Positions 1-64,000 of a stretch of DNA of 64,000 bases are shown in pieces. Positions within the stretch are counted from its first letter, which is position 1; every line of letters begins with the position of its first letter. The DNA is from Klebsormidium nitens. Its lineage: Eukaryota > Plantae > Klebsormidiophyceae. The stretch is taken from assembly GCA_000708835.1 (NCBI GenBank), contig DF237368.1, forward strand, positions 16,749 through 80,748, read 5' to 3'. Under the pieces are notes generated by a model that saw only the letters and a program-made list of their open reading frames with translations, was not told the DNA's origin and did not search any database. The position numbers were made by a program, and so were the translations under genes.

Positions 1-290
1 GAGCCCGATAGGATTCCAATTCTTATCGAGTTGAGTTTCTGATCCAACGAAAAGCTTTGAAAGCTCACCGTTGTCCGGCAAGGACACGGTTCAAAGCAGG
101 TCGGAGGCTATAAAGCGGAACCTGCCGTTTTGACAACTTCCCGCTGGTTTCCGTTTCAATTCTGAGTCCTTTGCTCGTTCTTTTTCGAAACAATCTGTCT
201 GCACAATATACGCATATTCTGCAAAGTTATCACACCCCGAGCGTCCCCTGCGCTCTCGAGACCACCCCTCAAGCATTATTTCGCTCTTAC

Positions 291-2104
291 CTCCACAACG
301 GTCTCCTTCTCAAGAGCCGTCACTCTCTGTGGGGTGGGGCTGTCCAGTGTATCAGAACCCAGTCCGAGCTGGCCCCGTCGCGAGCTGCCCCACGCCCAAA
401 GCGAGCCGTCGTTTCCCACAGCAAAGGACGCTACTCCGGACCCAGCAGCACTTGCCACGTGGACGCCTTCTAGACCAGAGACTGGATGGGGAAGGGAGGA
501 GGACACCGGGGCTGCGCTGCAGAAAAGGTTCGGAGAAGTAAAAGGGCGGTGAGGTGCTCGAGTATCCGGTTTACGCTGGAAAGGTAAGCTTGTGGCTCGT
601 TCTGGCTTCCTTTCTTTAAAGCTCGGTGATGGTAGTTTTAACAGGTGAACCGATTTGACAACGTTCAGAATCTCTGACACAGTAGTATCCGTTATAACTT
701 GTAAATGCAACCGATGAAGAAGCTGGTGCAAGTAGTGCATTGTCGAACACATTCCCGCTGTGCTTGGCCATTGAAGCTATGGACATTCCAGTACTGCTGC
801 CAAGGATCATCAGACATACTCAAAGATTTCCATTAGCAATATTACTTCCTTCTTTGGAGATCCTGATATTTAAAGAAACGTTTCCGTTTGCCTTCCAATG
901 ACAAGTCGCTCTTACTCTGTAAGTAGATTATCTGAATTTTACCACACTGGACGAAATGAAGAAAGCTGCAGGGAAAGACAACGTCATCAACGACACTTCC
1001 CTCGGGATTTGAGCCGGACAGCTTATATACCTGCGATATCCCTGGTCAAAGGACAAAGGGATAATCCAAAAGGCGTCCTCAATTTGATGATAGAGCCCGT
1101 CGCACGCTCACCTGTCACGATGACCTCTGGAGAACTTCAGTGAATTGGCGTCACCCGTCGCAGAAACGAGCTCCTCGGTGTTCGCATCGGATCTCACCCC
1201 CCGCCCCAGCTGGCCCTCTTTGTCTCTCCCCCAGGCCCATAGCCGGCCCCCCTTGGTGATTGCAAAAGAATGATAATGTCCAGCGGCGACACTAATGGTA
1301 TCTGGCGGAAGTCCATTGACGGGGGTTGGAGAGTAAGCATCATCAAGGATGCCATCCCCCTGGAGCCCTAGCGCTCCAAAGGCGCCGTCGCCGAAGCTGA
1401 GAACTGCAGAAAGCCAGGGTTTGAATGCATGATGTGGATGGTGGTGCGGGGTTGAGATCTAAACTTCCTGTTGTGTGTCACTGAGACCAAAGCTATGGTG
1501 CAAACAATGTCGTGCTTCTCAGGTTCCACATGGAACGAGTGCCCCGAGCAGTCGTTTCAGGACAGGAGCAGGAGTCAATTCAAGCCAATTCAAGCAGCGT
1601 GGAGAGAAGAGAAAGAGAGTTTATGGATTCCCAGCCCGATTGTCACGGGCACATCATTGAAACGCCTCGGCAATGCTATCAATTGCCAGAGCTCCAAAGG
1701 TTTCCCTTGTCAAGCTCTGGGGATTAATTGTCCTCTGCAATCTGCACCTGCCGTCAAGTCAAAGACGATCAGAGAAGTTTGAAGTGGCGGTGCCAGACTT
1801 CCACGATCTTTTGAAGGTCAGCAAGTGAACCAGTGGGTATAATCAGATCTCGCGCGACACACTTACCGACAGCCTGTGATTCTGCATGGCCACCAGCTGA
1901 TGATGAACAGCCTCTTTGAAACGTACATGAGAAGGCCCTCCTCAGTTCTATCCATGCACTTGCATGGGCAGAGATTGCCCTGCATGAGTTTGGTGCAACC
2001 ACTGCAAAAGGTCCCGTGCTACTTATAAATGCCAACTGGTTGGCAACTGATTCTCTCCGGGTCACTGCGATTGGCCTCAATAGGCCCGCAAGCAGTCTCC
2101 ACAT
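291..2104 (-). CDS. RUG3: RCC1/UVR8/GEF-like protein, RUG3-like (putative mitochondrial splicing factor); 3' part runs off the left edge of the window
   Basis: Exons 2104-1867, 1403-1112 and 516-291 have GT-AG borders and splice in frame: MWRLLAGLLRPIAVTRR (Arg/Leu-rich, mitochondrial presequence-like)...VLSFGDGAFGALGL...DAYSPTPVNGLPPDTISVAAGHYHSFAITKGGRLWAWGRDKEGQLGR...GNDGSLWAWGSSRRGQLGLG. The motifs resemble Arabidopsis RUG3 as I recall it (SFGDG..GALGL, AGHYHSLA, DGSLWVWGKSKRGQLGLG). RCC1 family membership is certain; orthology is from memory. Confidence 0.72.
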
Positions 2105-4828
2105 TGGTTCCCCCAATGCTGTTGGCACTAAGTGTTGAAGTTGAGATTGTTCAAAGGTGGAGGAATTCTTGAGGCACCAGCAAGCAAATTTTGCAACTTT
2201 TATTGTTGCGCTGACTTGGAGCCGTCCTCGTGATTGATGACAATTGTCAACTGCGCAGGAAGAGCTCGTCGCCACTGGAAGCTCGTATTCATTGCTTTGC
2301 CCACAAGGATGCGCCTGCCAAATGGTGCGCACACATAAGCTTATCGTGATCAATTTCAAAGCAATGCAGCTTGATTCACGAATCCGCCCCCATAGGCAGC
2401 AGTGGCAAAGGCCCAAAGCAACTCGCAAGATTTAACAGCCAGAGTTGGCATTGGAACTTGGAAGTTGAAGACGGACCCAGCTTCATGTCTCGTTGAAGTG
2501 CCGGGTCAGACGGCTAACCCGCTGAGTCTTTTATACGGTGTCAATCGATGGCTGGTGCTCCCTGCCTTCCGTCCGTAACACTCTTCTTAGCAAACTTATA
2601 GGGTTCGGAGTTCGCGACAGAGGCGATCTCGAGAACCTGAACTTGAAGCAATCCCCCTCTATTCAGTCTGACTAGAGTGAGAGTGAGGCGCTGCTTGCTG
2701 ATCAAAGTGAGGCGCGCTGCAGTCGCGGCAATCAATCTGCTCTCGGACTCACCGACCGCAATTTCGGAGAGGCGCTCGAGCGCAACAATGGCTGCCATTC
2801 TGCGTTTTCCAGTTTTGCAGTGCACCCGCTACAGTGCTCCATAAATCAGGCCTGAACAACCGTTGGGAAGCTCTTGAGAATTGCTTTTCAAAGAACCTGG
2901 GCGCAGGCGCCATAACCAAAAGCACAAATATTACCCAAAATGGTGTGGGCAAGCCCATTTGGCTTTCAAGGGAACACCTTACTAGCTTCAAAGGGACTCT
3001 ATCTTGCGTGGGTGAAGCGAGGTGGCAGCGGGATGCAGCAAATGCATCATGAGATTTGCTGATGAGGCTGGCTGCATTGCGATCGGAGCTTTTGAGCACT
3101 CAAGCTCTTGTGGGGCTTTTAGCATTTTGAGTTGAGGCCGCAACACCGCAAGAGGCAGCCTTTGTGCAGCCTTCTAAGCTAAGTGTCTCCCCCATTCACT
3201 CTTTTTTGGAGCTGCATTGCTCGAACATCCAGGCTGGTAGGGTTTCGATTGCATCCATTGCTAAAATGTTTTCCTCTTCTTTAGCCCCTTCAGTGAATGA
3301 GGCTCTTCCTTTCCAGCATACTCCCCGCATACTCATGTTCTGTTGGCATTGCTGCATCGTACCTCAAAAGCAATCAGTATTGTAAGATCGGCTTTCATCG
3401 GACTCACGAATTACGGTCAGATTCTGATTGAGCTCTGGGCGTCATCCCTTGAAACCCTTTTCTTTGGAACCCTTGAAACCTGGTCTTTTGAAACTTCCGA
3501 TTCTTTTGCTTGCAATGTTTTGTTCATGCTCTGTGCAAACTCCGTGTCTTACCTCCGCCGTCCTGCTGGGAGCGACGTGAAGCCAAAGCTGAATTGAACC
3601 TCAAGCCGCAAGAGACGCGAACTGAAGCTGAAGCTGAACTGAACATACAAGACTTCCTTGTTTTTTGTAGACTTTGCACCTGATGATTTATTTACAGGCT
3701 TGTGCTAGCAAGGAAGCAATTGCGATGGTAATCTGCTTCATGGGCCCTCCCCACTGAATGACCTATTGCAGACTTCTTTCTTAAGAGTCACATAAGAATC
3801 ACGTCACGCAGAACTCTTCTCATGTTTGGATGGATCATTGACTTTGTCAAATCGTTAGAGCTTCCTATCCCTGAATCCTGGACATTGCTTTACGACCTTG
3901 TTCAGTATTTTGAGAGCTTCAAATGCGCAGGCCACCTGTACGCCACCTTTCTCGTAGCGCACAGTTTGCATGTGTTCTGGGCTTGGGACGCATCAAAGTA
4001 ACTTCAAACACGAACGTGAAACTTCAGTACCGATTTCGTTTCGATTGTTTGAAGAGGGAACTTCATAGACCATGGACGTCTTGAGGGACTCGAAAATGTG
4101 CCTCTGTTGGCATGATCCTGCAATGGTCGATTCCATTCGCAGATCGGAGGCGCGCATGGTCTTCTTCGCGATTCTACATCGAAGCGCTCTGGAGTACCTT
4201 TTCCCCACCCACAAAAGGCGGGTCCAAGAAAGAAGCCAAGAGACCCTGGGGGGGTTTTTAACGGCTCCAGCGTAGTCTAATTTAGACAGACTTCGATGTA
4301 GAATAGTGTTAGAAGCTCCCATTTGAGTGAGGCTTGCATGCAAGTCGATTGAAAACACTCATAACCGTTGCCTGTAACGAGCTCGAACCTGTAAGAATAT
4401 AAGATAAGTTGCGTCTAGAAGTAGAACTCGGCGTATACGCATCGAGTTGCGTGTGGTAGTTCTATGCTCTTTTTGGGATCTGTAGGAGCATAGAATAAGA
4501 ACCATCGACACAGCCCATCTCCGTACCGGTAAAACGGTCGGATTGTAAATGATACCATCTGCAGGACAAGCAAGCTGTTTGCCAGCTGTTTGGAGCAAGA
4601 TTTGAAGGCGCAAGTCTCTAATGAGATCTAGCTTGAATCAATAGCACTCTCGTGTTTCTGCTTTTTGACAACAGCTGTGTCACGTACGTCTTTGCCTTCT
4701 TTTGGCAGAAGGCACAAGCGCAGCTCAATGAAGCAATCACAGCTAGAGCAAGAGCATCAGCAGCTCTAAACATGTCTTATTGAACTTCTTGTAGCTTGCT
4801 GCACTTGACGAATCAGGTTCTGTAACTG

Positions 4829-6364
4829 ATGGATATTGATGTTCCAACCATAGCAGAGGCTCTGTTGTCGGACAAGCCAGCCATGCATGTACTCTTTCGG
4901 GTTGTGAAGCAGTTTGCAGAACTTTTTGCAGGCCGGGAACCAGGCAGCTCAGCACCCATCAATCTCTGTCGCTTTGCTCAGGAGCTGGCAGTATACCGTC
5001 AGGACGCAGTTGTGAAGAAGCTAGTGACCAATGTTCTCGCTTCGCAGGAGGAGCCATCTGCCGAATATGACGAACGCATGGAGCAGGACTCTGTCGCTCT
5101 GTTATCTGTGCGCATTCTCACCCACCTTGCATCCAGCCAAGTTGTTGCCAATTCCTGCATACAAGATGAGCGATCTGCTTGGGGTTTGTTGGACCACTAT
5201 GTTGAGAACCTGGAATGTCTTCGGGACCCAAACAGAGAAGAAGGCTATGTGGCGTAGGAACTCGGAGCTCAACCAGGACCTGAACGACTGGAGCGCCTTC
5301 TTCAGTCTAGCAGGGATGGTGTATTTCGGTCGGGCGTCCAAGCTGTTTCGTGAGAGCATGCGTGAAAATGAGGAGCTTCTTCCCTTGCTCGAATTTGTCC
5401 TCTCAGACAACTACTTAGGCAGGTGCTCCGATGTTGCTGCAATCAGATTGAGGGTTTCAAATCTCATCGAGGCTCTATCACTCTCGCCAGACAGCAAGAC
5501 GTGGATTGTTGAACAGGATTATCTGCAACTTGCGGCACGAATCTTTGAGACCACAAACTTAGCGGCCCAACATGACCCAGAATTCCAGTGTGCATTCTAC
5601 CTGTTCAGCTTATCAGAAGTTCCGGACTGTCTGGCACAAATGAAGCAGAAAGCAGTTTACACGATCTTCAAAGTTCATCGTGACATGTTTGAGACCTTGG
5701 AGATCGGTCCTATCTGGTCCGTGCTTGAAGATAGACTCCTCGGTCGTGTGAGTAGATCAAAGAGATCGCTTCGAGTGGAGGAACTCAGAAGACAGGTTGA
5801 GCTAGACATGTACGCCAGTGGCTTGCCAACAATCTGTTCATGGCGCGGCTGCTCTGTTCCAGATCAGATGGTCTCAGGCATGAAGTTCAGCAAGTGTGGT
5901 CGCTGCCATGTGGCGCACTACTGCAGGTAAGTGGTTGGCTTCTTATCTCTATGTTGTGAGCTTTTCAGCAACTAAGAAGTGCCAAATGACTTCGTTTGCA
6001 AAACGGCTTGTGGCCTTGTCCGCCAGGTTGCATGAGAAACAAGGAGTTGAAGAAGCGCAAACAATTGCAATCGCGCTTTCCCATTTTCTCTCGTGGTCCA
6101 ATCATTCACAAAGCATCTGAAAACCATCAATCTTGTGTATTGCACAACATGAATCCAAGATGTCGGTTGTCTTGGCGCTTGATATTGAGCGGATATGTCT
6201 CATTTACTTCGAAAGTGGTTGAGGCGGCTGTCATTTCCGGACAAGCTTCTGATTTGTGAAACGCACGAACCAAACGTGTTCTCTTCACGTCTTGCAGCAA
6301 AGATCACCAGAAGTTACACTGGCCACAACACAAGAAACACTGCTTCAAAGCACAGGCAGCTTGA
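4829..6364 (+). CDS. Helical-repeat protein with C-terminal MYND-type zinc finger; contains a +1 frame break at about 5255
   Basis: ORF 4829-5257 overlaps ORF 5031-5930. The second ORF ends CSWRGC...CGRCHVAHYC-AG|gtaag (donor 5927). Acceptor cttgcag at 6297 gives exon 6298-6364, so the spliced C-terminus is YCSKDHQKLHWPQHKKHCFKAQAA*, completing the MYND consensus. The N-terminal extent is uncertain. Confidence 0.75.
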
Positions 6365-7460
6365 TGGAGTTTGTTCGAATGGAGGCGTGAAGACACGAAC
6401 AAAGGAGGAGTTTGCGACAAAGTGACAGGGGAATAGAGAGCTTTAGACAGAGAAGTTGGCCGGCCCTTACCTTTCTGTACATTGACATGAAAGCTGCAAT
6501 CTCATAAGAATCGAAGTAAAAGCCTTTGCCATTAACTCTGACATGTAGCACACACGCAGACAGTCACCTGTGCCAGTGACACGCTTGCAAAGGTTGACTC
6601 TTCGCTTCGGCCGCCGCAATTCGAGTTTTGCTGTGGCAGATTCCAAGATCCTTATGCCTGTTAGAACCGTTGTCTGCTAGTCAGTTCGGGCCGCCAGGTG
6701 CTTCACGGCAGACCCACTATTCTCTGGTTAAGAGGCACAGAAGGGGCGGCCAGGTCGCGCGATATTCGTATCGCGCAATGACATATGCATATGCACTTAT
6801 GGACGGAAGCTCAAAACGTCCGTTTTATACTTGACCCGACATGGTCGACCTGCATGGAGTGACCTGGATATTCAAGTACGTACTATAAAGTGTATATTGT
6901 CGGACGTTCTCCGTTTGCGCCAGATATATTTTTCGTGCAAGCTAGTTCCATTCACTCAGGGCATGTAGGCATTCCGATCATGCAGTAAAACATCGCTCGT
7001 AGATGATGCACATGCGTGGCTGCACATGTATGTACGCGCATTAACCATGATAACACGTATCATAAAGCAGTTCAATGGCCGATTTGATGGACGGTCGCCC
7101 AATCATTTGCAATCAACTGATTACGATTGAAACGATGCGCAGGCCCGACATGTATTGGTTCACTTGCATGCAACCTATGCAGAGTCTCAGCTAAAGGGCG
7201 TGATTTTTGAGACCTAACAAGGTCGTTTTCAGGTCTGGCACAAAAGTAAGCCAGCTTCACATTCTGACGTTTTCCATCATGCCGTCCTTCTGAATCTAGG
7301 AGACGGCTTTGAGAAATAGAAAAGGGTTTCTGCTAACTGCCGAGAATCTTTCCCATTCCAAAATTGTGACTCAAAAAAGGCAAGCGTAGCTCTGACCAAC
7401 TACACCAGGCATGTAGAGCATTGAAGTTCAAACTCTCTATCCAGATAAGCAAGCCGGCAA

Positions 7461-9157
7461 CTACTTGAACTCGAGCACCTCAATCTCAAACAGCAGCGTG
7501 GAGTTGGGTTGGATCCCCCAGGCGGGGAAACCTCCAGCCCCATACGCATAATCGGGCGAGCACTGCAGAAGTCAGTTGGATACGATAAGGCAACCTACAG
7601 AGTAACGATGATTCACTGTCGCCTTCTAAAGAACCCAATCAGAGGCAACCGCAGCATTCGAGAGACTTTGCAAGCTTCGAAACCAGTTCTTTTGAGGTAA
7701 GGAGGGTTTAGAATACATGTGTCACGTTGAAAGCATTTCTGGCGTCGCTTTGAGCTTTGACTTTGCAATACTTCTCACCGTCAAGCGAGAGACCTCTCCC
7801 CTCTGCATGTTCAAAACGCCTTCATCCCAACCTGCAATTGACACCCAATGGCCACTCAGACACCTCTCAGAAGGGACTCCCGTGGAGCTTTAACAGGGTA
7901 AGCACAGCAGAGCAGTCTCATGCATCCGCCTCTGGCCTCGAGAAGTCCACAGAATCATCAAACCTATGTACAACCGTAAGGTGCTTCCTGCCGGAATCAC
8001 AATTTCTGGGATATTCTCCTGTTGCTTTTCTGGTCAAGCCCCTACCTTTGATGACTTGGCCAAGGCCCACCCTGAAAGTGAACGGCTCCTGCCCTGGATC
8101 CTTGGTGCTGCACAAGGCCAACATGTTGTCAAACGAAGTGTGCCCAAAGGTCCATTCAAAAGGAGGAACGGCCGACAGCAGCCGAGTACCATGCGTGGTT
8201 TCTGAAAGCGGTAGAAACCGGAAAGAAGGGGAGCGAGATTGCTGAGGACTTCAGAAGACAAAAGAGATGTGACGTTCTTGTGTATCACAGAGCTCCTTGA
8301 CACACTGTCAACATGTCTTTTGGGGTGGAAAGTGAATTGCATCGTGATTGCTGAGTCAGCGTCGAAGAAGTCCTGGCTGACTGGCAAACTTTACTAAGCG
8401 CGACAAAAGAGTTCCGCAGCAAGGTGAAGAAAAATTTCGGATGTCAGATTGCACAGTCCAAAACTTCTGAAAGGTAGGAGCAATGACGCACAATGAGAAG
8501 GACAAGCATTGATGCAAGGGGGTCCAAGTGCACCTTATTCTTCAAAGTTGCGCAAAAGCTCCTTGTAAAGCATTGGCCACGCTGACTTCACCTCCATGCT
8601 ACATCCATCCGAAGTTTTCAAGAGATAGCGTAGAAAACCATTGAGAGAACGCCGGCCGACAATTCCATAATGTTCGTCAGCAGAAGAGCCAGAGTAACAC
8701 GTCGTTCCTTCAAACAAATCAGCGAATGCTGGGGATAAGTGCGCGCCTCCCGGTGCCTTACCTCCAAAACTTCTTGGACAAGTCCCGATCTTTCCCGTAG
8801 CCTACAAGCATGAAATTGAGGTCCTTAGTTCAAACCGAGACATGCCATTTTGACCTGTCAAACCTGCTGGCGGGTTATGGAAAAAGGCGCTCAGACAGTG
8901 GCTTGATTTGCTTGCCTTTCTGATTTAGAGAGGGCGACAGATTGCGCCATCAGAATTGGCTTTCAAACATCCCTTGCAATGCCATGGCACAAACTGAAGC
9001 ATATCAGGCGAGTATCTGCGCATGCACAAGAACAGCTTCTGGAGACTCTGAGTGTAGTACTGCTGTGGACCTTACCAGTGCAATGCACGGTGACTGTCTG
9101 CCCTTTCTGAGGCTTGGGCCCGCTCCCTGCCTTAACTTGCTCCTTCTCAATCCCCAT
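7461..9157 (-). CDS. FKBP12: FK506-binding protein 12, peptidyl-prolyl cis-trans isomerase (112 aa)
   Basis: Five exons (9157-9076, 8801-8762, 8107-8046, 7831-7779, 7562-7461; 339 nt) splice to [112 protein letters not shown], the classic plant FKBP12 sequence. Confidence 0.96.
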
Positions 9158-11150
9158 ACTTACTCTGCCACCACTCAAACCCCGTGACGAAACAAGATAT
9201 GTGCACGGCTCTCCGGAGAAGGACGTCTCTCCAAGCTGCCTGTGCAAGTTCCCTCCCTTTCTCAACAGATTGCACCCCGTAGTAGAGCGCCTGACTTGCA
9301 GATTCTGGCTGCTCCTGCCTGCAGCAAAGAGGGCGGCGGCGCGTCCAACGGTCAACGCTGCAGGGCTGCTGATTGCCTGCATTTAAACTCCCTGCCTGAA
9401 GGCTAAAGGCGCAAAGACGTAGCGATCCGGGCTTGGATTCGGAATGTGCACGACTCGGAAAAGAAAGACAATTCCGATTTCAGAGGAGCAGGAATGGCCC
9501 CGACTCCAGAGACAAGTCGCCCTGATCATTCTCGCGGCCGCGCTGCGCTATCCGAAGCCGCGACGGCCGGCTTTTGGTATATAGTTGAACTTTGTGCGCG
9601 CGCCCATGGTGACAGGTTGACGGTTGGGATGCACCTCGCAACATCATCACCCAGTACTCAAGACAGCTCCATGTGTGCACTGCGTGGCTCCGACTCGAAG
9701 CTACAGTCCTGTGTAGACAGAACATACATACCCACAGCACTGGTGCGTCAACTGAGCATGACGTCATGAGGTACAGTTCTCGTACAGTACCTACAAGAAT
9801 CGGACGGCAGTGCTACTGCATGCCGTCATGACGCACTGAGAGTACTGAGCTTCGCAGCTGCTCGGCCAGCATGTGCCCAGTTTCCATGTGGGCAAAGCAG
9901 TGATCGAGAAATCCTGGCAATGACTCGAGCCATCGTCGAGAGAATCTGGGAAGTCAATGACAAAGGTTAGCTGAGGGCAATGATGATGCCATGAATCATG
10001 ATGACTCTCAGAGGACAACTTTGAAAGGCTAGGCGTCATTTTGCACTGCAGGCTGGCCGGGCAAAGAGGGGGAATGGTTCCTTACATAGCAATGGCGAGC
10101 CCGTTGGCGTCCGTCAATTGTCGACCATCAGAAGAGATCCGCAATCGGATAGCCTTCTGCGCAGAGAATCATAAGTTTTAGTTGCACGACCCATAGCAGG
10201 TAATGCATGGGAATCCCGTGCATGTACATCAGCCTTTTGAGATGGGTTCCAGATAGTTGTTCGGAGGGATGGAGGAGACGCCTGTGATGCTTCCGCCCGG
10301 GCCATGTTTGCCTGCAGGCTGACCAGAAAGGGACGGGAAAGGGACTCGTCAGTGTCTGCTCTTCGGGTACTGCTGGGTCCTGAGGTAGTTGCCCGTGTGG
10401 AGGAAGGGCACAAGCTTGGCAGCATTGAGTCCATCAGAAAAGAGCAAGCCCATTATTGATGTCTGTAGATATGTAAAGCAGAACGGGGTCGAAATCATGG
10501 TTCATAGACCGCATGTGTAATGTCGTCACAATAAGAATTACTCAGCCTAGGAATCATCCCGAGCGCGGCCTTCAAAGGAGTATGTTGGCAGCAGCTATTG
10601 CAATCAAAGGATGCCGGCGACGTCGGGCTAGGTCAGAGGAAGGTCAGGTTGAGCTGTGCTGACAGGCATCAAGAGTTTGAAAGTCGCGATTCTAAACAAG
10701 CGGGGGAATTCATGAGCTCAAAGACCACAAGGAGCGGAAAGCGTTTCCTTTTTCGTAAAAGGAGGCCCCAATCACTGCCAAGGACAATTGCAGGAGGAAG
10801 TGGTACGGAGCTTTTGCTGAAAAGGGTGCGTTTGGCTGGGCGATCGTCAAAGAGTTGCCAACTGGCACGACATCGGTCGGACAAGGGGGCCAGCCGCCAC
10901 AAAATAGCTCTCGGAGCCTAACCATAACAACAAGCTAGAAAGAGCTTTCGAAAAAGGTTCCTGGTGCTGTAAGCAACTAGAGGCGCATTGGGTACCTTCA
11001 ACAGCTAAATAGTTGGTAACGTCTCAGGTCTGCGGGACAGTAGAAGAGCTTTCCAAGGGCTCGAGGTCGCAGCGGAAACGCCGTGAACGGTGACTACAAA
11101 TCAATCGATTGCTGGCGCCGGGCAGCTTCGGCTTCTTAAGCAGTGGTCCC

Positions 11151-11396
11151 GGGAGACTTGGGTTAATCAAAACGGTGTTCCGGGAGACCTTCGGGTTACC
11201 TAAACGGTGTGGTTGGGAGCTTCCGGTTATCTTAACGGTAGGGGCGGTGAGCTTCGAGTTATCTAAACGGTAACGCCGGGGGGGGAGCTTCGGGTTATTA
11301 AACGGTAGGCGGTGGGGAGCTTCAAGTAATTAAACCGGGGGCAGAGCTTCGGGTTACTAAAACGAGAGGAGGTGGGGAGATTTGGGTTGTCTACAC
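11151..11396. repeat. Degenerate tandem array, about 8 units of 28-36 bp, core GGGAGCTTCGGGTTAT(C)TAAACGGT with variable G-rich linkers
   Basis: Units read directly, e.g. gggagaccttcgggttacctaaacggt, gggagcttccggttatcttaacggt, tgagcttcgagttatctaaacggt, gggagcttcgggttattaaacggt, agagcttcgggttactaaaacg. The array ends about 20 bp before the ATG at 11417. Confidence 0.9.
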
Positions 11397-11416
11397 AGCC
11401 GGCTGCGGCAGCTGCG

Positions 11417-14400
11417 ATGGCCCCGTCCAAAGGCATCCGGCCGCTGGGCATGCAGAGGAACAACAGCGAAATTCCGGTGAGTACTCGAGCTCGACTTTAG
11501 TACGCGCTACCGATCGACGAGTGAAGTTTTCGAGCTTTGCATTTTGCACTATTGGGGAACGGATGCACTGGGCTGTGTACTTTGAGATTATTGGAACGGG
11601 CGCATTGGGCTGCTTTGTCGAGCCAGGATATTGTAGTGGATAGTAGTGGGTGAGACATGGGGTGGGAAAGGGTCACCTTTTCCGAAGATGCAGGAAAGCG
11701 GTTGCTATATATATGCGATGCACTAGGGTCTGTTTGTTGGGGAACGGCGGTCCGATGAAGCTCAGAAGCGTGGATGATGACGAGGAGCTTTGTTGAGAGC
11801 TGTCGGACGGACACGAGTCGCTGACTAGAGATGGTTTGTGGCGTCCGAATTTTGACGTTCCTTGGACGTCTCTTCGGGAAGCCCACAATCAGTAGCTCGA
11901 GAACGTCTCAAATAAGACTTCGTTCGAAAGCGCAGCCCTTGTCCTTCAACGTTCACGAATCTCTAGAAGTCAAGCGTACTCAGCGGCCTGCTTTAACACA
12001 CTTTCCAACAGCCGTTTTCATCTCGTTGACGTTGCCGCCTGAGCTCGTTACTGCGCTGGTTGCAGGCCCCCAACAAGATTCTGGAGCAGCGGGAGCTCGA
12101 AAAGCAGAAGGTGAAGCCACCGTTCTTTGCCCAAAGCGAAAAGCCAAGCCACGTGTGGATCTAAGTGGATCTGAACAGACTTGCGAGTTTCTTTAGAAAG
12201 CTAGGCGTGTACGGATTGCTAAGCAACCAAGTAAATTGGGAATCAGTACCTCGTCAGATGCGCTCGTGGGCTGCCCCCATCTTCTTTTTTCAAATAATGT
12301 TCTGTCCGTTGTCAGAATCTTCAGCACTGTCAGATGAGCTTACCCATCTTGCAAGATGGCTTTTGCCTTAATGGTGAGGTAGGACGAGGACATTTTGAGC
12401 TAGATACCGAGAACGACACGGGCCACGTGCATCTCCTCGCTCCAATACCTTGCATCCGCAGCAATCCTAGCCGCCCAAACTGACGATACAGTCAAGCTCA
12501 GAGCTTGCTAGATACCTGGCATCAGGCTGACTTGTGCAGCTGTGCTACGAGAAGGAAACGGGCCACGTGAAGATTCTGGTCAGCTCTGTTTTCATTTCTC
12601 CAGCCGTGGCGATTCTGCCACTCTGTCTAGAGTGATCCACCTCATGGGCGCTGACGTTGCGCTGACGTGTGCAGCGGCACCACGAGAAGCGGCTGATCCA
12701 ACGAAGACTGGCCCTCGCAATCGCTCTCCATTTCACTCATAGGTATCAGTCTTATTTGGCTGGAGTTGACTGCGACTGGGTTATAGGCTCTAACGTCGTG
12801 CTGACGTGTGCAGCGGCACCACGAGGAGCGGCTGAGCCACGTGAAGAGTACGAGCCAGACGAACGCGCGCAAGCGCCTGGACAACACCGTGCCCATGACC
12901 AGCTTATTGCTGCTGCCCGACCATAAGAAGCTGCTGCGGGAGACGAGTGAGGGCCCGCCACGTGGCACTCAATTATTGGCTCCGCTTCGGAAAAGCGACG
13001 TGATGACTATCTTTGGCATTCTTCGTTTCAGGCAGTTAGCTACAGGAATTGCGTGAACGAACCAAGTCTGCGTTTTGAAGCATCTTCTTTACGGCAAACC
13101 TCTTCGGAGACTCGCAGCAAGTAACGGCCACTAGAAACCCGGTAAAGTTTCCAGCTTAGGAATCCTGATCCTGATGGTTCGAGCTTTTGCACTGATGTAC
13201 CGTCCGGTTAACCGCTGGGTTTGGTGAGTACTTTGATGTAAACGGGAAAGCACTTCGAGCTTTCGTTCCTTAAAGACCGTTTCTTGCAAACGTTTTGTCG
13301 CTTAATTTGTTCTTCGCTCTCCTGGATGGAACCCGAGAAAGAACGACGACGCATCGAGATTATATTCGCCCTTCTGGCAGGGCCCTCCGCTATGCTGTTC
13401 TTTGATGAGCTTTTGTTGACCCTCTCCTGAGCTACCTCAAGCCAAGTGTGAGAGCTACTCCAACTTCCAACTAACCTTCTTTTGCAGGCCGGTTAACGGC
13501 TATCGAGTACGAGAACGGCCAACTGTTAGAAAAGCTAAGCACCATCGCAAAGTCCGGCGCGAGGTTAGCGCCCGACGGATCGGTCCGGCCCGGAACGGCC
13601 CTTGGTAACAGCGGAACCGGAAGCAAGTGGCCGTCAAAAGAGAAGGGGCGCCCCGCGTCAGCGATCGAGGGAGGGCTCAATCAGAAGGCGAGGAAAATGG
13701 AGAAAGAGACAATTGCGAGGGAAAATGAGGTAATATAGGATTGGCAGAAGCCTGGGACCAAGCTTTGTTGAGTGTTCGAGTTGAGATAATTGCGTAAGTC
13801 GAGCTTTCACGAGACAGGAATACAGTAGATGGATGTACAAAAAGTCGGATTGAGACAGATCGAAGAAAGCGACTAAGCTTGCATTTCGAGATCTCGGTTG
13901 ACGTCCTTCTAAAGATGCATGAAATCTGTCAGCAAGTTCTGGTCAATCTTTGGAAGCATGGTGCACAGCATTGACTTCACAAGAAGAAAGCACAGGATAG
14001 AAGTCAAATTGGAAGCACGCAGAGGCTGCACTTGCAATAAGAACACGCTCAGTTAGTCCTGCGGGATTTCCCAGCTTTCTCAATGAGACAAACCCTTCGA
14101 AGACAAAGTGACAGACGACCAATATATCCCGAATATCTCTTTTTCCCAGGTTCTGTTGCACCGGTTGCTCAACGCCCGGGGCAAATACCGCCGGGCCGAG
14201 TGGCAGGAGCACGAGCGCCTCCACCGGTTACGGATGACCCAAGTCTCCCGGTACGGTTCCCCGACCCGATTGCACAAAACCCAAATCCAAACCCAAAGTC
14301 AAACCCCAAACCCCAGACCTCCCTCCCGGTATGGATCCCCGACCCCGCCTTCGCGGCTCGGGGTTTTGAAGTCGCTGTCGCGGCCGGCTTCTCCCGAGCC

Positions 14401-15181
14401 GCGGCCGCCTTCGCCGCTTTTAGAAAGGATGCTCGCGCCGTTGGGGGCGACCACGATGCCCCAATCGCCGGAGGTTGGTCGCCCCAGACCGCCCGAGAAA
14501 GTGTTGCGGGTCCCCCGGTTGGACCTGACGGCGGCGATCGCGTATCAGGAGGGAGGGGGCAGCGCAGGAAACAGCGAGGAAAAGGTGAGTCGGAGAGTCG
14601 ATCCATGACAGAGAGCAGGAGTCCGAAGGACGGACAGCTCTTTTATAGATACTTGCAGAGGTGTCTACCTGTAGCAGAGATGCGGAGAAGCAGTATAATA
14701 TCCTGTTCGATGATCTTGACAGATTGTTTCGGCGGTACAGGATTCAATTACTTTTCCAAGAAAGTGAAGCAGATGCAGGAAGTGAGCATGTTACGAAATC
14801 GTCGTCAGCTTGTCGAACGTTTCTCTGAGTAGAATCGTTACGCGCTGCTTCTGGCCTCAGTTTGAGTCGCTTGATCCGCCCCCTTCTCCGCAGGGTCTGA
14901 ACGAGAGCCAGCCGCCCCAGAAAGCGTCCACCTCTAGTTACGGCGCGCCCCAAGCAGTGCCCGGGGGTTCGAAGAATCGCCCACACACGGCGATGCCCTT
15001 TGCCAGTAAGAATCTGCAGTACGTCCCTAGTCCGGTGGATAGCGACACGGAAAGCGAATCAGACTACTCAGAAAGGTTTACGGACGAAAGTAGTGTTAAT
15101 GCGCGCGAAACAAAGGACGCGGCGCGGCCGCCTGTCCGGAAAGTCCGGATAGCCAAACAGGAACGGACTTGGGTCACGTGA
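11417..15181 (+). CDS. CFAP97/KIAA1430 (Hemingway)-domain cilia/flagella-associated protein
   Basis: Exons 11417-11476, 12066-12110, 12814-12946, 13488-13729, 14150-14584 and 14894-15181 splice in frame with GT-AG borders. Protein: MAPSKGIRPLGMQRNNSEIPAPNKILEQRELEKQKRHHEERLSHVK...LDNTVP...KKLLRETSRLTAIEYENGQLLEKLSTI...GLNQKARKMEKETIARENEVLLHRLLNARGKY...W. This fits the CFAP97-domain pattern (H..RL..K..DN.P; KK...RL..IE.EN..LL.KL; LN...RK.E...I..EN..L..RL) recalled from memory. Confidence 0.72.
12528..12850 (+). repeat. Three tandem ~135-bp-spaced copies of the branch point + 3' splice site + start of exon 3 (two upstream decoys, third is the real exon)
   Basis: ctgacttgtgcag|ctgtgctacgagaagg..ggccacgtgaaga (12528), ctgacgtgtgcag|cggcaccacgagaagcggctga (12662) and ctgacgtgtgcag|cggcaccacgaggagcggctgagccacgtgaaga (12801). 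Confidence 0.85.
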
Positions 15182-16565
15182 GTACATTGATGTTCCTGTT
15201 ACATAAAAGCTAGAAGCGCTCGCGTCTGTAGAATTGCTTTTAGTGCTGGATAAGGAGACCGATTCTCCAAAACGTCAAATGAATTGTAGAAGGGAAGCTT
15301 AGTAATCAATCATAGTCAATGTATAACCTATAGGTTGCAGGTTGTCAAGTGTCAGGGCACAAACAGAGTAACTAGCTGTTTCAATCTAGCCAGCATTCAT
15401 GGTGACCTGTGTGCAGATACCGATATTGCAATGCTGCATGTTTCACATGCGTGTCATGCGGCTGCATTAAAGAATAGATGAACGGTTTTTTCAGATTCCA
15501 CGGCGGGCCCGCAGCTCTGACTCAAGTATCGCGTTCATGTGCGACTCCAACGATGATATCCTCTGCAGATATCGCGGTGGTTCCGAGTACGTCAGATTAA
15601 GTACGTCACATGCATGGCTATATTATCGAATCAGCTGGCACATGCCGAAATCGGCCTACTAAGCTATTATGTAGTCCGGGCGGCCGCCGTACGTTTTGAG
15701 GGAATCTGCAAGCCTATAGTGAATAATCGGCGCATTCACCAATTAAGTATTGCATGCTAAGTTCGTCATGCACATGTTACAAAGTCAGTAAAAGTCATAG
15801 CCCATGAGTATCCTATATAAGTCTCAGTGGCCGCGGCCGCCGGTTCAACTTCGGATGTCACAACCCTTGAGTCTCCAATTGTACGGTATGGAGGTGGAAC
15901 TTGAATGACGAATATATTCGTCATAGACTCGATGGCATTGATTCGATTATCCATGCAAGCGTGAATGACCATGCTTCCTGCAAGAAATGATCACGAAGGA
16001 CTGCCTCAATACTTGACTCGTAGTGCTGCAATAACTGAGAAACTATCGTATGACTATCGACTCTCCCAGTAATGGTTGACACAACGACCACGCGTCCAAG
16101 GCTGTTATGTCGAAGAAAGCTGAGCTCGTCGGTGTTCACAACTGTGACATATGGATGCCGAAATGATCATGCGCGGAAACGAGCCCTCTGTATGCAAAGC
16201 TAATTTCCTAGTTATTGTCTCCGACCAATTCCTCGGACACTTGTGGTTTACAGCTTGCTAAGTGAATACAGTGCGAGCTCACAACACACAAATCCTCTGA
16301 AAGTGTCATTTGGAAGTACTCTAAACTCTTGCTTTTGCACCAACTGACTCTGCTCTCGTTCCGCCCGACAACCTTCCCCTAAGGTGGCTCGCAGACAAGA
16401 CAACAGGTCTTCGTAGTGCTGGCATTTCTATCAAATGGTCAGCTCATCAGACGCAATCTGCGGATCCTGGATAGGCGTGCTTATGAGGACCCGCGAAATC
16501 GATATGGCACGCTCCGAATCGTTGACAGTCGCTTAGGTCAATCAAGACCATGCTCGTTTGCATAT

Positions 16566-19500
16566 TCAGTGAATCTTAGGCCGCTTCGCAGCAACTGGTA
16601 CGTCTGCTGCGCAATCGCCCTGGCACGCTGGCGTGTCTCCACCATGGTTGAATGCAACCGGCTGCAAGCAGGGTGGACGCACCTTTGTAGAAAGGTCACT
16701 ACAAAGACTGATAGTAAAGCACCCCTTTCTAATTGAAAACAGGATAGATGTTCGCAGTCTCGGTTTGTGTTCAGGTCAAAGAGCGGATCTCACAAAAATG
16801 TGTTGAGAATTACGGACCCACCCGCTAGAAAAGGGTCATATTATTGCTGAAATTCGTGACTTGAAAAGTGCCTCGCTCCAAGCGAGCAAAATGCGTCTTG
16901 GACGTACGCAAAGCGGATCGTATGAGCTTTGCATAAGGGGGGATCCGAAGCATCTTATACGAGAGATGTCTGTCCAGGAAAACTGCAAGGGCAGGCTCAC
17001 CGGTCGCTCAGGGACGATTGCGTATCTCTCCGCAGGAGTCGCCAAGGCTGCAGAAAACAGAGGCCAATTCAGCTGCGAGTAACAACACCTTCCCAGAATC
17101 GGAAAGCCGAAGCAGAACCCCGAAACCAAAACATCCCCTCAAGCGAGCTGTCCACATCATCCCCGAACAAAAGCTCACACACGAACAGTGTTCCACAAAA
17201 AACTCTGTGTTTCTTCGAGATCAATTGCAGTCAAGACCGCCAAACCAGGACCCTCGATAACAAATCCCCTCAACCATTACCGCCCGAAAGAGAACCCCGA
17301 ACCACAGAGGTCCTTTCAGGAAACCCTCCCTCCACGCCAATCTCGTATCAATCCCCTCGAAGTAGACCATTGCACACTTGCATCAGCCTTGCCCTTGAAT
17401 GCGGCCACAGGACCGCTTCAGACCCTCCCAAACAAGACCCTCAACCAAACCCCTCCACAGCAGAACCCCAAAGCAGACCCCCAAGGTGGCACCTTTCCGG
17501 AAGCGCCAACTATTCGCCACCCACCAGACACTAGCACGAAAACGGAAACAAGCAACCAGCACGAAAACGGTAACCAGGCACTAGCCGTCCCGGAGCCAAG
17601 CGAATGGGGCCCTAACAGCCCGTCCAAAAAAGACACTCAGGCGGACCGCAGAGGGACGACCAAGAATCGCAGCGCTGCCGTTCAGATTTTGACGTCGAAG
17701 AATGAACGTCCGAGATCTTTTGTTTACACTTGGTTAGGCATGGTTTATTTGAACCTAGGTATCGAAACCGGTCCTACTAAAGTTAGCAACCCGCTGGCTA
17801 AACTTTGCAGACTGGAGTCCCTATATTTGAATCGGACGGTAGCGCTGCGATTTCGACCATCGCGAAGTTCTGCGGTCCGCCTGCACTGCGCACCTGCATC
17901 CGCGTTGAACTTGGAGAAGGCGAGGCCCCGTGCGGCCTGCCCGTCCTTGCTGAGCGCCTCGAGCCGCTTGGGGACACTGCGGTCGACGTTGTCCCCGTGC
18001 CCGAGCTGACCGCTCGTGCCGCGGCCCCACGTGTACACGTTCCCGGCCTCCGTTATGCACGCCGTGTGCCGCCAGCCGCACGCCACCGACATTACGCGCT
18101 GCGACAGAACAAGAGGGGGTGGCGCGTTTATTTTTATGATATCCTTCTATCTTCTCGAAGAGATCTGGGTTGTTCTTCAAGGGAGAGACGAACGCAGGGA
18201 CAAAGTACACAACTCGATTACGCGACGAGATTCGATGTTTTCACAGCGAAGTATTGCTTCCGTGCAGAAATCCAGAAGCTGGGCCGTCTTACCTCATGCT
18301 CCATACCCTTGACCAGTGCCGGCAAGTTGTGGTCAACGTTGTCTCCGGCGCCAACTTGACCAAACTGTAGAAGCGGGCGGTCCAATCAGTGAGAAGCAGC
18401 CGGACATTTGTAAAGGCGGCTTTTAGAGCGGGCATGAAAACAGGCAAATCCGTTCCACTATCGCATGTCCAGGATCGAGACCGATGGAAATCGGACGCCG
18501 TCGAACTCTACGGGCTGGCGTCCCTCGGATCTCGCTGCCCACATGGGGACCGCAACGTACTCAAATTTATTATTTATTTTTAAAGATAATTCAGCGGAAT
18601 AATTTAGCGGAATGATTTGGCGGAGACGTATTTATTCAAAATTTTAATTCATATACTTATATTTGTATATAACAGAGAGACGTATTCAAAGGGACAAATT
18701 ACACCGTTGGTTGAGGAACTCGGGCGACTCTGGTCGAGCATCTGCCTGTGGTTCGTGCGCTTCTCTACTTACAACTGCATGTCAAATGTTTTTCTGTCGA
18801 TCAGACAGCCATTCTGCCACTAGAGCAATTCAACCCACTCGTTGGAAAGACAGGGCGAATGCTTGGGCCTCACAGTCTGCAGGGGCTCGCATGACAACGA
18901 TACTTATAGAGAACCTGGTTGCTCAAAAGGACCCCCGACGAAGAAAAGGAAGAGATCACACGAGGGGAGGGAACCAATATCAGATCGGCTGCCTACCTTG
19001 TTCCATCCCCACGCATACAGCCTGCCGTCGGAGTCGAGGGCCACGGTATGCCTCCATCCGCCAGCAATCTGCATAAAGAGCAAGCGATCCTCACGTTGGC
19101 TTCCGGATCGAAACTTCGTCAATAGAAACCTCTTAGAGCCGATATTCATTTTGAAAAGAGGGATGAAATTGCTGAAAGCAACAGCGGCCGTCTCGTCTTC
19201 CGAGCTGGCGGAGGAGCGCCTGGAAGTATAGAAGCACTTGGACCTGTGCGCGTCCTGCCATCTTCTTTTCACCTCCCAAAGTCCAGTCAATCCCAGGCTC
19301 ACAATGGTCCTTTAGCATCGATTTCATGCTGCTCATTACAGGCGCAGACTGTGTATTGAGAAAACGATAGGCATAAGACAAATGGGTACTTCTTAGGCGC
19401 AGACCAAGTGGACACAGAGCTGTGACCCAAAAGAGCCGAGACCCTACTCTGGCCAAGGCATAGGGAAGCGGATCGCCCTGGTCGCCGCCTCGGGGCCTAC

Positions 19501-22500
19501 ATGGTTAATGTGCATGATTCGGTGACTCGGCCCCCCATCCGAGCGCGGAGGCTTTGAGTGTTGTCGTCTGAGATAACCAACCGGGAGAACGACCGGGATT
19601 GTGACCTGAAGCAGTAGAAGGTTACTGCCACGACTCTTCGATGTAGGATTATCAAAGTTTCGGACCAACAAACTCCGAAACGGAAGCCGGATTCCTGACC
19701 CTCAAACATGACCTGCTCCGCACGCGCACCCACCCGAATCCACGAAAGTAACCCCACCCGTCCCAGGCTAGCATCTTTCTAGCTTACTTTTCTTCATTTG
19801 TGAACTTTTTTGTTACTGCTGCCGCAACCACGCACCTGTCTGATCGTGTGCTCCTGGAGCGCCTCCACCCGGTGCGGCACCAGCTGGTCCTCCTCGTTGC
19901 CGTGCCCCAGCTGCCCGTACTTGCTCCACCCGAATGTGTACATGGCGCCCGACTTGGCCACCACGATCGTGTGCCGCCAGCCGCAGGCGACCATCGTGGC
20001 TTGCTCGTGCTGGAAAGTAGAACAATTCAAACGACTCGGTAATGGAATTTGTGCAGGTTCAAAGGAATGGTGTAGGCGTGAGGTGTGTGCTCCCAGCCAC
20101 AGGCGCTTACGTTGATTGCTCCTGCTAGAATTTGGATTCAGTGGCGGAACTTTCGCAGCTTTGCAGCGAGGGAGTGGGCGCTTTTTTTGTGCCGCCAGAC
20201 TCAGGCGTATTTGGTGGCTTGCTTGTGCTGAAAGAACGCTAGCCGAGTAAGTCAGTACCCTAGCGGATGGTGTGGGCACTGAAGTGTGTGCAACCAACCG
20301 TAGGCGACCATCGTGACTTTCTCATGCTGACGGTTGCAGAAGCCAACGAGTCAAAAGCGGGGAATTTGCAGATTGGAAACAATGTGGATTAGTGACCGGG
20401 TTCTACGAAGCGGAGTCGCTTACATCGTCGATTCTTTGCAGCAAGGTGGATAGGCAATCTTTTTTGGAGCAGGACGGACTGAGATCCGGTTGACCAGAGT
20501 CACTGCGTGCTCTGCTTTGAGCATGTGTTGCTAGCCGATACAGGCAGGAACCTTTTTCTGAAGGCAACACATTTCTTGTCGTGCAGACCAATTCATGCGA
20601 GACATGACAGCGCCTGTTCGTGCATGCAGCAAAACGTTTATTGACGTAAGGTACTGCAGGAACCGCTCTGTCTCTTGGTCGAGTTGTCTGCGCACTGGGT
20701 CTTGTTTGACACATTCCTGGAACAAGCAGATATCCGCTTTGTCAAGTTGCAGATGACACAACCAAGAACACCACAGTTGCAGATAAGTCAAGTTGTTGCC
20801 TGCTTATGTTCATGACAGAGGCCAGCTTCGAGGCTTACCCCAATTGACATAGCCTGCTCCGGCACCAGTCGGTCATTCCTGTCGCCAAGCCCCAGGTTTC
20901 CGTACCGGCCCCACCCCCATCCGTACACTTTCCCGTCCTCCGTAACCGCGGCCGTATGCTCTGCGCCAGCTGCCACCATCAGAACCTTCTTTCCCTGTAG
21001 CAGAACCTTAAATGACTGAGTTACGCTTACAAACGCTTTCCACAGAGTTAAGCGATGTGGTCGAAGTCAATTGAATGACATGTATGGCACATGTTGAAAG
21101 CCTACTTTTGCTGTCTCCCTTTCCTTGACACCTTCTTTTCTCTGGAAAAACAACCCTTGTAAGGAAAAACCTGTTCAGGTTTAACGCCAGGAACGGGAGG
21201 GACGACGAACTTCTCAAACAGATTATCGTGGCACTTTCTTCCAGACTCGGTCAGAAGCTATGGACAAGGGAGATCGAGTCCCAAAACTTGAAGGGGCTTA
21301 CCTGGAATGCTTCCACAGCTTGCGGAACCAATCTGTCCTCTGTATGGCCCAGGCCTAGCTGGCCGTTCTGGTTGCGGCCCCAACTGCATACCAAGAACCG
21401 ACAGCAGAGGAGTCAACTTCTTCCGCAAGAATTGTCAGATAAATGAGTGGTTGGCACAATGCTCGTGTCCCCCCAAGACAACACTGCTCCAGCGGCATGC
21501 CTAAAGCAACCAGACGAGGGGGTTCCATTGGGAACCATTCTCCTTTGAGTTGCTTCATTGGAAGACTTGGCTGTATCCAGTGCTTCAACCATAGCTGGTG
21601 CGCCACAGATTGATGGCCTGCTCCACTATCCTAATATTACAGGCAACCAAGATTGCCAAGCTTCCCACAGAAAGCTCCTTGTCAATTTAAACTCTGGGCA
21701 CTCAGTTCAGGCAGCGCTCAGTTTTGCTGGTCAATAAAAATTCTTCGCACAGATATTGAAGTGGTCAACACGCAATGCAAGCATGGGCTGAAAGCAAAAT
21801 GATTGAGACATGGTTCTGAACAAAGGCTTCTGGCAAGCTCACCTGCGAACCTCTCCGTCATTGACAATGGCAAGGCAGTGACAGTCGCCACAGGCGATCT
21901 GCCGAATCCTAAGACCGTACAAGGCCTTGATAGGATGGGGAACAAAGAGATCTGAGCTGTTCCCATGCCCTAACCGCCCAAAGTCACCCCTGCAGAAGAG
22001 AGATAGGGCTCAATGACTTGTTGGCAATTGCTCCTTGGGACTACATACGCTGACCGAGAGAGCGACGAAGGGCAACCTCAACTGTAGCGTGACAGCTTTG
22101 CAGCATCAGAGATCCGTGGCCTTGTTCAAAAGCAGGCGTGGTCTACTTTCTTGTAGGGATTTGTTGAGGATTGTGTCAAATGCACGCTCACCATCCCCAA
22201 CTATACACCATCTTCTTATTCTCCGTCCAGGCTGTGGTGTGGTCTGCCCCACAATTGATCGCAGTGATCTCTGCATCCTTCAACGTCCCTATTATGACGG
22301 GAAGCGTCTGTTCCTCAGCATCACCGTGCCCCAACTGCCCGTCCTCCGCTCGGCCCCAGGATGCAACCACACCCCCCGCTGCATGGAGATGCAACCTTTC
22401 AGCATTTATCTAATGCGGCTAGCCTTCTGTTTGCTTCATGTTCTCAAGAGCAGCGCCAAAGCCTTGCCATGAACCTCCTACTTGAATGCTTTCGGCATCT

Positions 22501-23462
22501 GCTGGTTGGGCAAATGAAGGTGGTCAAAAATGTTAGTTCTGATATTTCATTCGCATGCCAAAGCTCAACGCCAGTCCTCAGCAAGTACGTGCAATGTGAC
22601 GGGAAGCCAAGGAAGTAATTACACCGCCATGCAGAGCAAGCCAATGTCCATGAAGTATGAGCGGGAAGTTCCACGATCTCCACTGATGGACCTTCAGTCT
22701 GTCTCTCTTCGCCCTACCTCCTCACTGCTTTCATATTATCTTCTGACAAGAGACCAGAGGAAAGAACTCATGCAACCTCATTAGCTTGCAAACGAGCCAA
22801 CTCCATAGAGATTATTATGTCACAGAGTGATGGCATGTAGAATGAGATGAAAAGGACGGAAGCAAGTCAAATCACGTTCAATGCAGAACACACAAACCCA
22901 AAATTGTTTGCATGAAACATAAGAAACACTGCCTCTAGTTTAAGAAACTGGAACAGCGCGCGTGCTGGTCGCATAGCTAATGTCCCTTCTTTTGCACTCG
23001 ACGTCATGATCAGTGGAACTCTTCCCAAGAGACAAGGACATACGCAGAAAATTCTGCAATGGCTGACCAACAGTGTAAACATGTTGCAGGTCCACATGCA
23101 AATCTCTGCTTTCTTTGCACATTCTGGATACAAAACAAGAGGGCCATTCCCGTTGGTCAACAAAAAGCCTAGGAACACAACCTGTTCTTCAAATGCCCTA
23201 ACTTTTGAAAACTCATGGAGAATCAGTTTCCCAAATTGGCCGAAATCATGAGAATCACTCAATCTGCAAAAATCAATCAATGACAACCGGTAATGTGCAT
23301 TTGCAGCTCATCCCAACTATCAGCAAAAGATGTTCCTGGGTTTGTCGCAGGATAAACCGGGGAGAAGGGGCGCTTACATAAAAGAGCGACGGTGTGACTA
23401 GCTCCAGCTGAGAGCCAGAGCACCTCCATGCTCCCATCTGCCTTTGGGCCCCCATCCATCAT
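16566..23462 (-). CDS. UVR8: UV-B photoreceptor UVR8 (11 coding exons, 440 aa)
   Basis: Exons 23462-23378, 22378-22192, 21989-21843, 21383-21302, 20994-20839, 20009-19836, 19068-18997, 18364-18293, 18098-17894, 17047-17001 and 16661-16566 sum to 1323 nt. They contain SAGASHTVALL, SWGRAEDGQLGHGD, WGDFGRLGHGNSSDLF, SWGRNQNGQLGLG, VAAGAEHTAAV, three GWRHT motifs (the W233/W285/W337 triad) and the C-terminal COP1-binding TPAERYAIVPE motif. Confidence 0.97.
20255..20330 (-). repeat. Degenerate duplicate of UVR8 exon 6 acceptor and 5' end inside intron 5
   Basis: The minus strand reads ccgtcag|CATGAGAAAGTCACGATGGTCGCCTACGGTTGGTTGCACAC (HEKVTMVAYGWLHT), versus true exon 6 ttccag|CACGAGCAAGCCACGATGGTCGCCTGCGGCTGGCGGCACAC (HEQATMVACGWRHT). 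It then diverges to LQCPHHPLGY*. Confidence 0.85.
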
Positions 23463-24319
23463 TGCAAACTCCACCTGCCTCTTGGCTACAAAATGCAGTG
23501 AATATTTCTGACTGTAACCAGTAGAGTGAGCACAAAACTTCCTGGCTCAAGTCAATGCGGTCCCTGTTTTGGCATACGATTGAATGACACCCTCTTCAAC
23601 TATTCCTATGACTGTAGAAGCCCTTCAATTCTGGCACAGACAACGAAACCGAGTTCTGCAAGAGTGGTTGGGCGGACTCTGAGCCGCTTGCTGCAATGCA
23701 GACCAGACAAGATCCCATTTGCATCGCATCACCAGAGGTAAGCCGCAAGAGAATGCCGTTCGGATTGGTAGCCCCCTAGCAAACTCCACAGCAAAGCCTG
23801 TTCATGCGCCCCTTCCGACCAGCGCTCTCTAGACTCTAGTCTTGGCGCTCTGCTGGTCTCCTTCAAGTTCCCTTCGTCAGCAAGAGCGGAGCCATGATTA
23901 TTTTTCAAGAGCAGGAAATTGCGGGACGCAACTGCGGCGGATAAGGTTGACACAAGCAACTTGTTGGCGTCCGTTCCATACATCATCAGCGTAAAGAGTG
24001 TCAAGCCTTCAGGCCCCGTCCGATCTTGACCGATGATCTTCTAAGTCCGTAATGCCACGTGTCCACAAAGCCGATGTGAATACCCTCGAGCGAATCTTCA
24101 ATAATATTGCCGAATACCTACATAGTACAGGGCTGGTCGCTTGTTCACACTCGCTTCACCACCACCTCACGAAATGCCTGCAAATTGCAATGTTCAGCCT
24201 GTGCAAAAGACGGAAGACTGGGACAACCAGCTCCTGCGGCCGCCCTTCCATAGGTATGCCCATATAATAGCAGCATTGGGGTGAAGCGAAGCTGTGAGCT
24301 TGAGCATCTTTTTGGCGGC

Positions 24320-27300
24320 ATGGCAATGCAGCGGATTCGCTTTCTGGGACGATTGAAGGGAAGCTTGGAACTCACCACCAGCATTACCGAGGTGGGTTTG
24401 CTTCGCCAACTTCTCCGGTTGAAGCGTCTGCGATTGTTGAAACATTTGTAATTGCAAATATTTGTCGTCAGAGTTCCCAGGCGCTCAGCCGAAACTCCAG
24501 AAACCGCAATATCTGAGGGGAGTGCTTCGCATATGTCTGTCTTACTGGCCCTTGCCACCATTTGGCATTAAGTATCCTACATCATAAGGTCTCTGATATC
24601 CGGCAGTCGCAGCAGTTGAGTCAAAATTATGAGTATCATCTATCAACGCACTGTGCAAGCCTCACTTCAGAATGTTTCAGTTCTCAACTAACTTACCACG
24701 TTGCTCTCTCTTCCACCGTGCTCCGGAAAGGGTGCTTTGGGAGGCTTGCCTGTGCGGAAAAAGACTTGCTGGCAGCAGTACTTTTCTAAGGTTTCCACCA
24801 GTGCACTTTCCGCCAGCTTCCGAGAATTTCCGGTTAGATGCTCAGGAAAGTTATTGGCGTCAAGCAAATGCAAATACATCTGCGCCAAAGTTGCTGCACC
24901 TTGTTTGAGCGAAGAATCTGGCTTCCTTCTTTCTTTGCAGCTGCTCTGGGCAGGGGGCGCCCAGTCTTCACTAGAGTGCCCCCCCGGCGCTCGTGGCTTT
25001 GCGAAGGCTCTCAATCAGAAGCTCAATGTTGTCCTGAAGGAGGTGAGACTGCACAAACACGATTTGTATTTTCCCCTGCAAATGGTTTGGTTCTTGCTGT
25101 GGAAATGATGCGGATCTTACCTTGGCCTTGCCAACTTTCTTTGATGTGTTGTACAGAAGTCCCTACCCCATCTGGGAATCTGATCGATGTAGTGGTGGTA
25201 GGGTATGGATATAGCTAGACATCTCCTGATGGTGTTGCAGAGTAACTGTATTAATCAGACGAGGGTGGCTTGTTGACACTACTATTGATATCGAAAGACT
25301 CCGGGCCTTTGAGGCCGTCAGCCTCATTTTGCTCCACTCTTTGATAAGCAACGTTGAGCCGAGTTCAAAAGATCTGCTGAGAAAATGATGTGGACTGGTT
25401 CAAAGAAGAGAACTCAAACAATGTCAGATCAGAGATTACAGATCAGATTGGATCAAAGATTGAACAACGTCCCTTCTTGTTCCTCAGGACGTCCAAGGGG
25501 TGGGGCAGGCTGGGGAGGTGCTGTCGGTGGCTGCAGGCTTTGCCCGGAACTTCCTGATCCCGCAGAGGAAAGCACTGCCGGGGCTGGAGAAGTATGTCCA
25601 GATGGCACACACCTTCCGACTGGTGAGGGGACTTATTCTATTCTCCTTCTGTCCCTACTTATTGAGGTCGTTGTGACCACAGATGACAGCCGGTCAGAAA
25701 TTCAATTTGTGCCTGCCGACATATCTTTGCAGGTAGCAGGGCCCTTTCATTGTTGAAGGGTTTGCGCATAGTAGAAGATTGCTCCAAAGGAAGCGGGTTC
25801 CTCCACTATTTGAGGATATACTTCTCGGCTTCGTCAAACTCAATGAAGGGGAAAGGGATAGAAAGCCCGCCCATTCTTTCAATATAATTTCAAAACATTG
25901 CGGCAACAATCAGTAGCCTGCGTAAACAGGCTTTACCGATTCTGCTTGAGTAAACTCTTGGACGACCATTCACATACAACAGATGCTCTTTTAGACGAAC
26001 TTGTCTTTCCTCGCTGTCTGCACCTTTGTTCGAACTCGAAATTAATTCTGGACGCAAATGTTGTAGTGTTGGGACAAGCTGTCACGCTGACTGGACACCT
26101 TCTGGGACTCTGACACGGGTCCTTGACGTTCCGACACCCTTCCAATAATCATATCTCCTTATCGGAATTGGCTGATTGCCACTTACAGACAGAAGGGAGC
26201 ACCTGATTGCTCATTTCGTTGGACATATTTTGAACCTTGTCGGACATCCGGACACTTGCAGGACGATAACGTGGAGGTGCTGCAGCGGCGCGCGGGGCAG
26301 GCGGACGCGGACAACCTGGAGAAGCAGCGGCAGCGGATACGGCGGGAGCGGGAAAAGGTCGTGCGGCGATTGACGTCTACCAAAGTGGTAAGATATGGTA
26401 CCAATCTTTCGTCCTTGTATCTTTTGGATATAGCTTTGTGAGATGGTCGCCCGACAATAGCAGAGACGAGAGGATGGTAGTAGAGATACGAAAGCTAGCT
26501 CTTTCGAGGAGCTCAGGATGCTGACGGCGACCAAAGTGGTGGGACCCGGATTGCTCAATACCTTCGGTTGTGCTGGTAAGGGTTTGCAGAGTGTCCTTGA
26601 GAGCAGTTGAGGACAAAAGGATCGAGTCGAGTATTCAGGCAAAGACCTGCGTTCTTGGACGCGGCACTCATGTAGACTTACTTGCCCGATATAAGTTAAG
26701 GTTTGCCGACTGGTTCTGCGAGCATTTCTCGTTGAGCGAGTGACCCCTTGTCTACAAAGCTGCGCCTGACCCCCAACACATTCCTTGCAGGTTTTCTACC
26801 GCAACCTGAACAAGACTGACCGCCTCACCCTTCTTACCCCAGTCAATGCGAAGGACATTGTTGCCGAGGTACGTTTCTGATCAGGATCCCTGTCAAGCCG
26901 AAACGTTCGAGGCGTCTAAAGCCTCTGTTGCTGCGACAAACTTCCCCTCTTAGAACGCTTTGATATCGTTGCAAGCGGATCAGGAGCACGTTGGGACCGC
27001 AAGTCATCCAGTTCGACGAACGAAGTTTTGGGGGTGGCCGTGCTGAGGACGCGTCAATCAAGCAGACAATCAAAAAGCACATCGCTGTCGGCGGAAACGC
27101 AACGTTCATATTGCCCCTCTGTTGGAAGGGTAGATAAGCTCAGATTCAGTGACGCTTTGCGGTGCACTTTTTTGCTGCTCTTCGCGGTTGTAGGATGGAG
27201 CTCTTTCTGTGCTGGCCTGCAGGCTGCCAAACCAGCAGGTCTAAGTCCAAATGTTTGGCATACTTTGAAGCCGAACATCTTCGTGATTCGTCAGCGCTTT

Positions 27301-27567
27301 TCCTCGTTGCAGGTAGAGCGGCAGTTGCGGATCTCCATGCAAGAGGAATGCATCCGGCTCGCCCAACCCATCACCGGCCTTGGAGACTTTGAGGTCCCCC
27401 TCTTGTTGCCGGAAGACGAGGTTGCACAAGAGCTTCAACAGGCCTTGTTAGAAGAAGGGAGCCAGGATTCGTATGACGAGGAGGACGAAGGGCGGCAAAA
27501 ACAGCTGGCCATCACAGTCCGAGTTCGGAGAAAAGGCAAGACCGGGACAGCGAAGGGAGCGTCCTAG
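24320..27567 (+). CDS. RPL9: Organellar ribosomal protein L9 (bL9), mitochondrial type
   Basis: Exons 24320-24391, 24941-25042, 25488-25622, 26262-26387, 26791-26868 and 27313-27567 are all phase 0 with GT-AG borders. The N-domain is KLNVVLKEDVQGVGQAGEVLSVAAGFARNFLIPQRKALPGLEKY; the C-domain is PVNAKDIVAEVERQLRISMQEECIRLAQPITGLGDFEVPL. The ALPGLEKY and VERQL...EVPL features resemble plant mitochondrial L9 more than plastid L9. Exon 1 is less certain. Confidence 0.82.
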
Positions 27568-28857
27568 TAGATGTGGCGCGAAGAACTTCGGAAGTTGTGC
27601 CAAGCACGTTGCTTGGTTTGGAAACAGCGTTTTCGGTCCATGACCGAGATGCGAGGGGTTTTTAGTATGCGGTTCGGCGTTCATTCGGTCGACCCTTTGC
27701 TCCAGGATTCGAGTTGAAAGTTTCTAAGAATCTTGTGCAAAGGCTGGTGTTTTGCAGATATGGCTTGACAGATTGCATGCCAGCCAGGATACTGGCGCCC
27801 TATGTAGGCGGCCGCAGTCTGTAAGAGACACACATGGATCTCCGTTCACCTTGTCTAGCGGCGTGACAGGCGGCTGCCTGCCAAAAAGGGGCATCGTCAT
27901 AACCTCCATGTTCGAAACGGGTATGCTTATTGGAGGTTAAGGTTGCAGTCCGGCCGCCGCTGCAGCGTGTGCTATACTATTTGACAACATTTTCTGAGCT
28001 CAACCGCATTCCGCGGCAGCATTCAACAAGTCCCACACAGGCTCGCGAGCCTACAGGGTCTCCGAGAATGGTCACCGAGCCCACACGGGATATCTCAGAC
28101 AAGGCTCGCATCATGAAACTGAGAGTGATCATTGTTGAATGCATGGACAACATGATGCGCATACGTGCCACAAATGGTCGATTCGATATAACGTCTGCAA
28201 TATATACCAAAAGTCACAATTCGAGATTCCCAGCTATCGAGCATAGATACATACCAACCATAATATGATTCGAGCATACCGCAATCAATTGTTCGTGGCG
28301 GAACATGCGCATGAACAATCGAACATGCAACTTAGCATGCAATCGTTTAGCCGCGCCCCATGAGGCCCCCGGGGCGGCCAGGCAACCACGCATCAGCCCT
28401 AGTACGGTACCTATAGAATTTGGCAGGTTCCTAATGATCCTGTCGGATCCGATCGGGCTGTGCGCGGCGAACATTGGCACATAAATTATCAGAAAGCTGC
28501 GTGCCGGATCACTAGGGTTTCATACATACATCAGAGCGATTCGTCCGACGTGCACTGGACTTCTGAATTCAGACGTCATAGTTTGAAAGGCAGCATGCAT
28601 GGCGCAGCATTGATGAGACATTTGCTAACTTGACCTTGAGGTCGTCATGCGCATACCAAGGGTGCATTTGCAGACCTTGGCCTTCCAACTCATTCTCGCT
28701 TCCATACAGACAGGTTTAGTATACCTTGCACCAAGCAAGTGCCAATCTTCTTTCCAAAGCAGGCAGACTGCTCAGAGCAGAGCCGTTACCTTTCCCCCCT
28801 CTTGTTCAGCATCTGATTCCATTCCGTGCAGCAAACGCCCCATTATAAGAAGACAAC

Positions 28858-30766
28858 CTAGGCCTCCTTTGTGATGAACTTGACCTTGATGGGCATCTTT
28901 TGCGCAGCAATCGCCATAGCCGCCCGCGCCACCTGTGGTGACACCCCCGCCATCTCATATATGATCCGCCCCGGCTTTACGACAGCCACCCAATGCGACA
29001 GGGACCCCTTTCCGGACCCCATACGAGTTTCCGCCGGCCGCATCGTGATGGGCTTGTCAGGGAAAACCCGGATCCAGATCTTGCCACCACGACGGGCGTA
29101 ACGAGTCATCGCCCTACGTCCCGACTCAATCTGGCGGGCTGTGATCCATGTTGGCTCCTGAGCCTGTAGAGCAAAGCTCCCGAAGGCAATGGTGTTCCCC
29201 CGCGAAGCCTTGCCCGTCAACCGGCCCCTGTGCTGCTTCCGGTGCTTCACTCTCCGAGGGCTGAGCATGCTCCGCACGACGCCCTGCCGACAGGATTAGC
29301 GGAAGAGTATCAGCAACCCTGTGGATATGCGCCGACCAACTCCTGACCACGTCTTACACCTTCCTTACTCGACATTGATGTGTTTCGGGAAGATGAGTGC
29401 TTGGCTCGTGCTTGGCTTGTGCTGAAAGAGGACATTCTTCAAGGTGCTGTGCCCCTATTTCAATATGTTCCAAAAGAGCAAATAGCAAAAAAGATCCACA
29501 AAGCAGATGCACTATCATTAAAAGGTTGGTCTTACAAAGCTCCTGTTGCGAGCAGTGTACCAAACTTCGACGCACGACCAGCGAAGAGCAGGGGGCTGAA
29601 AGAACTGAGTAAGCATCAAGATGCCATGAGACAAGATGTTGAATGGACCGTTGAAATTAAGGTACCAGCCAGTCTTTTCTTTGGTTACTCGCGAATGGTC
29701 GGATCCTTGCAGTTGCCTTCACCAGCTCAACTTTAATGCTGACTCCTACCACCACAGGTCGTTGATCTTTGAGTCTGCACAAGGGGCCTTTGCAGATACT
29801 TGAAAGTGCTCTTAAGGTGGTGCCAGCTTCCACAAGGTTGGAACATCTTATGAGCCGTCACCTCACCGGCTGTGAAGCCGCCCCACTGTCGGCCTCCTCG
29901 GGCTTTACCACTGGGCTGCTTGGGCGGACAAAAGGCATCGCCACATTGCTCCTCTGGACGAAGCTGCTGCGGCTGAGCTGAGAAGGCCGCAGGTTTGCCC
30001 TGCGATTGCAAGTAGCTCGGGTCTACGTATACAATTGAGGAGGTAGATGCCCTGGCCAGGCCCTCGTCTTCATAGTGAGACTCGTCATTGTGTCATGCTT
30101 GCTTGAATTCAAGCAAACCCCTGTCTTCATAGTAAATCCAATCATGGTATCATGCTTGTTCGATAAGCAATGCACAACGACTCGGCGGCGCTGTTCCCAT
30201 ACTCTATTCCAGAGTAAGTGCTAGCAATCAACATAGAAGGTTTGAGGGATGGACAGAACCAATGCACTGACGAGCAAACCCCTGATTGCTTTGAGGGACA
30301 CCCTGTAATAAACTTGCAGCGCGCACTCAACACGTGTGTTTCGTATCCTCTGCCTTACTTGGCACCCTAAGCCACCATACAAGTCACCCCCGTCAGTATG
30401 GCTTGACGTCCGGAAGAGACCAACGATCATTGCATTCAGTCAGGGTGGCCAAACGAGACTGGTAATGACACGGAAGGGGCAGGAGACATCCAGTTGCTGA
30501 TCCTCCGGCTCTGCTGCTAGCGGTGGCTCACGATGAGAACCTTGAGATGAACCGACTTTGATATCGCCCCTGAAATGCGAACCCTTTCCTTCTGGGTGGA
30601 AGCTTGCCAGGCTCAAAACATGAAGCAGGCAGGGGGACGAGTTCTCTTACCTGCCAAGCAGCGCGGCGCTTCTGCAACTCTCAAGAGGCCTTTGTGCCAC
30701 CGCCCTCTGGCCAGTAAAGGCCCTGGCAGCGCAAGACGAGGACAACGACACCGTAGAAGACGCCAT
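28858..30766 (-). CDS. rpl16: Nucleus-encoded plastid-type ribosomal protein L16 (uL16c) with an ~88-aa N-terminal transit-peptide extension (224 aa)
   Basis: Exons 30766-30651 ([38 protein letters not shown]), 29999-29867 ([28 protein letters not shown]...) and 29283-28858 splice in frame with gtaag/gtgag donors and gcag acceptors. The mature part [15 protein letters not shown]...[48 protein letters not shown]...WVAVVKPGR is cyanobacterial/plastid L16. Confidence 0.93.
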
Positions 30767-31317
30767 CCGGTCCACCCCAGATGTTTACAAGAAAATGCAG
30801 CGAAACCACCACCGTCCCTGATGCTTTTCACTACCCCGCTGCTAAACTTGCCAGCATTACCCTCTGCGAAAGGGACGCCTGCACCACTGCAACACCTTGC
30901 CCAATGCGCCTGTTCTCTCAAGCTTGTCCTTCCCTCCTGCAGGTCCAAGGGTGTGACTCCGTCCCTTTTTGCTGCGTCTACTTTATTGATTTTTGACACC
31001 AGCAGTTCAACGTCGAGTCCTTTGCTGCTGACACAAATCCTGAAGTTTCGGTTTGTGTATTTCATGACATATAAAGTGTCAAGTTTTAACCTGGAAAAGA
31101 AGGAAAGCAACCAAGTTCGCATTCATCCACGACTCACGAGGGTGCAGCAGCAGACGTGCAGCTTGTTGAAGTTGGGAAAGGGAGGCCGAGGTGGATTGCC
31201 CTGTTGCGCACTGTTCAGGGGGCAACGCAGGATCCTTCAAATGCAAGCGGAAAGGAGAGCGGATTAGGTGAAGAAACGCAAGCCCCGGTTTGATTGGAGT
31301 CTGCATTGCTCCAAACG
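30767..31317. promoter_or_regulatory. Putative bidirectional promoter shared by rpl16 and plastid RPS5
   Basis: Only 551 bp separate the two divergent ATGs (30766 on - and 31318 on +). No individual cis-element was identified. Confidence 0.55.
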
Positions 31318-33407
31318 ATGGCGTCCACAGCGGCCGTCAAAACCCTGTGTGTCGCGTCGAGCAGCATCAGCAAGGCAGCGTCCCATGCTTCCGGCGCTCC
31401 TTCCGCCATCTTGCCGGCCCCCTTCTTTGGCCGCGCTCTGACTGGTTCAAAGGCATGCTCGAGCGCGTTCAGTGGCCGCCAGTTGGGCCTCTCAAGATTT
31501 ACCACAAGTGGGAGGCAGTGTGTGATGGTTGCTGATGCCCCAAGCAAAGATACTGAGGAGGCAAAGCCGCCGTCTTATTACATGAACTTTGAGCCACCGG
31601 CGGATATTGATGAGTTCACCCGGGACTTCATGAACAGCACCCTTGAGGACGAGGACCCCGAGTATGACACGATGTGGAAGAAGTTTTTCTTTGATGAGGA
31701 CGAGGAAGTTGGTGAGTGTACGGATGCTTCCTGATGCAGAAAGAGAATCCCTGTCACTTTTGGAAAAGCGACATTGATGAGTAGTGTTTGCTGGCTCTTT
31801 GACTAGGGAGGTGGGATTGCCTGCCACCGGGGATGTCCATTCTGAGTTACATTTGACCTCCGGTATCTCCGGTTCGCGAGTAGGCTCTCGAATGTGCACC
31901 TCTGGTAATGGTTGAGCGCCTGCATTGGCATGGCTGCTCCTGGTAATGCTTGAACGGACAGGAGTGAGCTGCAGAGAGCAGGGTTTTGTTGCACTCGTGA
32001 CTGCCTCGGATGCAAGAGTGAGAGCACTATCATCAGCGAGCAGAGGTGGTTTATGATGGGCATGAGCACTTTGACGCCTCTGTGGGAGTGTGCAAGCCAA
32101 ATGCACGGGTTTGTAGGGGACAGCTACTGGTCATCATATGCACTCCGTCTGAATTGCTCCGTATTCACAAGGATGACAACTCCAATGTAGAGGACTGCAT
32201 TAGGGTTTGCTGCTTTGCCCTGTCGCTATGAGCATCAACAGGGGTGCTACACTTTAGCTCTTAAGAAAATGCTCAGGGCAACATATGCCTCTTGTCTGAT
32301 GTCTACAGTCTATTATGATCAGTGGTAGCTCGAATGCGTGTGCAGAGGGTCATCTCGTTGAAGCATGAGTCATGCAGCCTCCGGTTCTTCAATAGAGGAA
32401 TTGTAGACCTTGCTCGCTTGCACGTTCCCTCTTCAACATAGAACCTGCACTCTAGTCAGAGGAATTGAGTGACGAGTTAGCAAAGCACTCAAGGACACAC
32501 ACATAAGTTCTCCTCTTCCACCTGAATGAATCGTCATTGTCTGTTGAGCACAAATTCGATTGAGATGACGCAGTTTGTCTGTGGAAGTTGCTGGAACGCT
32601 GGCCTCCTCATGCGGTTGATATTGCTTACCTTCTCCCAAGCTGACCGATGGATTCCTTTGTTGTTCACGTCCCTCTTTGACTAGTGGTCTCCCTGCAGCA
32701 GCACGCGGAGGCAGACAAATTCTGCCTGTCAGCAATTGGCAGGTTGAGTGCGGCCCGTCCAGAGTTTCAGAGGTTTCTGAAGTGCACCCAACCACCGACT
32801 TGAGGGCAATCAACCGTATCAAACGAGTGCGCTGACAGATTTGCTTGTTCCACTGGTTGCAGTTGAGGCGGTGGATGACGAAGAGGACGGCATCAAGCGG
32901 CTGCGCCCCCCAGAGCGCCGTAAGAAGGACCAGTACCAGGAGAACGTGGTTCAGGTCTCTCGGGTTAACAAAACGGTTAAGGGAGGGAACCAGCTGAGCT
33001 TCCGGGCCGTTGTCGTCATTGGGGATGGCAAGGGCGCCGTTGGAGTCGGTGTCGGAAAGGCGAAGGAAGTGATGAACGCGGTGCTGAAGGCGGGGGTGGA
33101 TGCGAGGCGGCACATTATCAAGGTCCCGTTGAACAAGCAAAAGTCGATCCCCCATCGGATGGAGGGGCGGTACGGGGCAGCCAAGGTGCTGTTACGGCCG
33201 GCGCCTCTGGGGACGGGTGTCATTGCGGGCGGTTCGGTGCGGACGGTGCTCGAGATGGCGGGCGTCGAGAACACCTTCGGAAAGCAGCTTGGGAGCAACA
33301 ACCCGCTCAACAACGCGCGGGCAACGCTGGTTGCGATCGGAAACATGTTCGACAGGAAAGAGGTGGCTGAGTTCCGGAAGGTGCCGATCGAGAGCTTGCG
33401 GGTATAG
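31318..33407 (+). CDS. RPS5: Plastid 30S ribosomal protein S5 (uS5c) with transit peptide
   Basis: Exon 31318-31711 ([19 protein letters not shown]..., Ser/Ala-rich, then acidic) joins via gtgag...gcag to exon 32863-33407, which carries [42 protein letters not shown]...[42 protein letters not shown]. Confidence 0.93.
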
Positions 33408-35265
33408 AGGGCGTGTTGGTCTCGAAGTGGGTCTGCACAAGACCCTAGGTAACCGAAGATAGAAAGATTGAATGTCTAAACGGAAGGTGATGAGCATCGT
33501 TTTCGAAAAGTTCGATGACATGACCCCTTGATGCTGAACATGTATGCTCCTAGCGATGACAAGCCTTAAAAGCACTTTTCCAAGAAGGGTGCCGAGTCTT
33601 TGCAATGGACAGCACCCTATATCCTCGCTAAAAGACCACTGGCCCAAGAAAATATTGCAGACGTCGAAACGGCCGGATTGGACGTTTGTCCATAGATTTC
33701 ACATGGATGCATTCCCTGCCATGCAGAACTTTGTACCCTTCACGATGGTCACTTTTCATACTCGTCGTAGCCACTAGGCCATCTAGGCTTGATACCGCAC
33801 TGCAGTTGAAGCACAAAGCTTCGTGGCCGCTTGGCCAGCCTGTTACTAGCTATATTTAAGTATGTCAATCCACGGTTGTAATTAATATATCCGATCGTAC
33901 ATGGTATGTTTTTGACGTTGAGTAGCTAGAGAGAAATCTGCTCGATCCAGCCCGCTGGATCGAATACGCAGTGCATCATTGATTCAACCATATACTACGT
34001 GAATTCTGCACTACATCGCTGCCGGAGATAAGCTACGTAACTCCTCGTCCGTAGGAATTCTGAATTGGGCCTCGCAAACCGTGGCGGTCTTGTAGGTACG
34101 ATCATCATATGCATCATTTTGGCTGGCGGCCTGGCAGGCTCATGAGCAGATCCGCGGCCATGTGTGTTGTCAGCTGGCAAGATACTATAGACATGACGAT
34201 GATCAGGTGTGAACAAACGCCAGCCTGTGGATATTGAAGAACAAAACCGATTACATGGTCTGGCCCGGCCTGCCAATGAGGTGCCAGGATGTCACTAAAG
34301 ATTTGTAAGTCACTTTGTGCAGCCTGGCTTTCCGGCTCTCAAACAGTGACGCATCCTCATTTGCATGGCCGAGTAACTTTGTGATTGACTGAGCTCGACC
34401 GCACGCCCCTTATTAACAAACGTGTCTAGCACGCTCACACCAAATAATCAGATCACGGCCTCGCGATATAACTCAACACACAAAACCGTCACCGGACCTT
34501 TAGAGTTTCATGTCCACCATCCTATGAGCTGCAAGCTTTGAAAGGCTTCAGACTGTACTTCTAGCTGATCTAAATCTACAGAAAACATTGGTTCATAGGA
34601 CTCAATAATGGGTAACTACATCGCCTCAGGGTAACCCAACGAAGTCTTCCAAGAATGGTCTCCCCAAGACCTTCTCCCAGTCCGACTGCTTTGCTTTCAA
34701 AAAATGGATGCTTCGACTGGGAACTACCTAGCTAGCTCCCTCTTGAGATTGCTGTGTTGCCTTTAGGTGTATGAAGTTGACAATCTCTTCGCCACCCCAC
34801 TCTGCAGAGACGGAAAAGCTTCAGTCGTTGTGTACCGTTCTCTAATCACAGCAGCTTTAGGTGACTGCTATGTAACAGCGTGTTAGCGAGCAGGTTGGAC
34901 AAAAGTCCACCTTCGGCGACTGAAGGCCAAGTTTTTCACTTTCGTGGTCGCCTTACTTGATGCCAAGAGATCATTTCCGCAAGCAACCGCGACTGCAAAT
35001 ATAACTGCCTTGCAAAACGCCGGCAATCTTGGTTGCTGAACGCCCGCTTTCAGCGTCACAAGACTTCACCAGCCTGCTTGACCGTCCCGCTTCGACAGAC
35101 GGCCATCTCCAAAGCCCCAACCAAAGACTTACAATTGTTATGATCGTTCGGCTTGCTGGACGGACTGGAGCCTCTAACCTCTACCTAATTGACTTGAAAA
35201 CGAGACAACATCTGACAGAACCCCAAAGAAAGAGCTTGAGCCATACGCTGCCAAACGAAGCTGCT

Positions 35266-37790
35266 CTAAAGTTTACGTACAACCTTCAGTGACATCCAGT
35301 CCGCCATCTTCAAGGCTGTTGTCAATCGTATGCCAAGCTTAAAATTGTGCTCCTTATTGACTTGTTGATCCTCCCATTCTCGTGGAAAAAAAGAGCACTA
35401 TGCTTGGAAGACGCGTATGCATCAAACACCTAGCCATGACTTTAGCACCTCGTTTCGTTCCCCAGGAGGTAGACATGATCGAAATCTCACCTTCAGCGTA
35501 ATCAATAGCTGTCCCTTTGTCGTTTGACATCGCGAAGACGTCAGCCCCCCGGTCGATCAGCAGGTTCGCCAATCGGACGTCGCTCTTGATGCAAGCGAAT
35601 TGCAGGGCGGTGTTTCCGGACGCGTTGCGACCGTCGATTTCCGCACCGTTGTCCAACAAAAACTCGGCAACTTCAGGGTGCTGCGCAGGGGATGGTAAGG
35701 TCTGGTTTTGTTCCAAATGTTGAGAAACAGCAAAGCCTTCGTCTCTGCTTCTGGTATGTGCGCAGGGAGCGCGGAGGAGTTCATTCCTGAGTGTCCTGCT
35801 TGAGAAATGCAGAATACTCGGAAGAGGCCAAGCGTTGGCTACAGTGCGAGACAAAGCAAAGACACCACAAGTCAGTTTGGGGTGCTGCCATGGAGATGGA
35901 AAGACTTAGTGGAGTTTTACCATGAAAAGCAGCAAGAAAAAGAAAAACATTCTCGTCAATGTTAGGGCCCTGCGAAACAAGGGCAACAGGCTCTGTATTA
36001 TGTGGACAATTTATCAACCATAGGAAACCGATTGAGGGAATCGCATCCAGAATACCGCTGAAAGTTGCCTCGCCTGTAGAGCAAAGTTTGTAACCCGCAA
36101 ATTCTTTCAGGCCTGCTAGAACAGGGAGATTTTATCTTTCTCTCTTAAACTCTCTTTGGGCAAACCGTCTCCGAGGCCCCTATGCAACCAGGGCAAGTTG
36201 GGAGGTTGGGAGAGGTAATGCTTCCCTACCAACAATGCGCCCTTTTTCCAGGATCTCACAGGTAAGCGCCCTCTAAACTTCATTCAGGCAGGACACAACA
36301 AAACACTTGATCATGCAAGCTGTGGGTAGTCAAAGAGCTTTCAGATCAGTGGCAGGTGTATGCCTTAGGTTAAACGAAACTTTGGAAGGGGTATTCTTCT
36401 AGATACAGCCAACACATCTACAGCATATACAAGGGAACTGCTTTCCTGCAAAGAAGACCCGCAGTTCTTACTCGCCCAACTGTGACTGGCCTTTATCTGC
36501 GGATACCTTTACTGTGAGGAGTAGTCTCAGGAATACAAACACATTTATCGAAATACGTTGTTTTTAGCGACAAGCACAACGGGAGCCCATGCCTTGCTGC
36601 TCATAAAATGATGCTCAAGTTTGTCAGCTGTCAATGTAAGCATGATACACAGACTGAAGTTGGCTCTGAGCGAAGAAGAAAATCAATGTACTCTGTGCAT
36701 CCAAGTGCCTGTTCCCTCGAACAAGTGGAGGAAGCTTAAGCAAGGCAAGAAATCTGTGGAGCTGGGTTGGTTCTTACCTGGTAAAAGACACTAAGTTGAA
36801 GCGCAGTCCAACCTCCCTTGTCTGGATTTGGCTGGTTCACGTCAATCCCTCCGGAAGCAAGCAGCTCTTTGCAGAGCCTTAGGTCGCCGGACTTGGCGGC
36901 TTCCTGCTTGGGAGGAACAGCGCAATTTTAAATTCTTTGGGGATTCTGTGTGTGTTCCGACGGATTGATGCAAGGTCAGTAGGCGTGTGCAAAAGCATGT
37001 GCCATGGTATTAAGTCCTTGATTAAGCCGAGCTTCCAATCCTAAGAGTAGGAAAAATGACTCGCAAAAGGATTGGGCATGGATTACGTGGCTGCATGAAG
37101 CAAGTCTTGGTGCTCTTCAAAGAGAGTTGACCTACAGTGCGAAAGATTTCTTCACGTCCACGGAAACCCCAAGTTCAATCTCAGGGAGACAAGGTTAAAA
37201 GTGTTGGGGTAAATATTTGGGTGTGTACTCATGTTGTACGGCTCCTAGGGAGCAACAGCATAGCTGTAGCTTGCTGCTGACCTGAACGGGCCCTTTGAGT
37301 CAGTGTGAAGCAAATCTTGCGTACGTCATGCATCAATACAAAAGGCCCTCAATGCCAGACAATACGAGCCCCAGAACTCGATGCTATGACGCAGAAGCCC
37401 TGATAGTCCGGTGAATTTGTGACAGAGCCCTTCAGTATTTGGTTGCCCTCTGACACTCACCCTGAATTGGTCGCTTGCAATGTCCACTGGCGCGTCGGCT
37501 GCTCCCCTGACATCCACAGAGCCCCGCACTAAAACGCATTTTCCCTCCCGCAGGCGCAGTGGCCCCCGGTTCTCACCTCTCCTAATCTCACTAAGTTGCA
37601 AGCTGCCCTGCCAGCTACCCACAGAAGCTGGAGTCACATTCAACTGCCGCCATCTTGGACAATGCTGTGAACGTCGGACACTGAGCTGGCAGTTCGTGCT
37701 CCACCGGTGGCTCCCTGCATTGCAGCTTGGTGAGACAAAGAAGGCGTGGGATATGCATCTGCAGGCAGCAGTGGCCGCATGGGCAGACAT
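35266..37790 (-). CDS. Ankyrin-repeat protein with probable plastid transit peptide
   Basis: Exons 37790-37461 (MSAHAATAACRCISHAFFVSPSC..., transit-like), 36903-36778 (EAAKSGDLRLCKELLASGGIDVNQPNPDKGGWTALQLSVFYQ), 35680-35491 (HPEVAEFLLDNGAEIDGRNASGNTALQFAC...LLIDRGADV) and a tentative last exon 35315-35266. There are about three ankyrin repeats; the terminal exons are less certain. Confidence 0.75.
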
Positions 37791-38382
37791 TGTGATAGCG
37801 TATTTAAGAACGCTCAGCTGGATGGTTTTCCGCCAGGCCCAGGCCGACCGACCTGTGACCAGACAGTATGCAAAGCCTCTCTCCTGCAGGGATGTACCGA
37901 AGTTGGAAGGCAAAGGGGCCCAGTAAAAGCGAGCCAACTTAGGATGGAGGGCTTTGATCAACAGACAAAGAGCACCTCGTGAGGCCCAGCTAGGCCCTAC
38001 TAAAAAGTTTTCAGAGTTGAAATATCCTAGACTCAGAGTCACAGGACCTAGAGCTTGAAGTTGCAGGCTTTTGGCGATTGTCAGATCACCAATAACCGTC
38101 GATTGAAGCCTCCGGGCATGTAGGCCCTCCGATGAAGGGATCATCAACTTGGAAAAGAAGGCGGGAACTTCTCCACAGAATAAGAGCTGGCGACCAAATG
38201 CGATTAGCTGGTACCAAGATGGTCGCCATTCTGCAATCGTTCAGAGCAGAATCAGTGCTCGGCCCGGAAGCTGGTTGTTCTATTAAAGTTAAACTTCAAT
38301 GCAATGACAACAATCTGCATTCTTTGTCTCAAAATCTCAGCAAGCTGAGAAGGTCTTACGCCGTCTGGAGTTGGGTTGAGCA

Positions 38383-41300
38383 ATGGAGCCACACAGCAAC
38401 AGCTTCGATCGGCTAAGCGACGATCTCTTGGGGTGCATCTTTGAGAAACTCTTGTGGAATCCTAATGCATTTGGCGTGGTGAAGGGGCGCGAACGTGTGC
38501 GGTTGGAGTCTGTCTGCAAACGGTTTCAGGAGCTTGTCCACAGGTTTGGAAGTCTGGATTGGGAGTTCAAAGGGCCTCGGGATGAAGACGCCTTCTTGCG
38601 ATACATGTTCCGGCAGAGAACTTATGCAACTCCTTTGACAAGGGTGAATCTAGAAGTGCGCTCTTCAGTCAATGTCATAGCAATCCTGCAGTCGCTCACC
38701 TTCTCAACCCAGGGGTCCCTCCAGGAGCTGCACTTGTTCGTCGGCATTCTAAGCATAGTCAAATGGGAGTATGTGTTTCTGCTCCTTACAGAAGCGCAAC
38801 AGCTCCAAACCTTGGACCTTTTCCTGTGGGGAAGGGAGCAACTGTCGGTTCCTCTGCGCTTTCGTGTCCCCTGGGGCTCCAAACCCCTGCCGAAGCTGAG
38901 GGCGCTGACGCTGTATGGGTTTGCCATTCCTGGTTCCGATTGTGACCAGTTCCTGCAGTCCTTTCCGTCGTTGGAAACTCTGGAGCTCCATTCCTTTGAG
39001 GGGCAAACGTACAGCTTTGGGGTTGCGGAGCTGGACAAGGTGTTCCTGTGGGGCAATGAGAATGCTAGTTTTGATCTAAGAAACTCGGCAAGGGCTAGCG
39101 TGCCAAGGAGTCTTGAAAAGGTGGTTGCCTTGATGGAAAGTGGAAGCCTGGCAACTAGAGAAAAGGCCGTGTCTGCTCTGTTGTCCCTTTCAAACAATGC
39201 CTTGAGTAGGAAGGCAATAGCGGCTTTTCCTGGGAGCTTGCAGAGTTTGGTGGAGCTTATGGACTACGGCGGCGTGCCTGCCGCTCTTGCAACTCTACAA
39301 AAGCTAGCCGACGAGCCCCAAAACACGAGGATCATAGCACAACTTCCAGGCTGCCTGCAGAAGCTGCTGTCTTGCCTAGAACACTACCGTCCAGACCGGC
39401 ATGAGCCTGCTGCTGCGATGCTGGTCAAGTTTGCATTGGTTGCAGAAGTGGGTAAAATAATGGCTGGTGACTCCAAAGTGTTGGACCGACTGGTGAAGCT
39501 TCTAGACTGTGGTATGGGGAGGGCGCCTGTGCTAGCGGGGTGGGTGCTCCTGCAATTGGCAAGTGATGGGGACGTAAAGGCTAGTGCTGGTGAGCAGAGG
39601 TGCCTCCTAAGATTGGTCGCTCTCTTGGAGGACGCAGGCGTTAGCATCCGACTTGATGCTTTGCTGAGAGTTCTGTGCAATGACAGAGAGATTCGTAAGT
39701 CAGTGACGTCGACGCCTACTTTCTTCAACCAGTTGGTTGGCCTTCTGGCGAGCACGAGCGCGGAGTTGCAGACTGCTGCTGCGGAGGCCCTGCACAACAT
39801 GGCGAGGGATGATGCGGACCGGAAGGTGATAGTGGCCACTCCTCAGTGCCTAGAATCCCTGCTGAAGCTCGTTGGAGAAGGGGAGGACAACGCATCGGAG
39901 AGAGCAGCGAGGGCACTTTGGAGATTGGCGGGGGAAGCCACGGTGTGCAGTGCGGTCGCAGCAGACCCGGGGGCGCTCCAGACGTTGGTGAGCCGCTTGA
40001 GTGGTGAAAGCAAGCCAGTGCAGCATTCGGTTGTGGGGCTGTTGACGACTTTGGCGAGAGATCCCACAGCCAGGCAAGCTGTGGCAAGGGCGCCGGGGTG
40101 CTTGCTTGCGCTCGTCTCTTTGATGAAAGACAAGAGGGCTGACATTCGGAAAAACGTCTGTGGGATGCTATGGCAAATGGGGCTCCACTCCGCTACTCAA
40201 AATGAGGTCCTCAATGTGCCTGAGGTGGTGTCAAGGCTAGGGGAACTTATAGGTGAGGGAGTGTCACCAGGGGTGGTCGAGGCGGCAGCGGGGGCTTTGC
40301 AAAGCTTGGCAGGGAGGACGGTGATCAGGAAGGCCATTGCTAGCCTGCCGGGGTGCCTGCAGAGGCTCGTCAACCTGCTGGGAGTTGCGGGCCGCACAGC
40401 AAGACTCGCCGCTTACGTGTTTGTGCAACTCGTCGTGGACGCTGACATGCGCAAGGTGGTCATTGAGTTGCCGGAGGCTTTGGAGAAGCTTGTGGGGCTT
40501 CTGAGCGTCGGCGGGGCGAAGGGGGCACACGAGCCGGCGGCGCGGGCATTGCACAGCTTGGCAAGGACTCCTGAGTGTCGAGTTGCCATAGCTGCGGCGC
40601 CAGGCTGCCTGGGGAAGCTGGTTGGATTCCTTTCAAGCAGAGAGAAGCACGTTCAGCGTGAGGCAGAAAAGCTTTTGCAAAGCCTCTTGCTCGAGCCCGA
40701 GGTCAGACTGGCGGCAAGTAAAGTACCGGGAATGCGTGAACGGTTAGTGAGTCTTGTGGGGCGGGGATGGGGAAGCGCGCCGGAGGGGGCCGCGGGAGTT
40801 CTGTGGCAACTAGCGGCGCACGACGCTCAAGTTCGGACGAAAGCTGCGGCGGACGCAAAGGTGGTCGAAGATGTGGCAAGCCATCCGGAAGACGCGAGCG
40901 CAGGGTTGCAGAAGGTGAAGGGGGAGGGCGGAGACGACGGCGCAGTGATACGGAAGTTGACGGATGGAGAGGGTGGGGACCGGAGCGCAGCAATGCAGAG
41001 ATTGGCAGGGGGGGAGGGCGGGAGTGGCGCAGGTGCCAGAGAAGAGAAGGGCTTCTTGGAGGCGCTGACAACGTTTCTGCAGGCTGGCAGCAAAGATGTG
41101 CGAAAAAGCATTGCAAAGGCGCTCTGGGAGACAGGGAACCACGCCGCCGCCGTGCGTAAGGCCGCTCTTCAAGTGCCGAATCTGCTCCCAGCGCTGGTGG
41201 ACCTTCTCAGCGAGGGGAACGCGGTCCCGGTGAAAGAAGCCGCGGCGGGGGCTCTGCAGAGCATAGCGCAAGATGCGGAGGCACGCAGCGCTGTAGCGGG

Positions 41301-42785
41301 CACACCGGGGTGCCTGCAGCAGCTGGGTGAGTTGTTGGAGAGCAGCGAGGGGCGCGTGAGCGAGCTGGCGGCGTGTGCGGTCTCTCAGCTGGCGGCCGAT
41401 GAGAAATGGCGCAAGACGGTCGTGGAGTTGCCTGGGGCGGTGGAAAAGCTGGTGGACTTGTTAAATGCGGAGGTCCCCGCCGGGCCGCACAAACATGCGG
41501 CGAACGCGTTGCGCAGCTTGGTGTGGGACGGCGAGTGCCGACTCGTGCTAGCGGCCATGCCACAGTGCCTCGCAAAGTTGGTTAGTCTGCTCGGGGCCGA
41601 GAAGGAGCACGTGCAGAGTGAGGCGGCACAGGTGTTGTTCGGCTTGACGATCGTTCCAGAACCCCGGGCGGTTGTCTGGAAGTTGTCGGGCATTTTGGAG
41701 CGGCTCGTCAGCCTTCTCGGCAGCAGTAGCACCGCCGTCCAAGCATGGGCTGCCAGGGTACTGCAGAACCTGGCGCTCGACGACGAGTCCCGAAGGGAGA
41801 TTGCGAGGGCGCCTGGGTGCCTGGACAAGCTCTTTGCGCTCCTCGAGTCTAAGTGCCTCCGCGCAGCCAAACAGAGTGTGATGGCCCTTTGGAACTTGAT
41901 GGGGGACGATGAGGAGGAGGACGACGAGACCCGGGCCCTCGTCTTTGGAAAGCCAGGCCTCCTCGGGAAGGTGGTGGGCTTTCTGGATCCGGCTGTCGGT
42001 TTTGGCGCCCATGCCGCCGGCGGCTCTGCTGCTCGATTTCGTCCGGGGGCCCGGAAAACCGGAAAGCGTTGGTCGCTGTGCCGCGTTTCCTCGAGCATCT
42101 GGTGTGCCAGCTGGCGGGCGAGGACCCGGAGTACCCCACGTGGCTACTGATCGACCTTGCCGAAGACGCGGGGATCCGGGCAGAGATCGCCGTGCTGCCA
42201 GGGGCCCTGCAGAAGCTGGTGGAGCTTCTGACGCAGCCCTTCCTCCGGGAAGTGGCGCTGGAGGCCTTGAAGAAGTTTGCTGCTGACGCGGAGCTCGGGA
42301 AGGCGATTGCTGCGATGCCGGACTGTGTCCCAAGGCTGCAGACCTTAGCGGGTCTGCCGGAGACGGAGATTCACAAGGAGGAGGATCCCGGTCTCAGAAA
42401 AGGTGCTGCCAAAGTCCTCAAACTTCTGGGGGTGGAAGCGGTGGCGCCTTCGGGCGGGGCTGCGGCGGGGACGAAGGGAGCCGAGAGCGTCGAGGGTGCC
42501 AGTCCAAGTGCGGAGAGAGCCGGATGTGGGGAGGGAGAAGGAAGCGGGGCGAGAGAAGGGAATGGGGAAAAATCTGGAAGCGAGGAGAGAGCCGGAAGTG
42601 CTGAGAAGGCAGAAAGTGGAGCTGGAACTGCGGAGAAGGCCGGAAGCGCCGAAGAGGTTGGAAGCGCGGAGAGAGCGGGAGGTGCGGAGAGAGTCGGAAG
42701 TGCGGAGAAGGCTGAGAGCGGGGACGGAACGACACGAGCGGCGCCGGAATCCAGCAAGGAGGCGGAGCCGGAGCAACTTCATTGA
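38383..42785 (+). CDS. Intronless F-box-like / LRR-like / long ARM-repeat protein, copy 1 (frame break at about 41992-42056; possibly a pseudogene or C-terminally truncated)
   Basis: The 1255-aa ORF begins SFDRLSDDLLGCIFEKLL (F-box-like), continues with LQELHL/LQTLDL/LRALTLYGF/LETLELHSF (LRR-like), then about 20 ARM-like units (AA.AL..LA...R..IA..PG.L..LV.LL). A second ORF 42069-42785 continues the ARM pattern (TWLLIDLAED..IR..IA.LPGALQKLVELL) and ends in a G/E/A-rich tail. Confidence 0.8.
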
Positions 42786-43989
42786 GTGGCTTGGTGGACG
42801 GACGGGGGCTGCCAAAGTCGTGAGTCCGCGGTGAGTGTGGTTCTTTTCGAGTCGCTCAGGTGCTCTGTTTGCTTCCGAAGTCCCCCTTCAGGGAGTACAT
42901 CGCGAAGGTTAGTCGATTGCATAGCTTCGTTCCATCACATTTTCGAGGCTGCGCTGGTCAAGATACAGCCAAGAATGGCGAGGCTACTTCGTGAAGCAGG
43001 TGCACCCCTTGGCAAAATGAACAAACAGTGGAGAGGGCCAATCGTGCTATTCGACAAAGAGACGTCAACTTTCTGGAAAGCTTTTGCTTCAAAGAGTCCT
43101 CGACTTTTTGGGACTTTTCGTATTCCGGGATCTCTTGACTCTTTGAGTTTGCCAAACCCTGCTGCTCGGTTGCCTAACGAGCTCAGCTTTCTCAGGTTAA
43201 TAGTAGGCCTGAGGCACGGTTCGTGGTAGGCCGTTCCAGTGTCACTTTGATGAGGCGGCTGTGAGTGTCAATCTGCTTCGTGGATGATACCAGTTCGTCC
43301 CTGATTCTCTCCGATAAGCTTGGAAGGAAAGCTTTGATAGCAACTCTTTTCTATGGATTTTGAGGCAAAGACTTGTGACTTATACAATGGTGCCTTGATT
43401 GACGGCTGTCCTGACAGTGTCCGTTTCAAGTGCAGGCCATTCATTCCCCACCTGCGCTAAGCCCGTCGACGGGAGTGCCAAAACTTATAGCTGTCGCTTT
43501 GCCGAACCCTCAGCCCCCACGTTCGCTTGACCTACAACCTTTGACGGTGAGAAGCAGACATTGCGAAAGCCGAAAACGGGGCGTAATTTCTTTTTCGGCT
43601 CTGGCTCTTCGGATGCGGCGTCTTGATTTATTGAGGTGCTCCCAAACTTGACGTAGGGGAACGGTGAAAAACTTCGCTTGAAGGGTTTGTTTCAGCCTTC
43701 CTTTCAAATTAAAAATTATGTTCTTTCCGTCCAGCTGTCATGGCCGCGAACCCTTAAGGACCTCGGAACCGACTTTGTTGGGCTTGTGACACACAGTATT
43801 TACCCACTGCACATCCGGATTGAGGCCGAATCAGATTAGACCGCAAAGCTTTGTCTGTGCATGCCAAAGGCTGTTTTAAGGTAATATCTGGCGGATTTGC
43901 CAACGACAATATATGTCCAGCAATCACGGATCAAATACATTCGTGCGTCGCTGAGTCTCTTCCGTTCTTTCCAGGAAATCTGCTGTCCT

Positions 43990-46620
43990 GGTGTCTTGTA
44001 AGAGAAGCGACTGGACCGGATCTGGCCGGGGGAAACGGCGGGTGCGTGTGACGTGCGGCTGGCGCCAGCGGAACCTACGGGTAAGGAAGCCTCTGACTTG
44101 GAGAGAACTTAAGAGGTGTTCTCCTCGTTCCTTCGGTGCAGCTTCGTTTCGGTCCACGTTTTGGTGTTGTTGCTCCGTCCAGACAGCGGCAGGCGACATT
44201 CTTCGAAGTCGGTTTGCATATCCCCATTCTGACCGTTTTGACGTGCCTGAGCCTCAGCATGGTAGAAGCCCGTTTCGTTCGTCGCGTCGAACCGAGGAAT
44301 GCTGACCCGCTTTGAGAAGTTGGTTCGCATCTCTTACTAGGACCGGTTTGACTTGCCTAAATTGCAACCTGGGAGATTCTGACAAATCCGTATCGTCCAT
44401 TTTGAGGAATCCACAGACGCTGACCCGCCACATCCCTTTCCCCCAGGTCACTGCTGCAGCTTGCCCTCTACTCGCTTCCCCTTGCTGACGTCACTTGAGG
44501 CTCCACCAACGTCAGCCACCGGGTCTCCCGTACTGCGGCCTGCTCCGGCATGACGCCAAAAGCTCTTCTGGACGCGCGCATAATTGTGGAAGCCGTCTAA
44601 GCGACTCGGTCGAATCCGCTGGGGAGCACAAGGGGAGGATCTGAGGGGCCTGCCGGACTTAAGACCATGGTGAGTGATTGTCTTGCGTCGGCCAAAAGCT
44701 TTTGCGCTCTGTGCCTCTGAGCTCGAACGCTCCCATGTCCCTGATGCGGTGCCTCTGTCAGCTCCTGCGGTGTTCAAGAAACTCTCTATGTTTCGATAAA
44801 GCTGAACAAGAAGCCGAGCTCCTCCAATATGTGACCCTGTTTCAAAGTCTCACCTCGAACTGGCTCTCTGAGGGTGTTCCTGCTCCCAAGTTTAGGAATC
44901 AAGGTAAACAGGAACGTCTCTAAGAAAACGCTAGTGAAAACGAACGATAAATCTTGTTTCCGTACATGATCTTTCTGTGCATCTTCCCTCTAACTTCGAC
45001 GGATGACACGTGTTCCTTCCCTGCCAGATCACGGGTGTCTGTTTTCTCCCGGACCCAACATGAACGGTCACCTAGGCGGCGGCAGTCAACCCAACGGTAA
45101 CGCAGCACGGTCGTGCGGGGTGCCCTGCAGCCACACTTCGTCGGCCACGTGGCAGCGGAGCTGAGCCACCCATTGGTGTGGCGAGGTCCCGGGGCGACCA
45201 TTTGCCTGAAATACAGTGTAAGGAGTCGCCCTGTCCTGTAGTGGCGCAATTGTTGCCTCCTGCCTGTGAAGAGTTCAGTAGATCTTTTGCGTACCTCGGC
45301 CGCAGTTTCTAATCTCGACTGGTGCAGACTCGTCGGTAGGTGTCGCTTCGCGAAAAGCGTTGCGTGGACCATCCGACAGTCTCGTCGAAAGCGGGGGTCT
45401 ATGTAAGAGGGTACTTTCAAGGTCATGACGCGGAACGGAAAGCTTCTTATCATCTCCTGAGTCAGTTCAGTCGAGGCGGAGAAGGTGCAGAATAGAAAGT
45501 GCGACAGATTGCCGTCTGGTTGGAAAGACGAAGCAGGCTCCAACGTCACGTGTTGTCAGCAAGCATCCATTATCTCACTGCCGCCCCACCTCCTGAGCCG
45601 GCCGCCCATGCAAATTTGATTCTTTTGCAGGTCTCGGCTCCTCCGGGTTACACAGCTGAACCGCTTCGGGCCGGCTCGGCCGCGAAGCCGACTATGACGC
45701 TCACGGGGGATGGAGTCTTGAGAAGGTGCTTCCGCGGGCCGATGACGTCAGCCCGGTCACACCGGTGGCGGGGAAGGCGCACCCGGTGGCGGTTGTGACG
45801 TCAGGGACGGTGGTCGGAAGTCCTACGGTTAGGGAAGCAGGAGGTAAGGTTGCAGACCGCTTTTCAAGAAGCAGGGGGAGAGGAAGGTGGCTTTTTGCTC
45901 TCCTTTGATGCAGCTGTGTTCTGGCCCACCTTTAGTAGGAACCATTACTCCGTTAAAAAGCAACGGGCAACAGTCCCTTCGTTGTACCGGTTTGACCTGC
46001 CCGAACTCCAACTTCGAAAGTTCCGAGAAGTTCGTTCGTTCGTTGTATCCAACCAACGGTTGCATGACACATTCTTCAGAAGTCGCACCGCATTCTTCAG
46101 TTGGACGGTCGTGACTTGCCTTTATCCCAGTACGGGAGCCTCCGATAAGTCCCCATCGTTTCCCTGCTGGACCAGTGGATGCTCACCACCATAATTCTCC
46201 GCCCCAGGTCCCCGTTGCAGACTGCCCTCCGCGCGCGCTTCTCCTTGCCGACGTCACCCAGGTCTCCACTGACGTCAAGCAGCGGGTCTCTCGTACGCGG
46301 CTTCCTCCGGCGTGGTGCCAAACGTTCTTCTGGCGACCCAGCGCTTGGGCGCTGCGCAAACGATCAACGTCCCGGTTGTATCCGCTGGAGGAAGTCCCCG
46401 GGAGGACACTTGAGGGACCCGCCGAATTGAGCATCAGGGTGAGCCACTTTGACTTTATCGGTTAGTGTGTCTCTCGTCAACGCAAAATACGGCTTTGAAC
46501 TCCACTGCTTCGAACTCTATACATTTCGGCCATTTCCGAGTTGCTATTGCGTTGTCAATACTTTCTCCTCCATTCTCGATAGCTTAACAAGAAGCTGAAT
46601 GCACAAACCCTGGTGTAAGA
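43990..46620. repeat. Old degenerate direct duplication, period about 1.65-1.78 kb
   Basis: Collinear anchors: cctacgggtaaggaagc 44074 / cctacggttagggaagc 45822; accggtttgacttgcc 44342 / accggtttgacctgcc 45986; ccccaggtc...gcttccccttgctgacgtcac 44441 / ccccaggtc...gcttctccttgccgacgtcac 46202; gtgag 44670 / 46439; aacaagaagc 44805 / 46586. Confidence 0.75.
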
Positions 46621-48341
46621 GGCCGACGTCGAGTTGATTTCCTGGCCGTCTTCTTGCTCCTTTTTTGAGAAGTTGCAGCAGAGGCGTCGTCTCCGCTGTG
46701 CTCTAGTCCAAGTTGAGTGTCTTCGGCTTCGCCTGGCTTGTGGTACTACAATCCATCTGAAAAGGACATACTGGATGTGGTCTAACGTCAAAAAGGCGCA
46801 TCTTAAAACTAATTGTTGTTATTCTGCCCCGAGTATCTGTTCCGCTGCAGAAATCTGGTGGGTTCCCCCTGTGTTGTTGACGGGTCTCACACTCTGATTG
46901 CAGCGCAAGTACATACCAAGCTGCCCTCCAACCGGCCGAACACGTGTGACGTGTGCTTCCGATGACGTCAGCGGGTGCCCGAGAACTCTGACGTTACCGG
47001 AACCGAATAAGAGGCCGTCATCGCTGGCCGTTCCCAGAGGATGGGACTGGAGCGGTTTCCAAGGCTGTGGGCGACCGGCGGAGGTCAGCAAACTGACCAT
47101 ACTGGCGACGTGCCGCAAATTCTGAATTTCAGTAGGTGTGCAACTTCCGATGTCAGCAAGGTTTGCAACCTCCAGGAGAACTAGACAACGGGTTAAGCGT
47201 GTAACTGCTTGGTGTCATACTCTGGCGAGCTTGTGTACGTCATTCATTTTGCGGCAAGGTTTCTTTGGACGGCAGACCTCGACCAAGTTCGCGGACAAAC
47301 AAACACAGGCTTTGCGCTGATTCCCCGTCTTCCGTTGGCGCTCTCTTGGGGCAAAGGCTCTGCCTGCTCTTTCGTGTGCAACTTGAATATTTCGCACATT
47401 CCTTTCTGAGTCTCGCTCCGCTTTGCTCGTGATCGCTCGTTGTTTTCAACCTGCTAGCCATTCGGAGCTTGGACAGCACTAGCCGCCATGTTGTGTCCTT
47501 CATTCCAAAAGTGCGTGCATACGAGAGCGGGCTACCAACGTGCTCAATAACGCCCGTGAAGGGCGCGCGGAGAGCTGACGTCGCCGTTATGAGAAAAAGA
47601 CCTGAAACCAGAAAGGGAGCGCGCTTCCTTTCGTCAGATGTCTTAAGTGGTCATCGTCCTGCAGGGTGTGCTGGCGAAGATGGCCGGCTTTAAGGCCATC
47701 CTGCCGTAGGCCAGTGATGAGCCAACGGATTATGGAGTGTTGTCGAACGACGGCATCAATTGTGGTAAGTCTTGAGGCCACAATAATCTGAGCGGCGAAA
47801 ATCAATAGAGCTGATTGGGTGCTTTCTTCGATTTTACTGACGTTGAAATTGAGGGCTTGCTCCATCAGTTTGTCTTCTGTTCGGATCATTGTTTGGGTCA
47901 CTTTCTTGTTGGATTTTTGACAAGACGCAGGGGAGGGCAGACTCTGCAACGGGGTCGTTTTGAACATTCTTCTTAGAGCGCTTTAATAGTTCGCCCCTTT
48001 TGCGGCTTAAGGAATCTGAGAACGATGATAAGAATCAGATTGCGCTCTCCATATCGTCGTAATCGCTTTGGAACTGCTCGACACTTCTGGTTTTGGCTGC
48101 CAAGGTTGGTCGCGAATGTATTACTAGCGAAGCACAGTACCGTCCGGCTTATAACCAAATGTTAAAGGGAGGCCAGCACTTTAAGTAGTGATTTCTACCA
48201 CGGTATCTGACGCCCAGTATTTGAAACGTACGGTACATCAGAAAGTCTGCTGTCGAGCTGTCGTCTCTGCTGTACTCTTGTAAGAGGTGGGGACCGAACT
48301 TCAGCGTTTGGAAGCGTCAACACGTCCTTTCCTCGGTGTGT

Positions 48342-48369
48342 GAAGAAGAAGAAGAAGAAAAAGAAGAAG
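48342..48369 (+). repeat. (GAA)n microsatellite, one interruption
   Basis: gaagaagaagaagaagaaaaagaagaag read directly. Confidence 0.9.
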
Positions 48370-51300
48370 TTCGTAACACCTCCGTTGTCTGGTGAAGAAG
48401 ATAGAAATGAATGACGTGTTGCTGACGTTCGAGTAGACAAACCCCATTTGCTTTGCCCTTCCAAGCTGGACACCGTTTTCCTCTCACCGTTGTAGGCCAG
48501 CCCGCCGTTGTCCAAAGCACCGACCCTACCCCAGCGCCCCGCGCTGTTCCTGGCGCCGCCGCCATCGTCGCGCGCCCAGTTTCAACCAAAAACTCTGGTG
48601 CGCGAACCACTTCCGGTCCAAAATCGAAGAGAATAAGGCGCGGCGGCTCAAAACAAGATTACGGAAGAAAGCTGGCGGACGGCGGAAGAAAGAGGCAGAC
48701 GTAGCGCGGAAGAAGCGCGCGAGAGACGAGCAGGAACGAGAGCGGGGCGACTATCGGCGCAGGTTGGGGGACGAGAGAAAGGAGATGGAGGATTGGCAGC
48801 GAGCGGCGATGGACAGGTGGGATGAACCTGGCTTTTCCGGGGCGGCTTCTGGAGATACATTTCTCGCCGTGTGTTCGTGTGCATTTTCAATGCGAGTACT
48901 GAAAGGAACAAACGTGACAGACGGAGCTTTCTAGAAGTGTTGCGTCAGGTCTTACGTCGGAGTTGGTCGCCCTCCTAGCCCATCAACTAGAGGGGAATTG
49001 TCAACGGGACAACGGAAGACGCCTCTTCACTACGACTTTCTTGTCTTCTTTCCGCGATCGCCGTTAGCGGGACTTGATGGGGACAACAAGACCGCCTCCG
49101 AAAGCAGTGTCTCTTTTTTCTTCCCGGAGTTCGGAGGTGCGATCCGTTGATTAGAGGGAAATCTCGAGGAGCATGGATTCAGCGTCGACCTTGGGTGCGT
49201 CCAATTGTCCTTGAAGAAAAAATGCAGAGCATCAGGTCGATTCCACTCTTCTGCTGAGCAATCCGTTGTTTCCTTCCCATGGAACCGAAGGTGCGCAGCC
49301 TCGCGGGCTGAACTGTCACCACAGCTGGACTTGCGAAGCACGACTGGATTCTTCATTCCGTTTTCTAGGTTCCAAGAAAGGCAAACAGTAGGAGGCCACC
49401 GGACGGCATCAAAAGGCCGCGAACGGAAGGAGCGCCGTCGTTAATGAAAGAGAAGGAACTAGAGGTGGAAAGAAGATCAAGAAGGGGAAGGATGCGCGTA
49501 GCCGAGCTGACGAAGCGGGCGTGAGGACCGGAGCTAGCAGCGGGGCTCTTGGGCGGAAGGAGGGCGAGCGGAGCCAAAAAGTGAGTCAGATTTCTGGAAG
49601 AAGGCGTTGCACCATAGGCTGGAACTACGTGCACAAGCACGGAGCACGGGAGTCACTCAATCTGGATCGAAGGCGAAAGCTGCAAAGTCCGACCACACTG
49701 GCTGAGTATGCCAATACTTCTTGTCGGCCCGTCAAACAGCTTATGAACACGCATGTCTAGACACGCCATGCGTCCTCAAGCCTTTTGTATTCATCAGAAA
49801 TGTACCGTATTGTCCCACACCATCCTCATTTGCTAACAACAATTTTCTCCAGGTACAAGACTTTGCCTGTTTCAGACAAGCGGACAAGGAACGCTCGTGA
49901 CTGTCTGCGTCACAAGCTGCAGATACCGGTGCGTCTCAGCATAATCTCTTATCTCCACCAATTTGTAGAGCCCATAACTTTCATAGTCGCATAACCGGAT
50001 TTCTACATCAGAGGTTTTTAGCTGTCATCTCATACATTCAACTGTTCTGCAGTTGCCAACGGGCCGGAACCGCTCATCCCTAACAAGACGTACCTGACAG
50101 AGATTGCGGACTCGGCAAGGCACTCCCACCTTGTCGGGACGGAAAAGGTGAGGGTCAGTCAATTCTGTGGGGAGTTCTACAAACTGCATAGAAGGCGTAT
50201 GTAGGAGTGGGATGGATTGGTGGACTCGATTCGTGATTCAATGACTGCGGATTGTAAGCGTGTGTTTGACAGACAAGGCCGCCCACGGCTGAGGCCAAAG
50301 CAGCTCACTTTGCTCGAAAGGTTGCTGGTCTTTTTCAGAGTCTTACTGGGCCATGGGCGCATATGCTCAGCTTTCCGGTGTGTCGTATGACCAACCTTCG
50401 GGGTGATTCACATTCTGAACTGCGCTCATTTAGGTCCTGCTTTTATGCATGTGGGTGCGTATCCGTGTTGTCCATGTCGAAATCAGCTTGATCAGATTCT
50501 TGGATCTTTCTCAGTTTATCTCCATCGCTAGTTGTCGTCCGTATGACTGTCCCCAGTCCCGTCTGCTCCTCTGCTCACTGCTTGGTGATAGACTGGGGTG
50601 CTTGCAAATCGGAATTCATGGAAAGTTTGGGTTTAGAATCAGTAAGGTGTGGTAGGTCTAGGTGCCTTAAAACATTTTGCTCTTCCGAGGCTTCAGTAGT
50701 ATTGTCACTTTGAAGAATGAGCAATTGACTGGGAGGCGAGCCCAGGAACTGGTCGGGCCAATTAACGGGACCTTATCTTGCCAACCATCAGGCTGACTGC
50801 GCTTGCATCTCACCGCTTTCCCATCTCTTTCTTCAGCAACCTCTGCTTATCGGGCGGCCCATGGAGTCGGCAGCTTGACATAGGAAGAGACTAAGGGTAC
50901 TTCCTCGGGGCACACCGTTTATAGTGACCGGGGCCAAATCCGTGTCAGGAGTCGAGTGCTTTCGTTCAGCATGTCCTCGAGAAGCTCGGACTTGATTTCA
51001 CCTGTTGTTCCACCTCTGGCACATTCCTGCCTTGACAGCCGAGCAGTTGCCAGCAACTCATAACTGTTCCCCATTTCCCATGAGCAAATGTCTCCTCGTA
51101 TTGGACGACAGCGGGTGGCCTGCATCTGGTCGTACAGTGACAGACAAATTCTTCAAGCCGATTGAACCATTTGCATGGCGTCTTGTGCTCTGCCGTGCTT
51201 GCCTCTAACTCTCTCATGCTGAATTGCTTTGTGCAATCATTGATTATGCCCTTGTCCTTGCGTGGCAATCCGTCAAGAGAGGGTTGATAGATGTATCGGT

Positions 51301-52174
51301 ATAAGCCTCCCTCAAGGCGAATCTGCTAACATTAAAAGGCAGGGATCAAATAAGGCACACTTCGTCAGCGCCCCCGGCTCTCGTCCTTCACTCACCTCGG
51401 GCTGCGGCGCAGGGGTGCAACGAACGAATGGTTATGAACATGAAACAACAAAACATTCAACCAAACAGACAGCTTAATGTCGAGTTCGTGCCCGGTGTAC
51501 ATTGGATGATCATGTGATGCCATCGACATGGTAGTGTGCGATTCAATCGTCTGGCACACGTCACAATGAACGTTCCACTGTGGGTTAATCATCTTGAACC
51601 TCTGAGCAACTTGTGCGCGGCAAGCATATGCGCATTGCCCCGCCATGATGGCGACACCATGAGATCTTCGGGACTGCAATTTGCTTCTGCTCGAGGTTCA
51701 TAAACAATCAAAAGCTCGCCTGATCGAGGTTCAATCATAGAGTTCAATGCCCATACCGGCCTAGCTAAAACTAAATAGCTGCCACAGTAGTTCAATTGCC
51801 AGAGCGCGCTTATAATGCACGTTGCCGCCGGAGATGTTTCGACTGCATGCAACATTCATTGATGCATGAGAGCATGATATCGAGCCTGCCAGCAGAATCT
51901 TTCAAAGAGAGCGTCTCCAACGTCTCGACCGTCCATCTGCATGTCATTTATCAAGCATGAAGTGCCAGCCGTGCGATGAGGGGGATCATCGTTCTTTGAA
52001 GGGCAGTAGCGACCAATACGGTGCGCAAAGAGCTAAATGGTCGCCACCTTCCTTTTGGCCTCAATGGAGAGCATCTTTATAACAACAGATTTGAGCAGAT
52101 TATGTGGATTGAGCACAGTATATTTGTCTTTCCTGCGTCTTTGGCCGCTCGGAAGTTGGAATTCCTCTGCAGCG

Positions 52175-53890
52175 ATGGAGGCTCGTGTGAACCCTTTCGA
52201 TCGCCTAAGCGATGATCTCTTGGGGGGCATTTTCGAGAAACTCCTGTGGAGTCCTAATGATTTTGGAATGGAGGAGAAGGGTTACGGAAGAATGTGGTTG
52301 GAGTCGGTCTGCAAAAGGTTTCAGAAGCTTGTGCACACATTTGGGTGTCTGGACTGGCAGTTTGACAGGCCTGAGGATGGGGATGCGTTCCTGTGTTACA
52401 TAGTGCGCCAACAAGACAGAATGAGTCCGTTGAAAAAGGTTGCTCTGGATGTTGAAGGGCCAACGCAGTTGGTGGCGATCCTCCAATCAGTCGTTATCGC
52501 AGCTCAAGATAGCCTTGAGGAACTCCACGTATTTGTTGGGGATCTGGCCCTAGAGGATGTCATCAACTGGGAGTACGTTTTCCTGCTTTTTGGTGCTTTG
52601 AAAAGGCTCCGCATTTTGGAATTTCTTCTGTGGGAACGAGAAACTGCACAGTGGTGTCCAGTGACTTTGAGCAGAGTATGGTTCTCAGGATCCTTCAGAA
52701 AGTTGACGTCGTTGACCCTGTATGGCTTTGCAATCCCCGGTGTGGAATCTGACTCTTTCCTGGAGAAGCTTTCAATGCTGAAATCCTTGGAGCTCCACTC
52801 GTACTCCATCGGCGCAAATGCGTCCAGCAAGGCGAGCGCTCTTGAAAAGGCTTTCTGGTGGGGCGATGAGGAAGTTGGCATCGATGTGGCAGATCCAGCC
52901 AATGCCAGTCTGCCAAGAAGCATGAAGAAACTGGTGGCGCTAATGGGAAGCAGATTCTCGGATGTAAGCCAGAAGGCTGTAGAGATTCTGCGCAATCTGC
53001 TAAGCCGAAGCAACAAGCACATAGCCATAGCGGCAGTTCCTGGGACTCTGCATAACCTAGTGGAGCTCCTTGTCGATGGCGAGCATACGGTTGCTGCAAC
53101 TCTGGGACAGCTCGCTGCCGAGCCTGCCAACAAGAGCCGCATAGCCAGTGTTCCTGGTTGTCTGCACAAGCTGCTGCGGGTTTTGGAGCAAAGGGGCTCT
53201 GGCCAAAGGCACGAGGCCGCTGCAGAAACCCTGATCAGTTTAGCGGGGGATGCTCAAGTCCGTAAGGACATTGTTGGGGATCCGCAGACGTTGAGACGAT
53301 TGGTAGGCAGTCTCAAGGACCAGTACTCTGGGAGGGCGTCTGTGATGTCAGGCTGGGTGCTGTGGTGCTTAGCAAATCCTGGCGATAAAGACGCTGGTGC
53401 TACTTCCGAGATGCAAGGGTGCGTGCAGAAACTTGTTGCGCTTCTGGATGCTGCGGGCCTGGGCAGTCATTTTGGAGAGGTGCTCTCTAATCTGTGCAAG
53501 AGCCCGGGGGCGATGCGAGAGTCTGTGCTTTTGACGCCCGAGTTTTCCCGGAGCTTGTCCAGCCTTGTGACGAGCGAGCGGGTGGAGATACGGACAGCAG
53601 TTGCAGAGAGCTTGGAAACTTTGGCAAGCTGGGATGCTGAGAGTTGCTGAGAGTTGCATATTGATTGTCCAAGTTCAAGAATAACTGCAAAAGCTGATAG
53701 GCCCTGTGGAACATGGAGGGGTTAGAGCAAAGCCGAGAGTGGGGAAACGGGGACTGGGAGGGAGGAAATCTAGAACGAGGTGCGGGGCGAGAACGAGGAA
53801 TGAGGAGAAAGTGGGGCGGGGGCTGCAAGAGAAGAGGTGGAGGGGAGCAAGGAAGAGAAGCGGCGCGTGAGAAGTGTGGAGGGGCGATTG
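52175..53890 (+). pseudogene. F-box/LRR/ARM paralog, copy 2, truncated after about 6 ARM repeats (ORF 52175-53650)
   Basis: Collinear with copy 1: PFDRLSDDLLGGIFEKLLW, LESVCKRFQKLVH, LTLYGFAIPG, PGCLHKLL. A 10-nt tandem duplication (tgctgagagt x2, 53635-53654) creates the TGA. A further TAA at 53682 interrupts the restored frame. The GA-rich tail homologous to the copy 3 C-terminus follows within about 100 bp. Confidence 0.78.
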
Positions 53891-53899
53891 ACTTTATAG

Positions 53900-54650
53900 C
53901 TGCGATGAGTCAGTCTGTTTGAACCTGGGCCAGACATGTGGAACACAAAGTTGTCTGCAGCTGAAGGAGGTGGCTAATGCGTGCTACGAACTTTCCTTCT
54001 CACTCCGTGGCTTGAGACGTCCTGGACCTCGATCATCTCCTCGACATGAACAGGTGTCATGCTGAGCATCCGAAGAGTTTCGTTTGTTATCGAGGAGCGA
54101 AAAGTGAATGACGCAGCCAGTTCAAATATCTGGTGACGCTCGCCGTTTAGATCTAAGATCTATTAACGCTTGTTTTTGAGGATATAAGTTTGTCGCATTT
54201 GTCAGCGAAAAGGATCGTCGCTCGCTTTCGAGCGACGCTCGGATAATATCGTCTTGATGGAAAGAAACAGGTCGCTGTCCAACCTGCATTCTTTGACGAA
54301 GCAGAAACCTTTTGCAAGGATTGATCGAAGCAACGGAAGCCTTCCTCAAGTTTTACCCACCCTTCTCAGGCCCTCCGCTGCCGCCGGCCTTGTTGAGAGG
54401 TCACCGACCGCGACGTCAGCCGTGACATCAGCAGGTCGGAAGGTCCCCTTAAGTCTCCCGAAGCGGAGGGTCGGCGTCATTCAAGGAGAAGAGGGGCTAG
54501 GCGGCACCACTCGCCGTCGGAAAAGGGCGGGCCGGGAGAGGAAAACAGCAGAAGCTTAAGCGGCGGCCATCAGCACGGCGGAAAGAACCAGGTCTAAGTG
54601 GAGGGCGCACTTTGACGGAGTAGCCCGCCTCAGGTAAGCTGAAGTCTCAA
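53900..54650. repeat. Left arm of an old inverted duplication (3' flank of ARM copy 2)
   Basis: Matches the reverse complement of about 61460-62130. Anchors: tgagtcagtct(g/a)tttgaa..tgggcca; gcagccagttcaa; cacccttctcaggccctccgctgccgccggccttgttg vs cacccttttcaggcactccctgccgccggtcttgttg; cgacgtcagc(c/a)gtgac(a/g)tcagcaggtcgg; gcttaagc(g/a)gcggcc. Confidence 0.8.
54411..54430. promoter_or_regulatory. as-1/ocs-type doublet of bZIP palindromes (CGACGTCA-gccg-TGACATCA)
   Basis: Two TGACGTCA-like octamers 4 bp apart, the established as-1 geometry. Function is untested. Confidence 0.45.
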
Positions 54651-56118
54651 AATACCTCTTGCAAACTTCTTGACTTTGCCGGCTGGATTTGAAGACGCGG
54701 TGCCTATCTGCGGCCGACACTTCCTTAGCCTTTGACGCGGAAGCGTTTGATTTGCCGCTCGCCACAGGCAGATCTTTCTTACTTTGTCCACGGAATTAAG
54801 CGCTCTGATTGTATTGGAAGAGATTTATGGAAAAGAGGACCATTCTTCAACTTTAAACCATACTGCATGTGGCCGTTCATTTCGGGGCAGACAGCAGACA
54901 TTTGATCTCTGGGCTTTCGTCTTGCAGAGCGCTGAGATGAGACCATCTCTGCCTTCATCCTCTTGCGCATAAGATTGTTCTCGATGAACTCCCTGAAACA
55001 TCTTGGAACTCAGGAGAAAAACATTTTGTTCACTCTGACGTCATCAACCGCCTCGGACCGATCCATTTGTCGTAGATCCACTCGTCAATGCCAATCCATT
55101 TCATCATTTCGCAGGGATGCCACTGCGGCCAGCCTCCGAGGCTGTCGTCAACACTCTCTTCGATGACGTCAGCAACCGGCAGCTTGCTCGTGCCCGTCTC
55201 CGGCCGACGTCAGCAATTAGCCAGCCATGACGTCAGCACCCGAGGCCCGGCTTGCGCCCGGCTCGGAGGGGCGCGCAGTACGGGATGCGTTGCAAGATTC
55301 AGTTAGCGCGCGCAAGAAGCCGAACAAGAAGACGGCCTCGATTGCAACCCCTGCGGTGAGACACCGAATCCTCCTCCTTTGTTCGCCACCTTGTCTTGGG
55401 TTGAAAAGTAGCAACACCGGTCTGCCAACAATTCTCGCATTTGTCCTAACTTCGGGCTGTCTGTTCAACTCGCGGCCTGCGCTGATGAATGTCCCCAAAG
55501 TCGACCAATTTGAATAACGTCCTGCACGATGGCGGAAGAGGCGACGGAGATCAGTCCGCTCAGCGTGGTTGCCTCCACGGGCTTGCTTTGACTGACAAAG
55601 CCGAGCTTTGTGAGGGTATTCTTCGGCGTCCCTTCAGTCGGATCTTCGTAAAGTTTTCTCTTCGATATATTCAGTCAATAGTTTCTAGAGTCTTTCCTGA
55701 TCATCTCTTCGATCAGAACTTCGAATGGTGTCTGCAGTCAAGGCTCAAGTAATCAGAAAAGGGCGTTTGCAAAATCTGGCCATATCCCGAAGTGGACGCT
55801 CAGGAGAGAGAGTGCGAAGTGGCACCTACAAATCAAGTCTGCGAGGCATAAATCGCTAGCAGTGCAGTGGCATCGATTCCGGTCTGGTGACGTTTCCCGG
55901 AATCTCTTTCTGCAGGGCCCCCCTTCTTCACGTCAGACCTCACAAGACGCCGTCCCCTTTCTCGATCTCCGACTCGCTTCGCTCTCGTGTTTCACAGAGT
56001 CCTGCCACCGTCGCTTACTTCTCTACTCCTCCGGACTTCTTAAAATTCTGCTCCCCCTCAGCCAGCGCGGAAACCAACCGAACCGATGGCTTTGCTGACG
56101 TCACCAGGTGGAGAAAGT

Positions 56119-56182
56119 GGGCGGGAAGCTGACGTCACTCGGGCGCGGTCGGACGGGAAGCTGACGTCACTTGGGCAAGGTC
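56119..56182 (+). repeat. 2 x 32-bp tandem repeat, each with GCTGACGTCACT
   Basis: gggcgggaagctgacgtcactcgggcgcggtc / ggacgggaagctgacgtcacttgggcaaggtc (28/32 identical). A third TGACGTCA lies 34 bp upstream. Confidence 0.9.
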
Positions 56183-59100
56183 CGGACAACGGCGCTTGCA
56201 TCCCCGCTGTGCGGGTCCTGAAGCAGAGAGCCTGGAGGACGCAAAAGTTTCTGCGTCGCGGCCGCTGCCTGCGGCACACGTCTTAGTAGAGGCGGAAGGG
56301 TAAGCTGACGGCTTCGACCTGTTGCGTGATGCACTCCTGAAGCGTTTGCGATGCTTGAACGGCCTCTACAAAGTTCTCGTCGCCTTGAGAAGAGAAATAT
56401 GGATAAGGACTCCTGCTACTTGGAATCTGATCCGCACTAGCCGGTTCCGCTTCGGGTGTTCCGAGATTGTCTTGTAAGTCAAGTCTCCACTCTTCTCGCC
56501 TTCCATGTTGAGACTGAATGATGCAGAGGTTTCCTACGTGAGTAGCGCTATTATTTGGTCCTTATTCACCACGAAAACGTTCTTACCTTGTCCGTCGCAC
56601 CAGCCATTTGTGTCGACGCTCGGAACCACATCTCTTTCGCACCGTACCGATCATCCAAATCAGATTCTCCTCTACGTTCACCAAATCGTCGCGAAACTGG
56701 CAAAGGCTGCAATGCGGTTGGTTTCCTCTCCCCTTGTCACGTCTGACCCAGATATACTCACCCCTGTCCCAAAATTTTGCAGACGAGGCGCAAGCAGAAA
56801 ACGGTCCTCGCTCTTGTCCTCGTCTCGCCAGATTGCCAGTCCTCGCCAGACCACTGGAACGGGCAGTAGAAGCAGATGCTCGCAACGGGATAGGGCGCTG
56901 CGGAAGCGAGTGCGGTGAAAGCGCGCGCGGCATCTGCCAGGTATGTCCTCAAGGATGCCGGTCCTTCGGCCATGTTGCTTGCTTCTATTGCGAAAGCAAC
57001 GGTCGTTTCTGTACTAAATGAAATTCGCGTGGACATCAATCTACTGAGATATGACGCCTCTCTCCGCGCTGCTATTCCGCCATTTTGGCAACCGTATCCC
57101 TAGGATCTGAGACGTGTGATTTTGCAACCTTCGTGCAATCATTCTCTGATTGGTCCGTACCAAACGTCTGTTTTCCCTACGTTGGTCCCGCTGTAAGCGG
57201 TCCATCGGTGCACTTCTGAGACATTTGATTGGAGTCCCTTGTGCACTCAGCGCCGAACACATCTGCTACCACCGCAGGTACGCCACCGGATTGGAACCCG
57301 TTGCTGACGTCATGCAGCTACCCGCTGACGTCATCCGCGCTGGTTGGCCTCCGCCCGTCTGCGAAAGGCGTGCGCCCTGGCCAGCTGTTGGAAGGCTCGT
57401 GGCTCGTTGTCGGAGTGGCGGTTCTGGACGGTTCGTACTCGCGGGGGCCAGGCGAAAGGACTTGGTGATGGAATGCTATTGCCAATAGGTGGGTTACAAG
57501 GCCGGTTGCATTCCTTCGTTGTGCTTTTGGTCTTTGATTATTGTGTCCTGGAGCATGTCATTTGCGGTTGTGCGAATTGGTTTATTTCTACCTGCTCTTT
57601 AAATCCTGCCGTCAGCTTACTCTTGACACAACTTTTGACAGCGTTGAACAACTTTTGGATCCCCTCTGGTGCTTTCAGACATCTTCGAAGTAGGCGTTGC
57701 ATCTCCTATAGACCTCTTGAAAGCCGGCTTTCAAAGGGAAGATCACGCAATGGCTTGTGTACCCGGGATCTGTAGAAGAGGGTGGAAAGTCGAACCGTGT
57801 TTGGTTACCACTAATGCTCCGAAATGACTACTCACTGTTTTCTGAGGCCTTTCATAAGACCTGTGTACGGCCTTCGGAAGGGCATGACTACTTTGACAAT
57901 CATCTCGAAGATCTTCTCTGTGCAGGTTCTCGCTGTCATAAAGGGAATCGCGTGACTGGTGGTTCTCCTGTGCCCGGGCTCTTCAAACGGGCGCTCCCCA
58001 GCTCCCGCCATGTCCCCGACTACTTTTGGTTGGCATCGTGGGTGCCGCCTAAACGAACCCCGCCTAGCGGAGCACGGGTTTTCTGCCCCTCCCTTCAGTG
58101 ACGTCAACGGGAAGTCCCGTCGTCGGAGAGGTGACGTCACCCTTGCCGGAATTTAACGCCGTGCGCTGGCCCGCATCTCTAACCGAGCCGGAGAGGAGAG
58201 TCGGGAAGACGTGCCCTCGCTAGAGCCATTCACGCCTCGCCGGGCTGCCGCGTGAACGTTTGTAAAGGTGAGCAGATTCGCGAGAACTTGCTGCCCGTCC
58301 GGAATCTGAGGCGTGCTATGTTGCTCGAGTACAATCGCCAGGCTTGTCAATCGTATAGAAACTGGTCGTGAGATGGATGTTGACTCGTGGCCTGTGCTCA
58401 CACCTGGTTGGCATTCCACTCAGTGGTGCTTTTTCCATATTCCCGTGTGCCAGACAGAATCGACGGAGCGCCGACGGGCAAGCACTACTCTGCTCTCCTT
58501 TGTTTCCGGTCTTACTTTGTGCACGATCCGGAAGTCGATACGAGGTGTGCTTCCAGCTAGATTTGCAAATCATTGAGTCTGATCGTCATACCTTCCTGTT
58601 CGGCAGACGCAAGGGAATTGACATTGCTGCAGAGGGCGCCAAGACAGTCGGCGGACTGACGGTGCTAGACCGGTCCACGAAACAGCGGGCCGCTCATCGG
58701 GGACATCTGAAAGACGTCAGCCAGCGCGGTGAGTTTGGACCCTATGTATTTCCGCCAAAGGAAACAACAAAGGGGGGGGAGCAATTCCTAGTCGGCTTGG
58801 GCCACGTTTGCTCGGCGGTACATCTTGCTTCAATCGCTCCTTATAAACGCTTTTATCAGTGCTGTATGGAGCAACCGCTACGAAGGCACTTGCTTCTTGA
58901 CTGTAACACTTGGATGGGTTCCAGACCTCTAGGGTCACCCGTTTCAGAGTACGGGAAGGAACAATCATCCGATCAGAAAGCTTTTGTGGCAATTGATTAT
59001 TAGAAGTGAGGCGCGTCCGATGACGTTGTGTTCATGTGCGGTCGAAAGTACTTTTAGTACTTTCGACCGCAACCCGACGATCGAGCACGTCCTCTTTTCT

Positions 59101-60670
59101 GGTCACACCTCTCCTGCAACAGCTTTTCAAATGCCTGTGCACCTCGGAATGATCGGTTCACACAATCGCGTGGAACGCTGCATCGAAGATCTTTGAATCC
59201 TTTGCGGAGCACGAAGTATAAAAAGGCTTTACGTTGATCGCCTCCGTCGATCTGCCCTCTCTGCATACACCGTCCAGAGGGACGCGTCTAAAACTGCATC
59301 CTCTTAAACAATCGTTGGCGGGTTGGCGGCCGTGGTTGTACAAGTCATTCGGTGTCGAGACTTCTTGTCACGTCGTTTCGTACGGATCAACGAAGTGACA
59401 ATGGTTTGATAGACAAAGTTTCAGTGCAGCGGCGACGACTTTTACCACAACCAGCTCCACTCACTGTGGAATTCAAGCGGTGCTTTTCTTCACGGACCTG
59501 ATAACGAATTTTAGTAACCGCAGGTAGGGCGATGGGGAGTCGTCGGAGCCGTCGAAGCAGTCAGCAAATCGCCGCAGTGCAAGCGCGCCGACTGAAGTCG
59601 CGATTACCGGTCGCTAACTGTCTGCCCGCTTCAGATGACAACAATATGTTTACACTGTTAGAGTAGCGCCACATGACGTCTTGTGTACAAGTCAAAGTGT
59701 ACGGCTGGGGCGACTTATCGACCTTTAGGGCCGTGAGTGAGAACCCGTCCTTGTGGCCGCGCATTTCCGGATCAACTAGACGGGCAGCATACTGTGGTGC
59801 ACTCGGCATGCCATTTGATCGATCTATTTCAGCGCCGAGCGGATTTAGACCGTCGGATTTTGTTGTGCAAATTTTAATGCGGATGATCAGGATATAACAT
59901 TTGACACAAAATAGGCCGGAGCGTTCCGAGGCAACGGTTGTACCCCCTGGAACGGGCTGGAAATCCAGGCGACGGCCTGCGACACTTTGACAAACGTGCG
60001 AACTTCATCGGAGGGCCTGCGACCGTCGGCCGACCTACATTATTCGCGTAATACGACAAATCGGTAGAAAACCACTGTACGGAAACTTGGTGCCAACAAT
60101 GCCTTTGCCAATTACTCGGACCGGAAGTCGATGGGCAAAGTCGTACAGTTTGTTTACAATGCCCCTGGGAACTTCCTGGAAAAGGGGCCGGCCGGAATCC
60201 CCTCGCGCACAGAATTGGTGGATCTCTTAGGGTAATAAAGCGGTCACATAGCCGACGGCCCCTAGCAAACAGTCGCCTATACATTTGCCACGTCGTACGG
60301 TGGCATTGGGGGCATCCATTTCGTGGGCTGTCGCCCTTTTCAATAACGCGTACGCTCGCGCGCATTTGGGGAGCACACAGAACAGAATCATAAAATGGCA
60401 TGCCAAAAACTGAGAATGGTCGCGTTTTCAACTTAGTGTCCGATTCAACTGAGTATAAGTCCGCCCGGCAGAATCAGTCACGGTCATGCTAAAGGATCTG
60501 CATGGCGTCCACTTATATCGACGACACCGTACTAGTTGGACTGGTCCTCCACATGGTCTTCCCACATGCATGTCCCTACTAACCATGACGGTAAACTCGA
60601 GCGCGGGCCGGCAAGGATTCACCATTATAGGGATCCGCCGCCAAAAAGCCATGGCACGCGTCACTGACAA

Positions 60671-60815
60671 GTCATGGTTATATATATCCTTTTCATACAT
60701 ATTACACGCGGCGGCCCGAGCGCGATCGCAAGGAGTCACCAACTTGGGCCGCAAGTGACACGCGCGTCGCGATCACCATGACGAGTACGGTCATGGCTAT
60801 ATATATCCTCTTCAT
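60671..60815 (+). repeat. 26-bp direct repeat containing TATATATAT, 119 bp apart
   Basis: gtcatggttatatatatccttttcat (60671) and gtcatggctatatatatcctcttcat (60790). Confidence 0.85.
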
Positions 60816-61459
60816 TTGTCATGGCGGCCGCGCCTGGCCCACGAGTAGCTCACTTGCCAGAATGAGGCCGGCCGCCCGATGTATACGAATTAGTTCGTCG
60901 GACAGCTTCGTTGGACTCTGGATCATTACTTGAAGTGACTCATGAGCCGGTACTAAGTTTATGTCCGATCAGCGTGACGATGCGCAACGGTCCCATGGTA
61001 CCTAGCTCTCAGTACATATACGAGCTTGATGTCATCATGTTTATCCCACTGAGCCGGGCATGGCATGCGCGGGCCCAAAATCTGTTCAACTTTACTGGCA
61101 GTCCGGCCGCTTCTGAATGGCGGCCGGAAAGATGTTTGATCCAAATAAGTGCATGATTGCCGGATCTAGGCCACTTTTGGCTAGATCATCCGACGCTCGT
61201 GGTTGGGCGTGGCATGTGGAGTCAGTGACGGAGCCACATGAACCACTACTTCATCCTGAGTGAGTACATGGGGGAGGTAAGCAACGGCGGCCGTGGCAGA
61301 GTATTGACCAAACACAGCGCCAAGGGGATCCGCTCAGATTTAAGACTTTTGTTTGCCACTTTATCGGCCAAATCCAGGCGCGTTATCGTCCGGTATAGCT
61401 AGCCTTGGACATTTGACTTCAAAAGGAAAAATTTGTGTGTCGAATACTGGACTTCGCCT

Positions 61460-62130
61460 CGGATCCTCTGATGCTTTCAATCTACCTGATTGGGTATACT
61501 CCTTCCAAAGCCGCCCTTCGCTAAGATCCGTTTTACCCGCACTCCTGGAGGCCGCTGCTTAAGCTCCTGCAGCTGAACGAGTCTCTCGACCTTGGCCCTC
61601 CTTCTCCTAGCTAGCAAGACCCAGACCCGTCGCTCAGGGATTTTAGTGACCGCCCGACCTGCTGACGTCACTGCTGACGTCGCAAGCAACAAGACCGGCG
61701 GCAGGGAGTGCCTGAAAAGGGTGAGCGAAGAATGAGAAGGGTTCAGTCTTGGTCCGCTCTGTTAGGATTGCAGCTCAGAGGAACTGCCTTTCTTTCAGAG
61801 GCGTCAACGGAAGGGACAAGGTGGCTACCGGTCGAAAGCGACAAGAGATTCGTTCAAAGATGACAACTTCAATGCCTTCAATCTTGGTAAATCCCAAACG
61901 GGCAATTGAACTGGCTGCATCGTTCGCTCCGTCCATTTCCTTACTGAACGAACTAGTTACGGCAGAAAGCTAAAGCTAGGTTGCTCTGATTTGAGGCAAA
62001 TCTTCGGCACTTCCCATGCATCGAGATGAAAAATGAACGTACAAGGTAAGCAACAATCACAACCTCAGCTTCAACAACTTTGCCTTCTACGCCAGTGGCC
62101 CAACTTCAAATAGACTGACTCACCGCGCAC
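61460..62130. repeat. Right arm of the inverted duplication (3' flank of ARM copy 3)
   Basis: The reverse complement aligns by eye with about 53900-54650 (see left arm). Confidence 0.8.
61663..61682. promoter_or_regulatory. Near-perfect as-1/ocs-type element TGACGTCA-ctgc-TGACGTCG
   Basis: Two palindromic octamers with 4-bp spacing, positionally homologous to 54411-54430. Function is untested. Confidence 0.5.
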
Positions 62131-62160
62131 GGCATCATGACGATCGCACCTCCGCACTCC

Positions 62161-64000
62161 TCACATCCTGCTCCCTTCCCCTTGCACCGCTTCCTCGCTC
62201 GCTTGCACCTCTTCGCTCGCAGCCCCCTTCCCATTCAGTCCCGCCTCCCCACTTTGTCCCCGCTCCTTGCTTTCGCCCCGCACCCCATTCTCGGCTCCCT
62301 CGCTCATTCCCGCTTCCCCACCTTTGTCCCCCTCCCAACTCCCGGCTCCATCCCCGCTTCCCGCCCCTTCTGCCTCCCCGGCTGAGGGCCCGTTCCCTTC
62401 AGTTTCCGTGTTCAAACTCCCCGCCGCTAATTCTCTCAGCCCGGAGTCCTCTCCCTCCTGGATCTCCGCGTCCGGCAGACTCGCCAGCGTCCGCAGCGTC
62501 TCCAGGCACTCCGGCACCGCAGCGATCCCCCGCCGAATCTCCTTGTCCTCCGCAAAAATGATCAGGGCCTCCAGAGCCACTTCCCGCATCCAGTGCTGTT
62601 TCAGGAGCTCCACCAAGCTCTGCAGCGCCCCGGGGATCCCCGCGATCTTTCTCCGAACCGCCGGATCTTCTGCCAGGTCGATGAGCAGCCACGTGGCGGA
62701 TTCTGGCAACTCAGTAGCCAGGACGCGCACCAGCCTTTCGAGGCTCCCCGGAATGGAAAGAAAGGTCTCCCGGTTCTTCGCATCCGCCTTCAGAACCCTT
62801 TGCAGCATGTTTGCGGCGATGTCCAGCGTCGAACGCGTCCGGGTCGAGGAAGCCAACAAGCGTTTGCACAAGGCCCGGCTCTCCAAAGATGACCGTCCGC
62901 ATCTGACGATCTTCAGACAATGCACGAAGCGCCTTCAGGCCCCACTCCGCGACGAAACTCTTGCCGGATTTCAGCAGGCCGGACAGCTGCTCCAAGCATC
63001 CCGGCGCAGCCGCAATGGCACGCGTCTTCTCCTCGTTACATTGGCCCTCCTCAGCATCAAAGCACAGGTTGTGCAGGATTCTGGCCGAAAGGGCGCGCTG
63101 GACTCCGGTGCACTTCTCGCCTAGGAGGCCTATCAACTCCTGCAGAACCCCAGACCGTTCCCAGAAAGCGCCTTGGTTCCCCGTGAAACACGCAGTACAC
63201 CACAGCGCCTCGCCGGCTGCACTCTGCACGTATTCCCCGGGACCCTTGAAGAGGCGGAAGAGCTTTTGCAGACACCCGGGTGCGGCGCCGATAAGGGGCC
63301 GGCACTCGAGATCCCACGCCAACCTGTGCAACACCAACGCCGCCGATCTCTGCGCCCCATCTGAACCCCCGATGCCCAAAACGACCACCAGCTGCTCTAT
63401 GGCCCCCGGTTCCTCCGCGATTGCCTTCCGGATTCCGGCGTGTCCAGCCAATTGGGAGAAGACTTCGGCGGCCACCTCAAGTGCGCAAGCGGCCCGATCC
63501 GCTTTTCAGGAGTTTGACCAGCCTCTTGAGGCATCCCGGCGTGCTCGCTATGCGCTTGCCCGTCTCCAAGTCCCCTGCGATGCTCTGTAGAACCCCTGCG
63601 GCTGTTAGGATTACTGCTTCAGACGGTTGCTTATCTAACTTGTCCACCAACACAGGCACCAAGTCAGGCACCTTGAGAAGCTCCTTGCCGACGGCTTCTT
63701 CGGCCCCCACAACCCGCAGCGCCTCCAACACGAGCCAGCGAGGTGCACCCCTGTGCTTCAAAATCGTCGTCAGCCCCTGCAAGAACCCTGGCGCCCTCGC
63801 CACCGCCTGCCGGGATGTTGCATCCCGTGTCAGTGCCGCCATCAGCGTGACAACCCGCTGCTGCACGAAGCCGCTTTTGCTGGTCATATGGCTCACCAAC
63901 ACATGAAGCGCTCCAGCATCCACCGCAACAGCCCTCCGCACTTCAGCGTCATCTTTTGCAAGTAACCCCAGCACGTCTGCCGCCTTCTCTAGCACGTCGT
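62161..64000 (-). pseudogene. ARM-repeat paralog, copy 3 (3' part only; 5' end beyond the window), with two frame breaks
   Basis: Three consecutive ORFs (63995-63477, 63475-62711, 62925-62161) are collinear with copy 1 (RQAVARAPG, AAGVLQSIA..TPGCL, GFLDP, TWLLIDLAED, REVALEAL). Breaks occur at about 63476-63484 (apparent 4-nt insertion creating TGA) and about 62776-62839 (+1). Confidence 0.78.

Follow-up and report, generated by a model that had tools for sequence, protein, structure and literature searches.

The plastome of Klebsormidium flaccidum (strain SAG 121.80) is missing rpl14, rpl16, and rps3, a point on which two plastome papers agree (Civan 2014, PMC4007539; Lemieux 2016, PMC4877394) and which the first-pass annotation of the present locus had stated for Klebsormidium plastomes. 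In Klebsormidium nitens, most probably strain NIES-2285, the 64,000-nt stretch of contig DF237368.1 that we analyzed as a whole (hereafter, the window) carries an L16 gene that lies head-to-head with the gene for plastid ribosomal protein S5 (RPS5). This arrangement raises two questions, namely, whether the L16 gene is a working replacement for the missing rpl16, and whether it owes its expression to the promoter of its neighbor. On the first question, the evidence is strong: the gene is very probably a functional plastid-to-nucleus transfer of rpl16 and the working nuclear gene for chloroplast uL16 (PRPL16).

The L16 gene consists of three exons on the minus strand (28858-30766) and encodes a 224-aa precursor. 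Joining of the coding segments 30651-30766, 29867-29999, and 28858-29283 yields an open reading frame of 675 nt (224 codons and a stop), in which residues 1-88 comprise a leader rich in Ser, Ala, and Arg, and residues 89-224 correspond to a plastid-type uL16. The coding part of exon 1 (30651-30766) starts with the ATG at 30766-30764 and encodes leader residues 1-39; spliceosomal intron 1 (30000-30650; 651 nt, GT..AG) separates it from exon 2 (29867-29999; 133 nt; leader residues 39-83), and spliceosomal intron 2 (29284-29866; 583 nt, GT..AG) separates the leader from the mature protein. Exon 3 (28858-29283) opens with five linker codons (GVVRS), followed by the ancestral rpl16 frame, which runs from the ancestral Met (29268-29266) to the stop codon (28860-28858), such that GVVRS immediately precedes the ancestral MLSPRR in the spliced precursor and the last intron is located five codons ahead of the old Met. 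The GC3 of L16 is 0.72, with the same value in the leader and in the mature part, and that of S5 is 0.74. The gene model proposed in the first-pass annotation, that is, an intact plastid/cyanobacterial-type L16 with GC-rich codons, preceded by an 88-aa in-frame extension with two spliceosomal introns, is borne out by the open reading frame, the codon usage, and the profile matches and RNA joints described below.

Transcript data leave little doubt that the gene is spliced and expressed. RNA runs match the window at 100% identity, and at least seven studies include the locus. RNA contigs from four runs, which come from four studies, contain both joints (30651/29999 and 29867/29283, GT..AG on the minus strand) exactly as predicted, in all four runs. 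Read depth is 166-1094 over the L16 exons and 0-10 over the introns, the exons being covered at least 17 times more deeply. The 5' untranslated region (30767-30958, minus strand) is about 160-190 nt long as judged by RNA contig ends at 30926, 30956, and 30958, which are not mapped transcription starts; the 3' untranslated region spans 28700-28857 (minus strand), and RNA contigs extend beyond 28700. A spliced orthologous metatranscriptome contig of 1098 nt (L001) also encodes a 224-aa precursor and is devoid of both introns; when this cDNA was compared with the genomic DNA of the window as blastn blocks, its 5' untranslated region could be aligned up to position 30898, and its 3' part as far as 28747. 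Exon 2 is 80-90% identical at the nucleotide level in L001, L002, and L006. Strong purifying selection is evident from dN/dS, which is 0.006-0.03 in the mature part and 0.19-0.32 in the leader, with dS reaching about 1.1; together, splicing, high expression, and the dN/dS of the mature part refute the notion that L16 is a pseudogene.

The mature part is a full-length member of the uL16 (rplP) family, with scores above the curated cutoffs: exon 3 yields 199 bits with TIGR01164 (cutoff 76.85), covering profile positions 1-126 of 126, and 170 bits with PF00252, covering positions 1-132 of 132. The conserved motifs RKQHRGR and RMGSGKGS are both present. Among sequences derived from solved structures, the best match is chloroplast uL16c (210-215 bits), compared with 150-180 bits for bacterial L16 and 95 bits for plant mitochondrial uL16m, and the matches in the protein search include named plastid L16 proteins of Hormidiella, Streptosarcina, and Entransia. 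Cyanobacterial L16 sequences are 73-79% identical to the nuclear-encoded protein. In the phylogenetic tree, the gene falls inside the plastid L16 clade (100/95), the branch of which parts it from all sampled cyanobacteria. Together with two orthologs, it forms a single clade (100/99) with a long stem (0.5). In the free tree, this nuclear clade is the sister group of the remaining plastid L16 (84/82) and does not join the plastid L16 of Klebsormidiophyceae, but the grouping with the latter is not rejected by the AU test (p = 0.38 and 0.34), and the sister-to-rest placement is probably due to the long branch of the nuclear clade.

Residues 1-60 of the leader consist of 22% Ser, 17% Ala, and 13% Arg, and include a single acidic residue, with a net charge of +7, a composition closely similar to that of the RPS5 leader. 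We considered the possibility that the leader was taken from a host gene by exon shuffling, but neither a search for N-terminal homologs nor blastn of the window produced a donor. Specifically, when residues 1-88 of the ortholog were searched against proteins of 123-392 aa with shared five-residue words, the ortholog alone was retrieved, which is a weak negative, and blastn detected neither exon 1 nor exon 2 a second time within the 64-kb window.

The plastid counterparts of the gene bracket the time of the transfer. The Entransia plastome keeps rpl16, with the intron rpl16_9 (PMC4007539, PMC4877394), and because the plastomes of Entransia, Hormidiella, and Streptosarcina still encode rpl16, the gene would have moved to the nucleus after these three lineages branched off and before the sampled Klebsormidium lineages split. 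The mature part of the nuclear protein is equal in length and 76-79% identical in amino acid sequence to the plastid L16 of these algae and of land plants. There, the gene is plastid-encoded, lacks a leader, and, in Entransia and land plants, is interrupted after codon 3 by a group II intron. The nuclear gene lacks this intron, which rpl16 of Klebsormidiophyceae carried; its own two introns are spliceosomal and lie upstream of that site. The source was therefore presumably either a spliced RNA or a plastid gene that was already free of the intron. The transferred copy would then have adopted the codon usage of nuclear genes and gained, upstream, two exons encoding the 88-aa leader with nearly no acidic residues. 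The precursor is likely translated in the cytosol, with the leader directing import into the chloroplast and being cleaved off afterwards, and the mature protein of about 136 aa would substitute in the 50S subunit for the L16 that the plastid no longer encodes.

The neighbor on the other side of the spacer was identified in the first-pass annotation as the plastid-ribosome gene RPS5, with its ATG 551 bp from that of L16, and both statements stand. The RPS5 ATG is at 31318, compared to 30766 for L16, and the uS5 protein is of the plastid type (210 bits with spinach chloroplast S5 vs about 140 with bacterial S5). On the plus strand, the RPS5 5' untranslated region (31180-31317, with RNA contig starts at 31180, 31185, and 31216) is followed by exon 1 (31318-31711), which encodes a Ser/Ala-rich leader and an acidic N-terminal extension and has no Pfam family match; an intron of 1151 nt (31712-32862, GT..AG), with the 31711/32863 joint found in four runs; and exon 2 (32863-33407, stop codon at 33405-33407), which encodes the S5 N and C domains (TIGR01021, 195 bits; PF00333; PF03719). 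The 5' ends of the L16 and RPS5 mRNAs, taken as RNA contig ends rather than mapped transcription starts, are about 220-260 bp apart, well under 1 kb, and divergent. Between them lies the core of the divergent promoter spacer (30959-31179), about 220 bp with 44% GC, which is uncovered in three of the four RNA runs and bridged by one X1 contig. RNA contigs cover L16 (minus strand) and RPS5 (plus strand) on either side of the spacer, in line with the divergent transcription anticipated in the first-pass annotation, and an X1 RNA contig spanning 30650-31711 independently backs the adjacency of the two genes. This layout is the architecture of a bidirectional promoter. As in the bidirectional head-to-head promoters of co-functioning nuclear genes, the two transcripts diverge, their 5' ends are less than 1 kb apart (here, about 220-260 bp), and the products belong to one complex.

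To place this pair in an evolutionary context, we compared it with a relative, represented by a 29.6-kb genomic contig that was assembled twice, in two metagenome assemblies that possibly derive from one material, so that a shared misassembly is possible. The relative was reached by a protein search with RPS5 exon 1, followed by three exact-protein look-ups; JGI metagenome contigs yielded no match either to RPS5 exon 1 or to an exact degenerate DNA pattern spanning the leader/mature junction. At dS of about 1, the L16 gene of the relative has the same three exons and is under purifying selection, with the acceptor of intron 2 at the same position and 67% amino acid identity in exon 1; uS5 exon 1 is 70% identical in amino acid sequence to P0121 of the relative. 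The head-to-head pair, however, is not kept. RPS5 is located about 19 kb from L16, the two genes being at opposite ends of a colinear block whose orientation is reversed with respect to the window. In the window, this block (16254-30766) encompasses an RCC1-repeat gene, a bL9 gene, and L16, as traced by blastn, tblastn, and tblastx of L004, L005, and L006; it is inverted relative to RPS5, with one inversion breakpoint in the spacer (30767-31317). In the relative, the 3.4 kb upstream of L16 is unrelated sequence in which no RPS5 is present. Neither blastn nor tblastx matched this region, or either of two 4.2-kb stretches, one separating the block from RPS5 and the other downstream of RPS5, to any part of the 64-kb window. 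Divergent to L16 in the relative is a 331-aa ORF with no Pfam match, for which feature-based neighbors are zf-MYND proteins at 0.93, a lead only.

As read from gene order, the adjacency of L16 and RPS5 is lineage-specific, the outcome of a rearrangement that could run either way, and the L16 gene appears to persist without an adjoining RPS5. Given that L16 is kept under purifying selection in the relative with no RPS5 beside it, the pairing looks dispensable for L16 function. The interpretation offered in the first-pass annotation is thus upheld in part: the functional transfer, the two-exon leader, splicing, expression, and divergence from uS5 all stand, whereas borrowing of the RPS5 promoter as the cause of expression, with stoichiometric co-regulation as its result, is unsupported, in view of the location of L16 away from RPS5 in the relative. 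In its fullest form, this account holds that rpl16 landed next to RPS5 and was at first driven by the reverse side of the RPS5 promoter, the pair being ancestral and its expression coupled, with the relative undergoing inversion later, once L16 had its own promoter. The distances between the two ATGs and between the mRNA 5' ends, the chloroplast ribosomal nature of both products, and the low chance expectation of such a neighbor all favor this scenario: with about 45 chloroplast ribosomal protein genes among about 16,000, a given neighbor would be one of them about 0.3% of the time, a rough estimate from general knowledge. Furthermore, the pairing could be ancestral and later broken, a possibility left by a rearrangement that could run in either direction. 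Against it, L16 in the relative is intact, with all three exons, and strongly constrained by purifying selection, although the 3.4 kb upstream of it contains no RPS5 and RPS5 is about 19 kb away, and comparison of the promoter-proximal regions of the window and the relative revealed no common element, shared k-mers and local alignment being not above shuffles. On balance, we consider this origin of L16 expression unlikely, although it is the best of the alternatives.

Somewhat less likely still is the scenario in which L16 gained its expression at another site and was joined to RPS5 only afterwards, through an inversion in the K. nitens lineage, the pair then being kept for co-regulation by a shared bidirectional promoter. 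The same adjacency and low chance expectation speak for it, as does the position of the breakpoint, exactly between the two 5' ends with both genes intact. However, any tolerated breakpoint must fall between genes, and a single rearrangement is not distinguishable from a neutral event. Unlike conserved bidirectional pairs, the L16-RPS5 pairing is absent from the relative, and co-regulation is putative here.

It is highly improbable that the L16 protein serves mitochondria, or both organelles, instead of replacing plastid uL16. N-terminal leaders can be ambiguous, and the neighboring bL9 gene looks more mitochondrial than plastid in type. The mature part of L16 is nevertheless of the plastid/cyanobacterial type, as indicated by its 215 bits against 95 for plant uL16m and by its position in the plastid clade; the leader composition matches that of plastid S5 next door; and rpl16 is missing from the K. 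flaccidum plastome (PMC4007539, PMC4877394), so that a plastid-directed copy would be required. The type of bL9 also bears on the extent of the cluster. A three-gene plastid ribosomal cluster, L9-L16-S5, was entertained and dropped because the L9 N-domain exon fits chloroplast bL9c less well, scoring higher with Escherichia coli and plant mitochondrial bL9. Finally, a dead insert of plastid DNA (NUPT), or horizontal gain from a cyanobacterium or another alga, which the identity to cyanobacterial L16 and the unsettled placement within the plastid clade might suggest, can be dismissed almost entirely, given that the gene is spliced, highly expressed, under purifying selection, and nuclear in its codon usage, that cyanobacteria split off on the well-separated branch described above, and that a clade with Klebsormidiophyceae is not rejected.

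The preferred reading, a functional transfer of rpl16, is of a known kind. Among ribosomal protein genes, a classic example of a functional move from plastid to nucleus is reportedly rpl22 of pea and other legumes, described by Gantt et al. in 1991. As with legume rpl22, loss of the plastid gene is accompanied by a nuclear copy that is extended at its N terminus, here by a putative transit peptide, and in which a spliceosomal intron lies between the leader exon or exons and the ancestral frame; the present case differs in that it involves rpl16, a gene of the plastid ribosomal core set, in a streptophyte alga, and in that the leader is split over two exons. Similar, too, are the angiosperm cases of nuclear rpl32 (Populus, Thalictrum), rps16, and infA, which are recent, lineage-specific relocations with an acquired targeting sequence (PMC8429499, PMC7026143). 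In several of these, the leader came from an identifiable host gene, or a mitochondrial paralog took over, whereas here the search with the 88-aa leader revealed no donor, and it is the plastid gene itself that supplies the mature part.

What makes this transfer notable is that rpl16 belongs to the "always retained" core. Maier et al. 2013 assigned Rpl16, Rpl14, and Rps3 to the "ribosomal gene core" of plastids, reported core losses only in non-photosynthetic plastids, and argued from this that ribosome assembly requires core proteins to be produced within the organelle (PMC3879969). In the literature we searched, no published description of the nuclear L16 gene was found. The L16 gene gives a photosynthetic alga an expressed, conserved nuclear substitute for one member of this core, and with it the assembly-constraint hypothesis becomes testable, by asking whether imported uL16 assembles normally and whether uL14 and uS3 are handled likewise. 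The layout in the relative adds a caution, namely, that a striking head-to-head pair for one complex need not show how either gene gained its expression. We regard as rather improbable, if consequential, the full combination in which Klebsormidium imports core uL16, and presumably uL14 and uS3, and the K. nitens lineage secondarily fused the L16 and S5 promoters into a selected bidirectional unit. If true, the import of core uL16 by photosynthetic Klebsormidium would directly contradict the generalization that core genes are lost only in non-photosynthetic plastids (PMC3879969).

K. nitens has a conserved nuclear gene for a plastid-type uL16 that carries an N-terminal extension, and the transcripts of this gene are spliced and abundant. 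The minus strand at window positions 28858-29283 contains an intact L16 frame of bacterial type, which matches TIGR01164 (rplP_bact) with 199 bits (cutoff 76.85) and PF00252, over the whole profile, with 170 bits. Joined to 30651-30766 and 29867-29999, it becomes the last exon of a 675-nt ORF encoding a 224-aa protein, in which the extension (residues 1-88), ending in GVVRS (residues 84-88), immediately precedes the ancestral start, MLSPRR. The divergent RPS5 gene consists of two plus-strand exons (31318-31711 and 32863-33407) and encodes a 312-aa product, with the full S5 in exon 2 (TIGR01021, 195 bits; PF00333 and PF03719 matched); the two ATG codons are 551 bp apart. The coordinates and numbers that the first-pass annotation had assigned to this locus, including exon joints and ATG spacing, are all correct. 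GC3 is 0.72 in both the leader and the mature part of L16, and 0.74 in RPS5.

Four runs, each from a different study and together carrying two organism labels, supplied Logan contigs for window 28700-33600; every contig reaches at least 99% identity and none shows a differing base, and the RNA runs matching the window at 100% are dated 2012-2024. Mean depth is 166-1094 for exon contigs versus 0-10 for intron contigs, so that these are RNA assemblies. The L16 joints 29283/29867 and 29999/30651 (GT..AG on the minus strand), exactly those predicted from the sequence, and the S5 joint 31711/32863 (GT..AG on the plus strand) are present in all four runs. Divergent transcription, likewise predicted, is seen in RNA contigs of both genes: those of L16 end at 30926, 30956 and 30958 and those of S5 start at 31180, 31185 and 31216, which leaves a gap of ~220-260 bp between the mRNA 5' ends, as judged from contig ends, which are not mapped transcription starts. 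A single contig of run X1 covers 30650-31711 and independently shows the L16-S5 adjacency in K. nitens. One upstream ATG lies in each 5' UTR (30767-30958 and 31180-31317, as limited by RNA contig ends), and intron 1 of L16 carries an imperfect tandem duplication of ~50 nt (30060-30165, identified by eye) and an 18-nt perfect palindrome (~30099-30116).

In an environmental sample, a close relative (dS 0.3-0.5) expresses the L16 precursor from a spliced mRNA: the 1098-nt contig L001 (JGI metatranscriptome 3300030631) aligns with the window in three blocks ending exactly at exon borders and encodes a 224-aa orthologue, P0001, with a 99% identical mature part. Protein searches whose length filter admits 224 aa returned no protein identical to the precursor, the top match being the 99% orthologue derived from a metatranscriptome, and the correct model for the L16 gene may be missing from the public gene list.

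Among solved structures, the best match of the L16 part is chloroplast uL16c (210-215 bits), ahead of bacterial L16 (150-180) and far ahead of plant mitochondrial uL16m (95); the S5 part likewise matches spinach chloroplast S5 (~210 bits) better than bacterial S5 (~140). In a maximum likelihood tree of 121 L16 sequences, the window protein groups with two orthologues (100/99) on a long stem (0.5 changes per site), and this group is nested in a clade (100/95) that contains all named plastid L16 of streptophytes and is separate from the cyanobacteria. This placement and the structure scores bear out the plastid type proposed for L16 at the first pass; the nearest named plastid L16 sequences are those of Klebsormidiophyceae. 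The free tree places the nuclear clade, tentatively, as sister to the remaining plastid L16 (84/82), the outcome expected of a long branch. The AU test does not reject a clade of nuclear L16 with plastid L16 of Entransia, Hormidiella and Streptosarcina (p = 0.38), or of Hormidiella and Streptosarcina alone (p = 0.34).

Klebsormidium nitens NIES-2285 was formerly named K. flaccidum. The K. flaccidum plastome was described as lacking rpl14, rpl16, rpl23, rps3, rps15 and rps16 (Civan et al. 2014, PMC4007539), and the loss of rpl14, rpl16 and rps3 as unique among streptophyte algae (Lemieux et al. 2016, PMC4877394), in agreement with the first-pass annotation; the absence of rpl16 from the K. nitens plastome rests on this literature and on inference. 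Both plastome papers had remarked on the missing genes and the implied nuclear dependence (PMC4007539, PMC4877394), so that a nuclear rpl16 copy is the expected explanation; neither they nor the genome paper (PMC4052687) identified one. In Entransia, rpl16 is still plastid-encoded and contains the group II intron rpl16_9 (PMC4877394). Nuclear L16 has no trace of a group II intron after codon 3, so its source would be either spliced RNA or a plastid copy already without the intron.

A more distant alga is represented by two JGI metagenome assemblies (L004/L005 and L006) and two SRA runs (L002 and L003), with an identical mature protein (P0002). Its L16 gene has the same three exons: exon 1 measures 116 nt, exon 2 is shorter by one codon, and the acceptor position, five codons ahead of the Met, is unchanged. 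The plastid-to-nucleus transfer and the acquisition of the leader and the two introns thus predate the split of this alga from the window lineage. Synonymous divergence between the two L16 genes is ~0.8-1.1, and dN/dS is 0.006-0.03 in the mature part and 0.19-0.32 in the leader, which is well conserved over its first ~65 residues and variable over the ~20 preceding the Met. A search for a donor gene with the leader alone, among proteins of 123-392 aa sharing 5-residue words with the query, matched no other protein.

The gene order of this alga comes from a 29.6-kb contig that is the same in both JGI assemblies, which are perhaps from the same material. Upstream of L16 it has 3.4 kb without any counterpart in the window; the three L16 exons are followed by a segment colinear with window positions 29968 to 16254, through the bL9 and RCC1-repeat genes. 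Then come 4.2 kb of unrelated sequence and RPS5 exons 1 and 2 (72% and 87% nucleotide identity to the window exons), which run in the direction of L16 and lie ~19 kb downstream of it; no L16-like sequence was found near this RPS5. Window block 16254-30766 is accordingly inverted relative to RPS5 between the two genomes, with one breakpoint inside the 551-bp spacer. The flanks and the promoter-proximal regions have diverged beyond alignment, and either arrangement may be the older one.

Because the L16 of this alga is under strong purifying selection without RPS5 alongside, the pairing is probably dispensable for L16 function. The first-pass model, in which transferred rpl16 would gain stoichiometric co-regulation by borrowing the back of the RPS5 promoter, fails the best available test, since the head-to-head pair is not kept in this alga. 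A neighbour of this kind would rarely be expected beforehand (~0.3%, a rough estimate from general gene numbers), and two rivals therefore stay live: that L16 was first expressed from the back of the RPS5 promoter is unlikely, given the selection on the unpaired L16, and that the adjacency is derived and was then kept by selection appears more doubtful still.

The bL9 gene (five exons, 24962-27567, plus strand) is tail-to-tail with L16, an adjacency kept in the more distant alga (L005 2261-5742). It is probably the mitochondrial one, since its 45-aa N-domain exon scores 33 bits with E. coli L9 and 25-27 with plant mitochondrial bL9m versus 21-24 with chloroplast bL9c. The multi-exon RCC1-repeat gene (16254-22387, minus strand), also colinear in that alga, marks with its 3' end the other limit of the inverted block. 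About 1 kb upstream of the L16 of that alga, a divergent 331-aa ORF on the opposite strand (L006 13229-14224) has zf-MYND proteins as feature-based neighbours (0.93), no Pfam match and nothing alike within the window.

The L16 leader contains 22% Ser, 17% Ala and 13% Arg, a single acidic residue among 60 and a net charge of +7, nearly the same as the RPS5 leader; from this composition, the scarcity of acidic residues and the likeness to RPS5, we infer a putative chloroplast transit peptide. The precursor would be imported into the chloroplast and the leader cleaved, and, in the 50S subunit, mature L16 would stand in for the uL16 once encoded in the plastid. The anatomy of the gene matches that of legume nuclear rpl22, reportedly the classic functional plastid-to-nucleus transfer, and that of the angiosperm rpl32, rps16 and infA cases. 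The unusual point is which gene moved. Maier et al. 2013 (PMC3879969) assign Rpl16 to the plastid ribosomal gene core and describe losses from it as "always nonphotosynthetic", and a photosynthetic alga importing uL16 would be a counter-example to this rule.
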